A stretch of 63,366 nt of DNA, counting the filler, from Rhabdomonas costata (lineage: Eukaryota), in NCBI GenBank assembly GCA_019059605.1. It is 51 parts of 51 records of this genome, joined end to end, with 100 filler letters (N's around TTAATTAATTAA, not from the genome) between each part and the next. Parts side by side here need not be neighbours in the genome. Positions count along the whole stretch, not along the records: positions 58,491 to 59,634 come from JAHMHO010026451.1; positions 59,735 to 60,878 come from JAHMHO010026452.1; positions 60,979 to 62,122 come from JAHMHO010026453.1; 48 more parts are not named here. One strand, written 5' to 3'. A program made the translations under genes and the position numbers. This document shows, piece by piece, positions 1-63,366 of the stretch. Each line of letters opens with the position of its first letter. Position 1 is the stretch's first letter. The notes beneath the pieces were generated by a model that ran no database searches, was not told the origin of the DNA, and worked only from the letters and a program-made list of their open reading frames with translations.

Positions 1-1145
1 TGTGGTTGTTTCATAATTTTCTTGATCTCACTCGAGTTGGAATGTTTTCCCACATTGATTGTAAATGTTGGCGATTCCTCTGCTTCACTGGGTTTTTTTC
101 AGCTAGAACGTGGCATGTATCTTACGTTTGTCTGGGGCTCTCATTGGTGGTGCTTTCACTTTTTGTGGGAGTCGCATTTTTGAAAAGAATAATGTGGTGA
201 AAAACACTTTTCACCACATTCAGGCGAAATCTGATGGCGCAAATTTGCAGACTATTGGTGGCGCATAGGGTGCACGTGTGGCTCGCAAGGGATCTCTGGG
301 AAAAAGGAGGCTGTTGGTTCTTGGTGCTCACAACTTCTGGGATGTGGAGGAGTTTATCTGGGCTTGTCTTGCAGCTTATGCACTTCCACCAAAAAGGAAG
401 ACTGTGAAGTGGAACGCGACCGCACACACGCGATATCATGTGTTTACGACCTCTACCATCATCTTCACATCTGCTGGTGCCTGGTGCCTCGTGTCATCCG
501 CGGCTCTGGTCTGAGGTTCGGCTGTGATTCTGCTGTGGCACCTCCTGCGCAAAAAACAATTATAGGAGAAACGATACTAAAAAATTATAAAAGTGATCCT
601 TTTGATTTACAGCATTTCCGGAATCACAAAATTTCCAAAAACCTAATCAAAGTACCTATCTGTAATTGGCGTTCAAGAACACCAAGGTGGTCAGGACAAA
701 ATCCCCATAAATCTGCCTGGCACGTGGTGTGCAACCTTCTTCTCCCGAAACTCTAGAACTCGATTTGTATTTACTACTACCTACTTCCACATGGCTTCCA
801 TCCATTGGTCTGGCTCTTGACATTGCCTAATTTCAAAATTCCAAAAGGACAGCCGGTTATGGGCGCTGAAGGAACAGCCCCGACCCACCCCAAGGAGCAA
901 GGAGGGAGGAGGGAAAAAACAAAAGAATAGAGCAGAAGAAAAAACGATAACATTCCGTAATGTATGTTTAAGGTTTTCCATGTTGTTTTCTTTTCAATGG
1001 TTGGGGTGATTGTCTTGGAAGCATGAAGCTGGGAAAATGCGCCTTTTTATTGTAGCGATTGGGTTTTCTTTCGCGTTATGTTTCGGTTTTGGTTTTCTTT
1101 TGTGTTTTGGATTGGTTCTGTTTCTGTTTTGGGTTATTTGTCTGG

Positions 1146-1245
1146 NNNNNNNNNNNNNNNNNNNNNNNNNNNNNNNNNNNNNNNNNNNNTTAATTAATTA
1201 ANNNNNNNNNNNNNNNNNNNNNNNNNNNNNNNNNNNNNNNNNNNN
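1146..1245. other. Artificial contig spacer N44-TTAATTAATTAA-N44 (first of 50, about every 1245 bp)
   Basis: Identical 100-bp block with six-frame stops recurs throughout; the flanking contigs are unrelated and nearly equal in length. Confidence 0.99.
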
Positions 1246-2282
1246 GGGTTTGGGGAGTCCGCTCGTAACTTCACCACCGTTATCTCCAAGCCATTAACTG
1301 AAGACACGGAGATTGCAGATGTCTGCGTGCACATCGGAGTGTTTAAGCCAGTTACATAGCTCCATATTTTCACTTTATACTCCTCAAAGCCACGCAATCC
1401 ATGCTAGATCTTAATCTCAACTGCACTGCCTGCATGAATCTGCTGTAAATTAGCAAGTCGCTGTTTAGACACGTTCTAGTGCTTCTTCAAAATCAGAAAT
1501 ACTATTCATACCTATCTAAAAATGATGCATTCACGCACAGCTATTAAATGAAGTCTTAGCAGGATATTTATACAGAATAGATGACGATCTTTTCTTCACA
1601 TTCATGTCGCACTGTTGACAATCCGACACAAACGTGTGTTTGGTCAATTCTTTATCAACTACTGCACACTTTTTTATAAACTACCCATTACATTACATTA
1701 AGAAACCACATAACAGTACTGTTACATTCACAAAACACATGCCTGTGAATAGAGCCATGCACATTGCCAAAATGCGTATAAATAATTGCCTTAACATCCG
1801 CTTCATTACAAAATTGGTCCAACGTTGAATCTTTGCATCTTCGGTCACTTTTGTCAGCAGTTTGAAGAACTCTAGCTGCTTCCATATTAGACATACAGCG
1901 CACATTTATGACACTGGAACCCATTCCGGAAAATAAATGTATATCTTCTGTCTAACATGATCACAATAATTAGATGCTGTGGAAATAATTGCCTCAGACA
2001 AGTGTGTCTTATGCAAGATAATTGCAGTGGCCTACAATGTAACAACTATGTATTGTGTGCCATCCAAACAAATTGCATGCACATCAGCTCCGCCTTCAAA
2101 TCCACACGAATTTTACTAAGCATAGATGAAGGCGCTGGACAATTCTAAACATCCCGCGTCGCAATACACACCTTAACAAAACTCTGATGTACCTGCAGAG
2201 CTTGCCAGGGAATATTGGAGGCCATCAGCGCTGCTAAGTACGCAAAACAGGCGCATATAGCGTCAACAGGTAAGTTATTCAT
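1246..2282 (-). pseudogene. Possible decayed F-box gene on an AT-rich contig
   Basis: ATG at 2282 begins MNNLPVDAICACFAYL (F-box-like LP..I...F.YL); the frame is then interrupted by TAG/TAA stops. Confidence 0.25.
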
Positions 2283-5200
2283 AGACATTTTTGATGTCAA
2301 AAGCCGCATCTTGCAAGACGTCTTTGTACAACACCACGTTCACGTTGTAAACCTGTGAGATGTACACAATAAAACACACACCCAACCACCNNNNNNNNNN
2401 NNNNNNNNNNNNNNNNNNNNNNNNNNNNNNNNNNTTAATTAATTAANNNNNNNNNNNNNNNNNNNNNNNNNNNNNNNNNNNNNNNNNNNNGGGTTTGGGG
2501 GATACTCTGGAGATTGATGCAGGCAAATACTGCCATCGACATGTTATTTTCACCCAGTCAGGGGATCAGAAGGTCAGTACTGATGGCTTGCCAAGTTTTC
2601 CAGCAGCCTGCACCCAGGTAAGAAACTCTAAGGACAGAAAGTCCCAGAAACAGAGGTTTTTCGGCCTTTCCTATGCATAGGGCCCTTCAAGTCAGCGAAG
2701 CTATTCCAAATATTTATTTTCAATCCTGCTTTCTCTAAGTAACTCTCCAGTTTACATGGGGGGGGGGCAATCTCCCGCCAATGGTGCCAAGGAAAAATTT
2801 GCTCGCATTGGTCACAAGACCATTCCACCAAAACGTGGATGAAATCCAAGTGTCTACTGGGATATGCCCAGCGATGTCCAGCAAGGTTATGATATAAAAC
2901 GTTATGGAGGATGGAACGTCTCCCGGAAAAAGTACTGCATTATGGCCTCAAGAGAAAAAGAAAAGTACAGTTCGAATAAAAAGCAAAACCCACGATGCAG
3001 TTGTACAGGATGCTCAGTTACCGTGTGGCAGGCCGTGACAAACTTCCACGCCACGACAGCGCCAAAGGTGGTGAACGCAGAGAGCTCAGGGTGCTGAGTG
3101 CTGAGGGTGCCCATCACCTTAGAGGAAATGGGAGGAGTGGGGAGAACGATAACGAGCATCACAATGAAAGGAAGCAAAAGCCTGCAAAGCGCCGTGTTTG
3201 AGCACTGCTACCTGTCAAGAAGCGCATGTCGCATACACGTGATATTGTCCGCTTCACTTCAACTGAGAAAAATTTTTTTTCCTGCGACATTTTCGGACTC
3301 TGATGAAAATAGAAGGCACGCAAAAAAACGTACTTAAAATGTTGATTCCTTCTATACCACAGGGGCTTTTTTCCTGTGCCGTGCCATGCCTTTTATTTAC
3401 CGTCAGAACTCTTAGTTTAACTATCTTAGCACATCACATGAGCATGCAAACAATAGACTTGCGCACAAAAAATACGTCTGAGTCGTTCCGAAAAATCAAG
3501 ATTCGCAACGTTCCAACTCTTGCCTTTGGCAAAAACAAAACAATACTCCTATTTTTATAATAGAAGCTCGTATTCCACAGCCATCGATATTTCTGATTCT
3601 CACGCACATATCACACACTTGATATCCCCCCACCCNNNNNNNNNNNNNNNNNNNNNNNNNNNNNNNNNNNNNNNNNNNNTTAATTAATTAANNNNNNNNN
3701 NNNNNNNNNNNNNNNNNNNNNNNNNNNNNNNNNNNGGCCTCGGTCGGAGTGGGTGGGCGTTTATGGGAGTGGACTCCGCGGTAGTTGCTGCTGTTGTCAT
3801 GTTTCACCAGTGTCTTCCTTCATTGACTGCTTGAAAGCTTTTGTTATTGTTCCTCCCTTCAACCTGTACTGTTTTCCCGCACTCACGTTCTCTACTCTTT
3901 GCCTCTGTGCGCGGCTAGACTTGTGTGTGTACAGCAAGGTGAATTATATTTCTGTAATAAACACGTTGTGGCCGGGATGAGACGCGGCTAACGTCGTGGG
4001 GAATATCTCCGGCCACGGTTGGGTGGTGCAGTTGTAGACGCGGTTCAGCGCACATTGCCATTTTCCAGCCACTGTGGCGAACACTGGGTGGGGCCATGGC
4101 CTGAGAAAGGCGGTCCAGGAGAAAGTGGTGGGGGCCTTGTCGGAGAAAATGGTTTACCAGGGAGAGATCCGGTGACCAACTTGGTCCTGATACCACCAAC
4201 TTTTTTGAAGGGCGAACCCCGGACCACGTTTAGTTCGGAAAGCGGCCCGATATATGAAGGGTAGCAGCCGTTCGATACTTTGAGGGGGACCTGCGTGAAC
4301 CACGCTGGTGGTAACATTTTCTGTCATTTTAAGGAATCCAATTTCTTTCTCCAGGCTCAAACTCACACGCAAAATTGTCACGAACTGCGCAGGGCGGCCA
4401 TTCTGACTTTTGAGTTGCCCAGAAGATGAAAAATTTGGACATTCAATGTTTATATGACAAACAAGTAAAAAGCAAGGACACCCATATCACCAGAAGTTCT
4501 GTTGTATTGTACGTGCTTTGTACGTGCGTCAGCTACTTCTTCAACCGTTTATCTGGTAGGACATCGGCTGCGGCAATGCGTAGGCTTTGTAAATATTGGC
4601 TTCGAGGAATGATCTCCGGAGCTCCAGTGCTGGTGAAGTGGATTGGATGTTGGTCGGCACGTCGGACAGGATAGAGGTTGTAAGCTCCCAACGGACAGAA
4701 TCCACCACTGCCGGTCTTGGCCATTAGTCGGCTCCAGAAACAGAGCTACTTCTCTGGCTGCAGCTTTTCGCCGTGTACCCATGGCTGAACTGCGAGCCGG
4801 ACCCCTCCAACCGCGCCCTGACCCGAGGCGTTGCCGGTCAGCAGGTCAGCCCGGAGGTTGCCATCCCCGGCTGGGCCGCTNNNNNNNNNNNNNNNNNNNN
4901 NNNNNNNNNNNNNNNNNNNNNNNNTTAATTAATTAANNNNNNNNNNNNNNNNNNNNNNNNNNNNNNNNNNNNNNNNNNNNGGGTTGTGGTAATCGCCCCT
5001 GCCCCCAATGTCTTTCGATTCAAGAATGCCCTATCACATGGCAAAACAAATGATAATAATTCGCCATCGCCAAAGCCAAGATTATTATGCCCACCCTGAT
5101 AGAAGGCTTGCCCCGAAGTAATTTCTTAGACATCCCCACCCCGCTCGCGCGCGTAGTGCTTGAGCGCTGTTTCATTTATTCCTCTTTGTTGTCCCCATAT

Positions 5201-5394
5201 TAGTTATTCACCTCCAGCAGAAGGGCGCTCTCGCCGATTGTGTTTGTAACCTCTTCTCAGCCATCATCTCAAGTTTCGCGACTGCTCAAATCCTCCTCTT
5301 CCAAATCAGTGGGTGGGTGTGTTTGTATGTGTGAGAGAGAGAAAGAGAAACGCGAGTTTTCCCAAAAAAAATTCGCCTTGGCCAAGTGCAAAAA

Positions 5395-5395
<1 letters not shown>

Positions 5396-5434
<39 letters not shown>
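5396..5434 (+). repeat. (GT)n microsatellite, continuous with the tail of interspersed element copy 1
   Basis: Perfect TG run directly abutting TTGGGCGCTTAGCGCG. Confidence 0.95.
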
Positions 5435-5435
<1 letters not shown>

Positions 5436-5592
5436 GGGCGCTTAGCGCGTTGGCTGTTGCTCGAATTACTCTTGGTGACCACTGTGGACTGACGGGCACT
5501 CGCGCTGTTTGCCATGGGTGGTAGTGAGAGGTACCGTTGGAGCGAGCCGTGCCGTGGGGTCCCGCATTACACATATGCACTTATGGCAACCT
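5431..5592 (-). mobile_element. Short interspersed element (SINE-like), copy 1
   Basis: Reverse complement reads CCCACGGCACGGCTCGCTCCAACGGTACCTCTC...GTCAGTCCACAGTGGTCACCAA...GCAACAGCCAACGCGCTAAGCGCCCAACACAC, collinear with 6882-7101 and about 34410-34625. Confidence 0.85.
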
Positions 5593-5666
5593 CCCTTCTG
5601 CTCCCTCGGGTCCCAAATCAGTGTGTCTTTGTGGATGGGTGGGTGTGGGTGTGGATGCCCTCGCAG

Positions 5667-5825
5667 GACCCGACGATGACTCAGCTGTCGTGCCTGCGGA
5701 TTCTGCGGAGCCTGAAGCTGGTGCGGAGGTACATCCCGCAGGCTCTCCTGCTGCACCTCCGTGGCGAGGAAGAGGAGGAGCAGCAACCGCCCGCACAGGC
5801 CACCTTCTCTCCCAGCGACAAGAAG
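5667..5825 (+). CDS. Internal exon, possibly the pre-catalytic linker of a receptor-type adenylate/guanylate cyclase
   Basis: cgcag| ... |gt, 53 codons, GC3-rich; LRSLKLVRRYIPQALL resembles the L..F..Y(L/V)P helix that precedes class III cyclase domains. Confidence 0.4.
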
Positions 5826-6785
5826 GTCTCCTTCCCTGCCCCCGAAACCTCACCCTGGTGGCTGCGATTTCAAAGTAGTCTCTCGCACATTACGGCTGTA
5901 CTCTAACACTCAGCGGGCTCGAAACCCCCTCACCTCAAGAAAATCGGGATGGATTCAAATACACTCCACTACCTCCGCTAACAGCAACCATGCCGCCATG
6001 GCAATCATGCTGCTGAATGAATGCAAAGGTCTCTCTGGATGCAGCGAACGCCCACTCAGCGGACTCGCTTTGGGGGGTGACTTCCGCGTCTTAGGAGGGC
6101 AATGGAGCGTACAAGAACGTGTGCGAGAGCCCCCGAANNNNNNNNNNNNNNNNNNNNNNNNNNNNNNNNNNNNNNNNNNNNTTAATTAATTAANNNNNNN
6201 NNNNNNNNNNNNNNNNNNNNNNNNNNNNNNNNNNNNNCTCGCTTTGCGGGCCGCGGGCTTATGTGCTGTGCGTGAAGGTGGGAACTCTGATGTTCTCCCG
6301 AGATATTGAAGCCCTCCCCCCGGTTGATTCTGGAGTTGCTGATTTTTTGGCTGCCGTTCAAATCGAAAAGTAAAGAGGTCAATGACCAGAAAGAAGTAAA
6401 AGTGAAAGGGAAGGGAAGGGAAGGTAATGCATTCCAAATGGGATGGGCAGCGGGTCGAAAGGCTGCAAAGATTTGGCGCGTTCCAAAAGTGCAATGGCTT
6501 GGGGATGAGTGAAGAGTGGAACGGTTGCCGGGCCGAAGGGTGGGGGGAAGGGGGCATGAATTCGGTCACCATAATCTGTTGGTGTTTTGCTCACCTTTCG
6601 TTCCGGGATGTCTCTCTTCCAGTTCTTGTAGCAGTGGTTGAAAAACCCAGATGGTTAGACTTTTTCTTTGGCCCAACTGTCGGTAGTGATTGCGGTGTTG
6701 GTGGGGCGGTGGTAATCACAATTGATTTAAATATTGCTCGTGACGGCCCTACCTTATAATCGACTGAGACCTCAATTCCAACGAC

Positions 6786-6868
6786 GCACACGCACACCCA
6801 CACGCACACGCACACGCACACGCACACGCACACGCACACGCACACGCACACGCACACGCACACACACA
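6786..6868 (+). repeat. (CACACG)n/(CA)n microsatellite
   Basis: Directly visible hexamer tandem array ending in CA repeats. Confidence 0.95.
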
Positions 6869-7121
6869 GCTCCCTTGGAGCAATGCAGGTAGCCGCTGGA
6901 AAAGAGCAGTTGCGCGACAATGGCCCGGGACCCGTTAGGTTACCAGATGTGGAACGTTTCGGTTTCCCACGGCACCGTTCGCTCCAACGGCACCTCTCGC
7001 GAGCACCCGTGGCCAACAGCGCTTGCGCCAGTCAGTCCACAGTAGTCACCAACAACCAAGCAACCAGTCAACCAGGCAACAGCCAGCGCGCAATGCGCCC
7101 AACACACAGCTCCCTTGGAGC
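6862..7121 (+). mobile_element. Short interspersed element (SINE-like), copy 2, with 20-bp target-site duplication
   Basis: ACACACAGCTCCCTTGGAGC at 6862-6881 and 7102-7121 flanks a 220-bp body homologous to copies 1 and 3. Confidence 0.88.
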
Positions 7122-9669
7122 TCTTAGGGCTGTGCCGCGCCCTTTTGAGTGTTCTGCTCTCCTGTTTTGGTGTTTTTGGGCGCGTTGTTCATACCACTGT
7201 TTGTGCTGGACACCACGACGGGCATTGGAGTTAGAGGATATGTACGTTGCCTATTCACGTACACACATACACACACACACACGGCTCACCGCTCACAGCG
7301 AAGACGGGGCCGACATGTGGGACCAACTTCTACTGCGGGGAGGACATCAAGCGGGACCCCACCACCGTGTGCCACCCCAAAAANNNNNNNNNNNNNNNNN
7401 NNNNNNNNNNNNNNNNNNNNNNNNNNNTTAATTAATTAANNNNNNNNNNNNNNNNNNNNNNNNNNNNNNNNNNNNNNNNNNNNGGGTGGGGGTAAGGTGG
7501 GCTAAGGGTGCACCTACTTCGGCATGCCCGGTACCCGTGACCCTCCATGACCAAAGATGCCAAGGTAGGGGTGCACCCCCGGGTAGACCTGACCTGGACC
7601 CCTCCTTGGGCTAAAGTTGGTTTTTTGGACAAATTCACAAAAGGCGAAAACGTTTAGCAGTGCTGATGTTTAACGTCCCCCCCCCCTAGAAAGGGGAATA
7701 AGAGCGATAGGTTTACTCATTTCGGCTCAAATCTTCACCCTGGGTGATTTCCGACATAGGTCCCCTTGTACCGGAGCCGGAGCCGGACCCAGACCTGACC
7801 GAGGACCTGACACGGGGACGTGTATTGAGCTCGACTGGCCAGTTTGGGCCGATAGTTGAAACGTTTCCTGAGCTGGGCTTGCTGGCAGCCTCCCAGACCG
7901 TGCACCTCTATGCCCAGTTGTGGCATCTTAAAGGGTGCATTTAAGACCTGGTCCCATAAAACAACCAACGGCAAAAGTATGCAAAAATAATGCCGGACGT
8001 TGACCGTGAGCATAATTTCAGAGTTTCCGTACAGGTGGCGGCCAACCGCAGATGGGGTGTCTCGTTCCGGTTGGATGATGTCCTCCCTACTTGCTGAAAA
8101 GGCATTCCCCTTTGCGTTGGTTTTCCAGTTCCATGTGGCGCATTCTCGGCAGAAATACTCTCAGTGGTTTTGTTGCACACCCGATGGCGAACGCTCCGCT
8201 GCAGTACTTTGAGAAGGAGCTGAATGGGCAGCTCAGCAAGACTGAATGGATTCTACTTTCCAAACTTACCCCCAAGGGAATCGCCAAGGTCAACGCTGAC
8301 GCCTCTCGAGGTTCTTATTTGGGGATAACCTTGACAGCTCAGGCCTCGGCGTTGTGCTGATAACCTTGTGCAATATCAGCAACCTCGTCTATCCGAAAAG
8401 CCTTTCCACTTTTGGTGTCATTTGACAACAGTCGATACTCTAGCGCGGTCTTCACGAGAAAACTACGGGCTAAAAACATGGGCGTGGACAAGATTGCGTC
8501 CAGATTGCGTCTGACTTCTGATTCTTGCTTCTTGTGCTTTTGCTTTGTGTTATCGGGAAGAGGCTAAAATGCTTGTGCAAAGTTGCTTCATCCTTGTTCG
8601 TCGCCTGATTCAGTACCCACCAACACCCNNNNNNNNNNNNNNNNNNNNNNNNNNNNNNNNNNNNNNNNNNNNTTAATTAATTAANNNNNNNNNNNNNNNN
8701 NNNNNNNNNNNNNNNNNNNNNNNNNNNNGGGGGTGTTGGCGTCTGGGTGCAGGAATAGGTGTGGTCGTGAATTGAGACTTTTCTGGTTGCATGAGTCGAG
8801 CATTGTTCTCCCTTCATAGACCCCCCGCTCACGCAACGCACAAGCACACACACATACACACATACTGCGGAGAAGTTAGCAAGAGGGCAGAAGATGGAGT
8901 TGTGGTTTTGGTCCATTTTCTTTTGCGACTTTTTTCCACTCGTAGGTGCGGCTTCTCTCGTCCGTTCATAGGGTATTGCGGTCGGACCTGCTGCTCTACG
9001 TGCTAATAAGGAGAGCACATGTGTAAAAATTGAGAAAAAAAGAGCGCGTACTCTTTCATTTTGTGTGTGTGTGTGTGCGTTTTATTTCGCCAATTTCGAG
9101 CTTGTTCCATTGCTGCTCTTTGAATTCTCTCTTTGTCGAGATTCCTTCATAGCCGTTATGTCAGTCTTTCTGTTTCAGGAAAGGACCAAGCAACTGCATC
9201 GGTCTCCTTCTTGAACTCCCCCTCCCCTCACCCAGGCTCAGAAACTGAGCTATTGCCATCGTATACGTCGATTCTTGCTAACCCACCTTGCTAACCCATA
9301 TGTCGCACCTGGCAAACGCCTCTTGACCTGCTCCCAAACTTTTTTCTCGTGCAGGCCCAGCGGAGATAACTTAAAATGAAGGCCCCACTTCAAGATGTCA
9401 TAACTGCCCGTAAGTATGAGGTTAAGTAGTACCTCCATCCCACCAAGTATGGGCCGCGGAACCGGGGAGTTTAGGTGCCATGCGACTCGTTGCTGGTACT
9501 CCGGTGTGTCTACCTAGTTCCGGCTATTTTCCGAGAGGCTTGGCACCACTCCATCGCGAACGAACGTTTGCTACGGAGAAGTGAACGTACGCGGATCTTT
9601 TTGTTCACGCTGTTTTCTTTGTTAAGCAGGCACTTTGCAGTTGAAGGCTGTATGTTTTCTTGATATACA

Positions 9670-9807
9670 ATGGCTGACGCGGAGATGGCTGCAGGCGGTT
9701 CAGGAGGCAATGCGGAAGAGGACGAGGAGGAGCTTCTGGTGCTGTTGGAGATCCCTTCGTTGGAGGGCCTGCCATGTTCGCTGAACGCCACTCCAGTCCG
9801 GGTGCTG
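9670..9807 (+). CDS. First exon of a TFIIIC subunit 6-like protein
   Basis: MADAEM...EEDEEELLVLLEIPSL...PVRVL|gtatgg resembles the acidic run, LVLVEL, then KVLG pattern of the TFIIIC_sub6 domain. Confidence 0.55.
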
Positions 9808-11692
9808 GTATGGAACGTTCCAATGCAAGTGCGCAAGCTCCCTCTGGTAGCTTCTTATAACTGACCCACCACCNNNNNNNNNNNNNNNNNNNNNNNNNNN
9901 NNNNNNNNNNNNNNNNNTTAATTAATTAANNNNNNNNNNNNNNNNNNNNNNNNNNNNNNNNNNNNNNNNNNNNTTGCCTGCTGCTTGACTGCGCCTTTGA
10001 CCCCCGCCCGCAAATTAAAGATGCGAAAAGATTTCCCAATTACGCGCAAAGACAACATACTTTCGTTAAAAATTATCCTCAAATTAACACGTACACAAAT
10101 AACTGCAGCATTTTTAGCACGCTCGGCAGGCAAAATTATTGGTTTGGATCAGCGATCATCAATTTTTGATCCAAATTTTGTTCCGATTCATAATTAATAC
10201 GAATTAAGACAAACGTAAGAAAACAACAGGGCAAGCCCGCACAAACGTTCCAATAGTTCATTAATTTCTTCAGAAAACGAAAACAACTATATGCGCTGCG
10301 CGGCATCACCAGAAACTTTTTACTAGATGGGGCACCGTGTACAGTTCTAAATTGAAAATTGTAATTATTTGTTGGGAAGGGGAAACAAAAGGGTAGCATA
10401 GCTCTCAAACGAGAGCCGCTAAGTGAAAACAGCCGCCCGTAGGAATGTCGTATGCACAAATTCGACATTCCTACCTCTTAACAGAAACACCAAACTCTTC
10501 AACCTCTTGCAGATTGCATGTGCCAGAAAACGTTAAGGTGATGCTGACGGAAAAACGTTGGTTAATAGTTTGTTCCAGATAAATCTGAGATAATGTTGAG
10601 TCTCTCACAGTCTGACTAAAAGAAGCAAGCACCACGAACTGAACGACGGTGAATGTGTGTGCAGGTCAGAGTTGTTTGATTTTTCTGCTGTTGTCCCTAG
10701 TGCAAGATACAAATAATTTTCTATAAAGTTCAACCGATCAAAAGTGGGAAGAGGGAGATTATTGAACCAGAATCGAAAATCATCATCTACACAACCCAGT
10801 CGTTGGTAATATTATCCTACTTTTACCATTTCCATCTGTAATCATCGGTAAACTTTAAACACACGCCAGTGAAGGGAACCCATAGGATATCCCTGGATCT
10901 GTTATCTGTTCTTTTGGCTGCTTGCGGTAGCTACAGCCTACGGTCTACAATACCAAGAAATTCCGATGCTCAAAGACGCCAAAGACCTGACTTTTTGGTC
11001 TCCTTCTCTTTCGTCTTCGTGTTCTGATGACTAAAAAAGTGCCTAATGGTCCCCAAAACATTTTGTTTTTGCACCGCTTGTCTTCATTTTTCTTTCCCAG
11101 GATGCAATTATGTCAGTGNNNNNNNNNNNNNNNNNNNNNNNNNNNNNNNNNNNNNNNNNNNNTTAATTAATTAANNNNNNNNNNNNNNNNNNNNNNNNNN
11201 NNNNNNNNNNNNNNNNNNTTTCGGGGAAGAACACGCGCGCGGCTTGGACTGTTCGGCTCGTGGCATCGTGGTGTTGCATACACAGAACCGTACCGGCAAA
11301 ATATGGGATGCAAATTCACAAAAATTCACATTTACTTATTTTCTACGACAGACTTTGACCACCATTTTTATAATCTCTCTATCGGTACGGTGGCGGGCAC
11401 TTCTTACTGTTGAGTTCAGGGTACGGCTGTTCCGGATGAAGATAGCCTTTTTTTTGCGCTTCGGCCTTTACTTGTGAAGAAGCAGGAGGAATAAGTGGGC
11501 TTATACGTGACCCTCGGCTCCCTCCCGGCCGAATACTGACTGATGCAAACGTTTCCCTAACGGTGTTAGCGGCAGGTACGGGGCAAAAAAACGCAATCAC
11601 GCCACAAAAAGAAAACAACCCATGCACACCGTTAAGAGTGGTATGAGCGTAATTGGGATGGTGAAAGGTGAAAAGTGGTGGGGTTCGCGTAC

Positions 11693-12363
11693 CAGAAAGC
11701 ACAAAGTCGTCCATGATACCGATCATGACGATGCAGAAGTCAAACAAGTTGGACCGAACCCGGAAGTATCTACAAAAATCCGCCCAAATCAGAGTGCTTC
11801 CGAAATTCTGCGCTAAAATAAAATACCCAACAACATTATCACCCAACAACAACATTTTCCACCCAAAACATTATGGCGTTGTACTTGGCATTGAAAAAAG
11901 ACACATAGAAAAGTGCAGCTTCACCTCCACCTCCGCTCGAAGCTGAATTACAGGCACGTGGCCCGTTTGTGCATCGCTTTTCCTCACATTCGTTTGTCGC
12001 CTCTTGAACAAGAACCACGCCAAAGTAAAAAGTAAAGGGAGGGGTTTCGCAAACCAGGGAAGAGGGAAAACTGCATAGAAGGATAATGGAGGACAACAGT
12101 GAAACGATGAGGCTTATAATGAGCACGGCATCCAAAAACGGACATACGTGAAAGGGCCGTCTCCGAGCAGTCGCAGCGTGGCCTCCGCGGCGAAAAGACA
12201 CGTGAACACCTTGTTCGCCATTCCAAGCTGGTCCAAGGTCTCCTGGTTCATTCCGTAGAACGGCACGGCCAGAGCCAGGATGTTCGCCACGATCGTCGAG
12301 ACGACGATGGCCTCAAAAAATCGATGGCGGATCACTGCCCTCACGAATCCCCGAAAACACACC
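11693..12363 (-). CDS. Voltage-gated Ca2+/Na+ channel-like protein, S1-S3 (exons 12363-12148 and 11769-11693)
   Basis: RFFEAIVVSTIVANILALAV...ANKVFTCLFAAEATLRLLGDGPFT|YFRVRSNLFDFCIV; the phase-2 GT-AG intron joins the exons in frame. Confidence 0.85.
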
Positions 12364-12784
12364 NNNNNNNNNNNNNNNNNNNNNNNNNNNNNNNNNNNNN
12401 NNNNNNNTTAATTAATTAANNNNNNNNNNNNNNNNNNNNNNNNNNNNNNNNNNNNNNNNNNNNGGTGTGGGGGGTGCGGAAACGCTGCCGAGTCTCCGGC
12501 ATTCATCAACTGCCGCCCTTGAACATTTCCGCACCTCCACACCTCTTCACACCTTGGCCCAACCTTTCCCGCACTCCCAAATAATTTCTCGTTTCTGGCA
12601 ACGCGAGGAGATTTGTTTTGGGTCACTGGTCACGGAAGAGTTTTGTGTCTTTCATGTGCGAAACAAGCAGCAAACTTTTGGTCTTGTAAAACTGGCTGCA
12701 AAGATATGCTGCAGCGTTATTTTTTGCTGCAAATTTAAGGATAAAATCTGTGTAATATAAAGCAGAAACAAAATCCCCTCAAAC

Positions 12785-12946
12785 CAGTCTGGCGGTCTTT
12801 TCCATGTGCAACAGGGAGTCCAGAGCATCCTGAGTTCTTCCTGAGGAAACAAAAAGCTCAGCTTGTTTAACAACTTCATCTGTTTTTTCACTGTAATCTT
12901 CCTGTTTTTGATAAATCCCAGTTTTCCATTCGCGCTCGTCTGCCAT
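12785..12946 (-). CDS. RPN5: First exon of 26S proteasome lid subunit Rpn5/PSMD12
   Basis: MADEREW...KQEDYSEKTDEVVKQAELFVSSGRTQDALDSLLHMEKTARL|gt matches the Rpn5 N-terminus (DYS...D.....L.....A...LL.LEK..R). Confidence 0.85.
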
Positions 12947-13372
12947 TTCCTTCCAAACAGTAGGAAACGCACTACTGCGAGTTCGAAATTCTTCAGGGTT
13001 CTGGGTGTTCTTGAACAAGAAGAAACCAAGAAAGCAAGTACGAAAGTTTTTTGTGCACTGCTATAATATTGCACATTGCACCCTTTTTGCGATTTTTTAG
13101 TTCCGAGCTCCATCATTTTTAATGAAACCCTGCTTTACACCGTTAAAAACCACACAGACATCACCTTTCAGCCTCCTGTTCAATTCCTCCAAAGTGCAGG
13201 ATTTCTCTCTTGAAAAACAAAAGTCCCAGTTCTTCTACCGCACCTCGAAAATCTTGGGTGTCGTTCCCCGGTGAACTAGGTCACGTGGAGAGTTTTCTGC
13301 CTTTCCCACAACGGGGTGGATGGGAAACAAAAAAAATGATGTTTCCCAAACATCTCCTCTCTTTCAGCCCAC

Positions 13373-13606
13373 CTTTTCTTTTGCCCGTCCTGGAGCACAA
13401 CATCGGCGTTGGCTCGGACCATCCGGGTGAAGGCATTCACGCTGTCGAGGCCCCCAAAACGCTTTGATCCCCTCCTCCGACTGGCGGATCTTACCCTTCT
13501 CACGCAGGGCGTCCTCCTCCTTCAAAGCGTCCTCCCAGGTCATGCTGACGGGCTCGAAGACGTTGTTATCAGCGAGGTATTTCGCCATCTCCCTCTGGTA
13601 CCACCA
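13373..13606 (-). CDS. Exon of an unknown protein with an apparent 1-nt frameshift
   Basis: The GC3-rich frame EMAKYLADNNVFEP...EEGIKAFW continues as GLDSVNAFTRMVRANADVVLQDGQKK only if one G of a G5 run is removed. Confidence 0.5.
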
Positions 13607-14268
13607 NNNNNNNNNNNNNNNNNNNNNNNNNNNNNNNNNNNNNNNNNNNNTTAATTAATTAANNNNNNNNNNNNNNNNNNNNNNNNNNNNNNNNNNNNNN
13701 NNNNNNGGTTGGTGGTGACAAATTGATGGAGTGAAAAAAGTCACAGAATTTGCAATATTACAGGTGATCACAGAGGTTTTGGCACATGTCAGTTTTCTGG
13801 CCAACAATAATATCTTCTGGGGTAATATCGTCTGTGGCCGGCGGGTTGTTGGGTTGAGGCATTTGTTCAAAGTGTGCGAGAGCGGGGATGCGAAGTCACT
13901 CGCGCAGCTGGAGCAGATCAAGATCCCAGGATGTTGTATTTTGCGATGCAGAGGCACGGCCTTCGTTCATTCTGTAAGAACTTGGTGCGAATAGATGGGC
14001 AGGGCTGGGTGGACCTTCACACCTCACCGTTTCCGATACCAGGCCCCAGAACTCACTGTTAATCCGGTCGATTTTTGGGTCAACTTTGTCTCGTTGGTAC
14101 GTATGCGTGTGTGAAGAGTTGTTTTCGAATGGAGAAAAGTCCTTCTCCAAAGTAATCCAAAATGACCAACGGCAGAGCGCGCAAACCCCCGCTTACCCCA
14201 CCATCACCTCTCGTGGCAGACGTGCGTTCGGGCCCAACGCAGGGGCGTGCGTGTGTGGAGGGGCACAC

Positions 14269-14472
14269 CTCCACCAAAGGCCCCTTTGGGGAAATAGTTC
14301 ATGTTGTGCGTCAGGAGGCCCAGAAGGGCGACCTTCTTGGGGGCTGTGCCGGGGGGCATCCCGGGCTCGGGTTGCACCTCCACCGTGGCGGACTCGGGCA
14401 GCTTCATTGGTAGCTTCAGGGTGGGGAAGTTGGTGCTGATCCAGGTGAACTTGGACTCCTGAATCCTCTTCC
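14269..14472 (-). CDS. Exon of a 5'-nucleotidase/calcineurin-like metallophosphoesterase
   Basis: Phase 1-1 exon KRIQESKFTWISTN...KKVALLGLLTHNMNYFPKGAFGG resembles the S.F.W.S.N and K(V/I)(G/A).(L/I)GL motifs. Confidence 0.65.
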
Positions 14473-15531
14473 CTGCGTTGATGCATGCATGCAGATACAG
14501 AACGGCATTCCTGCGCAAAAATCTGAACCCAGATTTTAAACAAAATTTGGTTGGCAGTTTAGGAGTTGTGCAGTACCTGCGCAGTCCTGCTTTACACCAC
14601 AAGTTAGACCAAGCGTCACTGAACAACATCACCTGCCAAAATTCACACAAAAAACTAGACCGCTCTCCAAAACTTCCCCTGCACGGTGCATCAACGGTGC
14701 GCCCGCTCACAAGTAGAAACCAAAAACTATGGGCATTCAAGCAATTAAAGTGCCTTGGTCTTCGAAATCCCAAATAATACTTTTTACCAATTGACAAAAA
14801 TCCATTTTTTCAACAACAAGAACAGCAGCAACATGGCTTGCCCCAACAACANNNNNNNNNNNNNNNNNNNNNNNNNNNNNNNNNNNNNNNNNNNNTTAAT
14901 TAATTAANNNNNNNNNNNNNNNNNNNNNNNNNNNNNNNNNNNNNNNNNNNNGTGGTGGGTGTGTTTGGGGGTGGGTGGGTGGAAGCATGCATTCCTGAAG
15001 GAGAATGGGTGAAGGGTTGAACATAACGGGCGGAGCTCATAAGGCACCAGGTTCATGTCCATTTCATACACATGATACACAAATGTTGGGAGTGCAGAGA
15101 AAGCAGAGTAGAAGGGGAAGGGGAGCTGCTTTCTCATGCCCAGCATGTATCCGACCTGCAGGCGCCTGCTGCCAACTTCACTCTCTCACTTACGGCCTTA
15201 CCTCAAGCGAGATCAGCAATTTTGCTCTGTGTTTTTTCTCTTTCCACGTCAAAAGCAATGGACCACCCAGCCAGGGGAACGAGAAGGAGAAGGGCATTCT
15301 GACAAAGAAGAGAACGACAAGGTGCTGCCAGGTGCCGGGAACATCCTTCCGTCGAGCGGGGCACTCCCCCTGTTGGCGAAAAGAGCTAAAAGGAATCAGC
15401 CCTGTCGTCGCCACAGGAAGAAAAGCAAACCTGCACTGTCATGCTTGCCGTAGCCCAGTGCTTTTACAGGAAGGCCGCTGAAGTCAACTCCTTTCTGAAG
15501 CGAAACAAAAGAACGCCATGGGGTCACGTAC

Positions 15532-15866
15532 ATGCCCTCGCAAATGATAACAACGCAGGCGGTTGACCAAAACTGATGGCAGGATCCGGAGCATTTCGTA
15601 TTTTTTGTGACATTTCTTGCAGTTTTTTTTGAGGCTGAGAAGTGTAACCAAGAGGTTAGGTACATCGTCAGATTTCTTGTAGTAGTTTTCAAATTGGAGC
15701 ACACAGTAACTGAAATGTAGCTAATGTCCCATTCTGCGGAACCACGAGCTCCCTCTAAGGAACAGAGGAGGCATGCCTTGATCTTCATCTCAATGTAACG
15801 AGTCCGAGGTACTGTCTGAAGGTAGTCCAGAAACAACCGGAACACGTCCTCTATCTTGACGACGCA
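15532..15866 (-). CDS. Unknown protein, exons 15866-15777 and 15720-15532, joined by a 56-nt GC-AG intron
   Basis: cgcag|CVVKIEDVFRLFLDYLQTVPRTRYIEMKIK|gcatgc...attag|LHFSYCVLQFENYYKKSDD...RGH|gtacgt; the phases agree. Confidence 0.5.
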
Positions 15867-16838
15867 CTGCGACACGAGCGAAACAAAAACGCGTGAGGTG
15901 ACGGCAAAAGAAAAAGGAAAAATGCCCTCGCGAAGTGCACCCGAGAGTTTGTATCGAGAATTTCACTCTCGACGGTTATAAAGCGTTCTCAGCATGCTTT
16001 CAGCTGATGTTGCCCCCTTTGGTGTCTTTTGAGCGGGGTACAAGGACCAAGGACCAAGGTCCGAGGTGCACTTTCATTAGCTATTCACACACAACNNNNN
16101 NNNNNNNNNNNNNNNNNNNNNNNNNNNNNNNNNNNNNNNTTAATTAATTAANNNNNNNNNNNNNNNNNNNNNNNNNNNNNNNNNNNNNNNNNNNNTGTTT
16201 TGTTTGGGACCCTGACTCTTGTAAATTCAAAGGAATTATAATCCCTTGTTTTTGGTCTCTGTTTCTCAACCCAATGCTCGGAACCCCGAGCCAGCAAAAA
16301 GTTAGGTCATAGTTCAGGAAAGGAACTAGATGCCGGCAAAGACAATTTCCAAAGAAACGTGCGTTTGTGCTTCACGGGATAATGTATTGGTCTTGCCAAT
16401 ATATTTGCTTACAATGGAGTCCCGACACCTTTTTCGGACACCCGAAATCAGAGGAACCTCCAAGATGCAGAGGATGCCGTTTTTTTGGGGGGAGCAGAGG
16501 GTTGCCAAATGTATTGATTGGTGCGGATTATTGTGGTGTTGGTATCCTTGGATCACGTGGCCTTCGATAGGCTTGTCAAAGGCTATTCAGACTTGTATGT
16601 ATTCATCGGTATTGCGCGCTTCACTTGTTTTTGTAGTCTTATTTGAGAGATAATTCCACATTAAAATTTCACTGAAAGCTTTTATTCCTTGCTGTGCTGC
16701 TTAGTGACGTGTTTTGAACTCCACTTCCGAAATTCTCCCTCGCAATCCGAGAGCAATTATTATTATTACGCGAGATCGCCACGGGCATTTGGGAGGGTGC
16801 CTCTTTCTTCCCCACCTGTCCACCTTGTGCGTGCTCAG

Positions 16839-16983
16839 GTTCTGGGCTTTGGTGTTTGCCGCGGCTGCAGCGTACGCCGTGGCGGCGCACCTCACGCCCA
16901 TCCAGCCCGCGGCGAACGCCCGGCCCTCTCCCCCGAAGGACAAGCTGAGGATCTTGGTCATCGGGGAGTCCTTGCCCCCAAAG
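16839..16983 (+). CDS. Exon of a GT4-family glycosyltransferase (N-terminal Rossmann strand)
   Basis: A hydrophobic segment followed by KLRILVIGESLPPK, matching the GT4 MRI...E.F.P motif; probable GC donor AAG|gcattc. Confidence 0.6.
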
Positions 16984-18741
16984 GCATTCCAGTGGAATTG
17001 GAAGGGCAATGGAAGGGAATGACGTGAAGCAGGGCCTTGGCGTCTGAATGTGTCAGTGTGTATGAGGTTGTGGTTGTATTCCGGGTGCCGTGGCAGATGA
17101 TGCGAGCAATGTTGTTGATTCATTGCGTACTTTGAGCCCCGCTGTTAATTGCACGGGCGTGGGAACCCCCGTTGACAACAACACTGCTGGTCTTTCTTTT
17201 GTGAGTTGGCAACTGTCTTCTCGCAACCCTGAAAGGTAGTGTAGTGACCGTAATCAATCTCGTTGGACGACGAGAGGGGCTTCGGTGCGTCTCCCAAAAT
17301 GTAAAACGTCTTGTGCGAAGATAGTGCCAACTCACAAAANNNNNNNNNNNNNNNNNNNNNNNNNNNNNNNNNNNNNNNNNNNNTTAATTAATTAANNNNN
17401 NNNNNNNNNNNNNNNNNNNNNNNNNNNNNNNNNNNNNNNGTTTGGTGTGTTTGGTGTGGCACTGGGTGGGCCGGAATGCTCCGGTTTAGAGCCACGCTAG
17501 AGGCCATTTCAGGGCCATTTGGGGTGCTTATGGTCCCCCCCCTTTTTTTGCCTTTGCACAGGCTTGGAGGAAGAGACTTCCTTGACCCATTTGAAGAAAG
17601 CAGGGCAGAGGAAGAAAATAGCTGCACACACAAAAACGAATAATAGCCGGGGCTACTGTTTTATGGGGTGTAGTATCCCAATAATTACGATATAATTAGT
17701 AGAGAAAAGGACACAAACAACCGAAACGAAAACTGAAACAAGCTAGTATCCCCCGACCGGAAGAGCATAGGAATTCAGGCAGGCAGCCAACCAAAGCCTG
17801 CGTCCATGTCCCCTGTAAGACAGTATTACAGGGACAGGGTTCACACTGTTCTAAAGACGGACGGGGAAAGAGCTAACCCTCAATGGACCTTTACCTTCTT
17901 TGGTATACCAGCAGGTGCAATCTTGAAATAAAGGAAGAGGGGGCTTGAAATCCAAAAAAAATATCACTCTCGGTCCCCCTCCAATATTTTCGCCAAAAAG
18001 GCGACGGCGAAGCCACCAGCTCAGCCAAAGGTATCCTTTCGCTGCAGCTGGGCCGCAAAAGACCCAACGGCGCAAATAAGATAACATGTGTCAAGGGAGG
18101 TGAGGATAGGAAAATTAGCGTGGAGGGGGGGGCATCGTGAGCAGCCGGGAGGAGGGGGGCGCGGAGACATGTTCCATGCGCACCCACCAGCCTTGTCATT
18201 GGTGATCAGCGGTCACAGCAGCATCGGTTTTGCAATGGGTGTTTGTATCGATGAGCAGAAGGGATTCACTACCACCCCTCACCTTAACCCTACACCTTAA
18301 CCTTCACCCGTCACATCGCACACATTTCCTTTTAAGCCCGCTTATCAGAAGAGCAAGTTTTTCCTCCCTGTCGGAAGGCTTCATCCTGATCCGCGGAAGA
18401 CCTTTGGTACCTTCCACTGAAACAAACACGAGGTGGCTCTCAGAAGAGTCAACGCAAGCAGATGCTTGTGCACACCACTCCACGATCGGGGCACGCCACA
18501 CCCAAAGGGTATGCACCCATCAGCGGCAAAGGAGCGTCAACTCCCTTGCTAACCAAAGCCAAGCAGCAGCACAATAAAAAANNNNNNNNNNNNNNNNNNN
18601 NNNNNNNNNNNNNNNNNNNNNNNNNTTAATTAATTAANNNNNNNNNNNNNNNNNNNNNNNNNNNNNNNNNNNNNNNNNNNNGTTTTTTTTGTTAAATTAT
18701 ACCTCCCGGGATCAATTTTTTGTCTAATTTTCTGGGCCCAG

Positions 18742-19315
18742 GTTGGAGGAAGCAGATCTACAACCGTGGAAAAGCTTGCCTCTGGGGCGAATTATACCCA
18801 CAGCTACGTCATCGCCCCACTGCTTCCAGGTGAATTAGTCACTGCAGCGGCCAAAATTTCATACCGCTTGGAACCAGAGGGCGAAGACCTGAAGGTGTGT
18901 TGGCTTGTTGCTGTCCGGGTATGGATTGTTCTGGTTCGCTTCTTGATTTGCTTTAGGCTGAGGTATTTAACTTTTTTTATTTCTTTGTTGTTTCCACCTT
19001 GCTTTCTCTCGCAAAAAATACTGCAAACCATGCATTCGAGGCCAGATAACCACTAAAAAGAGATGCGTGAATAACTTAGCGCTCCGCGGGAGTTTTGGAG
19101 CGCTTGGAAAAATGGAGCAATTGCAATCGAACAACCCACTCTTTGTCGTGTTTGTCGTCGTCGTGAATCGGCGGCTTCATCCGTTTTGCTGCATCTCGTC
19201 CGTTTGTAGACTGTGTACAGCAACCGGCTGCCCAGTCTTCCGGTTCTAACCTCGGCGGAATATGCTCGTCACAACACCAAGCACTACGTGGAGTGGCTCA
19301 TCTTTTTGATTCTTA
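18742..19315 (+). CDS. SSR2: Translocon-associated protein beta (exons 18742-18894 and 19210-19315)
   Basis: EKLASGANYTHSYVIAP...AAAKISY...|TVYSN...VLTSAEYARHNTKHYVEWLIF parallels TRAP-beta (RIAP.SNVSH..V.P ... ATITY ... IL...EF.R....H..DW..F); phase-0 GT-AG intron. Confidence 0.8.
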
Positions 19316-20204
19316 GTATGTTTTGTGCTTCCAGTTTCTTTGATCTTGCTGTTGCGGAGGAGAACCTCCAATGCGCAGAAAATGAAAGATCCACACATCA
19401 AAAATCTTCGTTCAAATCCACTACCCTTCCCGCGAGTCCCATGTGCGACCACTTTTTTGTTTAGGTGTGTTCTGACACCACATCGTCATTTCACGCACAC
19501 CAGGGTCCGTGCAAAGGCCATTTTCTCCTTTTGGCTAGGAGTCAGTTGTTTCCCAACTTGTCAGTTTTTTGGGTCGCACACAACCCACTATAGACCCCAG
19601 GTTCACCTGGCGCGGAACGTGGTTGTTCAATATCTGCTCTATGCCGCCTTCTACCATTGCCGAACCACTCCCTTGTTTGGACTCAGTGGATGCCTTGCAT
19701 TCCAGTGAGGCACGCAGCAAGGGGACAGACAGCATTTGGGATAAACAAACAAACAGATGTGCAACTCTAAAATGGAAGTGTGGCCTGGGTCTTGGCCTGT
19801 TGTCTGGTGAGCCGGCACCCACAACNNNNNNNNNNNNNNNNNNNNNNNNNNNNNNNNNNNNNNNNNNNNTTAATTAATTAANNNNNNNNNNNNNNNNNNN
19901 NNNNNNNNNNNNNNNNNNNNNNNNNTACCTTTCCTCCCGTCGCCTTCTCCTGGGCCCCGGGAAACGAATGTTTCCGAAGGAAACCTCGGTTTATTCGCCA
20001 TTGAGGTTTCCCGAAAATCTCCGCCCAGCATGCTGTACCCGCTAATATACCATCGAGGACGATTTTTATCGCTCACTATGGGTCGAGTGGCTCGCTGAAG
20101 ATTTGTGATCAAGGTTCATATTGAAGAAGAACCTTGTGGCAGCGTGCTTCCGTAAGGCTGAAAGGGAAAGCTGAGTGGACCACCCTTCGCTTCGTTTGCA
20201 ATCA

Positions 20205-20381
20205 GCGGCGCGTCGACGTTCTGTGGATGGCGGAGCGGGGCATCGATCGGGGGCTGACCCTGCCAGGCGCTCCCCAAAGCGGGTGACTCCCCGCGGGTCC
20301 TCCCCGCACGGCTCCTCGCCGGCGGGCGGGCCCTCTTCCTCCTCTTCCCGTCCGCCTCGCCGCTGCACAAGTCCGACCTGC

Positions 20382-20383
<2 letters not shown>
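20205..20383 (+). CDS. Probable low-complexity (S/P/R-rich) internal exon
   Basis: aatcag| open GC-rich stretch |gtgtgt; no family recognised. Confidence 0.35.
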
Positions 20384-20418
<35 letters not shown>

Positions 20419-20595
20419 AACCCTGTGAGGCAGCGTACGAGCGCTGAGCGCGGGAGGTTGAATACCCACAAAGAGATCTCTAAACGCGCCAGTCGGGTTC
20501 CCAAGGCCCCACGTACATTTTGGATCTGGGATCACATGTGGTAAGCCAACGCGACACGATAAGAGAGAGGGCGTTAGGCCTGTGGGGCCCATGCC
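20384..20595 (-). repeat. (GT)n run plus a possible distant relative of the interspersed element
   Basis: Shares TTACCACATGTG and CGCGCT(C/A)AGCGC and ends in an (AC)n tail, but the body does not align well with copies 1-3. Confidence 0.35.
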
Positions 20596-21429
20596 CCGTC
20601 GAAAGTTGGGAGCCCAGGGGGTAGCGGACCTCGAGTCCTCCCCGGAAAAGTCACCCTTGCCAAGTGCTCAAAGTGTGTGAACCCCCTGCGCAGGGGTTCG
20701 TCTGCGAACGTGTGCCATAACATAGGCTGACCATTGTGGTGGTGATGATGATGGAAGGTGGGCCTTCCACTGCCAAATGGAGGCTGTGCTTACGTTGAGA
20801 TCCGTGGAAAACGCCCGTCGTGAAAACATGAAAAACGAGAAAATGGACCCTGGTATGCCTGTATGTGCCTGAAGTATGCACGTATGTCTTTGGGTGCGTG
20901 GCTCTCTCCAGGTCTGGCATCCCCTGCGCGGTGCACCATTGTCCGTCCGATGGGGGGCGCAAGCCCAAGGCCGCCGCCGCTGCTGCTGCTGCTCCCGACC
21001 ACGGCCGCTGATGGTGTGGTGTTGCACAATTGAGGGGTAGACGGGCACATCCTCTTTCCAGCTCACCCCACCCCCNNNNNNNNNNNNNNNNNNNNNNNNN
21101 NNNNNNNNNNNNNNNNNNNTTAATTAATTAANNNNNNNNNNNNNNNNNNNNNNNNNNNNNNNNNNNNNNNNNNNNTGTGTGTGGGGGTTGCATCGTCAGC
21201 TTCGTGTCTGTTCCCGTGTGTTTGGGTGTGCTCGGGTGTGCCATTATGTTGGCTGGTGGTCGGGCTGGTCCCGAAGGCTGGCGATGGAACCTGTGGTCGT
21301 ACAGGGCGCCCGCCGTGATGGGAATGCCCCGCTGGTGACGCAGCGCCTGGCTGTCCCCATTGTGGCGGCGCGGGTGCGCTCATGGCGGGCGGGTCCCCTG
21401 GGCGGGGGATGAGAAGCAGTGGTGGCCCC

Positions 21430-21645
21430 TCTCTCCCCTCTTCAAGGAAGTGGGGCCAAGCAGCCATGCCATGAGCATCGCCAGACGCGCGGTGGACACC
21501 GTTACCCTGGGTTCGCTAATGCCCAGTCCGCCGTTTTTTCTACCGAGACTGGCCGTAGGGCCTTCCACATGGATGAGCCGAAGCCCAATCAGTGTTATCA
21601 TTGGTTCGAACCATTCATCGCTTGGTATTGCCACTGCGCTGCGCT
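21430..21645 (-). mobile_element. Possible non-LTR retrotransposon remnant (post-RT GGLG motif)
   Basis: SLGRKNGGLGISEPRVTVSTARLAMLMAWL resembles the L...GGLG.......A motif found downstream of LINE reverse transcriptases. Confidence 0.35.
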
Positions 21646-22078
21646 GAATCCGAAAGGGACCAAGGCAGACGTTCTCCGCCGGAACAAAAGACATGCACAA
21701 AGACAAAGACACAAACAAAAAGTGTGCTTCCGTGGCGGGGCACTAATGGTTACGTTTTATCGCTGGGAAAAGAGGGTAGTACTTCGTCATCCAAAATATA
21801 TTGGCAAAACCCTAGCCACACAACGCGTTCAGGCACCACAGCGCCTTTCGCAATTACCGTTGCAACCCTCTGCGTTTGTTTCTGGCACGCCATATGCTCT
21901 GACTCAGCTGCGCGCTTTGTGAAAGCAGCTTGAACAAATTGGGAAGAAATGGAGGTGGAAGCCAAATTCTTAGATTACCGTTTGTTGGAGGTGTTACCGC
22001 TCCTGCGCTCACCATGCGGATGCGGGAGATGCACAGTTCCGAGTTGCATAGCAGTAAAAGAACGGCATTCAGCAAATC

Positions 22079-22319
22079 ATGTTTTGCATTATTGCACTAT
22101 GGCCCAAAGTGGGGCTTTGAGACTTCTCGACTCGAGGCGCACAGCAAACTTTTCAGAATATGGCCTTTTCTTCGGATTTGCAGGAATCAGCACAAAACTT
22201 AACATCAAGCCAACAGCAACCCTGTGGGCTTGATGTTTTGCATTATTGCACTATGGCCCAAAGTGGGGCTTTGAGACTTCTCGACTCGAGGCGCAAAGCA
22301 AACTTTTCAGAATATGGCC
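22079..22319 (+). repeat. 87-bp direct repeat (22079-22165 and 22233-22319), period 154 bp, truncated by the contig end
   Basis: The two copies differ at one base (CACAGC versus CAAAGC). Confidence 0.9.
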
Positions 22320-22419
22320 NNNNNNNNNNNNNNNNNNNNNNNNNNNNNNNNNNNNNNNNNNNNTTAATTAATTAANNNNNNNNNNNNNNNNNNNNNNNNN
22401 NNNNNNNNNNNNNNNNNNN

Positions 22420-23564
22420 TCGTAGGTGTAACTTCACTGGCATCTGTCCCAACCTGGCCTGAACTCGAACAAAGTGCGTCACCGGCAAACCTTCCCCATT
22501 GGCTACTCTCACTGTCAACTTCTGCTGCAGGGGGTGAACCTGCAACATCAACTCGCCAACGACATCTTGACTAATGAAAGCGTCTGACGCACCTGAGTCG
22601 AGCAATGCTCGCACTTGTTTAGTACCAATCACCAAAGGTAGGAACAACAACGGCTGAGGGGGGGGCGGGTCGGGCAAATCTTCAAGCAAGCCACTCCCCT
22701 CCCGTTCTGTCCTCTGAAACGGCAATACGAACAACGGTACTGAACAGCTACTCTCACCACCACGAATGCTGGAAACAGCTCTGCTCTCTTCATCAGGCCA
22801 ACGCTCACTCAGCCATACGAAATCCTCTTCCCAAATCGAATTCCCCAACAAAACCACATCTCTGCTCACAGAAAGGCTCTCCCGGTGTTTCGGGCAGAAC
22901 GCACTTCCTTCTGTGAACTAAACTCCATCTGAGAGAGACTTCTCAATATGTACAAAGCGCTCTGGGCTCCACCTCAAAGCTGGCCAACCCTCTCCTGCAA
23001 CTCCCAGGGTTGCCTCGCCTTCCACTACGAATGGCTCCTCTCTAAAGCGCACTGCTTTCCTGTTCAACCTCTTACTCCCCATTGACATCTTTTCTTTCCC
23101 CGTCAGCTCTCCATTCTCAACCGAAATCACAGCAAGCGAAGAATCTCCCTGAACTCCTGACTTCAGAACCTCGGCTGGGGGGGCTGCTGCTCGCGACTCC
23201 GTTAGCAATCCCCTTAACGCTTGCCTGTGCTGTGACATCTCCAACTGAACCTTTCGCAAATCTTGAGCAACTACGTGTGAATCTTCCAATCTCTCGGGTG
23301 AGGAAAGAGCCATCTTTTGCGACCAAGGTCTACCTTCCAAAGATCCGAGTCCACCTTGTCGTTGCTCTCCTCTTCCACTTGTGAGTCTTCCATTCCTCCA
23401 CTGTGATGGGTACTCCCCCACCACCTGTGGCTCTGCTTCTGAGCACTCCACCCTGACCAGTGTGGGTGCCTCTCCACTCCGTGACAAAGGCAAAGCTCCC
23501 AAACTCTGCGGCAAATCTGAAGGAGACTCAACTTCCACCTGAGATTGACTTTCCAGCTGCGCGT
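22420..23564 (-). mobile_element. Ty3/gypsy LTR retrotransposon gag-pol fragment with aspartic protease
   Basis: VRALLDSGASDAFIS...LTVRVANGE retropepsin motif; the whole contig is open in one frame except for one TAG at 22920-22918. Confidence 0.88.
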
Positions 23565-23664
23565 NNNNNNNNNNNNNNNNNNNNNNNNNNNNNNNNNNNN
23601 NNNNNNNNTTAATTAATTAANNNNNNNNNNNNNNNNNNNNNNNNNNNNNNNNNNNNNNNNNNNN

Positions 23665-23780
23665 GGTGTGTGGTCATACTGCAGCGTGGGCCCCACGACA
23701 CTGTCAACGGCATCCTTCACAATCACAGCAACCTCCTCTGTCTGGATAGTGGTCTCCTCGGGCTGCTGGAAGTCATCCAT
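23665..23780 (-). CDS. DYNLT1: N-terminus of dynein light chain Tctex-1 (absent from the ORF track)
   Basis: MDDFQQPEETTIQTEEVAVIVKDAVDSVVGPTLQYDH matches the Tctex-1 start M.D.Q..EET....EV..IVKEA..S..G...Y.H. Confidence 0.85.
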
Positions 23781-24908
23781 TCCACCACACCACCAAAACC
23801 CAGGGAAAAAACCTCAGTCGAAACAGCAAAAGAAACGCGAGGGGATTCCTGCACAGAACTACCTGAGAAAGTCAGGGAAAAAGGCTCGCAGTCAAGTTTC
23901 ATCAAGCGTGCGTCGGATGCTCCGATTTTCAAGACAAGACAATTCCCATCTACCTCCGTACATAACCCCGGTGTGGCATTTGACGTGCGTTTGCTCGATC
24001 GCTCCATCAAGGTCACTATGTAGATTTTGCCGTTGTCGGAATTCCGATTTGATACTCTACCCCAGGCGCTTCAAGAACTCCTGTGTCTGTGCTGCAGTAC
24101 CGGGAATTCATCAACAAAAATCTCTAGCCGAAATTCAAATTCTCTTAAATACGGTATATATGTTGCCATTTATACTTATATATGTTGCTATTTCTTCTGC
24201 AAACCCCAGGAGGTCGCCTGCAAAACAATTTCGGCAATCTTTTTGCAATCGCGAAAAAAAGAAGCCAGCCCCGATCCCAGCTCTATCATGCGCAAGTGAA
24301 AATGTACAAAAAGATGTCACACAGCGCAAAGGGTACACGAAAAGAAAAGTGAGGTAAGCCAACATTACAGCAGCGGGTTCAGCGGAGAGAAGCGGAGAGG
24401 AAGCAGGCTGGGGCACTTTCTCGCTCACACTGCAATCAGGAGGGAACGAGCCTGAGAGAGTAGTGTCGGAGCGTGAGAAGGAAACTTCGCAGCATACACA
24501 CACAATGTTGAATGTGTGCGGGGGATCCAGCCGGGACACAGGACGCAGACAGGAGCCAGGACATAGGGATCCTAATCAAGGTAGGCCAACCGCCAGGGGA
24601 AAATCTCACCACGACAGAGAGCAGGCAGAGAGGGAGAGGAGGAAAGCACAAAGGCAGCTTGCGGGGTGTCAAACCCCATGATGCCACCGCCACTTTCTCA
24701 TACGCATAACCAAATCAGTTCTTTTTGTTTTGCTCTTACAATTGTTGGTGGTCCAGTCGCCCTTTGCCGATGACGCAAAGTGGGTCTGTACAGCGACTCA
24801 CACAAACANNNNNNNNNNNNNNNNNNNNNNNNNNNNNNNNNNNNNNNNNNNNTTAATTAATTAANNNNNNNNNNNNNNNNNNNNNNNNNNNNNNNNNNNN
24901 NNNNNNNN

Positions 24909-25615
24909 GGGGGTTGGGGAAAGGGATGAGAACCTGGTCGCGTTGGCGGATGCCAGAGAGCTCCTCTCCTGCTCGTACGAGACCTGCTGCGTGCTGAACA
25001 GCGCGACACAGTTCAGGCAGGCGATGATGTCCGACTGCATCCGTAGCAGCTGCTGCTGGCTGTTCGACACCCCGACAAGCTCCTGGAGCTGCGCTGAGAG
25101 CACGTCCACCTCGCTGCTGAGAAACTGGATCCTCCTGTCGTCGTCTTCGATCTGCTGCCGGGCCTTCTCCAGCTCCAGCTTCACGTGATGGCCTCCAGTG
25201 TCCTACGCGGCATACAGGGCGGGCAGTGCAAGCTGAATCACAGTGGAGGGAACTGCAGAGCTCTCAGGTCAATGTCTTCCCGAATCCGCGCGGAAAAAGC
25301 GTTGGCGGGCAGCCGGTATGAAAGGATAGAGATTTAGACCAATTCTTCATGTTGTCTTCATGTTTACCAATACCCATGGCAATTTAGTCCACAAGGACAT
25401 ACTGAAAGGGACAGAGAGAAGACACGAACCCATTGCTTGCTGGCCATGCTGAGGGCCAGAGTCTCCTGTTGGAGAGACTTATGGTAGTCTTCCTCGAGTT
25501 GCCCGGTAATCTGCCGCAGCCGGTGGAGCTCAGCGTCTTTCTCAATGAGAGCGGTCTGCATCTGCGCCAGCTTGCGCTTGAACCGGGCCTTCAGAGTATG
25601 GCTGTGCCGCTTCTC
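24909..25615 (-). CDS. Coiled-coil protein (exons 25615-25430 and 25202-24909)
   Basis: Heptad E/Q/K/L-rich, GC3-rich frames joined by a phase-0 GT-AG intron. Confidence 0.7.
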
Positions 25616-27505
25616 CTGGTGGACAAAAGAAGGAGGGAGGGAAAAATAATGCGAATAAGGGCAGGACAGGTAATACTATCTGTCTAAAATTTAACTTCAA
25701 TAAAACGGCTTACAAAGGCTACCAATCTTTCTGCATCCTCTGCAGGGAGAACATTGCGCCCTTTCACCCCGACTTTCCGCGTGACCCCGCCGACTGTTGT
25801 GGGGAGGTCACCAGCCACCGAGGTGTACATCCACGTCTTCCGTATGTTCCCTTTGAAAACGGTCTGAAATTACCTTGCCACAGATAGTTCCCTAATTACC
25901 CACCCTTACCAACAAACATTAAACCTAGTCTGCCTTTTACTCCTTACGAGTTGAAGGGCGGCGAACGAGCAGTGAACCTGCAGAGAGCAGCATTGAGACG
26001 AATCCCGGCACAATCCTTAAACGTTGGACAGGGCTACAGACCCAAAACCAACNNNNNNNNNNNNNNNNNNNNNNNNNNNNNNNNNNNNNNNNNNNNTTAA
26101 TTAATTAANNNNNNNNNNNNNNNNNNNNNNNNNNNNNNNNNNNNNNNNNNNNTTGTTTCGCGACCAATACTGACGAGGCGAAACACAAGATGCTCATTCT
26201 TCCATGCAAGGGAAGAGGACTTTGAAAGGGAAGAGGACTTTACCAAGACAGGCAAAAGCAATGTTTTTGCCTGGTTGACTGGTGCAAAATTAGTTTCAGG
26301 AGCTTGCATGGAAGAATGAACATCTTGTGTTTCGCCTCGTCAGTATTGGTCGCGAAATCTCCAAACTTGTCAAGAAATACCATCACCCAGTCGGGTGGGC
26401 GGGGCACTAGACAGACAAGGCACCTAACCCCCCGTTAGGTGCAAGCAATTTATGGCCAGTGCTAATAATTGATTAACCTATCGCTGGGACATGCATATCG
26501 CCCTCATACGAGACCGATCACCTCTCCCGCGGGACACGTGTGCTGGACCCCTCCCCCAACATTCACATACGTGCGCGGTACCGGCAAAGGGCGTTCAAGC
26601 CCCCCACCTTTCCAACCATCCATCGGGAATCGGGAGGTGCTGGAATCTTGGACGGAAACCGGTTCACAACGGCACAGAGGAACCTTGTAGACCAGATCCT
26701 CACTGGGGCAGGGTAGCATGCCCAATTAATTAAAAACAAGATGAGTGGTAAGAGGCCTCTTAACGCCGGGAGGAGGCAGCTCCCCCAGGCCCCCTCTCAC
26801 GTGCACCGCCTTTGCAACGTGCCTCGCCAGCAAATCCCAACTCCCAACGCCCGTTGGACGACAGTCTAACACCTCCCCTCACCGAACAGTGGATCCCCCA
26901 AAGCGTCCAGGAAATGAGCCGACAGGATGGCATCCAAAAGAACGGCGCAAATGAAGCATGAGGCCCAGGAAGAACTCGTCAAATTTTCAAGGATTTTTCT
27001 TTTCTTTTCGAAAAAGTCCGTTTCCAAAACAACAACATCTCAGTTTTTTCAAATGAATGTGGCTGCAAACGGGCGATCCCCTACAAGCCATAAGAACGGG
27101 CGTTTGATCACCTCCTTGCAGAGCAGAGATTCGGGGGACGTCCACTACCCAGAATTTCACCAACACACTAAAATTGAAACTCAACCAAAAATTTTGGTGA
27201 ACGAAATAACCCATAAACGCACAACTGCAGTGATGCGCGAAAAGGAATCATACCTCCATACGGCTCGCCAGGTTCACCGTCTTGCCCCAAANNNNNNNNN
27301 NNNNNNNNNNNNNNNNNNNNNNNNNNNNNNNNNNNTTAATTAATTAANNNNNNNNNNNNNNNNNNNNNNNNNNNNNNNNNNNNNNNNNNNNCGAATCCAG
27401 ATCTTCAATAAAAAATACAGGTTTAGCAAAGCGATGAAAAGCATGAAACCCAGCATGGCATCGGTGAGGAGGTGGCAAGTCAAAGGGCGTGGACAAGGAG
27501 CACAC

Positions 27506-28120
27506 CAATTGTTCACCACCATCAGCACGAACAACATCTGAACAAAACCACAGGAAAGCGAACAACACTGGCAGTACAAAAGACAAAAACTTACAAATGG
27601 AGACAGTCTTTCGATCAATGGCAGGGATGATTACAACGCATTATTTCCATTATGTGCTCTTAACGGCTCTCCTGCTGCTTAAGGGCTCTCCACCACATCC
27701 GCCTCCCTCTTTAGCCCCCCTTAGCCTCTTTTTCAGCCAAAGCATTCCCCAAACCCAGAAAAAAAAGAGTCCGTCCGCGAAATACCAACGTCGAAGTGCC
27801 TCGAAAGAAGTCAAAGAAGAAAGCAAGGTGATCGGAAGTATTCGTCATTCCACTCAATAACTCACAAATACCCGCATGCAGTTCGCAAAGTCGTTGAAGT
27901 TCAGCGCGTAGTAGTTCCCGGCGTCGTACAGAGAGCCCTGCAGGTCGGGGTTGCCGACGTGCAGAAGACCTCCAAACCACACCGAGCCCCACCCCGCAAA
28001 GATGTAGAACCACACCACCAGAAGCATCAGGATCGTCCGCACCGCAACCACCACCCGTGGCACGGCGCGGACGTACGCCGACCACCGAGGGTGCCATGTC
28101 AGCAGCCTCAGCAGCAGAGT
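27506..28120 (-). CDS. Two-pore channel (TPC) S4-S5-pore region (exons 28120-27872 and 27537-27506)
   Basis: Spliced product GSLYDAGNYYALNFNDFANCMR|MLFVLMVVNNW carries the TPC domain II filter VVNNW. Confidence 0.85.
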
Positions 28121-28696
28121 CTGCGAAGCGACATGAGGCGCGAGTGTGCAGCGATCCATATTGAAACGCCTGAAGAACCTTTGACGCCCGCCGAAGAACA
28201 CACACGGAAATGCACTTTATACAGGTAAGTACCCGTGGAATTATGTACTGCAGCAAAACATGCAGCATAACTAGTGTGTATAATAAAGAGAACGCAGGCT
28301 CCCTGGTTCCATTGGTTCAGCAATAACAGGGGATTGCAGAAGGAGCGCGAGGGGGAGGGCCTCCCAAGCGATGACAGGTACCCAGGGGATTTCAATGGGA
28401 ATATTTTGGGGATTAGAGAGCGCAGCGTGCATGTCCACCAGGAATTCTCCAAGCAGTTTTTGGCCAAAGACCTGGCGCAGGCCCCTGACAAAGACGATAT
28501 GACCCAAATTAATACGGCACGTGTCCCCCACAACCNNNNNNNNNNNNNNNNNNNNNNNNNNNNNNNNNNNNNNNNNNNNTTAATTAATTAANNNNNNNNN
28601 NNNNNNNNNNNNNNNNNNNNNNNNNNNNNNNNNNNGTGTTGGGTGTGGTTGGGTTGGTGTTTTCAGAGGTAACCTACCTCTCGCTCGGTTTGGTAG

Positions 28697-29345
28697 GAAA
28701 GGTTGGCGAAGCTCGCGGCAGAGGCTGCTCCGCCGAAGGACTCGAGCAAACCAGAGGACTCCGCTGCAGCTCCCGCCCCCCCTTGCGCTGCTGTGGCCGC
28801 AGAGAAGCCAGGCTCCTCTGAGGACCTGGCGTGGCTGTGGAACCCCGAGTTCCAAGAGAAGTGCGAGAGGTGCGTGGCGTGGGGTGTGTTCGCCGCTGAG
28901 GTTACCTTGGAACGTATGCACATAGGCACCTCGTGTCCTGGTCTTCCCGCAGCACCCTTCTCTTGCCCTCTTTGCTGCACCTTTGGGGGGACTTTGTTTG
29001 GGGACATTGCACCACCGAGTGATGTGATAGGAGGCAAGATCACTCTCACCCAAACCTTCGACCCAATCGCAGGATGACATGACTGGGATGGGGCCTAAGC
29101 CGAAGTCTGGAGTCCGATTCCGCTCTATCAATGGATGGGCAGTAGTCCATGGTTGGGTTAACTGTTGGCATCCCAATCAGTTGCTCTTGTAATATCATGT
29201 ATACATGATATTTGCATGCATTTTTGTGCTTGTGTCGATGCACAGAATGAGAAAGGCGAAGGGGAAAGCTGCCCGCCGGAAGGCATTGGCCGAGGCTGCC
29301 GCGGTGAGGGACAAGTTGGGCAGCGCGGAAGCGCCGGCTCAGTAG
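28697..29345 (+). CDS. Last two exons of an unknown protein (28697-28869 and 29246-29345)
   Basis: ERLAKLAAE...WLWNPEFQEKCE R|MRKAKGKAARRKALAE...APAQ*; phase-2 GT-AG intron. Confidence 0.6.
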
Positions 29346-32194
29346 TCCAGCGCCGCACTGCGGCGCTTTACCACTGCGCACCCGCTTCCTATACACTGTA
29401 CTTAGTGGATTTCACACCTGTGCCCGAAATCTATGCTGGTGTCCCCCGTGCTGACTGACTGAATACCTTCGGCTGCCATGACGTAAGGCTAGTCTCTAAG
29501 ACTCCGGGCGAAGAGGAGTACCCGGACGTTTGTGGCTAATTGTGATGGTGGTGACGGATTGTAGATGTGTTGGAAGGTCCGCTGATGCGTCGTCAGCGGG
29601 CAGGGGCTCTTCGTAAATGTCGCCTCCCTGGACTGCTCATTGTGTCGAGAAGACAAATCTGGTGTGAGGACGGAAGGGCAGACCTCAGCTGGACAGAGCT
29701 GCCCCCCGCTGACGACGCATCAGCGGACCTTCCAACACATCTACAATCCGTCACCACCATCACAATTAGCCACCAACACNNNNNNNNNNNNNNNNNNNNN
29801 NNNNNNNNNNNNNNNNNNNNNNNTTAATTAATTAANNNNNNNNNNNNNNNNNNNNNNNNNNNNNNNNNNNNNNNNNNNNTTGTTTTGGGTACGGAGGTAT
29901 CCTTGGAAGGGTAACATTTCGTATTATACTTTCTGTCCATATACTCCGCGATGCAGCCTCAGCCCAGAAAGCACACCCTGCAGAAGCCTGCATCGCGGAG
30001 TATATGGACAGAAAGTATAATACGAAATGTTACCCTTCCAAGGATACCTCCGTACTCAAAATATGCAAATAAATTCTCTCACCACAGAGCTCATCATCAC
30101 GAACGAACATTGCACCGTCGCGAGCCCGAGCAGGGCTCCACGCTTTTGCCCGCTCCTGGCCACCATCCCGTCCTCCTAAAGCCTTTGAGAGAGAGCCGGT
30201 GACGCCAAAGTAGCGAGCGAATCTACCCACCGCAATCCGGCAAGACAAGTGCGTGCACGCACTACAACCCAGGGAGGCAGGCAGGCGATTTGTCGACTTT
30301 GCATCCGCAGTTACCCGAGGTCCGCCACATCCGCACCCCCACCCCCCTGAATCCCAAACTCCTCGTCGCCATATCGGAGGAAGTGAAGAACCTGCCAAAG
30401 CGGACCAGCTCGGTGTCGGTGCACAGACGACTGCCAAAGGTCAGGCTGCAGTGCTGCGCCCACAGCGCTTGCACAAGATTCGGTGAGGGCTCCGAGACGG
30501 GCGCCAAGTCTACCAACAGCCCCTGCGCAAAACGTCCAAACTTGTAGATTCATGTGCTCTCTTTCTCCTCCCGTTTTTTTTGACGACGAGTAACGAGTGT
30601 GCCAGGTATCGAGATACAAATGTGACAAACATGATGTCTGCACAGCACAGCAATGAGTGCGAAGCCACGCGCTGCGGTTTGTGTTTTATTGATATGATTT
30701 TGGAGCCCTGCGAGGCAAAGATGGAGCGCAGGATTGATCACCTGTAGCTGCGCAACAACGCGTGCAGTTTTGTTGGTTTGAAACGCAAGGGTCGGGTGAG
30801 TTTGTGGGGTTGGACGAATCAAGAAACAATCGTTCCAACCACAGATGAACATCCGGACATCAGAGAGAGAGAGAGGTCAGTGTTGTCCAGCCATGCGTTG
30901 TTTTCGAAAACTGCTGTCACATGGATCCCTGCGGCGCATTCCAAGCACTGCCCAATCGATTCTGCAGTGCGAACGAACAACACAGGGCACCTGGGCCACC
31001 CTGCGGCCTTCCGTCACGCTCCANNNNNNNNNNNNNNNNNNNNNNNNNNNNNNNNNNNNNNNNNNNNTTAATTAATTAANNNNNNNNNNNNNNNNNNNNN
31101 NNNNNNNNNNNNNNNNNNNNNNNTTGCGCGGTATGCTGTCTTTGTGACTGTGTGAATGGTGTGGTGCTTGTGTGCACCACAGAAAGAAATACATCTGTTC
31201 CCTTCAACACCCCATCCACGATCCGCTGAGCCGACCCTTTTTTTCCCGTATGAATTGTGTGGCGAGGAGTGGCCTGAAAAGCGCGCAGAGAGCCTGCTTT
31301 CCTTCGCCCTCCCTCTCAATACCAATCTATTTTCTTGATTGTGAGTATAGGACATCCAACGCTGATGATTGGCTAGTTTCCCTACCCAGTTGCCCTTCGC
31401 TTGGGACTCAGGAACAAAATATGAAACGCGAGGTAGTTTCGTAGGCCATGGACGTGGGTGTACCTTCACCGACGCTGTTGCCAATTATATGGATGATAAT
31501 ATGTCGGCAATCGCGAGTAACCCTAACCCGACTGTGGTTCTTTCTTGATTACTCGCCACGCGGCGCTCCTGCTACGGTGTCCCATGGGGTGCCGCGCGGG
31601 CGCTGTAGGATTGAACCTGAATCCGAGGAACCTGATAAATCGGCAAATTATAAAATCCGGACTCTGTTAAAAACCCGCAATCTTGTTATGTGAAGAGAGA
31701 GAGAGAAGAGATTGTCGGTGGAGATGCGTACTCGAGATGGAGTATATAGAGGCCTCGCGCAAAGCGTGAATGGCGAAGAACTCATCGTATTGCTGGCCTC
31801 ATCTCCACACCTTGCTTGCCGCATCCTCAAAACCTCTCTCCCTGCCAACCTCCTTCTCTTGCCCCTGCCTGCTATGCCTGAACGGGCGCATTTACACTTC
31901 CCCCTTGTTTCCTGCACCTTATGCCTGCACCTTATGTGTTGCATAAGGAGGGCCCTCGACGAGTGTTGTTCGGCTAAAGTGAAAGTTGCTTTTCCGTCGC
32001 TGGGGTGCGTTACCTAACCTTCAGGCGCCTGTTTTCTGGATTTCGCCCCGTCACCATTGTTACCGGTACTGCGTTCGGTCACTTTGGACTCGGCCGAACT
32101 CGACTCGGCTTGGCTTGGCGCCACTCCGCCCTCCCCCCCCCTCTCTCTCTCGCTCACGCTCCCTTTATTTGTGTGTGGTCTGTGAGAAACCGCA

Positions 32195-32267
32195 ATGCAG
32201 AGCTCACCGCAGGCTGGGAAGGTGCTCTGCGTGGAGGACTTCGAGGAGGAGCGTACCCCCAGCGAGG
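32195..32267 (+). CDS. Start of a possible CEP164-like (pre-WW domain) protein
   Basis: MQSSPQAGKVLCVEDFEEERTPSE resembles the VLEED.DE...PSE motif; short and truncated by the contig end. Confidence 0.4.
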
Positions 32268-32585
32268 NNNNNNNNNNNNNNNNNNNNNNNNNNNNNNNNN
32301 NNNNNNNNNNNTTAATTAATTAANNNNNNNNNNNNNNNNNNNNNNNNNNNNNNNNNNNNNNNNNNNNGGGGTGGGGTTATCCACCACAGCACAGGGCACA
32401 AGGCAACGCGCTGCTCTGCATTTAACCCTGAGACTTTTAAAGTTCGAATTCATGGGCTCCATGGCTGATTAATTCCTCGGTTCCGCGCGGGACAATTATA
32501 GATCTGACTGCATCCCCATTAATGTTGTGCCCAGCAACAAAGAGAAAGATCGAAAGAGCGTGTGTGTTTGTGTCGGAGTCCAAAC

Positions 32586-32802
32586 CACTCTGCGGGCTGG
32601 ATCTGCTGCCAGGCCCAGTAGATCAGCACCGCGGCCAGCACGGAAACCAGCATGGACATCGCCAGCGCAAGCCCCTCCGCAGGCCTCAGCTGCAGCTCGA
32701 CGTCCAGGTCCTGGCTGTCCTGGTGACCCGGCTCCTCCTCCGAGGGGTTCCGGGTCGGCATGTGGACCTCCGTAAAGTAAGCAAGGTGGAAGGCCACCGC
32801 GG
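32586..32802 (-). CDS. Internal exon of a membrane protein
   Basis: tttcag| ... LALAMSMLVSVLAAVLIYWAWQQ ... |gtttgg; GC3-rich with one transmembrane segment. Confidence 0.6.
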
Positions 32803-34409
32803 CTGAAACAAAACGAAAAAATCTGCAACACCCCCCTCCCCTCCCACGCCCTGACATGCAGACTCCCTCAGTCGAGTCAGCTTGGGCCATCCAGAGCGTC
32901 GGTCTCCATTCCGTCAGTGTTTCCTCTCCATATGTTCACCTCACAAACACGAACGATCTGACACAATTGCCTGCACAAAAGCACTCGTGAGTCTCGCTTT
33001 TGGTTGAGGACAGTTTCCCACGGTCCGCGCACCGGCATCCCGTCGCATAAGCGCTATTTTGCTGACTTAAGGCAAAATCCATGTGAATGTACACAGGGGG
33101 GATGAGAGCTGCCTACAATAGCGTGTGAGGGAGTAAAAGAGGAAAAAGGTCAGTGTGCTTACGAACAATGACGAATGCAGCAATGCAATCCAAGGGGCCC
33201 AAAGTAGTCCCTTGGCCAGCCGCACTGTAGATGGCAAAAAAAGTGTTCACGTGTCCGCGGTTATGGGAGCACTTGTGAGGAGCTTAGAGGCTGTTTCCTG
33301 TGCACGCCACGAGGGTGAAAGCACCGGTGCAGGAGTGGGTGAAACCGAACTGCAAAATGGAAACCGAAATGCGAACACGGCTGACGAAGGGGTTTGACGG
33401 AAAGCAAAGCAAGAAGGTAAAAGCAGTGAATGCAATGCATATCCCATCAAACGAAGCTGGCCTGCTCGAATCGGGTGAAAGGAGCACTTAGGACTCCGCC
33501 ACCCCCACCCCNNNNNNNNNNNNNNNNNNNNNNNNNNNNNNNNNNNNNNNNNNNNTTAATTAATTAANNNNNNNNNNNNNNNNNNNNNNNNNNNNNNNNN
33601 NNNNNNNNNNNTTGGAGGGTGGCTCCTGTTTCGGCCATGTGAAGCTTTAAAGGAAAGGCAAAAATACGTCACTGTCTGTTCCAAATGTCTCCACACGACA
33701 ATCCGGAGGTTCGTCTTGATTCATTGTTATTGTTTAATTATATTTTTCTTTGTTTTTGTAGAGTTATTGATTGCCTAAGCCTGGATCTTGTTGTGTGCTC
33801 TTATGAGTTTTGTGTGCATATTTTGGTGAAAAGAAAATCTTCCCTCCGATGCCCCATTTCGGCAACTTAAAAGATTATGACAAAAGCACAGAAGCTCTTC
33901 AGGGACCTGTTGAAAAGTCCGCAAGAACTCCAGCCGCTTGCACGTTTATGAGGACGGTGCTCGTCGAACTCACGTCGAGCTTTCTTCCCCCAGCTTTACT
34001 TCCAAAGTAGTGAAAAGAAAGGGACAAAGTGCTTTGGGCAAATTCATTCGCCAGTCTGCAGCGCCAAACAAAAACTCTTGGAGGCCACGCGAAAATAGAA
34101 AGCGCCGTCAAGATCATTGCAAAAACGCCAAGTAAATTGCAAAAAAAAAAAGCACCACCACGGGCGACCAGGTGTTGGTGAGTTCCTTCGCGTTATTAAC
34201 ACTGTGGCTGGTTGGGGACCACTTTCTTTTCATTCTGCTGTGCGTATAAAATTGCATGGTTCTTCTTCTTCCAACTCCGTGTTGGTGGTTAGAGAAAGTG
34301 ATGGCAGCTGAGGTGTGTTTAAAACGCTCGGCACACGTCCCTTTTCCAAGATCGTACGTTTTTGACTATTGCCATTGTGTAATTGTGTAGAGGTTGTGAT
34401 CCGAGCGGG

Positions 34410-34625
34410 AAGGAAAGAGCAGCTGCGCGGCAGCGTGGCCCGGGACCACATGGTTACCACATGTGGAACGTTCGGCGGTGAGCCGGTTCCGGTTCTCCAG
34501 GGCGCCGTTCCCTCCAACGGCACCTCTCGCTAGCACCCGTGGCCAACAGTCCGTGCGCCCGTCAGTCCAGAGTGGTCCCCAACAATCAACAGGCAACAGC
34601 CAGCGCGCATTGGGCCCAACACATG
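34410..34625 (+). mobile_element. Short interspersed element (SINE-like), copy 3
   Basis: AAAGAGCAGCTGCGCG..TGGCCCGGGACC..GGTTACCACATGTGGAACGTT..CTCCAACGGCACCTCTCGC..GGCAACAGCCAGCGCGCATTGGGCCCAACACA, collinear with copy 2. Confidence 0.85.
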
Positions 34626-34907
34626 CAGAGAGAACACAACGCGGACTAAAAATTTAGAAGCGAAAGCTGGCAGCACACACCGGCAGACTAACAACTCGGC
34701 ACCTTTAATGATACGTGGTTTCTTTAAAACATGCGTTGGCTATGTTCCAACCCCANNNNNNNNNNNNNNNNNNNNNNNNNNNNNNNNNNNNNNNNNNNNT
34801 TAATTAATTAANNNNNNNNNNNNNNNNNNNNNNNNNNNNNNNNNNNNNNNNNNNNTGTTTGTGGGAGCCTATCGCGGTCAGGGCCTGCACCACCCTCTCT
34901 GCGGCAG

Positions 34908-35999
34908 TACCGCCTCGGTTCCAGCCCTCCGAGGAGTGCGTGACCCAACTGACAGACATGGGGTTTCCGCGGGAGAGGGTGGTGCAGGCCCTGACCGCGA
35001 TAGGCTCCAACAACACCAACCTGGCCACGGACTGGATCCTCACCCATATGGACGAGGAGCCGGAGCCCCTGCCGGAGGTGGAGGACGAGGAGAGCATCCT
35101 CCGCAGGGCCATCGCGATGTCTCTTGAGCAGGCTGAGACACCGCAGGAGCAGCAGGCACGCCGCCCTTGCAGCTCCGCCCCCCCCCCGTCAAGGAGGTTT
35201 TTGTTTTGTGGTTTTTTGTCTATGACAATTTTTGTGGCCGCACCACCAGGGGCGCGTCTGATGTGCAACCTGAGTTCATGCCCAGTTTGTCGTCAAGATT
35301 CTTGTTGTAATGTGTGAGACCCCAAGAGACCCCAAGGAACACCGAGAAGATCTTGACAACATAAATGTATTCACATGCATTCCTAGTCATCCAAGCCAAG
35401 GGCTGTTCAATCATCGCGCAGTCATACAAGGGGGACGCGGTGTACTTACAAACGGACTTGAAACTGCATGCGCAGAAATTCTGATCGAAGCGTTCCGTCT
35501 CATTCCAATGCCAGCATGAAGTTCCCCCGGCCCTTCTCATCCAGGAGGAGGCAAAGGACAAGCCCGAGGACCCTGCCCCCGTGACCGACCCCAGGGCGGT
35601 GCTCGCCAAGGAAGCCTTGGACTGGGCCTTTGCCCTGCTGGAGGGACCAAAGCGGCTGGAGCACGGCTGCGCGGACCTCCTCAACCTGCTCTGCGCCACT
35701 CCCTCTGCCACCCCCGCTGACGCGGCCGCTGCCTCTGTCCAGCCCAAGCCCCAGGCCAAGGTATTGGCGAAGCTGCTGGAGGCACTGCGACGACAGGTGC
35801 GGCAGGTGGAGGGCCAGCCCCCGCAGCTGACCCCAGAGCTGAAGGGGGCGCTGCAGTTGCCGTGGCTGCTTCTGTCGCAGCCCGGTAACTCAGCCATGGC
35901 CACAGAAGCAGCTTCCACCCCAGCTGTGGTGGAGGACATTCTTCTGGTTCTGGAGGCTGTGGCCTTGGCCCTGGCCAAGCGCTCAGGGGAGGCCAGTGG
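34908..35999 (+). CDS. UBA plus UIM region, HUWE1/UPL1-like E3 ligase architecture (exons about 34908-35155 and 35545-35999)
   Basis: QLTDMGFPRERVVQAL...ATDWILTH (UBA) followed by EESILRRAIAMSL (UIM); the phase-0 intron gcacgc...atccag is GC-AG. Confidence 0.8.
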
Positions 36000-36718
36000 N
36001 NNNNNNNNNNNNNNNNNNNNNNNNNNNNNNNNNNNNNNNNNNNTTAATTAATTAANNNNNNNNNNNNNNNNNNNNNNNNNNNNNNNNNNNNNNNNNNNNT
36101 GTGTTTGTTGCAATAATAGACTTTGGCTTATGGGCACATATCCCCAGACTTGATGGCGCTTCTTCTGTTTGTGTCTTGTGTTGTCGGCAGCCGAGGGAAG
36201 AACTGGAAGAAGAACAGCAAATTCCCCCAAAGCCCCAGGCCTGGCAGTGAAGTCCTCACTAGACCCCCTCCCTCAAGTTCTCAAATATCAAATTCCTTTG
36301 GCCCCTCAAGTCTTGCGCCCAACTTTTGTTCTCGACCCTTGGGAACCCATGTGATTTGTTAAATCCATTCGCAGCCCTTAGTGAGGTCCAGCTTGTTTGT
36401 TGTACAAACAAACAAACAAACAAACTTAGGTAAGTTACATCCAGAAACTCAGAATTTATTATGTTACGATTCCCATTTCTAGGAATGCTATTAATAGGCT
36501 GGTATGTATGCATACGATATTTTTAAACGCTTGCACGTTGCTGAGGCTAAATAGCACGTATTCTGAGCTTACGGTGCAACGTGCTATACCTCCCCGGTTG
36601 TTCAAGATTGAGCCAAGTGAGTGGGATCGGTTGCTTGTGCGGATGTCTCCGCCCTTTGAAAAGAAATCACACCACGCTCAGTTTATGTTGCTTTTTGATT
36701 CCCTCTGTTTTTGTTCAG

Positions 36719-36990
36719 GGGATGTCACTTCAGAGCAGCTTCGCAAGCTGGTGTTTGAGAAGATGTCTGCGGTGCCCACAGTATTAGACTACAGCATAGG
36801 CTTCAGCTCTGGGGAGCTCCTGGGGATTCGCCGTGACAGCCCAACCTCCGGTACCCTTCTTTGGCAAATCAGTAACAGCTTTACGGGATACCGCATTGCG
36901 AGCTTCCTTGCAGCAGGCTGGGGCCCGAACTGGCTTCCCTCGGCTGAAAGCATGAACACCACCGGGGCTCGCTACAACGCCACCCTGCGG
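36719..36990 (+). CDS. Exon of a Cache-like extracellular sensor domain (receptor cyclase/kinase type)
   Basis: YSIGFSSGELLG...RYNATLR| resembles the Cache Y.G...G and YD(P/A)..RPWY motifs; flanked by AG and GT. Confidence 0.55.
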
Positions 36991-37394
36991 GTATCTGCTT
37001 TTTGTGTGCCCAAGATTGGCTCATAAAGTACGTTACACCCTAAACTCACAACGGCACCATACCACATGGCTGTGTTTAAACCCTGTCTTTACCTACCTTT
37101 CAACAAACAGGGGGTTAGAGAATTGACAATTCGCTTCAAAAGATCAATACAATCACGGAATCACCCGGAAAAAATCGCGCCTTTGGGGCAGTAGTCTCTT
37201 TCCAGCATCCCATATCTAACTGCCTTTTAGGTTCCCCACCACCNNNNNNNNNNNNNNNNNNNNNNNNNNNNNNNNNNNNNNNNNNNNTTAATTAATTAAN
37301 NNNNNNNNNNNNNNNNNNNNNNNNNNNNNNNNNNNNNNNNNNNGGGGTAATTTCAAGAATCCGGTGAAACGGGGGATGCTTTAGAGAAGCAGAC

Positions 37395-38061
37395 CCGTAC
37401 AGCATTCGGACTGGCTGCAGGACAGAGACGAACAAACTGTGCCCGCGCTGCTTGAGGTGTGGCCCGTGGGGCAGGAGAAGGTGTTGCAGGTCGGGTTGGC
37501 TGCATCAATAGGAACCGAAAAAACAAAGAGATACGTGAACCTGAACACTGAACCTCACAGAAGCCTTGATCCATCATCAAAAGTAAACATAGAAATGCAG
37601 GCCAGTCACAAGGGTTCCTTGCTCAGGAGCCATGCAGTAGCAAACAAAAGCAAAAATACCACGCCACGCCACACAACACAACACATCACCACACCACACC
37701 ACACCACACCATACAACACCACACCAAACCATTCAAAACAGAACCATATCACACCGGATACGCCATAACGAAGCACAGCTCCACACCGAAAGTCAGAAAA
37801 ATGTTTCTATTTTTGTTTTCTGTTACTCGCGCTCCACAAACAACAAGCTCATTCGATCACTTCCTCTTCAGAATTGACCCCCCAAAACAGCAAGCGCCGA
37901 CGCCAAGCAATGAGGACACGAGCAGGCAAGTCACACACGGCATTGCGCAGACGCCACACCTGTGCAGCACTGGGAGGAGTCACAGATGCTGCATCCCGTG
38001 GAGGCTGCATTGGCAGTGTGGGTCGACGGGCAGGAGTAGTTGCTCCCACAGGTGGCCAGTA
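37395..38061 (-). CDS. Cys-rich repeat protein with one 6-Cys module per exon (38061-37960 and 37499-37395)
   Basis: VLATCGSNYSCPSTHTANAASTGCSICDSSQCCT and ANPTCNTFSCPTGHTSSSAGTVCSSLSCSQSECCT; both are phase 1-1 exons with canonical AG/GT. Confidence 0.85.
37657..37732 (+). repeat. Degenerate (CACCA)n pentamer repeat inside an intron
   Basis: Directly visible; a similar (GTGTG)n array occurs at 43564-43603. Confidence 0.85.
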
Positions 38062-38949
38062 CTGCGAAGCAGCAATACCGCAGAGAGGAAAATGCTGGGG
38101 AGAGAGGTGCTGTCTGAACATTCAGAACCACAAACCGACATGTCAAACGCCAGCACTCGCTGGACATAATCAGCTTCGACTCAGTTCCAAATGCTTCGTC
38201 TCCTCGAGGGAACAACGCAATCGAAAAAGTAGGCGGGAGAGAGCAGGGAATGATGTGAATGCAGAGGGCAACCCAGTAGTCACATCGATAATTCTCAGCC
38301 CACCAGCACAATACCCTGTCCAGAGAAACTGCTGCACCTTTGAAGTGCATAGTTTCTGTTTTGGGAGTCCTGTGAAAACTGGAAAACTGGACTTCGCGGG
38401 CTAGAGAAGACTAGCATAGAGGTCAACGAGCCAGCGCCAGCACATTAGAAAGGCAAGGAAAGGAAAATGGCCACTTCAACCACAAACNNNNNNNNNNNNN
38501 NNNNNNNNNNNNNNNNNNNNNNNNNNNNNNNTTAATTAATTAANNNNNNNNNNNNNNNNNNNNNNNNNNNNNNNNNNNNNNNNNNNNGTTTGGTCCTTTT
38601 TGAAAACATCGTCCTTTCTGAACCCGCTTCTGGTTTGTCTTCAGATTCTTTCTATCGGCTACTTCTCGACAATGACCTCGGTGGCCATTGAGAAACTCCT
38701 GACGTTTGACCTGACTGACTGGACCTCTCCTCACGAACCTCTAACTCTGTGGGGTCAACTTCCGATTCTCTTGGAAGTAACTCTCTGCCTTCCGCAGCTC
38801 CTGTGTCCACTCGTGGAAACTCTTCCTCTTCCGCTAGCACGGGTCATCCTGGGGATGGCTCATCGCCACCTCCTTCACTCCACCACTGTCATTCTCTTTC
38901 GGATGAATCCCAACTGGATACAACACTCTAGTTTCGTAGGGAATCAAGT

Positions 38950-39731
38950 CACTTGCATGGAAAACCGGATGAGCTCTTCCTTTCTTTTGGAATGTCCAGC
39001 ACAAATGTGTTTTTTGTGATCAACTTGACAATGGGAAAGACTCCAAACTTCCCCTGATAATGCCTGCTTTGACTAATTGTAACATCTTGTCCCACAAAGA
39101 ACTGGTAGTTCGCTCTCTTCCGACTGGAATACTGCTTGGACCTCTCCTGTTCTTTTCGAAACGCTTCTTGAACTGCCTTCTAACTTCCTTCTACGAATGG
39201 TAACACGCACTGCCTCGGTCTTAGATCTTCAAGCTGGCTCCTCAGTCTCTGGCAAGTCCCACCAAAAGACTAGATGGTAGCCACAGTTTAAGTAGAAATG
39301 TATATACTCTGTGTTTGCTATTGGTGCGCTGTTGATTGCTATCTCTGCACTAACGAGTCTGGCCACTTCGCATCTGGCCTTGTCAACAACAACGTCCGCA
39401 ACACCTGCTTTAAGTTCTGGTTCGTCCTCTCTGCGTGTCCGTTGGTCTGTGGGTGATACGTCGACGATATCCTGAGCTGAAAGTCTAGAAACTTCATCAG
39501 CTCTTTCCAAAACAACGAGATGAACACCGAGTCCCGATCACTCACAATGGACCTTGGCAATCCGCGATAACGCACCAACTCCCACCAAAACAACTCTGCA
39601 ATCTGCGCTGCGTTCATGGTACTGTGACACTGAACCAACACCACCATTTTTGTCGCCAGGTCCGTCACCGTCAGCACATCGTCCACATCTTTCTCTGCCA
39701 TAACTGTGCTCTCTGGTAACGACACACCACC
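38950..39731 (-). mobile_element. Degenerate Ty3/gypsy integrase core
   Basis: VTDLATKMV...GLPRSIVSDRDSVFISLFWKEL...SSTYHPQTNGHAERTNQ (DDE); frameshift near 39345 into AEIAINS, then further stops. Confidence 0.92.
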
Positions 39732-42488
39732 NNNNNNNNNNNNNNNNNNNNNNNNNNNNNNNNNNNNNNNNNNNNTTAATTAATTAANNNNNNNNNNNNN
39801 NNNNNNNNNNNNNNNNNNNNNNNNNNNNNNNGTGGTGGTTTGGTAGCCTGACGAAGCTTTGCTGTTGTTCTGCTTTTCGTGGGTGGTGTGGTAGCCGTCT
39901 CAGAAAAAGGAAGCCTGTCTCTCGACCCTTCTCACTCTTGTGTGGTCGCACCGCCTCTCTATTTGCGGGCTGTGAAGCAAAGTTTAGAAAGCGCTGGTGC
40001 TCGCAACCTCTGGCGAATGTGATGTGACATCTCGTGTGCCTCTCCCGCGAAGCCGTGCATACCTCACCAGAAGAAGCATCACTGAAAAAAGCAATTTAAA
40101 CCCTAAACCCTAGGATGAATGGACAGGAAACTGACGCTGTTCAGCAATTGAGTCATGCTCTGCTATTCTTACGCTGATGCTGTCTCTATTGCTCTGTTTC
40201 GTTCTCGTCTCGCAAGCTCATTGGAGTGAGAGGTCAGAAAAACCACCACATGACAAGGGCATCCTGAATTCAATGCAGCCACTTGTTTAACCCACCAATG
40301 GTTTCATGAAGGCGGGTGAAAGTATGCCAGATGTGATATGTGGTAATTATGCGGCTCCTACCTGTCTGAATGCCTTGGACAGTCGGTCACCCTTTCTGAA
40401 CCAAAACAAGCGCCCCTAGAAAGACGGAACCCATGCAACCTGTCGGGACATGTTCGTTGCATTGCTAAGGTTGGTTGGTCTCATTGCCATGATTTCCTAT
40501 TGTCTATCTTAGGGTGGAGTATCCCGTCCGCCGCTGACCTTTACCCAGGACGGAGGTACACTGCAGTACCCCGCCGCCCCACCCGCTGGGGAGCCTCCCA
40601 CGATCATAGCGACGGTGCAGACAGCCTCCGTACCTGCTGCGGTGTGCCAGAGATAAAAGAGAGCTTCGGTTTTTTCCTTTTTTGTGTGCCGTCATCGCGT
40701 GACACTTCCGACTTTGGACGAGTGTCATTTTCGGCCGGTAAACTGCATGTATTCGTTATTTGACACCCGAGAACAGGAACGCTGTTTCTGAGCCATCAGG
40801 GGTCTCCGTATCGATTTGTCCCTTTCCTTTCCTTTCCGCTCCGCTGGGGAATGGGTTTGGGGTCGCTTGGGTGTGCAGGTGTACCAGTTCTACTCTGGGG
40901 AGCTTCTGCTTCTGAACAGCTCCGGCCAGCAGGGATTTCTTGTGCCCACAGTGTGAAACTGGTACACACACACACNNNNNNNNNNNNNNNNNNNNNNNNN
41001 NNNNNNNNNNNNNNNNNNNTTAATTAATTAANNNNNNNNNNNNNNNNNNNNNNNNNNNNNNNNNNNNNNNNNNNNGGGTGTGGGGTAGCATCAAAGTGCC
41101 AATCATGCGGACGTCGTCTGTGATCTTTGTGCTCTGCAATCCGAGCAGAACACTTTGGTTCGAAGCTCAGCTTCCTCTCACAAGTTCAAGTTCAGTCACG
41201 AAGACCGCATGATTGGCACTTTGATGCTACCTCCACACCGCTGGCCCATTTCCATCGATCCCCAGCGCTCGAATTCGCCAATTATCACTCCTCAGAAGGA
41301 AACCAGCATTTAGGAAAGGGAGCCTGCTGTTACTCATTTCCCCCAAACCGCAGCGTTCTTTGGCGTTCTGCGTGAGATTTTTGCTCTAACTTCAGGCGTG
41401 GCCCAGGTTCGTTCCGGGGGATGTTCTGGGACGAGCTCTTCCGCCTCACTCCGGAGGAGCTCGAGGCAGAGGCCCGGATCGTGGTCCCATCACGGGGATG
41501 AGCGCTGCCTTCGCTACTTGCTTGTCTTCCTAGATATATCGGGTTGGGTTGGCTTTCGCGCGTTTTCCTGCTGTCCCATATTATGAATACGCTGGTGCTT
41601 CGTGGCACCAAGTGGAATTGCCACCACTCGAGCTGCAACGTTGTAGCTGTATTTTCGCCTGTATTTTCCTTTGTTGGGTGGGGTAAAGTTGAAGGGTGCG
41701 CTGCTGGGTCAAATTTTTCTTTCAAGGAGACTGCGAACCGATCGTAAAGCTGATGCTATTATATTATATGAATAGCATCTTTCTTTTGCCTTTCTGCCGC
41801 AGGTACTTTTTGTTTCCGACCACGTGTAGAACTTGCTTTCCCTCCCCCCTTTCAGCACGTTATTATGCCTGAGGTCCTTAAGCAACATGCTATGCTAGTC
41901 AGTAAAAACTGCGTATACTGCTGCTTCTGTTACTGTCGGCCAAGGTAATTATATCCGGTTTCATATAGCCCTGTGCAAATAGCCCTGCATTCAGCTGTGA
42001 AATATCCCTCCCCCATTTCTCTGAGTTTGGGCAGCCGCGTCGTGAGAGAAATTGGCCGCATTTATAATTCTGTGAGCAGTGGTGACAGATGTTTGCTACG
42101 AGCACAGTGACCTTCTGCCGGACCTTTTTTGTGTAAGGTGTATGTCTTCCACTTTTTCGAGTTCCCGTTCCTTTTTCAGCAGAGCATTCTTTTGGCGTTT
42201 TCTCACTGCTGGGTTTGTTNNNNNNNNNNNNNNNNNNNNNNNNNNNNNNNNNNNNNNNNNNNNTTAATTAATTAANNNNNNNNNNNNNNNNNNNNNNNNN
42301 NNNNNNNNNNNNNNNNNNNGGTGGGTGTTGGGAGGTGCGTTTCCACTTCCTGGCCCGTACTTGAAATTGGATTTATGGTGCCCTCGTTACTTCATGCATT
42401 TTAGGAGTATCTTTGGAACCTTCCTCATCGTGTTTGCGTGTGTGTGCGTGTGGGTGTGTGGATTTTGGGTGAAGGCAAAGGCTAGCAG

Positions 42489-43063
42489 TGTTCTGGGGAC
42501 CTCGGCGGTGTTCTTCGTGTCTTGTCCGTGGGCGGGGGCGGGAGTGGGCTACGCCCGCGATGACTTGGTCGCGCTGCTCACCCGCTGGCCCCGCCCCAGA
42601 GCCAACGCCCTGGTCTGCGTGGAGCCTGCCCCCACCCCTGGGGAGCTGCTGCAGGGCCTTCCTGTCACCGGAGTGCAGGTGTGCGCGTGTGTGGGTGGGT
42701 GTGGCGTGCAACAGCGTCTCTCTCTCTGTCCGCTACTGCGGTGGTGCATCCCTGAGAGCTCAAAGCTCGCACGGAGGTTTCCCGCTGACTGGTGGGCATA
42801 ATCCAGTTTTTCGTCGTTGCGAAGGGAAAAGGAGCACAACGGCTGAGCAGGCAGGCTTATTTAATCCGCTAGCAGATGATATACTTCAACATGATGGAAA
42901 GTTTGGGTATGACGAGCCTGCTCTGCTTCTGGGGCGGGGGCAGACCTTCCACTTCCCGGTGGACCTCCGGTTGACCCTCCCCCAGGCCGCGAAGCTCGCC
43001 CGCGAGCTCCGTCCCACGGTGGTGTTGTGCCACGCCGTGATAAGTCCCGCGCTGGAGGCCGAG
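42489..43063 (+). CDS. INTS9: Integrator subunit 9-like beta-CASP protein (exons about 42489-42678 and 42944-43063)
   Basis: VFFVSCP..G....LVALLTRW....NALVCVEP ... VQ|TFHFPVDLRLTLPQAAKLARELRPTVVLC parallels INTS9 VVF..HP....G..V.....W....N.VI..EP ... CPID.RL...Q...L.....P..VV; the phases agree. Confidence 0.7.
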
Positions 43064-43748
43064 GTGCGTGGGCCACAGCTCTGGCCTGCCCCCCACCCCT
43101 TCCTCTTTCTCTTTATCTGGGGGGCGTCCTCATGTGGCCTTTTTTAATTCTGCCCAATGGCGGGCAAGACTATTTTGTTACTTCCCCCCTTTCACCACCA
43201 AAGCCCTCAGTTTATCCAACACCTCATGGCGCCACTCCTCTTCCTCCCCTCTTCCCGCGTGAGTGGGAGCAGTGCCGTGCTCGCCCGTCCATCCATACTG
43301 CGTCATGGCCGTTCCCCTGAGTCCCTTCCGCCTCCTTTCTTTGCTTCCTCTTCTTCGCTTTCTCGCTCTGTGGTCTTGTTGCCCATCAGCTGGCCGGGAT
43401 GGCCGCTTCCCCGGGCGCCGGGTCTCGGGAGCTGATGGGCAACAAGACCACAGAACCACAAACNNNNNNNNNNNNNNNNNNNNNNNNNNNNNNNNNNNNN
43501 NNNNNNNTTAATTAATTAANNNNNNNNNNNNNNNNNNNNNNNNNNNNNNNNNNNNNNNNNNNNGGTGTGGTGTGGTGTGGCGTGGTGTGGTGTGATTTGG
43601 TGTAGTGTTCTCTCTTTCGGGTAATAAGTGGACGGTTGGCAGAACCCCACCCATTTTGCCAGAGGCGGAAGGGGGGGGGGCAGACTGCAATATTATTAGC
43701 TTTGACCGTCACCATCTTTTACTTGGAAAACTTGTTGGGGGGTTTCAG

Positions 43749-44653
43749 GCCTCCACCATGGAGCTTCGCAGGTTTACAATGCACAGCACTCGGAGTGCCT
43801 TCCTAAAACTGATCGAGCCCACGGAGGACCTGCTACTGTCTGAGTCCCGCCGTCTGAAAGGGAAGGGTGTGCTGCAGCTGCCCGGGGCCACGGTGGCGCA
43901 AAACTACAGCTACATTCTGGACATGCTTGGGCTGCACTTTTGGATGCTGGGCAGCAAGTACCTTACCATGAATTCGTACTCCCTGCAGTCTTACCGCTCC
44001 GTAAGGTGTGTAAGAGGACGGTCTCCAACCGGTTGGAATGTCTATTTCGCGGAAATGCTCATGCTCATGCTGATGCGTATGGATTCGTATGGATACCCAT
44101 CTCATGCTTATTTTCATTTGGCAAGGAATTGCAGGCCTAATAGTCAAAGTTCTGGTGTGAATGAGGGCCGGCGATGAGCTCCTGATTCAACTTGGTTGCC
44201 TTTGTGTCGACTTTCTGGTGGTCTAGTTATCATCAAAGGAAAATGGCCATGGAGATGCGGGCACATCCTCTGCGCTGCTGCCTCGTGCTCATACGGAGAA
44301 CCATAACCCTGATACCCTCATTCACGGGCGGACGACTGTTACTAGGAAATGAATCTCTTTTCTTTCCGTCGTTCCACAGTTATCCAGTGGCGGTTGCAAG
44401 TAATCTGGCGATGTGGACCAGTTGGACCCGCCTCAACCTGGGCTACTTTCAGAGCACCAGCAGCCCCAATATTTTCGTTGCGGAGAGCCTGCCCAACGAG
44501 TTCCTTAACGCCAGCATTCTCCAGTACTACGTGGTGGACCAGAGTACGGGGCAAAGGCTCTTATCCGTTTTCCAGCGGCCCACTTCTATGAATGCTTTTT
44601 TGCCCACCGTGGACGTGACTCGCCCGGAGTTCTTCTCGTGGACAAACGAATTG
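43749..44653 (+). CDS. Two exons (43749-44005 and 44380-44653) of an unknown, possibly extracellular receptor domain
   Basis: Long GC3-rich frames with AG/GT boundaries joined in phase 2; several N-x-S/T sequons. Confidence 0.6.
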
Positions 44654-44838
44654 GTGTGCTGCGACTTGTGAGGCATTTGTCATTGTTATTCCGTAAGTCC
44701 AACACCCNNNNNNNNNNNNNNNNNNNNNNNNNNNNNNNNNNNNNNNNNNNNTTAATTAATTAANNNNNNNNNNNNNNNNNNNNNNNNNNNNNNNNNNNNN
44801 NNNNNNNGGTTTTGGTGGACGCTGCGGAACACTCACAG

Positions 44839-44968
44839 GCGTGAGTTCTGGAGCACCAAAGACGGGGTGGTGGAGCAGCACGGGGTGAGCGGGTTGGGGG
44901 CACGCTTCAGCCGGAGCTCCGCGGTGAGCGTGCCGAACCCAAAGTCGATGTGGTGTTGCACGAGGTCC
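44839..44968 (-). CDS. Probable internal exon of an unknown protein
   Basis: EDLVQHHIDFGFGTLTAELRLKRAPNP... ending near a strong gtgagt donor; boundaries approximate. Confidence 0.4.
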
Positions 44969-47652
44969 TCTGATGGAATCTCAGAGAGGTCGATAGACTG
45001 CATGGAAATGGATTCGGAAAATCTACCTCAATGTACGAGAGCAGGACAATCGGGGTGCCATCACCAAACATAATTCGGCAAAGCACATATACACAAGCCA
45101 ACTAATTCACCTAGTTCAACCAACAAGCCATAGTAGCAATAATAGTGCAGAGATGTTGAAGTGCAGGCTTCCCATGCTTCGACGGCTCACATGTACCTTT
45201 GTCAGGCGAATCGAATCGAACGCCCTCTCGAAATACAGATGTGTAGGGATCCTCGTATAACCTACCCCAACCAGACCATGCAGAGGGGCCTAAGAGGCGT
45301 CTGGCGTCAACCAACACAGCAGTCCGCTTTGGCTGCGCGGCGGACTGGTCACCACTTGTACAACAAACGCAAGTGCCTGACGCTCTTCACTCTTCGCGGC
45401 GTGCGTGTGTGGAAAATAGAAAAACAATCACACATTTCAGAAGCACAAATCTGTGCTAATGATAAACTTCGACAACCTAAAGATTCAATTGTTGCCGAAA
45501 ACGAAAGGAAGACAAATTACATCATGCTAATTTAGCACAGAAAATGCTTTCGCGCAGGCAGGTATTGCCAAAAAGTACCATGAAGGAGAGCGTGGTTGTT
45601 CTTCCGAACATGCCCACAGCCTGCAGCTCAAGTACTACGAAGGATCATAAGCAAGCCAATTATTAGCCATGTTTGATTCCAGGATACCGGGTGTCCACGA
45701 GTATTTTACCCAATATGAATTTGCTCTAAAACATATAACCGTAGAGTAAATCCTTTGAGGGTGGCAATTGGTGCGAAGTGAAGACCTGTGAGATTTTTAA
45801 CATGACAGACCCAGCTGCACTTATTCGTTTCTTCTCCCCTTGTGTTCTTGCTGCAAAAAACACCCCCTCGCTCCTCCTCAAAAAATGACCCAAACACGAT
45901 GGCTTGGAGTACGCCACACGCACGTAAGACCCTTTTCAGTATGAAACGGTTNNNNNNNNNNNNNNNNNNNNNNNNNNNNNNNNNNNNNNNNNNNNTTAAT
46001 TAATTAANNNNNNNNNNNNNNNNNNNNNNNNNNNNNNNNNNNNNNNNNNNNCGAGTCAGCCCCACCAAGGGGGATGGTGGGGCTGTGAGGAGTGCGACGT
46101 GGCGGACTGAACACTCCTCGGGAAGCGGTACTAGATGCAGTGAAGTACTGGCTCCAAACCAGTCAGCGCTGCAGGCGCAGACCTTCTTTTGCGATCTTCA
46201 AGGATGGAAAGGCGGGCGACCATCGCGGGCGCCCGTCCTCTATCCACTACTGGGAGATCACGGCTGTGCAGTTGCTTGGGGAATGCCCGTGGGATCTGAC
46301 GCACGATGACCTCTTTGAGGCGCAGGCTGATGCAGGTGCGAAGGTGCTGCGACAGCGGAAGGGCCTAATTCTCCGCTGCTCACGTGGAACTAGTTGCGAT
46401 GGGATGCCTGCCGAAGGAGCTGCGAGCAGTTCTGCGACCCGGCCTCCAGCAAAGGCGGGTAAACTGAGTAGATGCTCCCGCCTTGGACGGTGACTGTGAG
46501 CAGTAGTAGGGGCTTGTAAGGCGGTTGGGCGGGGAATGGGTGACCTGTGTCTTGTACCGTTCTTGCGAGTGAACCGGAGCCAGAAACCCGCCGCACGTGA
46601 CGCTTTGCTACAATGTCATGTGCAGGTTTTGCTTCGCTCTTTGTTTCGGGTGAGACGAAAGAGCAACCACTACAGAAAAAAAGAAGCTCTATGCTCAAAA
46701 GGACAGAGAGCAAAAAAGAACAACACTTAACTCAACAAAAAAGGAAAAGGCTTCAGCCGAAAGGCATCACAGCATTCGGTTTCAGACGCAACGAAAGCAT
46801 TTGGAGAAAGAGCAACCACCACAGAAAAGACAGGGGGGGGGGGACGTTGACACACTGGTTTGAGGAATGCCCGTCCGCAGATGTCTCAGAGGGCTCATAA
46901 CCCAAGGTGCCCTGGGCTGTCAGAGGAGTGGCAGGTGCAGACACACTCGGTTCTTCAGCAGAAGCGGGACCCCCCTCCCTGTTCATGTGCACTGGGGCCA
47001 GCACCAATGCAGAGGAGCCAGCATGACTGCTGTTGCTGCTGTTGCCGTTTGTAGTGGTGGAAAAGGCTCCATCCAAGAGGCCAGGAGGCCGAGGAAACCG
47101 GTCGCAGTCCCGCCGAGCTCCGAACATTTGTTGTTTTGGAGGCGTGCAGGTACCAGCAGAGAACCTCGGCAGCACTCTGCTAATCCACAACCACCNNNNN
47201 NNNNNNNNNNNNNNNNNNNNNNNNNNNNNNNNNNNNNNNTTAATTAATTAANNNNNNNNNNNNNNNNNNNNNNNNNNNNNNNNNNNNNNNNNNNNGTGTT
47301 GGTGTGTTTGGGTTTTGGGTGGAAGAGTGATTCAGAATTCAACGAACCAAATCCCCGTGCCAGAAGTGCGTTCGGCAAAAGCCCAACCCAAAAGAGTTCA
47401 AAGGGTTCTGAATGACGGCATAAGACACGCCTGCTGTCTTTGCTTCCTTGCGTTGGCCCTCCGGACCATTTTGTGGCTCCCCGCGGGCAAGCCACGTTGC
47501 TGCCTTGAACTAAAAATGGGTTCTCCCTTGAATGCGGTGGTGTTTCCTGCGACGGAACCAGCCGTTGTCCAGCACATCAGCACAACGCGCATGTTGTGGG
47601 GTGGCGCCTTACACAGACGCACGAAGACATACATACACACACTTGTGCTCAG

Positions 47653-47749
47653 CAAAGGGGAAGTGAAGCTCGGGGATCTGGGGGTGTGCTACAAGTGCAC
47701 CCGCAGTCCTTGTGAGACGCCTTCGGTCGGAGCCGAGCTGTACCAGAGC
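47653..47749 (+). CDS. Protein kinase exon (subdomains VII-VIII, DLG type)
   Basis: ctcag|KGEVKLGDLGVC...SVGAELYQS|gtatgc. Confidence 0.75.
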
Positions 47750-48959
47750 GTATGCGAAAAGGGGCGCGACATGTGGGAGTGCAATGGGTGGAAGGAGGGA
47801 AGGCCAAAGTGCCCAAGGGAGAGCAAGGCCTCCAACCTGCAGAGTGACTTCCTCTAAAAGTCCAACACTAGAAGGTGATCGCATTGTAAGGGACGTTTTT
47901 TTCTTCAAAGTTTTAGTGAAAACATGCCAAAAAAAAGAGAGCGGCTGTGAGGTTTAGGAAAAATGGTCCAGGCCCCAGTTGTACCTGCGATGACGGACAG
48001 CCATGTCGTGTATCCAGTGTAAATCCGTCCACAAGCCAACCGATCGTGGGGAGCTCTCTCTCTCTCTCTCTTTTTGGTGAGGATGGCGGGGTAGCTGTGT
48101 GTGTGTGCGTGTGTGTGTGTGTGTGTCCAGGGCGAGTGAATGGGAAATGGAATCGATTCTGCCTTGTGTACTGTGCGTGTATCTTTTTTCATGAGGGCGT
48201 AAGGGAGAAGGTAGGGATGGGAGGAAGGCACACCCTCCGCTGTGGTGGATACAGCCCCGGCCGCACCCTTCACAGGCTCCTTCTTCGCAGCGGAAAACCA
48301 TGGCTTGGCCTCCACCCCGTGACAGGCCAGGAGGATCGCTGTGGAGTGCAGGCAGTGCTGCAGCTCAAGCTCAAAGGCGGGCTGGAACGTATTCCAGTTG
48401 ATAGGGTCCAGCGCATCTGTGACGCCCCCACCCCACCCCNNNNNNNNNNNNNNNNNNNNNNNNNNNNNNNNNNNNNNNNNNNNTTAATTAATTAANNNNN
48501 NNNNNNNNNNNNNNNNNNNNNNNNNNNNNNNNNNNNNNNCAGCAGCTTTCGTTAAATTGCAAAAGAATTGGGATTGTCTTCGATCTTCGGGGGCCGGAAA
48601 GAAATACGATCATCTCCTCAAGGCTGGGGACGAATTAGTCCAGCAAAGCACGCAACACACTGGATCGCACTCTTCTTCACTTCACGGCACAGCCCTTTGC
48701 AAATTTGGTTTGTAATCGGGAATGAACACGAAGAGAGGGAGGAGAAACACGACGTGTACAAAAAAAACCATGCAACTCCACTTTTGGCTGATGATTATAT
48801 GAACAGATGTAGGGGCTTTTTGAGGGGGAGGGTGCTCAGAGGTGATATTTACGTTGTCGCTGCGCTGGCTCAACGTCCACACAGTCTTTCCAAAGCTGAG
48901 CGGCGCCAGGCCCCAGCAGTCGCCCTGCTTTGCAGGCGAATTCAGAGTCCTCTGGAGTA

Positions 48960-49170
48960 GCACCTGCACCAGGCAAGTGTCCAAATGAAAGCACGTTTGT
49001 GTGCATTTGCATGGACAATATAATCACAATAGCTTTCATAAACAACAAGTGTGGCATGGCACTCTCGTTCAGGCGGGGGGCGTGGAGTGATGAGCCGTCA
49101 CTGCAGCTTTGGTTCTGGTTGGCAGTGGTACTCAAAGTGCACACAACACTGGTTCGCACACCCTTTTTTG
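48960..49170 (+). mobile_element. Possible DIRS/Ngaro-type RNase H remnant
   Basis: VCICMDNIITIAFINNKCG...LWFWLA...LVRTP resembles V....DN......YIN..G ... LW ... H.P. Confidence 0.4.
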
Positions 49171-50024
49171 TTACTATCCACCAAAGGCAATTGAAGCCAA
49201 GCGCCTCATACACGCGCACGCACCAGCTTGTTGGGCATCCCAAATCTCGATCCCCCCCCTCCGCCCACCAGCAGAGTGGAGCTGCCCACCCAGTGCACGC
49301 CGTACAGCGGAAATCGGAACTGCCATTGCGTGACTCCTCCCCAGAGCCGCCTCCACTCAATAGTCTCCTGTCGAAACGAAAGTCGAGAAAACGACCAAAG
49401 CGAAGAGACGACCACTTGGGGTTGCAGAAAAAAGTGCACGTAAGTCTGGAATGTCCACAGCAACAAGCAAAAGAATGCGGATACAAAAAAAGCAATCTGG
49501 TCCCGCATGGGCCAGCAGAACACTGAAAGCAATGCTACCCCTCGAATTTGAGGTGGTCTGGGCGACAAAAACAGCAGATCAGAACAAGCGAAGGAGCTTC
49601 TCCCTAAGCTGCAAAACAAGAGCCATCAAGGCGACAATGAATGAACGGAGCAATACACCAAACCCCACCCACACCCACCACANNNNNNNNNNNNNNNNNN
49701 NNNNNNNNNNNNNNNNNNNNNNNNNNTTAATTAATTAANNNNNNNNNNNNNNNNNNNNNNNNNNNNNNNNNNNNNNNNNNNNGGGTTTGGGTGGTGTGTT
49801 TGGTTGTTTGGGTGGAGTGCGTTCGTTGGTTGGGCTCAGGTTGGTTGTTGGCACCACGTCGAGAAGGTGGGTTAGTCCAACAACAGCAAGGGTTCTGTCA
49901 GCGCTTCGGGCCATTCCTATTTGCCGTGGTGGTTCCTAAATGCTCACCGAACATTTTTTGACACCCTCCGCTGCTGGACCTTGCGCATATCACACCTTGA
50001 CACCCTGTCTCACCGTTTCTAGGC

Positions 50025-50074
50025 AGGGCACATCAACGTGGCAACATCAACGTAGGTGGCAACATCAACGTAGG
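50025..50074 (+). repeat. Short tandem repeat of GGCAACATCAACGT(AGGT), about 3 copies
   Basis: Directly visible. Confidence 0.8.
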
Positions 50075-52700
50075 GTGTGTTACCCTACTAGTAGTGTTAT
50101 GCGTATGGTGTGTTATGCCAAGAGTTGGTGTGGTGTGGTGGTGTGATGGGGTTGCGCTTAGCGTCATGGTGCCACTGTGGCAGGTGGGTCAAACCAAGGT
50201 GTTGAGCCTCCGCTTCATCACGTACCCGTACACCCCCCTGATATAGCGTCACGTCCTACAATGTGACCGGCGACGTGGTGGTGTTGGCGCAGGGCATCCA
50301 CTCCTCCAACCTAGGTGTGTCCACCTCTAGTAGGTGGGTGTGGGGATGGCTATGTCGTCATGTTGGTGTGGTGGCAAGGGGGTGTCGTCCCACGCCCCCT
50401 TGTGGTGATGGTCCAGTAGAGCCCAGCGTGCAACGTGAGAGGGCGAATGCTACCGACCCTAACCCTGAGGTCGTAGAATAGAGGGATGTTGGTGTAGGGG
50501 AAGGGCTGATGGCATGATGTCATTCCGTCCGTGAGACCGACTACGCAAGAGAGCTCAACCCCTAGTGGCTGCAGGAAGGCCGCTCGTGAGGAAGGGAGTC
50601 CGCGTGCACTCCCAACCACTGATGCCCCCTGCTGACTCTGAGTGAGGAATTCCAGCGTAGGTACTGAAGCAGCGTAGGAGCTAGAGATGGTGGGCTGAGG
50701 TCGTGATGTTATCAATGTCGTGGATGTTATGCTATCAATTTCAAAAAGAAACGCTCTTTTGTATCGGTAAAATATATTAGAAAAACCGCATAAAAACTTG
50801 AATTTCAAAATGCAGTCCGACCCTGCTGAACTTGTTGAAAGCAGAATAAATAAACCACAACCAGTTACTAGGATTTTGTTTAAAACGTTTGTTTGTGAGA
50901 TGGCCGCAATTCAACCACCCCTCAAGNNNNNNNNNNNNNNNNNNNNNNNNNNNNNNNNNNNNNNNNNNNNTTAATTAATTAANNNNNNNNNNNNNNNNNN
51001 NNNNNNNNNNNNNNNNNNNNNNNNNNGGTGGGGTGGTTCCACCAAAAGAACTTGCGCGTTCGCCATTTTTCGGGAACGAAAGGACCAGCAGTATGCCCTG
51101 GCGCAAGGAAAAGAGTCCATCTTGGGACTCACTGTCCAAATGCTTAATCTGACGAAGTTCCCCAAGGAACTTGGCGGGTTGAAAGGCGAGTCGGGAGAAA
51201 TATCTAAGCTTGCTTTGCTTCGGGCTCCTGTGTGGCTGCTCATCAAGGCGGTGCTGCGTCACGAGACGGACTTTTCCGAGGTTGTGGTGAAGTCCTCTAC
51301 CAAAGACATGATTGCCGTCAGGGTCCCCTCCATTCAATGCAAAGATCTCATTTCAAAAGGTTCCGTGAAGTTGCTTGGGCTTGACGTTGGTATTCAGCTG
51401 TTGGAGGCGCTGCCAAACTCCGCAGAGAGCCAACTTTGAGCAACATTTGGGCATTTTACGTTGGCAGGCAGTTTGGACAAAAGACTTTTGTGATTGTCAC
51501 TTTCAAGCTGTTGTGGGTTCGTGCGAAGGGCAAATAGAACAATGGTTGGGTGAGGTGCGCAAAACGTGGCAGTCAAATACTAGCCAACTGTGCAAACGTG
51601 TTTTTTTGAAGTCACGTCCGTAGCGCACAGGTTGTTCATGATCCGGGCCGCAGGCAGTGCAATAACTTACTTTGGCAGAATGCGTGGAAATCAAATCTTC
51701 ATGGAGAGAAACTTGAAAGAAAAACACGGAGAACACGCGCCGTGGATGTGGTGTGATTCCAAAGGGAAAATGCAACAAATGAACCCGGTGAGGAACACGG
51801 ACATCAGCAGCGTTACGTGGGAGGCGGGCCTGTGCCACATGGGGTCCGTACGGGCAGGACGAATGAAAGAGGAGAGCGGGCAAAGTGGTCTGCCAGGAAA
51901 AGAGAGCTTTCAAATCAGTGCCCGCGATACGCAACCCAAAGGCGCCCTACAAGTCTAGGTTTGACTGCTGATCTTGCCGGTGCGCGCGCCGGTTCATCGT
52001 CCGCCTTCGCGGGTCATCGCCTCCGTTTTCGAAGCACCCCGGTACGGTATAGAGTGCCTCCTCGACCGCGTTCTAAAAAACCAAAAGGGCGCGTGGTAAT
52101 TCCGGTTCGCCCCCCCAAGGGCCGCCAAAACCTTTCCGGTGCTTCTTTTTTTGTGTTGACCCCCCAACAANNNNNNNNNNNNNNNNNNNNNNNNNNNNNN
52201 NNNNNNNNNNNNNNTTAATTAATTAANNNNNNNNNNNNNNNNNNNNNNNNNNNNNNNNNNNNNNNNNNNNTTGTTTGTGTCCCGGGTCGCGAAGCGCAGC
52301 GGTTCGGAGGTCCTATGTGTTTGTGTGAAGAGCGTGGTCAAGAGATTGCCTTTGATCGTGCGTACACGGACATGGGATCGTCTCCTCCTTTCCTCCCCCA
52401 CCCCTCATCCATTCCAGCTCTGAAGGAACTAGTTTTTGATATTTCAGCATGCTTCCTGCCTGTTGTATAATATTCAGCGTGGCTAACAGAGTAAGGGAGC
52501 ACCCCGTAAGAGTAAGGGAGCACCCCTGGTCATGTGCCAATCAATGCTCTCGAAGCTTGCTTCTCATTTTGGCAGAAAAGGCGAATTCTTCTTGGCGCTT
52601 TCTCTCTATCTCTCTCAGTTTTTTCGTGCCGGTTGCTTTCTGACTCACCTTTCTCGAAGTTGTGAGGCTCCTGCGATAAGCCCAAGCCCTCCGGCATCCC

Positions 52701-53241
52701 ATGGGGCAGGGCCAGTCCCCTGCGCTGTGGGCACAGAAGGAGCATGACCTGGAAGCCACGGAGCTGCACCTCCGGTATGCACCTAAGCCTCATGCCCAAC
52801 CCTTACCTACCGACTTACCCAACTGCTCCAGCCAGCAGAGCACTCCAGGGTCAATTGATGACGCACTTTCAGGATGGCGTCGAAGGTGGGATCATGAATT
52901 CTTTGTGGATTCCCCGCTGGCCGCTCTGTCGCGCTTCCTTGTACACCCACTCCTTCTCGGTCAGGTCCGTGCGGCAGTGCTGGCAGAGGTGTGTGACCCA
53001 CCCCAACGAGACCACGTTACGGCCGGAGGAGGAGCAGTGCATCACCGCAGTTGCGGTGCGGTACTGGCAGACCATTGCCCTGGCCAAGGACGTGCTGTAC
53101 GAGTATGCCCAGCAGCAGCAGCAGGGCAAGAGCAAGGGCAAGGGGGCGGCCGGGGGGAAGCCTGCCAAGGACGCCGCTGTGGCGTCATCCGCGCCTCCCG
53201 GCGAGAACACGGCATCGCCGGCTGGGAAGCAAGCGAGCTAG
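52701..53241 (+). CDS. Small Tim-family mitochondrial intermembrane-space chaperone, complete two-exon gene (52701-52774 and 52965-53241)
   Basis: MGQGQSPALWAQKEHDLEATELHLR|SVRQCWQRCVTHPNETTLRPEEEQCITAVAVRYWQT; CX3C plus L...E..C; phase-2 GT-AG intron. Confidence 0.75.
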
Positions 53242-53641
53242 TGCCAAGGCTTGAAACGGAGGGCAACTTGAGCGTACAGTCACTTCAGTCAGTGTTTTAT
53301 GGGGCTGATTTCTCTTCCTGGGCTGTTGCTTTTCTTCGGAAAGGAAGATTGGGGAAGCGGAACACGGAGATCCATTGACCCGACCCCCCCCCCCCTCTCT
53401 CTCTCTCACAGTCANNNNNNNNNNNNNNNNNNNNNNNNNNNNNNNNNNNNNNNNNNNNTTAATTAATTAANNNNNNNNNNNNNNNNNNNNNNNNNNNNNN
53501 NNNNNNNNNNNNNNGGGTTTGTGGGAGCTGAGGGACGAATAAACATTTCTTTTGAACCGAAGCCGCCAAGAAGAAGAAGAAACATCTTCCAAGTTTCCCT
53601 TTTCGATGAAACTGGTTGGTGCGGGTTTTGCCCCCGTGCAG

Positions 53642-53843
53642 CCACATGGCCATGGTAGTGGACGCGAAGGATCACCTCACCTTGATCGGGATCATCACCT
53701 TGGAGGACGTCATCGAGGAGCTTATTCAGGAGGAGATCCGCGACGAGACGGACCCCCGGATACTCTCCTTCCGGAGCCCAGGAAGCAGTGTCAACATTAC
53801 CAGCCCCACGCCCTCGTCAGGAGGAGGGGGAGGTCCCCTTCAG
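53642..53843 (+). CDS. CNNM/DUF21-CBS metal transporter exon
   Basis: HMAMVVD...IGIITLEDVIEELIQEEIRDETD is the CNNM CBS2 signature. Confidence 0.9.
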
Positions 53844-54906
53844 GTTGCGTTGTGTGCGTGTGTGTTTGTGTGCGTGTGCGTGCTTGTGCGTGCTTGCGTC
53901 TTACCCAGCAGTCATTCAAAGTTCCTCCACGGAACGAGACTCCGAGGCAACTTGTGTCACCAACCTGAGCACCTGCTCGATGAGTTACGAACCTCAACGC
54001 AGACCCCTCCAACGTATCTGTCATTTTAACGCCCATGACCACGAAATTGCAAAAAAAAACATTACCCCCATATAATGCCCTCCTTCCTCTCAGCCGCCTT
54101 GTCTCGTAGATTCAGTTGGTTTTCCGAGCACCCTTTTTAAATAAGGATGAAACCTTTTACAATCTTTTTTAATTATTGAAATATTTTGGATTTTTGGAAT
54201 TTTTATGGGAAATTTTAAAACCAGTGCTGTTTTTTCGATGTTATCGAAACCTGAGGTTTTTGGTGTAAAAAAAACTGCTGGACCTCAGCGCCTTAGAGAG
54301 TTCCCCTTTGCTTGATTCCCATCCATTTCGGCCCTTTCTCACCCCTCCCCTCCTCTCCATGTTGTCTCCTCGGCCACTTGGCTTCTTTTGATGACATGTG
54401 GCGCTGGGTTGATGCACCGCACGCTGTTATGCAAAAAACTCTGTGGCCTTTCTTGTGTAAACACTGTAAACAAACCTGACTCAAGAGGCTGCTTTCTTGG
54501 TGTGTTTTTGTGGGCGGATGCTGCTTCCGATGACTCTGCTGAGAAAGAGGTTAAGCTTCAGTGCCTAAAAGTGCTTTCGATGGAAAGTACTGCGAACCAC
54601 TTAAGATTCACCTTGGAGCCGGCTGAGTCAGGTTTGTTTACAGTGTTTACACAACACANNNNNNNNNNNNNNNNNNNNNNNNNNNNNNNNNNNNNNNNNN
54701 NNTTAATTAATTAANNNNNNNNNNNNNNNNNNNNNNNNNNNNNNNNNNNNNNNNNNNNTTGTGTGGGTAGTCCGTCGCCAATCGTCCAAGCTGTTCAACT
54801 TTCGAAAAAAAAAAAGCATGGCTTATTATAAAAATTGCAATTCGAAAAACGTTTAAGACCTCCAGACACCGAAAAGCACAGGAAAGCGCGCGAAGGTACG
54901 CAATAC

Positions 54907-55439
54907 CTGTGCCTGCGCTTCCAGGGTGGGTCTCTGGAGGTTCCAGCTCAACTAATGAGATTTGTATCTCAGAGACCTCGGAAGGTTCCTCCACTTGGAC
55001 TTGGGGAACTGTTGTCACGCGTTCCAGTGCTACCTCTGAAAGAACTGGATTGGTGACAGGGGCAGCTATGTGGCGAACATGGCCAGCCTTGAAGCAGCTC
55101 AGGCAGACGTCGTAGTCACAGCCCCGTTCACATCGGAATGCGGTGCCTCGCCGCAGGCATATGTCACAAACGTGCTGAGGCATCGCCAAGGGAGTGAGCC
55201 GATGCGAAGCTGAGGAAACGAGGCAAACCAACCTTAAAAAGTGGAGGAAAGAGTGTTGGGGTGGGGTGGGGAAGAAGCAAACAGTGTTAAAAAAAAAACA
55301 GAAAATAAGAAAAGGAACAGCCTACCTGGCTGGTTGTTCTTCATTGCCCGTACTGCAGTTGTACGAGAGGGCACTGGCATGCTCGCTGTGCAAATGATGA
55401 GAGATGCTATCACGTCCCCAGTTTCCGAGTCCACCAGCG
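54907..55439 (-). CDS. ZZ-type zinc-finger protein (exons 55439-55326 and 55209-54907)
   Basis: HVCDIC.....FRCERGCDYDVCLSC; the phase-1 GT-AG junction is consistent. Confidence 0.7.
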
Positions 55440-58400
55440 CTTCATGGGGGCACTATGCACGTTAGGCGAAAGACGTGCTTGTTCGCTGCTGTATTTTTTA
55501 AGGGGAGAGGCTTTATTGGACTCATTGGGCATTGTAACGCACTGTAACGCAGGCAAACGCACTGCAACCTCTGCGGGCTTCTTCACGACCCATGCGAGTT
55601 CCCGAAGGCCCTGTTGTTGGGTGCGGAACACGGGCTGCCGTGGCTGTGATGCTGCCTCTCGTAACCCGACTTGGGGCGAACTGAGGGGAAGCGTCCCGAA
55701 GGTGCGCTGCATCCCTGGATGCGCTCGGGCCGACCCTGGACACGCGCTGGGAGCATGAATTAGCCTTAGAAGTGATGATCTGAGAAAAGCAAGCAAAGAA
55801 GCACCATATGTACACTTGCATACCAGTAGCTTGCATTACTGCTCTTTTTAAGGGTTGCAAACGGGTTGAAAGTGGTCCAATCATGAATGTCCACAACCCA
55901 CCNNNNNNNNNNNNNNNNNNNNNNNNNNNNNNNNNNNNNNNNNNNNTTAATTAATTAANNNNNNNNNNNNNNNNNNNNNNNNNNNNNNNNNNNNNNNNNN
56001 NNGGCATTGTCTAACAACACCTGCGAGCGAAGGTGTTAACCCTGACGTCTGCGGCACGGCGGCTGAGAAATCTCCGTTTTCTATTGCGGTAGTGTAAGGG
56101 GACTGTTCAGCGCACAAAGCAACGAATTAACTATCGATGAACGGCCCAAACAGCCTCTGCAGCATTGTTCCCAAAAATCAAGAACGGTCACCAGGAAAAA
56201 ACCCGAGTAAATCAACAATGTAGAAAGGGTCACGTGAAAGCAAAGAATATGTCCAGAGGCGCACAACGGCACAAGGGCTCAGAAGCAATCATTTGGCGAA
56301 AGCGTGGATGCATGAGGATGCATAAAACCAAAAGCAACAAGGCAAGTTCCCAAGTGAGCGTTTCCATTACAGTTGGGCAACAGTTCCACGAGAATGCTGT
56401 CACAAACACAATCTGAAATCTCTGCATTCCATCCACTTCTGTGGTGTAGCTCTTCCTCCTCTTCCAAAGGCGTCAAGAAGTGAAAGTGCCAGCAGCAAAT
56501 AAATGTGATCACAGTTCTTACGATGGGATTGTGGGCAATATTAAACCTGCATCTTCTGGGTGGCGTGCTATTGGAATATTGTGTTTGTACGCGTGGGAAA
56601 CTGTTGTTTTAAAACGAACAGGAACGTATGCTTAGCGACCACATTACAATGGCAATACATCGCTTCGTATCGCACAATGCTAAAATCTCGTAAAACCTCG
56701 GCAACGCTACTGAAGAAAGAGTTCTGCTTAAACTCGCATCTACCTACTGGGGTATGAACGAGGGTATGATGTGTAGATCTGGTGTCTTATTTTCTGTTGA
56801 CAACGATAAAAAGTGCCTGCGTAGGACATCTACGAACGGCGAGAACAGGCCAGCAGTGCTCCCGCTGCTCTAGAACCAAACCAACGCAATGATAATAAAA
56901 ATAATAATGCATACAAATATAGTAACAATATGGTGAAAAAATAACAACGGAATTTCCAGCATCTCTACACTTCTGCATGACACGGACGACGAAAAACATG
57001 ATAGCCACGTTATTTATTCAACTCCGAATGGTTCTCCTACCGCCCACGATGCAACTGAAAGCTTGCGTTGATGACTTTGGGTGACCCCCACCCTATCAAG
57101 TGCATTTGGGGACCCCCTAAGTTGCACTTGATAGGGTGGGGGTCACNNNNNNNNNNNNNNNNNNNNNNNNNNNNNNNNNNNNNNNNNNNNTTAATTAATT
57201 AANNNNNNNNNNNNNNNNNNNNNNNNNNNNNNNNNNNNNNNNNNNNGTGGTGGGTGTGGGTGGGTGGTGTGGGACAATGCAATAATAGAAAGCTCGTGAG
57301 GGACGCCGTGCGCAGACTTTTCTGAAGAATCTCATTCCGCCTAAGCTCCTTGCCCCGGCGCCGCCTGTTGCTTCGAGTAGACCCGGCGTCACTGAGGGGC
57401 ATTGTATTGGACGGTGATCAAAAAGTGTGTATGTGTGTGGGGGTCTTCTCTGGAAGCAGCAGCAGTGGCTATAGGTAGGGGAAGAGGGATTTCTTTTCGG
57501 CTGTGTAGCTCGCCCCTCTGGATGCTATTATTTCTAACTTGACCTTCTTTGGCGGATTAGTTGCAAGTTTCGCCCAGCACGGTTTCTTTTGCGGTTTCAG
57601 CGGGCTTGTAAAAGTCACAAAAATCATCTTTTGTTCCTGAAAAAGCACTTGCTACTCAATTCGCAGCTGTTATTCGGTGCGTTTGTGAGGGAAGGGGTTT
57701 CTAACCAATCAAGAAAGTCCATTGCAAGACTTCGTTTCGCCGATGCGATCTTTCTTGTAAGTGCTCAGAAGAGGAGCGAGGGTGCCTACCCTGCGCCTTT
57801 CTTCCCCTCGCCTCCGCCAAGCATCCTAAAGGAGCCATCCTCGCTTTTGAACAGTTGACTTGACTACGTTTCAGTCTTTCCTGTTTTCTGGGGTTAACCT
57901 TATTACTTTCACTGCTGTCTTACTTACTTACTTCTGCCTTCCTCTGCATGCGCAAACAATACGGATTCTGATGTTGGTTTGTATCCCACCTATATCCCAC
58001 CCACTGGAGGATGCAAAGGTTGAAGGTAACGTTCTCCCGCATACAGTGACGCTGACGGCAGGAAAAACACCACCCTGCCCATTGATGAGACAGGGACAAT
58101 TTAACGCCTAAACGCAGCCGCAGAGACCGCAGTAAAGATTCAATGCCTGAACTCCCCTGCAAGCCAAAGACCACCAGCCGGAAGAAACGCGGACAACCCA
58201 ACCCATTTTTACAAAAATTTCGTCATGGCATTTCCTCGGGACTCAACCCTTCGAAAGAAGCACCATTCTTGTCGTAATTATCCCAAGGCATCTTGGTAGG
58301 ACTGATGTACTGCCCCCTAACCACCAACTATTCGACATCAGCCAGCTATCACAGGGGTTAGGTTTTCGCTTTCCTGTCCCCCCCCCCCGGNNNNNNNNNN

Positions 58401-58493
58401 NNNNNNNNNNNNNNNNNNNNNNNNNNNNNNNNNNTTAATTAATTAANNNNNNNNNNNNNNNNNNNNNNNNNNNNNNNNNNNNNNNNNNNNTGT

Positions 58494-59444
58494 TTGTGTT
58501 ATAATTTTATAATAAATTTTTTTACAAATAAAGATATCATAAAATATGATAAAATAATACAAACAAATAAAAATTTTTTTTATTTACCGTATGATCTACA
58601 ATTTTATATAATTGAATATATGGATGATTTATCTTTAGCTAATTTATGTAAAAGCAAAATAAATGCGGATATATTTATGTTATTTTCTGATACTTGGAAA
58701 ACAAAAATTAGTCACAAATTAAATAAAATACAATCTATTAAATATCATGGTATTTTTTATTGTTTATTAGTTGGTAATTATTGTCTTTTTTGGTTTGAAA
58801 TATGTAAAGATAACATGTATGTATTTAATATTTTATACAATTGTAATATATGTAATACATGTCGACATAATTTAAATATGAAAGCTATAAATGAATGTGA
58901 ATTGATTAAAAACAATGTTTATAAATGTCAAATGAAAACATCACAGTATACATATGTTGTATACAAATATAAAAAATATTGGAAATTTAACGATATTAAA
59001 CAATTACAACTTCAAAATAAACAACGTGAAACATTATTCAATGAAATATTAAATAAATTAAAATTACATAAAACGTATATTGCATTGTATAAAACAGATT
59101 TTATACTTCATACAATTGATCTTGTACATATTTATAATTACATTGATAAGTTAATTAAAAAGAAACATATGTATGTCACATATGAAGATTTATTATATGA
59201 TCTAAAACAATGTTATATACCGATATATTCAACACGATACATGACCTATTATATTTTTTATAATTTATTAAATAAGATATCATATACAACATTATTTCTT
59301 AAATTATTATTGATAGAAAAAACATTAACGAATAAGGATATAAATGTAATTCATTCACGTACAAATAGAATTAAATTTAAATATATTAAATATGAAATAT
59401 CGTTGTGTCAAGCATGTATTATTATTAAAAAATTATTAAATTAA
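58494..59444 (+). CDS. Intronless AT-rich ORF with an F-box-like motif, NCLDV-like (5' end uncertain)
   Basis: 316 codons, rich in I/K/Y/N/L; FFYLPYDLQFYIIEYMDDLSLANLC F-box motif; a CNICNTC Cys cluster. Confidence 0.75.
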   Translation: MCYNFIINFFTNKDIIKYDKIIQTNKNFFYLPYDLQFYIIEYMDDLSLANLCKSKINADIFMLFSDTWKTKISHKLNKIQSIKYHGIFYCLLVGNYCLFWFEICKDNMYVFNILYNCNICNTCRHNLNMKAINECELIKNNVYKCQMKTSQYTYVVYKYKKYWKFNDIKQLQLQNKQRETLFNEILNKLKLHKTYIALYKTDFILHTIDLVHIYNYIDKLIKKKHMYVTYEDLLYDLKQCYIPIYSTRYMTYYIFYNLLNKISYTTLFLKLLLIEKTLTNKDINVIHSRTNRIKFKYIKYEISLCQACIIIKKLLN

Positions 59445-59447
59445 TTT

Positions 59448-59486
59448 TTTTGAATAAATATTTTTATTTCATATATTTATTCAAAA
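59448..59486. terminator. Perfect 14-bp hairpin between convergent genes, candidate NCLDV transcript-end signal
   Basis: TTTTGAATAAATAT (59448-59461), 11-nt loop, ATATTTATTCAAAA (59473-59486); overlaps the minus-strand stop codon. Confidence 0.65.
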
Positions 59487-59632
59487 CTTAATAAATATTT
59501 AAATTGTTCAAGATCTGCTAACATTTCATCACGAATTGCTATTAAATCTGTATTTGTTGTTAAACATTTACTTAATTTTTGAAGAAGTTTTATAAATAAT
59601 TCTAAATCATCCACAATATTTTTATTTAAATG
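59477..59632 (-). CDS. C-terminus of a ferritin/Dps-like (DUF5856-type) protein, absent from the ORF track
   Basis: HLNKNIVDDLELFIKLLQKLSKCLTTNTDLIAIRDEMLADLEQFKYLLSFE*; the TDL..IRDE(M/I)L....Q..YLL.F ending is typical of this virus-associated family. Confidence 0.75.
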   Translation of the reverse strand, partial: HLNKNIVDDLELFIKLLQKLSKCLTTNTDLIAIRDEMLADLEQFKYLLSFE

Positions 59633-61239
59633 AANNNNNNNNNNNNNNNNNNNNNNNNNNNNNNNNNNNNNNNNNNNNTTAATTAATTAANNNNNNNNNN
59701 NNNNNNNNNNNNNNNNNNNNNNNNNNNNNNNNNNGGGGTGGGGTCAGCATAGTGGAGTGGGTTCTGCAGCGGCCACCCTTCTACAGGCATCGAGGCATGC
59801 AGCGTAACACCCTTCCTTCTCACGTAGACACTCTGTACCCATGCATCGCATCAAGGTGGTGGTTGGTGCGTAAGGGTTGGGTTGGGTTGGGAACATGCAG
59901 CGTATGTGTCATGGTCCTCAGCTTTGGATAGGCACTGTCACCCTGCGGGGCCTTGACGCTCATCAATTACCCTGTAACCCTTACACCCTGTCCTACCATC
60001 AACGGAGGGTGCAGTGCGTAACGTGTCACCTTGATACTCCTCCTGATGCAGGGTACGGTCAGCACTGTGATGGTAGGTGCATGCTAACCCTCCACTCAAC
60101 AGTGCATACGTAAGTTGGTTGTTCTACTCGTATGTCTTACCTTCCAACAACTTAACGCTAAAGGTGTGTAGCCTATGCGTGTAGTGTGGAGTGCATACAA
60201 CAGTAGCCTTAGCCCACTGCGTACGGTCACTTAACACATGGTCGAATCCTTCACCTCGTACCATGCGAGCGCCAGACTATGAGATGCTGACATCCAGTGC
60301 CAAGTAGGACCCAGGGTAGACAGTCAGCTCACCTCCCACGCCATGATCGGGTGCAGCTGTAGGGTTTGAGTGACGTTGCATCACCGGTCACCTTACGCCT
60401 AACCTCATCATGGGGCTGGTGTACGCTATAGCCTAGCATCCATCACTGGGTCTTTCATCTGACGCCCAGATACGCCAGGTATATCACTGTGAATCCACAC
60501 GCATAGGGTCCACGCAACACGTATTTCCCAGGCGAACCTGATGACAACGTAGATCGTGAGCCTCAGCTCAGCTTCACCTTATGCGCCCATAGGTTACTGG
60601 CCTCGTGAGCATTGTCCTTGTTGTATTTGTGTGTGAGTGTAATGTAGATACAATGATCGTTTCGACCGTACGTGATCAAGCATCGGACCGCATCCTTATC
60701 GAGTCATCGTCGTCTCATTCTTCACCTTCACCGTATCCTGCACTTGGAGCTCTTTCTCGTTCGTCATGCACGCTTTTCGCACAAGACCGACCGTCATTCC
60801 TACTAGGACATCCAAAATGACAGCCGCGAAACCGATACCGAAACCCAGACCCCGAATGCCTCAACCCAACCCAAAAACNNNNNNNNNNNNNNNNNNNNNN
60901 NNNNNNNNNNNNNNNNNNNNNNTTAATTAATTAANNNNNNNNNNNNNNNNNNNNNNNNNNNNNNNNNNNNNNNNNNNNTGTGGAATGTAAACGCGAAGAT
61001 CCCGGAGGAGTGGTTGCTCCACGTCAGAGGAAGGGAACAGCCGAAACTTGAGGAGGGGATGCCGGCCTTTCTGGGGAGAACTGGAAGTTGCTCGTAAACC
61101 CCAGCAATATAAGCGCTGGTACAGTTCGGCGAAGAGGCGTGCAAGCAGAGCGAATTGCAGGCCTCAGCCGGAAGAGCTTGAACCTGAGAGCTCAAAACCT
61201 AGGTGCAAAAGCACACATCTCCCAGCACTTTTTGTGTTT

Positions 61240-61800
61240 CATTCTCCTAAGAACTGCTCCCTGTGTGCTCTGGGCCTGTTTCTCCAGTCCAGATAGGTCG
61301 ACGGTAGTTCGGGGGTAGCTGCACTTCTCGGGGTTCGACTTTCACGTGCTGTGCTGGCTCGGCATCCCTCTTTTCCCCTCCCTGGAGGTTGCACATTGCC
61401 AACCTGGCGGCACTCAGGGAAATGTTCGGGGGGATCACGTGCTGTAATGCACCCAGCACGGGAGGTACGCCCGCCACAATGCACTGCGAAATGCCCTTGT
61501 TCTAATTGCGGACACCTCTGGCTATGCTTGTGATAGAGATGCTGCTGTGCAGCCTGGCAACCTGCAACCTGCTCTGCGGCGTCATGGGGACCTTCGAGAT
61601 TCGGGATTCGATGCGAGAGGCGTGAGCCTGGAAGTGGACGCCAGCATTGTGCACCCCTTGCAGCTCTCTGCCAGCTTCACACCGGAAGATATGAATGCAG
61701 CTGTGGTTCGGCAAGAGCACTCCATAGAACTGTGCACTAGGGTTGGGGTGCGGTTTGCTCTTGCCGCCGTGGCGACGACTTGTGGCTGAATCCACGGCGG
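61240..61800 (+). mobile_element. Degenerate CRE-like non-LTR retrotransposon C-terminus (zinc knuckle plus restriction-like endonuclease)
   Basis: One frame reads WLGIPLF...C...GDHVL*C..HGRYARHNALRNAL...RHGDL.....EVDASIVHP....LC...GVRF...AVAT, with in-frame stops. Confidence 0.75.
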
Positions 61801-63366
61801 CTCTTTGGGCCTGGCGGTCACGTCACTCTGGGAGTCCCTCAAGTGTGTACTCCTCTGGGGCAGGGTGCCGGTTGCAGTGGTGAAGGCGGTGGGCAGGCAG
61901 CTGAGTCGGGCGGTACTTCCCACCACCATGGACGAATAAAAGGGGGTCGCCGAGCCCCCCCTCCCGTGTTGGATGTGTTAGATGTTTTGCATTCTGCGAG
62001 TGCTTTTTCTGTTTTGTTCCCACTTGTTTTGTGTTCGTTTATCCTCCGTCAGTCTTTCCCGTTGTTGCTTTTTCCCGCTTCCTGTCGGATTCCGTACACA
62101 TCACAAGTGGGAACAAAACACANNNNNNNNNNNNNNNNNNNNNNNNNNNNNNNNNNNNNNNNNNNNTTAATTAATTAANNNNNNNNNNNNNNNNNNNNNN
62201 NNNNNNNNNNNNNNNNNNNNNNTTGTGGTAAATGAAGTAAGCGATGAGATGGTACAATTTGCCTATCCATGAGTTGTACATATGAACAACTCATGGATAG
62301 GCAAATTGTACCATCTCATCGCTTACTTCATTTACCACATACTCGTTGCTCTTGATGACTGGAGTGAAAACTACATACATTATACATATGACCTTCATCT
62401 TGGCCAATCGTTGCTTCTTCTTTCCTCATATGCGGAAGCATGTGACAGAGCATCTGAACTTCAGGGCTTCAAGGCCTACCACAGCAGTCACGTGACCTAA
62501 TGGAGCGCGTCGCCATCAAGAATCATAGGTGGCAATATACTGGATGGACTAGATCGTCAACGTATGTTCTACTCGATTGTTTTATGCTAAACTCTGTGCT
62601 GAAAGTGAACTAAATTACAAAAACAATGGCCCAGATAATTCACATCTGTAAGGAAGCTTTCACATCAAACACTGACTCCAGTTCATCCACTACATTGCGA
62701 AGTACTACTTACTTCCAATGCCATCATATCTGACATAGATGCGCGTTTTATTTGCGCTTTTTGTGAGCAATTGTGCTTCGATCTGAACACCATAATCAGG
62801 CAGTCTAGTACATTTCACACACAGACCAACGGTACGATACAGATGGTGAATGCCAGTGTTAATCAGTTGTATCAGTATAATCAATTTTATAGAATGACTA
62901 ATACAGATACACTCTGAACTACTGCTTCCACACCACATTTCATAGCTACCTTCCGCAATTCCGTGGCATAGAAAAACCCTTAAACCTTAAACCTCCTGAT
63001 TGCAGACTTCTAATTATATTTCCAATATATTTAATCATAACTCTACGTTAATTATGCCGACCGTGGACATATTGAACACAAGTTTCAGAAGTGTGATCTT
63101 GTTCTCTTGAGTACTCGAAAAATTCAAGGTATCAGTTGCAGCGAACGTCTCAACTGTCACACAAGGCCACATGGCCGTTTATCATAACAGATAAGATTTG
63201 TCCAAGGAACTTTAAGTTGCATACACGCCCTGTTTTGAGAGACGTTTCACATTGCCTTGCATTCAGTACTTCCTGCATCTTCTTCGTCAGCCGGAACCAC
63301 CAGCAACCCAGTTAGACGTCCAAGACCATCCACCTACGACTTACTGCCATCTGGTCCATCTAGATC

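What the first reader, a model, noticed from the sequence alone, without database searches (positions are those of the whole stretch)
6862..7121. Microsatellite-associated SINE-like family with an AC tail and a 20-bp target-site duplication
Seen: a non-coding element of about 220 bp is present on three independent contigs (5431-5592 minus, 6882-7101 plus, about 34410-34625 plus), and all copies end in CCCAACACA. Copy 1 runs into a long (AC)n. Copy 2 sits at the end of a (CACACG)n array and is flanked by an exact 20-bp duplication whose first bases (ACACAC) overlap the element tail. There are no terminal inverted repeats, and I see no clear tRNA A/B boxes. Inference: a retroposon inserted by target-primed reverse transcription whose AC tail anneals to GT/AC microsatellites. 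Three copies in 51 random contigs imply a high genomic copy number. I do not recognise it as a described family.
Basis: partly seen in the sequence, partly recalled or inferred. Interest (0 to 1): 0.75.

Follow-up and report, generated by a model that had tools for sequence, protein, structure and literature searches.

The report
Tip of a Penelope-like jumping gene
The short repeat is not a SINE but the cut-off end of a 6.5-kb Penelope-like jumping gene that inserts into CA microsatellites, and whose protein unusually also carries a ubiquitin-removing protease and a chaperone-recruiting J-domain.

Summary
The three copies and the 20-bp duplication are real, but the 220 bases are not a SINE. 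Walking upstream through the genome shows they are the 5'-truncated tip of a roughly 6.5-kb Penelope-like retroelement of the Chlamys type: N-terminal GIY-YIG nuclease without CCHH, CxC motif, reverse transcriptase. Copies share one 3' end, start anywhere (median 140 nt; none of 64 at 200-240), follow a CA tract in 44 of 64 cases and carry variable target duplications. The unusual part is the cargo: an OTU-like deubiquitinase, a DnaJ J-domain under purifying selection, and CCCH fingers. Intact relatives, one a Euglena gracilis transcript, share parts of this layout, and one has USP in place of OTU. In 7 of 7 contigs spanning the element's start, the tip runs in frame through AACACACA into the body, so the 'non-coding' tip probably codes and the 'AC tail' is an internal priming site. 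I did not find this layout in print; the scan saw the same kind before in another genome. New variant of a known kind.

The parts
6876..7108 (+). Copy 2: 5'-truncated 3' tip of the Penelope-like element, ending in its AACACACA
   Evidence: 86.5% over 260 columns to the mapping scaffold, E 9e-91; 81-87% to 29 other loci
6862..6881 (+). Left copy of the 20-bp duplication; 6869-6875 unambiguous target, 6876-6881 microhomology with the element
7102..7121 (+). Right copy of the 20-bp duplication; 7102-7108 overlaps the element's terminal AC stretch
6784..6867 (+). (CACACG)n/(CA)n microsatellite, the insertion target of copy 2
5427..5614 (-). Copy 1: older, shorter 3' tip of the same element
   Evidence: 74% over 212 columns, E 1e-31
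5395..5430 (-). (AC)n run after copy 1
5613..5623 (-). 11-bp word at the 5' junction of copy 1, repeated at 5301-5311: possible target duplication with about 85 other bases between it and the AC run
   Evidence: not tested against chance
5301..5311 (-). Second copy of the 11-bp word, downstream of copy 1
34414..34623 (+). Copy 3: 3' tip of the same element, short AC end, no duplication seen
   Evidence: 80% over 235 columns, E 3e-58

Best explanation
The window holds three 5'-truncated insertions of an autonomous Penelope-like retroelement of the N-terminal-endonuclease (Chlamys-type) group. The unit is about 6.47 kb: GIY-YIG nuclease, CxC motif, reverse transcriptase, OTU-like cysteine protease, coiled coil, DnaJ J-domain, a small conserved C-terminal domain, stop, then about 1.5 kb that holds two CCCH fingers and the tip seen in the window. 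Shown: this order, the fixed 3' end, the truncation continuum, the CA bias, the duplications, inverted 5' pieces and the head-to-tail junction. Inferred: the nuclease nicks the GT strand of a (CA)n tract, the freed GT end pairs with the AACACACA in the element's RNA and primes reverse transcription; the second nick falls a few bases past the tract, so duplications consist of CA units plus unique flank; synthesis usually stops early, leaving thousands of short tips.
For: Overlapping natural contigs link the window sequence without a break to the protein domains; internally deleted copies join RT sequence directly to the 3' part (L004, L214, L034). Pfam: GIY-YIG E 7e-4 on L237 and RVT_1 E 4e-7 on L215, DnaJ E 3e-17 on L090. 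Intact single frames in other assemblies: P0009 (RT-OTU-J, 62-70% to our RT and J pieces) and P0017 (nuclease-CxC-RT-USP-J, 1983 aa). Of 90 loci picked by an exact 3' pattern, 64 had 40 nt of 5' flank: 44 had (CA)4 or more, 0 had (GT)4, background 0.8%; median length 140 nt, close to the 128 bp median of new Chlamys insertions in Chlamydomonas (PMC9977147). Duplications with 3 or more unique bases in 10 of 56 loci against 0.7 in shuffled pairs. Inverted 5' pieces in 4 of 69. Identical tip-to-body junction in 7 of 7 contigs that span the start.
Against: No single contig holds the whole element; its length and order rest on tiling short contigs with frameshifts, thin at the 5' end (2-8 fold). 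The OTU piece of this family has no Pfam hit of its own (0 families for L161 and L176); it is called from its alignment to relatives whose OTU scores are mostly below Pfam's cut-off. 46 of 56 loci show no duplication with unique bases (it may hide in the CA tract). 20 of 64 flanks lack a perfect (CA)4, copy 3 among such cases. No named Chlamys sequence could be put in the tree, so the group is assigned by features. Pairing of the primer with the AC stretch is not shown, and in the one element tested in vitro initiation was at a site not homologous to the target (PMC11167929).
Confidence: 0.92

Rival explanations
1. A true SINE or fixed-length non-autonomous retroposon of about 220 bp that borrows the 3' end of the Penelope-like element.
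For: 3' tips outnumber 5' ends about 100 to 1 (1251 against 13 candidates); non-autonomous Chlamys families exist in Chlamydomonas (PMC8557442).
Against: 0 of 64 5' ends at 200-240 nt, a smooth spread from 23 nt upward; no foreign head, no B box, no tRNA or Rfam match; the three window copies start at different points.
Confidence: 0.03
2. Most short copies come from an RNA that starts at a fixed point about 811 nt before the tip, and are primed at the first of its two AACACACA sites (solo terminal-repeat copies), not from early stops on the whole element.
For: 9 junctions (8 independent) at two adjacent bases 811-812 nt from the 3' end, 89 nt before an ATG, against 7 in the 140 nt upstream; 3 of the 8 are not CA-flanked; 61 of 64 pattern-picked copies are 812 nt or shorter. 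The Penelope transcript of Drosophila starts inside the terminal repeat (PMC2377424).
Against: The site (CAAGCAC) resembles a CA tract, and 5' junctions favour CA/AC (18 of 48 against 15% background), so microhomology may explain it; the search that found most of them began 6 nt upstream; steep truncation alone also gives mostly short copies; a second, broader cluster near 1,250-1,300 nt from the end is unexplained. No RNA data were available.
Confidence: 0.4
3. The CA runs are tails made by slippage after insertion (the element seeds microsatellites) and not pre-existing targets.
For: 52 of 90 3' AC runs are longer than the 7 nt in the master junction.
Against: CA tracts lie on the 5' side too, in the same orientation, within 0-22 nt of the junction, and duplications read CA units plus unique flank on both sides. 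Tail growth may add to this but cannot make the upstream tract.
Confidence: 0.05
4. The J-domain and OTU pieces are captured host sequence carried passively.
For: Penelope-like elements can carry host sequence (PMC8557442); some relatives lack the J-domain (3 of 11).
Against: Variants shared by 3 or more copies in the J region are 26 synonymous to 17 non-synonymous, 28 of 43 at third positions, while singletons are neutral; HPD is kept; 8 of 11 long relatives carry DnaJ in the RT frame; a second family in this genome has it at about 40% identity.
Confidence: 0.05

Closest known systems
Chlamys elements (N-terminal EN+ Penelope-like elements; Craig et al. 2021, PMC8557442)
   Same: N-terminal GIY-YIG without CCHH, CxC motif, DK-type motif, long spacing between RT motifs A and B, 3.3-8.2 kb size range, (CA)n target, heavy 5' truncation, partial tandems, no hammerhead; Chara families have a Josephin-like protease after the RT.
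   Different: OTU (or USP in a relative) plus DnaJ J-domain, a further C-terminal domain and CCCH fingers are not among the listed domains (PHD, SAP, Josephin-like, zf-CCHC); hosts listed are green algae, streptophytes, Selaginella and Physarum, not euglenids; in Chlamys-3_cRei the repeat/body boundary lies in a 5'-UTR intron, here it lies in an open frame.
Naiad elements (animals; same paper)
   Same: Same permuted order, CxC, GxKF/Y-like and DKA-like motifs, microsatellite bias, no hammerhead.
   Different: Naiads have CCHH and CX2-5CxxC fingers at the nuclease, target (TA)n and are 3.4-4.4 kb; none of these applies here.
Poseidon element PAc of Anolis (Frangieh et al. 2024, PMC11167929) and Penelope of Drosophila virilis (PMC2377424)
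   Same: Tandem organisation; reverse transcription starts inside the RNA at an AC-rich site within the ORF; transcription starts in the terminal repeat.
   Different: C-terminal nuclease, hammerhead present, AT-rich target not homologous to the start site, start site only 111-118 nt into the ORF; here the site matches the (CA)n target and lies about 730 nt after the likely ATG; the junction region is not unusually structured (z 0.26).
SINEs
   Same: Short, abundant, fixed 3' end, simple-repeat end, target duplications.
   Different: No fixed 5' end, no RNA polymerase III head; the sequence is part of the autonomous element.

Membership tests
Penelope-like elements | PLE-type reverse transcriptase in one frame with a GIY-YIG endonuclease | tested here: met
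   Pfam RVT_1 and GIY-YIG; natural copies L228, L236, L239 read in frame from nuclease side into the RT leader; P0017 holds both in one frame
Penelope-like elements | Partial tandems (pseudo-LTR), 5' truncation, inverted 5' pieces | tested here: met
   7 of 7 start-spanning contigs preceded by the tip; truncation continuum and 4 of 69 inverted pieces
Penelope-like elements | 30-40 bp optional 'tail' extension | tested here: inconclusive
   None of 90 pattern-picked 3' ends was seen to run on into body sequence beyond the AC stretch (read by eye)
Chlamys | Endonuclease N-terminal to the RT | tested here: met
   GIY motif at scaffold 311, RT motif A at 1987; order from overlapping contigs
Chlamys | No CCHH and no CX2-5CxxC finger at the nuclease; R, H, E, N kept | tested here: met
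   L237 and L231 translations: no cysteine between or just before the GIY and YIG motifs; R, H, E, N positions read by eye
Chlamys | CxC motif and DK-type motif before the RT core | tested here: met
   CPC followed by GHLC in L203/L205; DRG/DRA in place of DK, so the second residue is R, not K
Chlamys | Insertion in the fingers (20-40 aa extra between RT motifs A and B) | tested here: inconclusive
   Spacing 88 aa here, 83-91 in relatives; the canonical value (about 60-65) is recalled, not measured
Chlamys | No canonical hammerhead ribozyme | tested here: met
   No Rfam match to E 1 in six loci covering the 3' region and junction; core-like strings only inside the RT region, none in the terminal repeat
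Chlamys | Insertion bias for (CA)n or (C)n | tested here: met
   44 of 64 5' flanks, background 0.8%
Chlamys | RT falls in the Naiad/Chlamys clade | not testable with these tools
   No named Chlamys or Naiad protein came up; published ORFs were compared by eye only and share the RT and nuclease motifs
Naiad | CCHH and CX2-5CxxC fingers; (TA)n target | tested here: not met
SINE | Fixed 5' end | tested here: not met
SINE | Head derived from tRNA, 5S or 7SL RNA with internal promoter boxes | tested here: not met
SINE | Non-autonomous and non-coding | tested here: not met
   Part of an RT-encoding element; coding status of the tip itself probable but not proven
Entries of Repbase or Dfam | Sequence match to a deposited family | not testable with these tools
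   Neither library is on hand

The most novel reading that the evidence does not exclude
A euglenid lineage of Chlamys-type elements whose gene is circularly permuted: the RNA starts inside the terminal repeat, the repeat encodes the first 240 or so residues (two CCCH RNA-binding fingers and the window's tip) of one polyprotein of about 1,900 residues, and reverse transcription is primed by base pairing at an AACACACA that lies inside that reading frame, so only tandem copies can make protein. The polyprotein brings its own protein-quality kit: an exchangeable deubiquitinase (OTU, USP; Josephin in Chara) and an Hsp70-recruiting J-domain that folds or activates the reverse transcriptase. Support: the frame is open across 7 of 7 junctions; shared variants from the ATG to the tip favour third positions only in that frame (33 of 69, p 0.009; synonymous excess p 0.03; uncorrected, variants not independent); in relative P0025 one frame runs through J-domain and four CCCH fingers into the next unit's N-terminal part (69% to residues 1-81 of the Euglena transcript).
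Probability: 0.4. Interest if true: 0.7.

Novelty: new variant of a known kind. Interest (0 to 1): 0.5.

Why it matters
As a SINE discovery it falls away, and it is a clear example of how the abundant 3' tips of Penelope-like elements pass for unknown short repeats (Craig et al. say the same of automated models). What remains is useful to transposon specialists. It extends the Chlamys group to euglenids (one relative is a named Euglena gracilis transcript). It shows a retroelement protein with a conserved J-domain and a deubiquitinase slot filled by different protease families, which suggests that the element manages folding and turnover of its own protein. It also offers a clean test of an open question, how these elements target microsatellites and keep their tandem form: one 8-nt AC site inside the element matches the target, and can be changed in an in vitro assay.

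Tried and rejected
SINE, tRNA or ribozyme origin: Rfam at gathering score on the window and to E 1 on six loci gave nothing; ARAGORN nothing; the junction region folds no better than shuffles. MITE or DNA transposon: no inverted ends. Spliced-leader-capped copies: no match of a short recalled leader motif with up to 2 mismatches in 363 loci and the window, so host lineage and RNA start were not settled that way. DNA context of the intact relatives: two scans of metagenome contigs found none, so P0025's structure is known from protein only. The C-terminal domain after the J-domain: no Pfam family (P0004, P0005), no usable Atlas hit, modelled at pLDDT about 60-70 as a helix plus strands; the fold search returned J-domains only; its function stays open. 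Selection in the window's own tip was inconclusive (6 synonymous, 13 non-synonymous; p 0.33), one shared 8-nt deletion there breaks the frame in 5 copies, and each CCCH motif alone had too few variants. The shared-variant test on the nuclease region had too little depth (5 variants). Expression could not be examined: no sequencing runs were available for this window. Sequence look-ups of earlier notes found nothing. The RT tree left out 10 short matches and 1 identical row and has no named reference. Literature searches for this layout listed no paper on it by title or abstract; the library lacks most subscription journals and Repbase reports. A text search of the Chlamys paper's supplement found no HPDK, DnaJ, OTU, CCCH or Euglen, but protein rows there are cut at about 400 characters, so C-terminal domains in those sequences were not seen.

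Full report
Setting. The window is 51 short contigs of about 1.1 kb joined by spacers, from a fragmented 97-Mb eukaryote assembly of 104,289 contigs. Host genes have GT-AG introns. The host is probably a euglenid: the only relative of the element with a trustworthy name is a Euglena gracilis transcript (P0024), and earlier notes of this scan call the genome euglenid. I did not confirm that directly.

Observation. Three related copies are there, with a shared end, the (AC)n after copy 1, the (CACACG)n array and the exact 20-bp repeat around copy 2. Of those 20 bases only 7 are unambiguous target; 7 overlap the element's AC end and 6 match the element upstream of the junction. There are no inverted ends, no B box, no tRNA and no Rfam match. 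An exact 22-mer of the end occurs 270 times (control 0); three copies in 58 kb extrapolate to about 5,000 (95% range 1,000-14,600).

It is not a 220-bp element. The first 30 loci showed a fixed 3' end and homology running further upstream. I walked upstream with eight more DNA searches and one on the start. Overlapping natural contigs tile a unit of about 6.47 kb: GIY-YIG nuclease (Pfam E 7e-4, below cut-off), CxC motif, reverse transcriptase (E 4e-7), OTU-like protease, coiled coil, DnaJ domain with HPD (E 3e-17), a small C-terminal domain, a stop near 4,960, then two CCCH fingers and the tip (positions). The in-script scaffold has frameshifts at thinly covered places, so one frame is not shown by it. 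Intact relatives show it: P0009 (1351 aa, RT-OTU-J; 62-70% identical to our RT and J pieces) and P0017 (1983 aa, nuclease-CxC-RT-USP-J).

Insertion pattern. I took 90 of the 270 exact-pattern loci (the first 90 or so listed, so the longer contigs). Of 64 with 40 nt of 5' flank, 44 had (CA)4 or more just upstream, none had (GT)4, against 0.8% background. Lengths run from 23 nt to over 1 kb, median 140, none at 200-240. Duplications with at least 3 unique bases beyond the CA units were found in 10 of 56 loci, 0.7 in shuffled pairs; the other 46 show none or hide it in the repeat. Inverted pieces sit at the 5' side of 4 of 69. 5' junctions favour CA/AC (18 of 48, background 15%). Many copies have internal deletions.

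The junction. All 7 contigs that span the element's start have the same junction: the tip, AACACACA, then the body. They differ by substitutions and deletions, so they are at least several copies. The frame is open across the junction in all 7, and runs on to the nuclease in L237. In natural copy L002 that frame starts at an ATG 731 nt before the junction's end and holds both CCCH fingers. Shared variants there favour third positions in this frame only (33 of 69, p 0.009; synonymous excess p 0.03), with no signal before the ATG and no significant signal in the tip alone (p 0.33); these variants are not independent and the tests are uncorrected. Relative P0025 runs in one frame from RT through OTU, J-domain and four CCCH fingers into the next unit's N-terminal part. 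5' ends pile up at two adjacent bases 89 nt before the ATG (9 junctions, 8 independent, against 7 in the 140 nt upstream): a candidate RNA start, though microhomology with CA tracts is a live rival.

Mechanism. Shown: anatomy, fixed end, truncation, CA bias, duplications, tandem junction. Inferred from what is known of Penelope-like elements: nicking by the GIY-YIG domain and target-primed reverse transcription. Inferred here: the nicked GT strand pairs with the internal AC stretch; the second nick falls a few bases past the tract; early stops leave the tips. For comparison, the Poseidon element tested in vitro also starts inside its ORF at an AC-rich site, but one not homologous to its AT-rich target (PMC11167929, parts 1-3 of 4 read), and Penelope is transcribed from within its terminal repeat (PMC2377424, passages).

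Cargo. In the J region, variants shared by three or more copies are 26 synonymous to 17 non-synonymous while singletons are neutral. The model folds as a J-domain at pLDDT about 90 (sequence hits). 8 of 11 long relatives carry DnaJ; in a wider search 10 of 39 did, many of the rest being partial, and OTU hits were common. In the RT tree our family groups with P0009 (99/96) and P0001 (98/96), and the USP-bearing P0017 sits among OTU-bearing rows (96/89), which points to a swap of protease. A second J-domain family is present in this genome. That the J-domain recruits Hsp70 to the RT, as host Hsp40/Hsp70 do for hepadnavirus polymerase (recalled), and that the protease removes ubiquitin, are inferences.

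Comparison with what is known. Chlamys elements (PMC8557442; main text parts 1-6 of 10 and supplement parts 1, 2, 5, 6 of 59 read) have the same order, lack CCHH and hammerheads, target (CA)n, truncate heavily and form tandems; new insertions in Chlamydomonas have a median of 128 bp (PMC9977147, passage). Every feature I could test was met, two were inconclusive (fingers insertion, tail) and clade placement could not be tested. The paper lists PHD, SAP, Josephin-like and zf-CCHC domains and no euglenid host. My searches (passages of PMC9940879, PMC11252322, PMC12278014 and bioRxiv 2026.07.22.740005) showed no description of OTU plus J-domain in such elements; Repbase, Dfam, the uncut supplement sequences and bioRxiv supplements were not seen.

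Verdict. Observation partly confirmed; interpretation partly supported. It works like, and by features is, a Chlamys-type Penelope-like element (confidence 0.92), in a variant with deubiquitinase, J-domain and CCCH cargo. Interest 0.5; the permuted-gene and self-chaperoning reading has probability 0.4 and would deserve 0.7.

Noticed in passing
L339-L363 (G000): A second Penelope-like family with the J-domain and the same C-terminal domain, mostly 50-70% identical to the USP-bearing relative P0017 in that region; L349, L355 and L361 also match P0017 further upstream, at or next to its USP domain.
   Followed up: partly
P0025, P0027, P0062, P0064: A GEAxxPGP motif lies between J-domain and CCCH fingers in P0025 and P0027 and occurs in two more relatives; it recalls 2A-like ribosome-skipping peptides (recalled, untested). 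I did not see it in the translations of this family.
   Followed up: no
P0042: A relative is named as a hypothetical protein of the plant Genlisea aurea; it nests among the metagenome rows, so it may come from a protist in that sample (inference).
   Followed up: no
window:7109-7260: The flank after copy 2 resembles another repeat that abuts CA tracts (71% over 77 nt to L240; similar text by eye in L010, L023, L042).
   Followed up: partly
L006, L008, L023, L283, L326: A shared internal junction (scaffold about 6,313 back to about 6,070) marks a subfamily with a duplicated 3' segment.
   Followed up: no
L059, L060, L249, L285, L309, L320: Copies inserted into the CA tract right behind another copy's 3' end, making partial tandems with a microsatellite between them.
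   Followed up: partly
window:34202-34223: 22-nt stretch 86% complementary to part of copy 3, about 190 bases upstream of it; a small inverted piece or chance.
   Followed up: no
window:22372-22872 (-): Open frame with an aspartic-protease-like LLDSGA motif of LTR-retrotransposon type (read by eye); a near-exact 87-bp direct repeat lies at 22079-22165 and 22233-22319 on the contig before it.
   Followed up: no
window:58491-59634: Contig of 17.7% GC with a 333-aa AT-rich open frame, unlike the rest; perhaps organellar, viral or from another organism.
   Followed up: no
window:52666-53241, 34862-35317, 54760-55321: Host gene pieces: Tim10/DDP-like, UBA plus UIM, and ZZ-type zinc finger.
   Followed up: partly

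What the first reader, a model, noticed from the sequence alone, without database searches (positions are those of the whole stretch)
58491..59634. Giant-virus-like contig inside a protist assembly: F-box ORF, ferritin-like ORF and a shared hairpin
Seen: this contig is far more AT-rich than any other, has no introns and is almost fully coding. Two convergent ORFs end 32 bp apart, with a perfect 14-bp stem at the junction. Established: Mimiviridae-type NCLDVs are AT-rich and gene-dense, encode many F-box proteins and end transcripts at AT-rich hairpins. I recognise the minus-strand C-terminus as DUF5856/ferritin-like, a virus-associated family. Inference: this is a fragment of a giant virus infecting, integrated in, or co-amplified with the host. 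If the host is a euglenid, this would be a poorly documented virus-host system.
Basis: partly seen in the sequence, partly recalled or inferred. Interest (0 to 1): 0.85.

Follow-up and report, generated by a model that had tools for sequence, protein, structure and literature searches.

The report
AT-rich virus-like fragment in eukaryote assembly
A 1.1-kb, extremely AT-rich scrap of DNA among unrelated contigs carries the tail of a viral mini-ferritin gene, an orphan gene with a faint F-box-like motif and a shared hairpin between them; it most likely comes from a giant virus, but the piece is too short to prove that or to link it to a host.

Summary
The window is 51 unrelated ~1144-bp contigs. 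Contig 58491-59634 has 17.7% GC, against 40-62% for the other 50. It is 97% coding. Two convergent ORFs end 32 bp apart, with a perfect 14-bp AT-rich hairpin between them. Only 3 of 1000 shuffles reach a stem that long.

The minus-strand 51-residue fragment is the C-terminus of a DUF5856 (mini-Dps, ferritin-like) protein. Pfam misses the fragment, but a profile of verified members scores it 44.9 bits, against at most 11.1 for 5000 shuffles. Relatives lie on giant-virus MAGs and contigs with eukaryote-type genes, but also on T4-like phage contigs. The closest relative is ambiguous.

The plus-strand ORF is an orphan with one unnamed relative among 1.84 billion representatives. Its F-box match is below threshold (E 0.086).

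Similar hairpins at gene 3' ends occur in the low-GC giant-virus-like relatives and not in the phage-like ones.

Best reading (about 0.55): a fragment of an AT-rich, Mimiviridae-style giant virus. Host identity, integration and core genes could not be tested. This is a new member of a known kind, of modest interest.

The parts
58491..59444 (+). Orphan ORF (P0002, 317 codons, stop TAA), open to the left end of the contig and probably cut at its 5' end
   Evidence: Searches give the frame. It is 317 codons, against a maximum of 116 in 1000 shuffles. There is no ATG before residue 44, yet conservation with the only homologue, P0003, starts at residue 1, and P0003 has about 36 more N-terminal residues. 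The one relative, P0003, is 33% identical at E 7.6e-21.
58584..58652 (+). F-box-like segment (residues 32-54: LP.D...I..Y.D...L.NLC..K)
   Evidence: Pfam F-box PF00646 gives E 0.086 and 13.3 bits, below the 20.5 cut-off, over profile positions 4-26 of 43. The motif is conserved in P0003, but P0003 itself has no F-box match at E<=10.
58761..58862 (+). Conserved cysteine cluster (C91, C98, C105, C118, C121, C124; spacing C-x6-C-x6-C-x12-C-x2-C-x2-C), possibly metal-binding
   Evidence: All six cysteines are invariant between P0002 and P0003. There is no significant family match; TNFR_c6 at E 0.72 is noise. Metal binding is inference.
59448..59486 (.). Perfect 14-bp AT-rich hairpin (11-nt loop) shared by the two convergent 3' ends. 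It starts 4 nt after the + stop and overlaps the - stop.
   Evidence: (repeat I18) gives the arms. A stem this long was reached in 3 of 1000 shuffles. The intrinsic-terminator scan did not call it: 0 found, and there is no U-tract on either strand.
59477..59634 (-). C-terminal 51 codons plus stop of a DUF5856 (mini-Dps / ferritin-like) gene. The N-terminal half lies off the contig.
   Evidence: Translation is. Relatives are 20 IMG/VR loci and 46 metagenome loci. Of these, 10 of 10 full-length relatives tested match PF19174 above its cut-off. My own profile gives 44.9 bits and E 4e-12, aligned to the very C-terminus, against at most 11.1 bits for 5000 shuffles.

Best explanation
The contig is a fragment of the genome of an extremely AT-rich large DNA virus of a eukaryote. 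It is most likely a Mimiviridae/Imitervirales-style member of Nucleocytoviricota, or an element that shares that expression system, and was assembled together with the eukaryote's DNA. It carries two convergent genes. One is a small DUF5856 protein, a compact four-helix Dps-like mini-ferritin; iron oxidation or sequestration is inferred for the family and has not been tested. The other is an orphan protein with an F-box-like N-terminal motif and a conserved six-cysteine cluster. Its inferred role is as a substrate adaptor that hijacks the host SKP1-cullin ubiquitin ligase, and this inference is weak. The 14-bp AT-rich palindrome between the genes would act on both strands as the transcript 3'-end signal. 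In that model the hairpin forms in the nascent RNA, a viral RNase III cleaves it, and a viral poly(A) polymerase extends it, as described for Mimiviridae. Shown here: the composition, the ORFs, the hairpin and the DUF5856 kinship. Inferred: the viral lineage, the hairpin's function, the F-box function, and any relation to the 'host'.
For: (1) The contig has 17.7% GC against 40-62% for the 50 neighbouring contigs, and is 97% coding. (2) The - fragment belongs to a DUF5856 subfamily with the C-terminal signature TDL..IRDEMLAD..Q..YL.T/S-F/L-x-stop. Relatives lie on contigs named GVMAG (L001, L003, L008) and on contigs with eukaryote-type genes. These genes are Pkinase+cyclin in L001 and PIF1 in L008; Pkinase, Hint/intein and DUF5767 in L012; DUF5757 and cap guanine-N2 methyltransferase in L007; and IF4E, PCNA, TFIIS and RNase H in L006. 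(3) By blastp among the IMG/VR set, the best-scoring relatives are L001, L004, L003 and L002/L005 at 40-42 bits. The T4-like phage group scores 34 bits, over the last 25 residues only. (4) The DUF5856 gene is followed at once by a perfect AT-rich hairpin in L001 (13 bp, overlapping the stop), L004 and L007/L009 (10 bp each), but not in the phage group. (5) Hairpins of 10 bp or more sit at 15 of 46 ORF 3' ends in the low-GC giant-virus-like loci L001, L004, L007 and L012, against 0 of 46 mid-ORF windows. In phage loci of similar GC (L013, L015) the count is 0 of 34. L024 has 6 of 7. (6) The hairpin has one G-C pair and no U-tract, so it is not an intrinsic terminator. (7) The hairpin rule, its RNase III/poly(A) polymerase mechanism and AT-rich genomes are described for Mimiviridae and Pithovirus (PMC4402537, passages read). 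They are also described for Bodo saltans virus, at 25.3% GC against a host of about 50% (PMC5871332, passages read). (8) The protein atlas puts P0002 nearest to three Nucleocytoviricota-only clusters, one auto-named F-box, at score 0.85, which is a lead only. (9) No true relative of either ORF was found in 185,579 prokaryote species genomes. Neither fragment nor P0002 had a significant match in 50,697 phage records.
Against: No NCLDV hallmark gene is on the contig, and none could be looked for elsewhere. DUF5856 is chiefly a tailed-phage family: an L013-type query hits 206 phage records, and the atlas neighbours of P0001 are mostly Uroviricota. The same IRDEMLAD subfamily occurs on T4-like phage contigs with UvsX, primase, DnaB and RNR. 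The closest relative of the fragment, L021 (51% identity, 22% GC), is ambiguous. It has a ClpP-type protease that matches phage head-maturation PHROGs, plus polyprenyl synthetase and DUF6790, and 0 of 7 of its 3' ends carry a hairpin. L022 has 0 of 6. With 5'-end windows as the control, the hairpin excess at 3' ends is weak in some loci: L007 5/13 against 5/13, L012 4/14 against 3/14. The F-box match is not significant. The P0002 family has no member in any of the 66 DUF5856 loci then held, L001-L066, nor in IMG/VR or metagenome scans. One intergenic hairpin cannot establish a 'rule'.
Confidence: 0.55

Rival explanations
1. The contig is a fragment of a tailed phage (Uroviricota) infecting a very AT-rich bacterium that was present in the culture or sample. 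The DUF5856 gene is then the usual phage mini-Dps, and the hairpin is an atypical terminator.
For: DUF5856 equals PHROG 858 and is widespread in phages. The atlas neighbours of the fragment are mostly Uroviricota. Group L013-L018 with the same C-terminal motif is T4-like. The closest relative, L021, has a ClpP-like protease that matches phage head-maturation PHROGs.
Against: The fragment has no significant hit in 50,697 phage records: the best E is 0.8, and none of the hits lies in a DUF5856 gene. P0002 has no hit there either. No PHROG matches either ORF. No true relative was found in 185,579 prokaryote genomes, which include prophages. The hairpin lacks G-C pairs and a U-tract. The phage-like relatives have 0 of 34 such hairpins and 0 of 64 at 3' ends. 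The F-box-like motif and the atlas neighbours of P0002 point to eukaryotic viruses.
Confidence: 0.2
2. The contig is cellular DNA of an AT-rich contaminant or of an organelle (mitochondrion, plastid, AT-rich eukaryote or endosymbiont) that happens to carry a virus-derived DUF5856 gene.
For: The extreme AT content and the short single contig are typical of low-coverage contaminants. Both ORFs read under the standard code.
Against: All tested relatives of the fragment come from viral or metagenomic contigs, and none comes from prokaryote genomes. There are no tRNA, rRNA or other Rfam hits. P0002 has one relative among 1.84 billion representatives, which is itself a lone 1341-bp contig. Being 97% coding with convergent genes 32 bp apart is unlike AT-rich eukaryotic nuclear DNA.
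Confidence: 0.1
3. The contig is viral in origin but endogenous: a piece of a giant endogenous viral element (GEVE) in the eukaryote's nuclear genome, not a free or co-cultured virus.
For: GEVEs of 25-35% GC in a genome of about 51% GC are reported for Euglena gracilis (PMC12455990, passages read). The neighbouring contigs have about 50% GC.
Against: No host-like flank lies on the contig. At 17.7% GC it is well below the reported GEVE range. Those GEVEs are Asfuvirales, for which I know of no hairpin rule (recalled, not checked). Both ORFs are intact, with no sign of erosion. The host's identity is untested. This is a sub-case of the best explanation, so its probability lies within that 0.55.
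Confidence: 0.1

Closest known systems
Mimiviridae/Imitervirales genomes with the 'hairpin rule', e.g. Acanthamoeba polyphaga mimivirus and Bodo saltans virus (PMC4402537 and PMC5871332, passages read; Byrne et al. 2009 seen only as a reference entry, not held)
   Same: AT-rich and gene-dense, with a palindromic AT-rich hairpin right after the stop codons that is not conserved in sequence. The GC content is far below that of a host at about 50% GC. F-box and other repeat or adaptor proteins are reported in giant viruses (search listing only).
   Different: At 17.7% GC it is lower than the 25.3% given for BsV or the '>70% AT' given for the family. No core gene, early promoter (both 5' ends lie off the contig) or poly(A) evidence is available. 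The ORF family is not found in any IMG/VR giant-virus contig.
Pfam DUF5856 (PF19174) / PHROG 858, the phage T4 RI.-1 (MobD.6) mini-Dps family
   Same: The C-terminal helix and end-of-protein signature align end to end with verified members. The family model is a four-helix bundle (pLDDT 91.5). Its best structural neighbours are mostly Dps/ferritins (TMq up to 0.75, E 0.2-0.9, not significant). The profile hits H. pylori NAP/Dps at E 0.031.
   Different: Only 51 residues are present, and the half that would hold the His/Asp/Glu iron ligands is missing. Pfam's own model does not detect the fragment. The subfamily is only 32-37% identical to cultured-phage members.
Viral F-box proteins (Pfam F-box PF00646)
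   Same: An LP.D...I..Y.D...L.NLC..K motif sits near the N-terminus, at the position and with the spacing of F-box helices 1-2.
   Different: The score is below the curated cut-off. The homologue P0003 has no match. The tryptophan-containing third helix is not evident. The rest of the protein (cysteine cluster and helical tail) matches no known substrate-binding domain, and the model was useless (pLDDT 36).
Giant endogenous viral elements of Euglena gracilis (Asfuvirales; PMC12455990)
   Same: Low-GC viral DNA amid eukaryotic DNA of about 50% GC.
   Different: Those elements have 25-35% GC, are 86-311 kb long, and are eroded and assigned to Asfuvirales. Here there is a 1.1-kb piece at 17.7% GC with intact ORFs and a Mimiviridae-like hairpin. 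Whether this assembly is a euglenid at all was not testable.

Membership tests
Pfam DUF5856 (PF19174) / PHROG 858 | Match to the family HMM at or above the curated cut-off (34.6 bits) | tested here: not met
   P0001 (51 aa, about half of the 94-position model) gives no Pfam hit at E<=10 and no PHROG hit at E<=1.
Pfam DUF5856 (PF19174) / PHROG 858 | Significant homology to proteins that themselves pass the family threshold | tested here: met
   All 10 of 10 tested relatives pass PF19174, and L021's protein also hits phrog_858. A profile of 14 non-redundant relatives scores P0001 at 44.9 bits and E 4e-12, end to end at the C-terminus; the best of 5000 shuffles scores 11.1 bits. Caveat: the relatives were retrieved with peptide words taken from P0001.
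Pfam DUF5856 (PF19174) / PHROG 858 | Dps-type iron ligands (conserved His, His, Asp, Glu in helices A/B; H19, H28, D43, E47 in L001 numbering) | not testable with these tools
   These columns are invariant or nearly so in relatives, but they lie in the part of the gene beyond the contig end.
F-box proteins (PF00646) | Match to the F-box HMM at or above the curated cut-off (20.5 bits) | tested here: not met
   P0002 scores 13.3 bits at E 0.086. P0003 has no F-box match at E<=10.
F-box proteins (PF00646) | Binding to SKP1 | not testable with these tools
   No eukaryotic SKP1 is available to complex prediction, and the single-sequence model of P0002 has pLDDT 36.
Nucleocytoviricota | Hallmark genes (MCP, PolB, A32 ATPase, VLTF3, D5 primase-helicase) on the same molecule or bin | not testable with these tools
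Nucleocytoviricota | Genes whose nearest relatives lie in NCLDV genomes | tested here: inconclusive
   DUF5856 relatives lie on GVMAG-named and eukaryote-gene-bearing contigs, but also on T4-like phage contigs. The closest ones, L021 and L022, are ambiguous. P0002 has no placed relative.
Mimiviridae-type 'hairpin rule' 3'-end signal | AT-rich palindrome able to form a long hairpin immediately downstream of the stop codon | tested here: met
   There is a 14-bp perfect stem 4 nt after the + stop that overlaps the - stop. A stem this long was reached in 3 of 1000 shuffles; folding z-scores are -4.8 and -3.2.
Mimiviridae-type 'hairpin rule' 3'-end signal | Transcripts cleaved and polyadenylated at the hairpin; viral RNase III and poly(A) polymerase present | not testable with these tools
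   No RNA reads and no further genome sequence are available.
Bacterial intrinsic terminator | G+C-rich stem followed by a U-tract | tested here: not met
   No terminator-like site was found on either strand. The stem has 1 G-C pair in 14, and no T-run follows either arm.

The most novel reading that the evidence does not exclude
The contig is the only assembled trace of a live or recently active, extraordinarily AT-rich (about 18% GC) Imitervirales-like giant virus associated with this protist. If the host is a euglenid, this would be a second, Mimiviridae-type virus lineage for euglenids, besides the eroded Asfuvirales GEVEs. It would carry a lineage-specific family of F-box-like, cysteine-rich host-manipulation proteins known so far from only two short contigs.
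Probability: 0.12. Interest if true: 0.6.

Novelty: new member of a known kind. Interest (0 to 1): 0.3.

Why it matters
If the low-GC fraction of this assembly holds more of the same entity, it could give a virus-host lead for a protist group with very few known viruses. Within Discoba, one isolate (Bodo saltans virus) and the Euglena GEVEs are reported, according to PMC12455990. It also shows that the DUF5856 mini-Dps family, known mainly from tailed phages, has a distinct subfamily (C-terminal IRDEMLAD signature) shared by giant-virus-like contigs and uncultured T4-like phages. On its own, a 1.1-kb contig with one orphan gene and half of a known gene is a pointer for re-analysing the assembly. 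It is not a discovery.

Tried and rejected
1. Family and phage searches for P0002 gave nothing significant: Pfam, PHROGs and phage tblastn.
2. Word-indexed homologue searches gave nothing for P0002 or for P0001 with 'longer' lengths. The A1 profile returned only P0003 itself.
3. The exhaustive phmmer gave one hit, P0003, an unnamed singleton on a 1341-bp contig whose context could not be fetched.
4. No relative of P0002 or of the A1 alignment was found in IMG/VR, in metagenomes, in prokaryote genomes, or in 66 of the 67 loci fetched, L001-L066 (tblastn, best E 3.6).
5. Single-sequence AlphaFold of P0002 gave pLDDT 36.1, so no fold search was run on it.
6. PDB sequence searches with P0001 and A1 gave nothing meaningful.
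7. The one prokaryote 'relative' of P0001 (L067) is spurious. It covers query residues 1-41 only, inside a 365-aa ORF that lacks the family's C-terminal signature.
8. The genome search on the viral loci failed because the records are not held. Binning, coverage, read pairs and poly(A) mapping were therefore impossible.
9. Host identity could not be established. None of 10 long ORFs from other contigs matched Pfam, and the window has no Rfam or tRNA hits.
10. A literature search for 'DUF5856' found 0 papers. Byrne et al. 2009 is not held. Supplements were not consulted.
11. The intrinsic-terminator reading was rejected.
12. The organelle or alternative-code reading was judged unlikely: both frames are open under the standard code, and there are no organellar genes or RNAs.
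Full report
What the window is. The 63,366-base window is not one locus. It is 51 contigs of 1139-1157 bp joined by 50 artificial N/TTAATTAATTAA spacers, so it is a slice of a highly fragmented assembly sorted by length. The finding covers exactly one contig, 58491-59634 (1144 bp). Its GC content is 17.7%. The other 50 contigs have 40.4-61.6%. The window has no tRNA and no Rfam family. None of 10 long open frames from other contigs matched Pfam. The nature of the 'host' (protist, euglenid) therefore could not be checked.

The observation. The + frame is open from the first base of the contig to a TAA at 59442-59444, which is 317 codons (P0002). In 1000 shuffles of the contig the longest open frame was 116 codons, so this is a real gene. 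It has no ATG before residue 44, yet conservation with its only homologue begins at residue 1, and the homologue has about 36 more N-terminal residues. The gene is therefore probably cut by the contig end. On the - strand a frame runs from the right end of the contig to a TAA at 59477-59479, giving 51 codons (P0001). The two stops are 32 bp apart. A perfect 14-bp inverted repeat sits at the junction, with arms 59448-59461 and 59473-59486 and an 11-nt loop. It starts 4 nt after the + stop and overlaps the - stop. A stem that long occurred anywhere in the contig in 3 of 1000 dinucleotide shuffles. As RNA it folds at -10.8 kcal/mol on the + strand and -10.0 kcal/mol on the - strand, with z-scores of -4.8 and -3.2.

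The minus-strand fragment. Pfam and PHROGs do not detect the 51-residue fragment. A word-indexed search among longer proteins found nothing. A pattern-plus-tblastn scan of IMG/VR found 20 loci, and the same scan of JGI metagenomes found 46. In all of them the match is the C-terminus of a protein of about 115-150 residues, ending in the signature TDL..IRDEMLAD..Q..YL.T/S-F/L-x-stop, as in the window. All 10 of 10 full-length relatives tested match Pfam DUF5856 (PF19174) above its curated cut-off, and one also matches phrog_858. A profile built from 14 non-redundant relatives scores P0001 at 44.9 bits (E 4e-12), aligned to the very end of both profile and fragment. The best of 5000 shuffles of P0001 scored 11.1 bits. 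One caveat is that the relatives were retrieved with peptide words taken from P0001.

Is the family ferritin-like? A profile including the fragment hits Dps-type proteins in the PDB only marginally: H. pylori NAP 1ji4 at E 0.031, and Listeria and other Dps at 0.56-0.63. An AlphaFold model of the L001 protein with 23 aligned relatives is a confident four-helix bundle (pLDDT 91.5). Its Foldseek neighbours are mostly Dps/ferritins, with TM-scores up to 0.75 but non-significant E-values of 0.2-0.9. The protein atlas independently lists ferritin- and DUF5856-bearing clusters among the fragment's neighbours, at scores of 0.89 and 0.77, which count as leads only. The iron-ligand columns (H19, H28, D43, E47 in L001 numbering) lie off the contig and cannot be checked.

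Who carries this DUF5856 subfamily? Carriers are mixed.
- Giant-virus-like. L001, L003 and L008 are named GVMAG. L001 encodes a kinase-cyclin fusion and L008 a PIF1 helicase. L012 encodes a Ser/Thr kinase, a Hint/intein element and DUF5767. L007 encodes DUF5757 and an RNA-cap guanine-N2 methyltransferase, an activity that PMC4402537 mentions for Mimivirus. L006 encodes IF4E, PCNA, TFIIS and RNase H.
- Phage-like. L013-L018 encode class II RNR, DnaB, a UvsX-like recombinase and primase.
- Ambiguous. L004 has ConA-like lectin domains, HNH and a TnpB-like domain. The two closest relatives of the fragment are also ambiguous. L021 has 51% identity and 22% GC, with a ClpP-type protease that matches phage head-maturation PHROGs, polyprenyl synthetase and DUF6790. 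L022 is the other.
By blastp within the IMG/VR set the fragment scores best with L001, L004, L003 and L002/L005, at 40-42 bits. The phage group scores 34 bits, over the last 25 residues only. Cultured phages carry only distant members. An L013-type query hits 206 phage records at 32-37% identity, some annotated 'MobD.6' or 'starvation-inducible transcriptional regulator', while an L001-type query hits 3. The fragment itself hits none significantly. In 185,579 prokaryote species genomes the only 'relative' was a spurious match inside an unrelated 365-aa ORF. Earlier notes of this scan, which are unchecked leads, describe DUF5856 as the T4 RI.-1/PHROG 858 mini-Dps family, common in phages. My searches agree with that. 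DUF5856 alone therefore says 'virus', not 'giant virus'.

The plus-strand ORF. P0002 is an orphan. Exhaustive phmmer against 1.84 billion representatives gave one hit, P0003 (358 aa, 33% identity, E 7.6e-21). P0003 is an unnamed singleton from a 1341-bp contig. Profile searches found nothing more. None of the 66 DUF5856 loci then held (L001-L066) encodes a relative. The F-box match covers residues 32-54 against profile positions 4-26 of 43, at E 0.086 and 13.3 bits, below the 20.5 cut-off. The motif LP.D...I..Y.D...L.NLC..K is conserved in P0003, but P0003 has no F-box match at E<=10. Six cysteines (C91, C98, C105, C118, C121, C124) are invariant between the two proteins, which suggests a metal site; that is inference. 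The three nearest atlas clusters are all Nucleocytoviricota-only, one of them auto-named F-box, but the score of 0.85 lies in the range that shuffled sequences often reach. The single-sequence model was useless (pLDDT 36). The F-box reading is therefore possible but not shown.

The hairpin. It has one G-C pair in 14 and no U-tract on either strand, and the terminator scan finds nothing. It resembles the palindromic 3'-end signals of Mimiviridae. Those are cleaved by a viral RNase III and polyadenylated by a viral poly(A) polymerase (PMC4402537, passages read). They are also reported for Pithovirus in the same paper and for Bodo saltans virus (PMC5871332, passages read). I tested whether relatives behave alike. 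The DUF5856 gene is followed at once by a perfect AT-rich hairpin in L001 (13 bp, overlapping the stop, as in the window), L004 and L007/L009 (10 bp each). This is not so in the higher-GC loci or the phage group. Across ORFs of at least 150 aa, hairpins of 10 bp or more lie at 15 of 46 3' ends in L001, L004, L007 and L012, against 0 of 46 mid-ORF windows. In phage loci of similar GC the count is 0 of 34. L024 has 6 of 7. Two results weaken this. With 5'-end windows as the control the excess is weak in L007 (5/13 against 5/13) and L012 (4/14 against 3/14); this is partly expected in compact genomes, where one gene's upstream region is another's downstream region. The closest relatives, L021 and L022, have none (0/7, 0/6).

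Synthesis. The most likely reading (about 0.55) is a fragment of an extremely AT-rich giant virus with a Mimiviridae-style expression system. The support is the composition contrast, the coding density, the convergent genes sharing an AT-only hairpin, a DUF5856 subfamily present on giant-virus contigs that show the same hairpin arrangement, the faint F-box and atlas signals, and the absence of both genes from prokaryote genomes and cultured phages. The main rival (about 0.2) is a phage of an AT-rich bacterium, supported by the family's phage bias and by the ambiguous closest relative. A cellular or organellar contaminant is less likely (about 0.1). Whether the DNA is free, co-cultured or integrated cannot be told. 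For Euglena gracilis, integrated giant-virus elements are already published, but they are Asfuvirales at 25-35% GC (PMC12455990, abstract and passages read). A euglenid-giant-virus link as such would therefore not be new, although a Mimiviridae-type one would be.

Verdict. This is a new member of known kinds: a DUF5856 mini-Dps, a hairpin-type 3' signal and an orphan viral ORF. Interest is modest (0.3), because a single 1.1-kb contig can establish neither the lineage nor a host. It is chiefly a pointer to re-examine the low-GC fraction of the assembly.

Noticed in passing
window 1-63366: The window is an artificial concatenation of 51 length-sorted contigs (1139-1157 bp) with N/TTAATTAATTAA spacers. 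Features that span a spacer are meaningless, and ORF lists can run into spacers (for example 58443..59444).
   Followed up: yes
L013-L018 (IMG/VR), DUF5856 at about 9713-10075: Uncultured T4-like phage contigs (UvsX, primase, DnaB, class II RNR, many homing endonucleases; about 30% GC) carry the same IRDEMLAD-type DUF5856 subfamily as giant-virus MAGs. This suggests exchange of the gene between phages and eukaryotic giant viruses.
   Followed up: partly
L021:3498-4526 (+): In the closest relative (22% GC metagenome contig) the DUF5856 domain is the C-terminal third of a 343-aa open frame. This may be an N-terminal fusion, or an internal start at about 4185. A ClpP-type protease gene lies 2.5 kb upstream, and a tandem 'TTTTTACTAT' repeat, not a hairpin, follows the stop.
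   Followed up: partly
P0003 (no locus available): The only homologue of the + ORF is itself a singleton on a 1341-bp contig from an independent public run assembly, with the same N/K/I/Y-rich composition. The same kind of AT-rich entity may lurk at low coverage in another data set.
   Followed up: no
L067:5001-5126 (Clostridium lundense scaffold): This is a false-positive 'relative' of the 51-aa fragment inside an unrelated 365-aa ORF. It shows that the E-values of the pattern-based locus finder, which are relative to candidate stretches only, need checking for short queries.
   Followed up: yes
window contigs other than 58491-59634: None of 10 open frames of at least 200 codons on the ~50% GC contigs matched any Pfam family, and the window has no RNA genes. 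These contigs look like non-coding or repeat-rich eukaryotic DNA, or spurious frames.
   Followed up: partly
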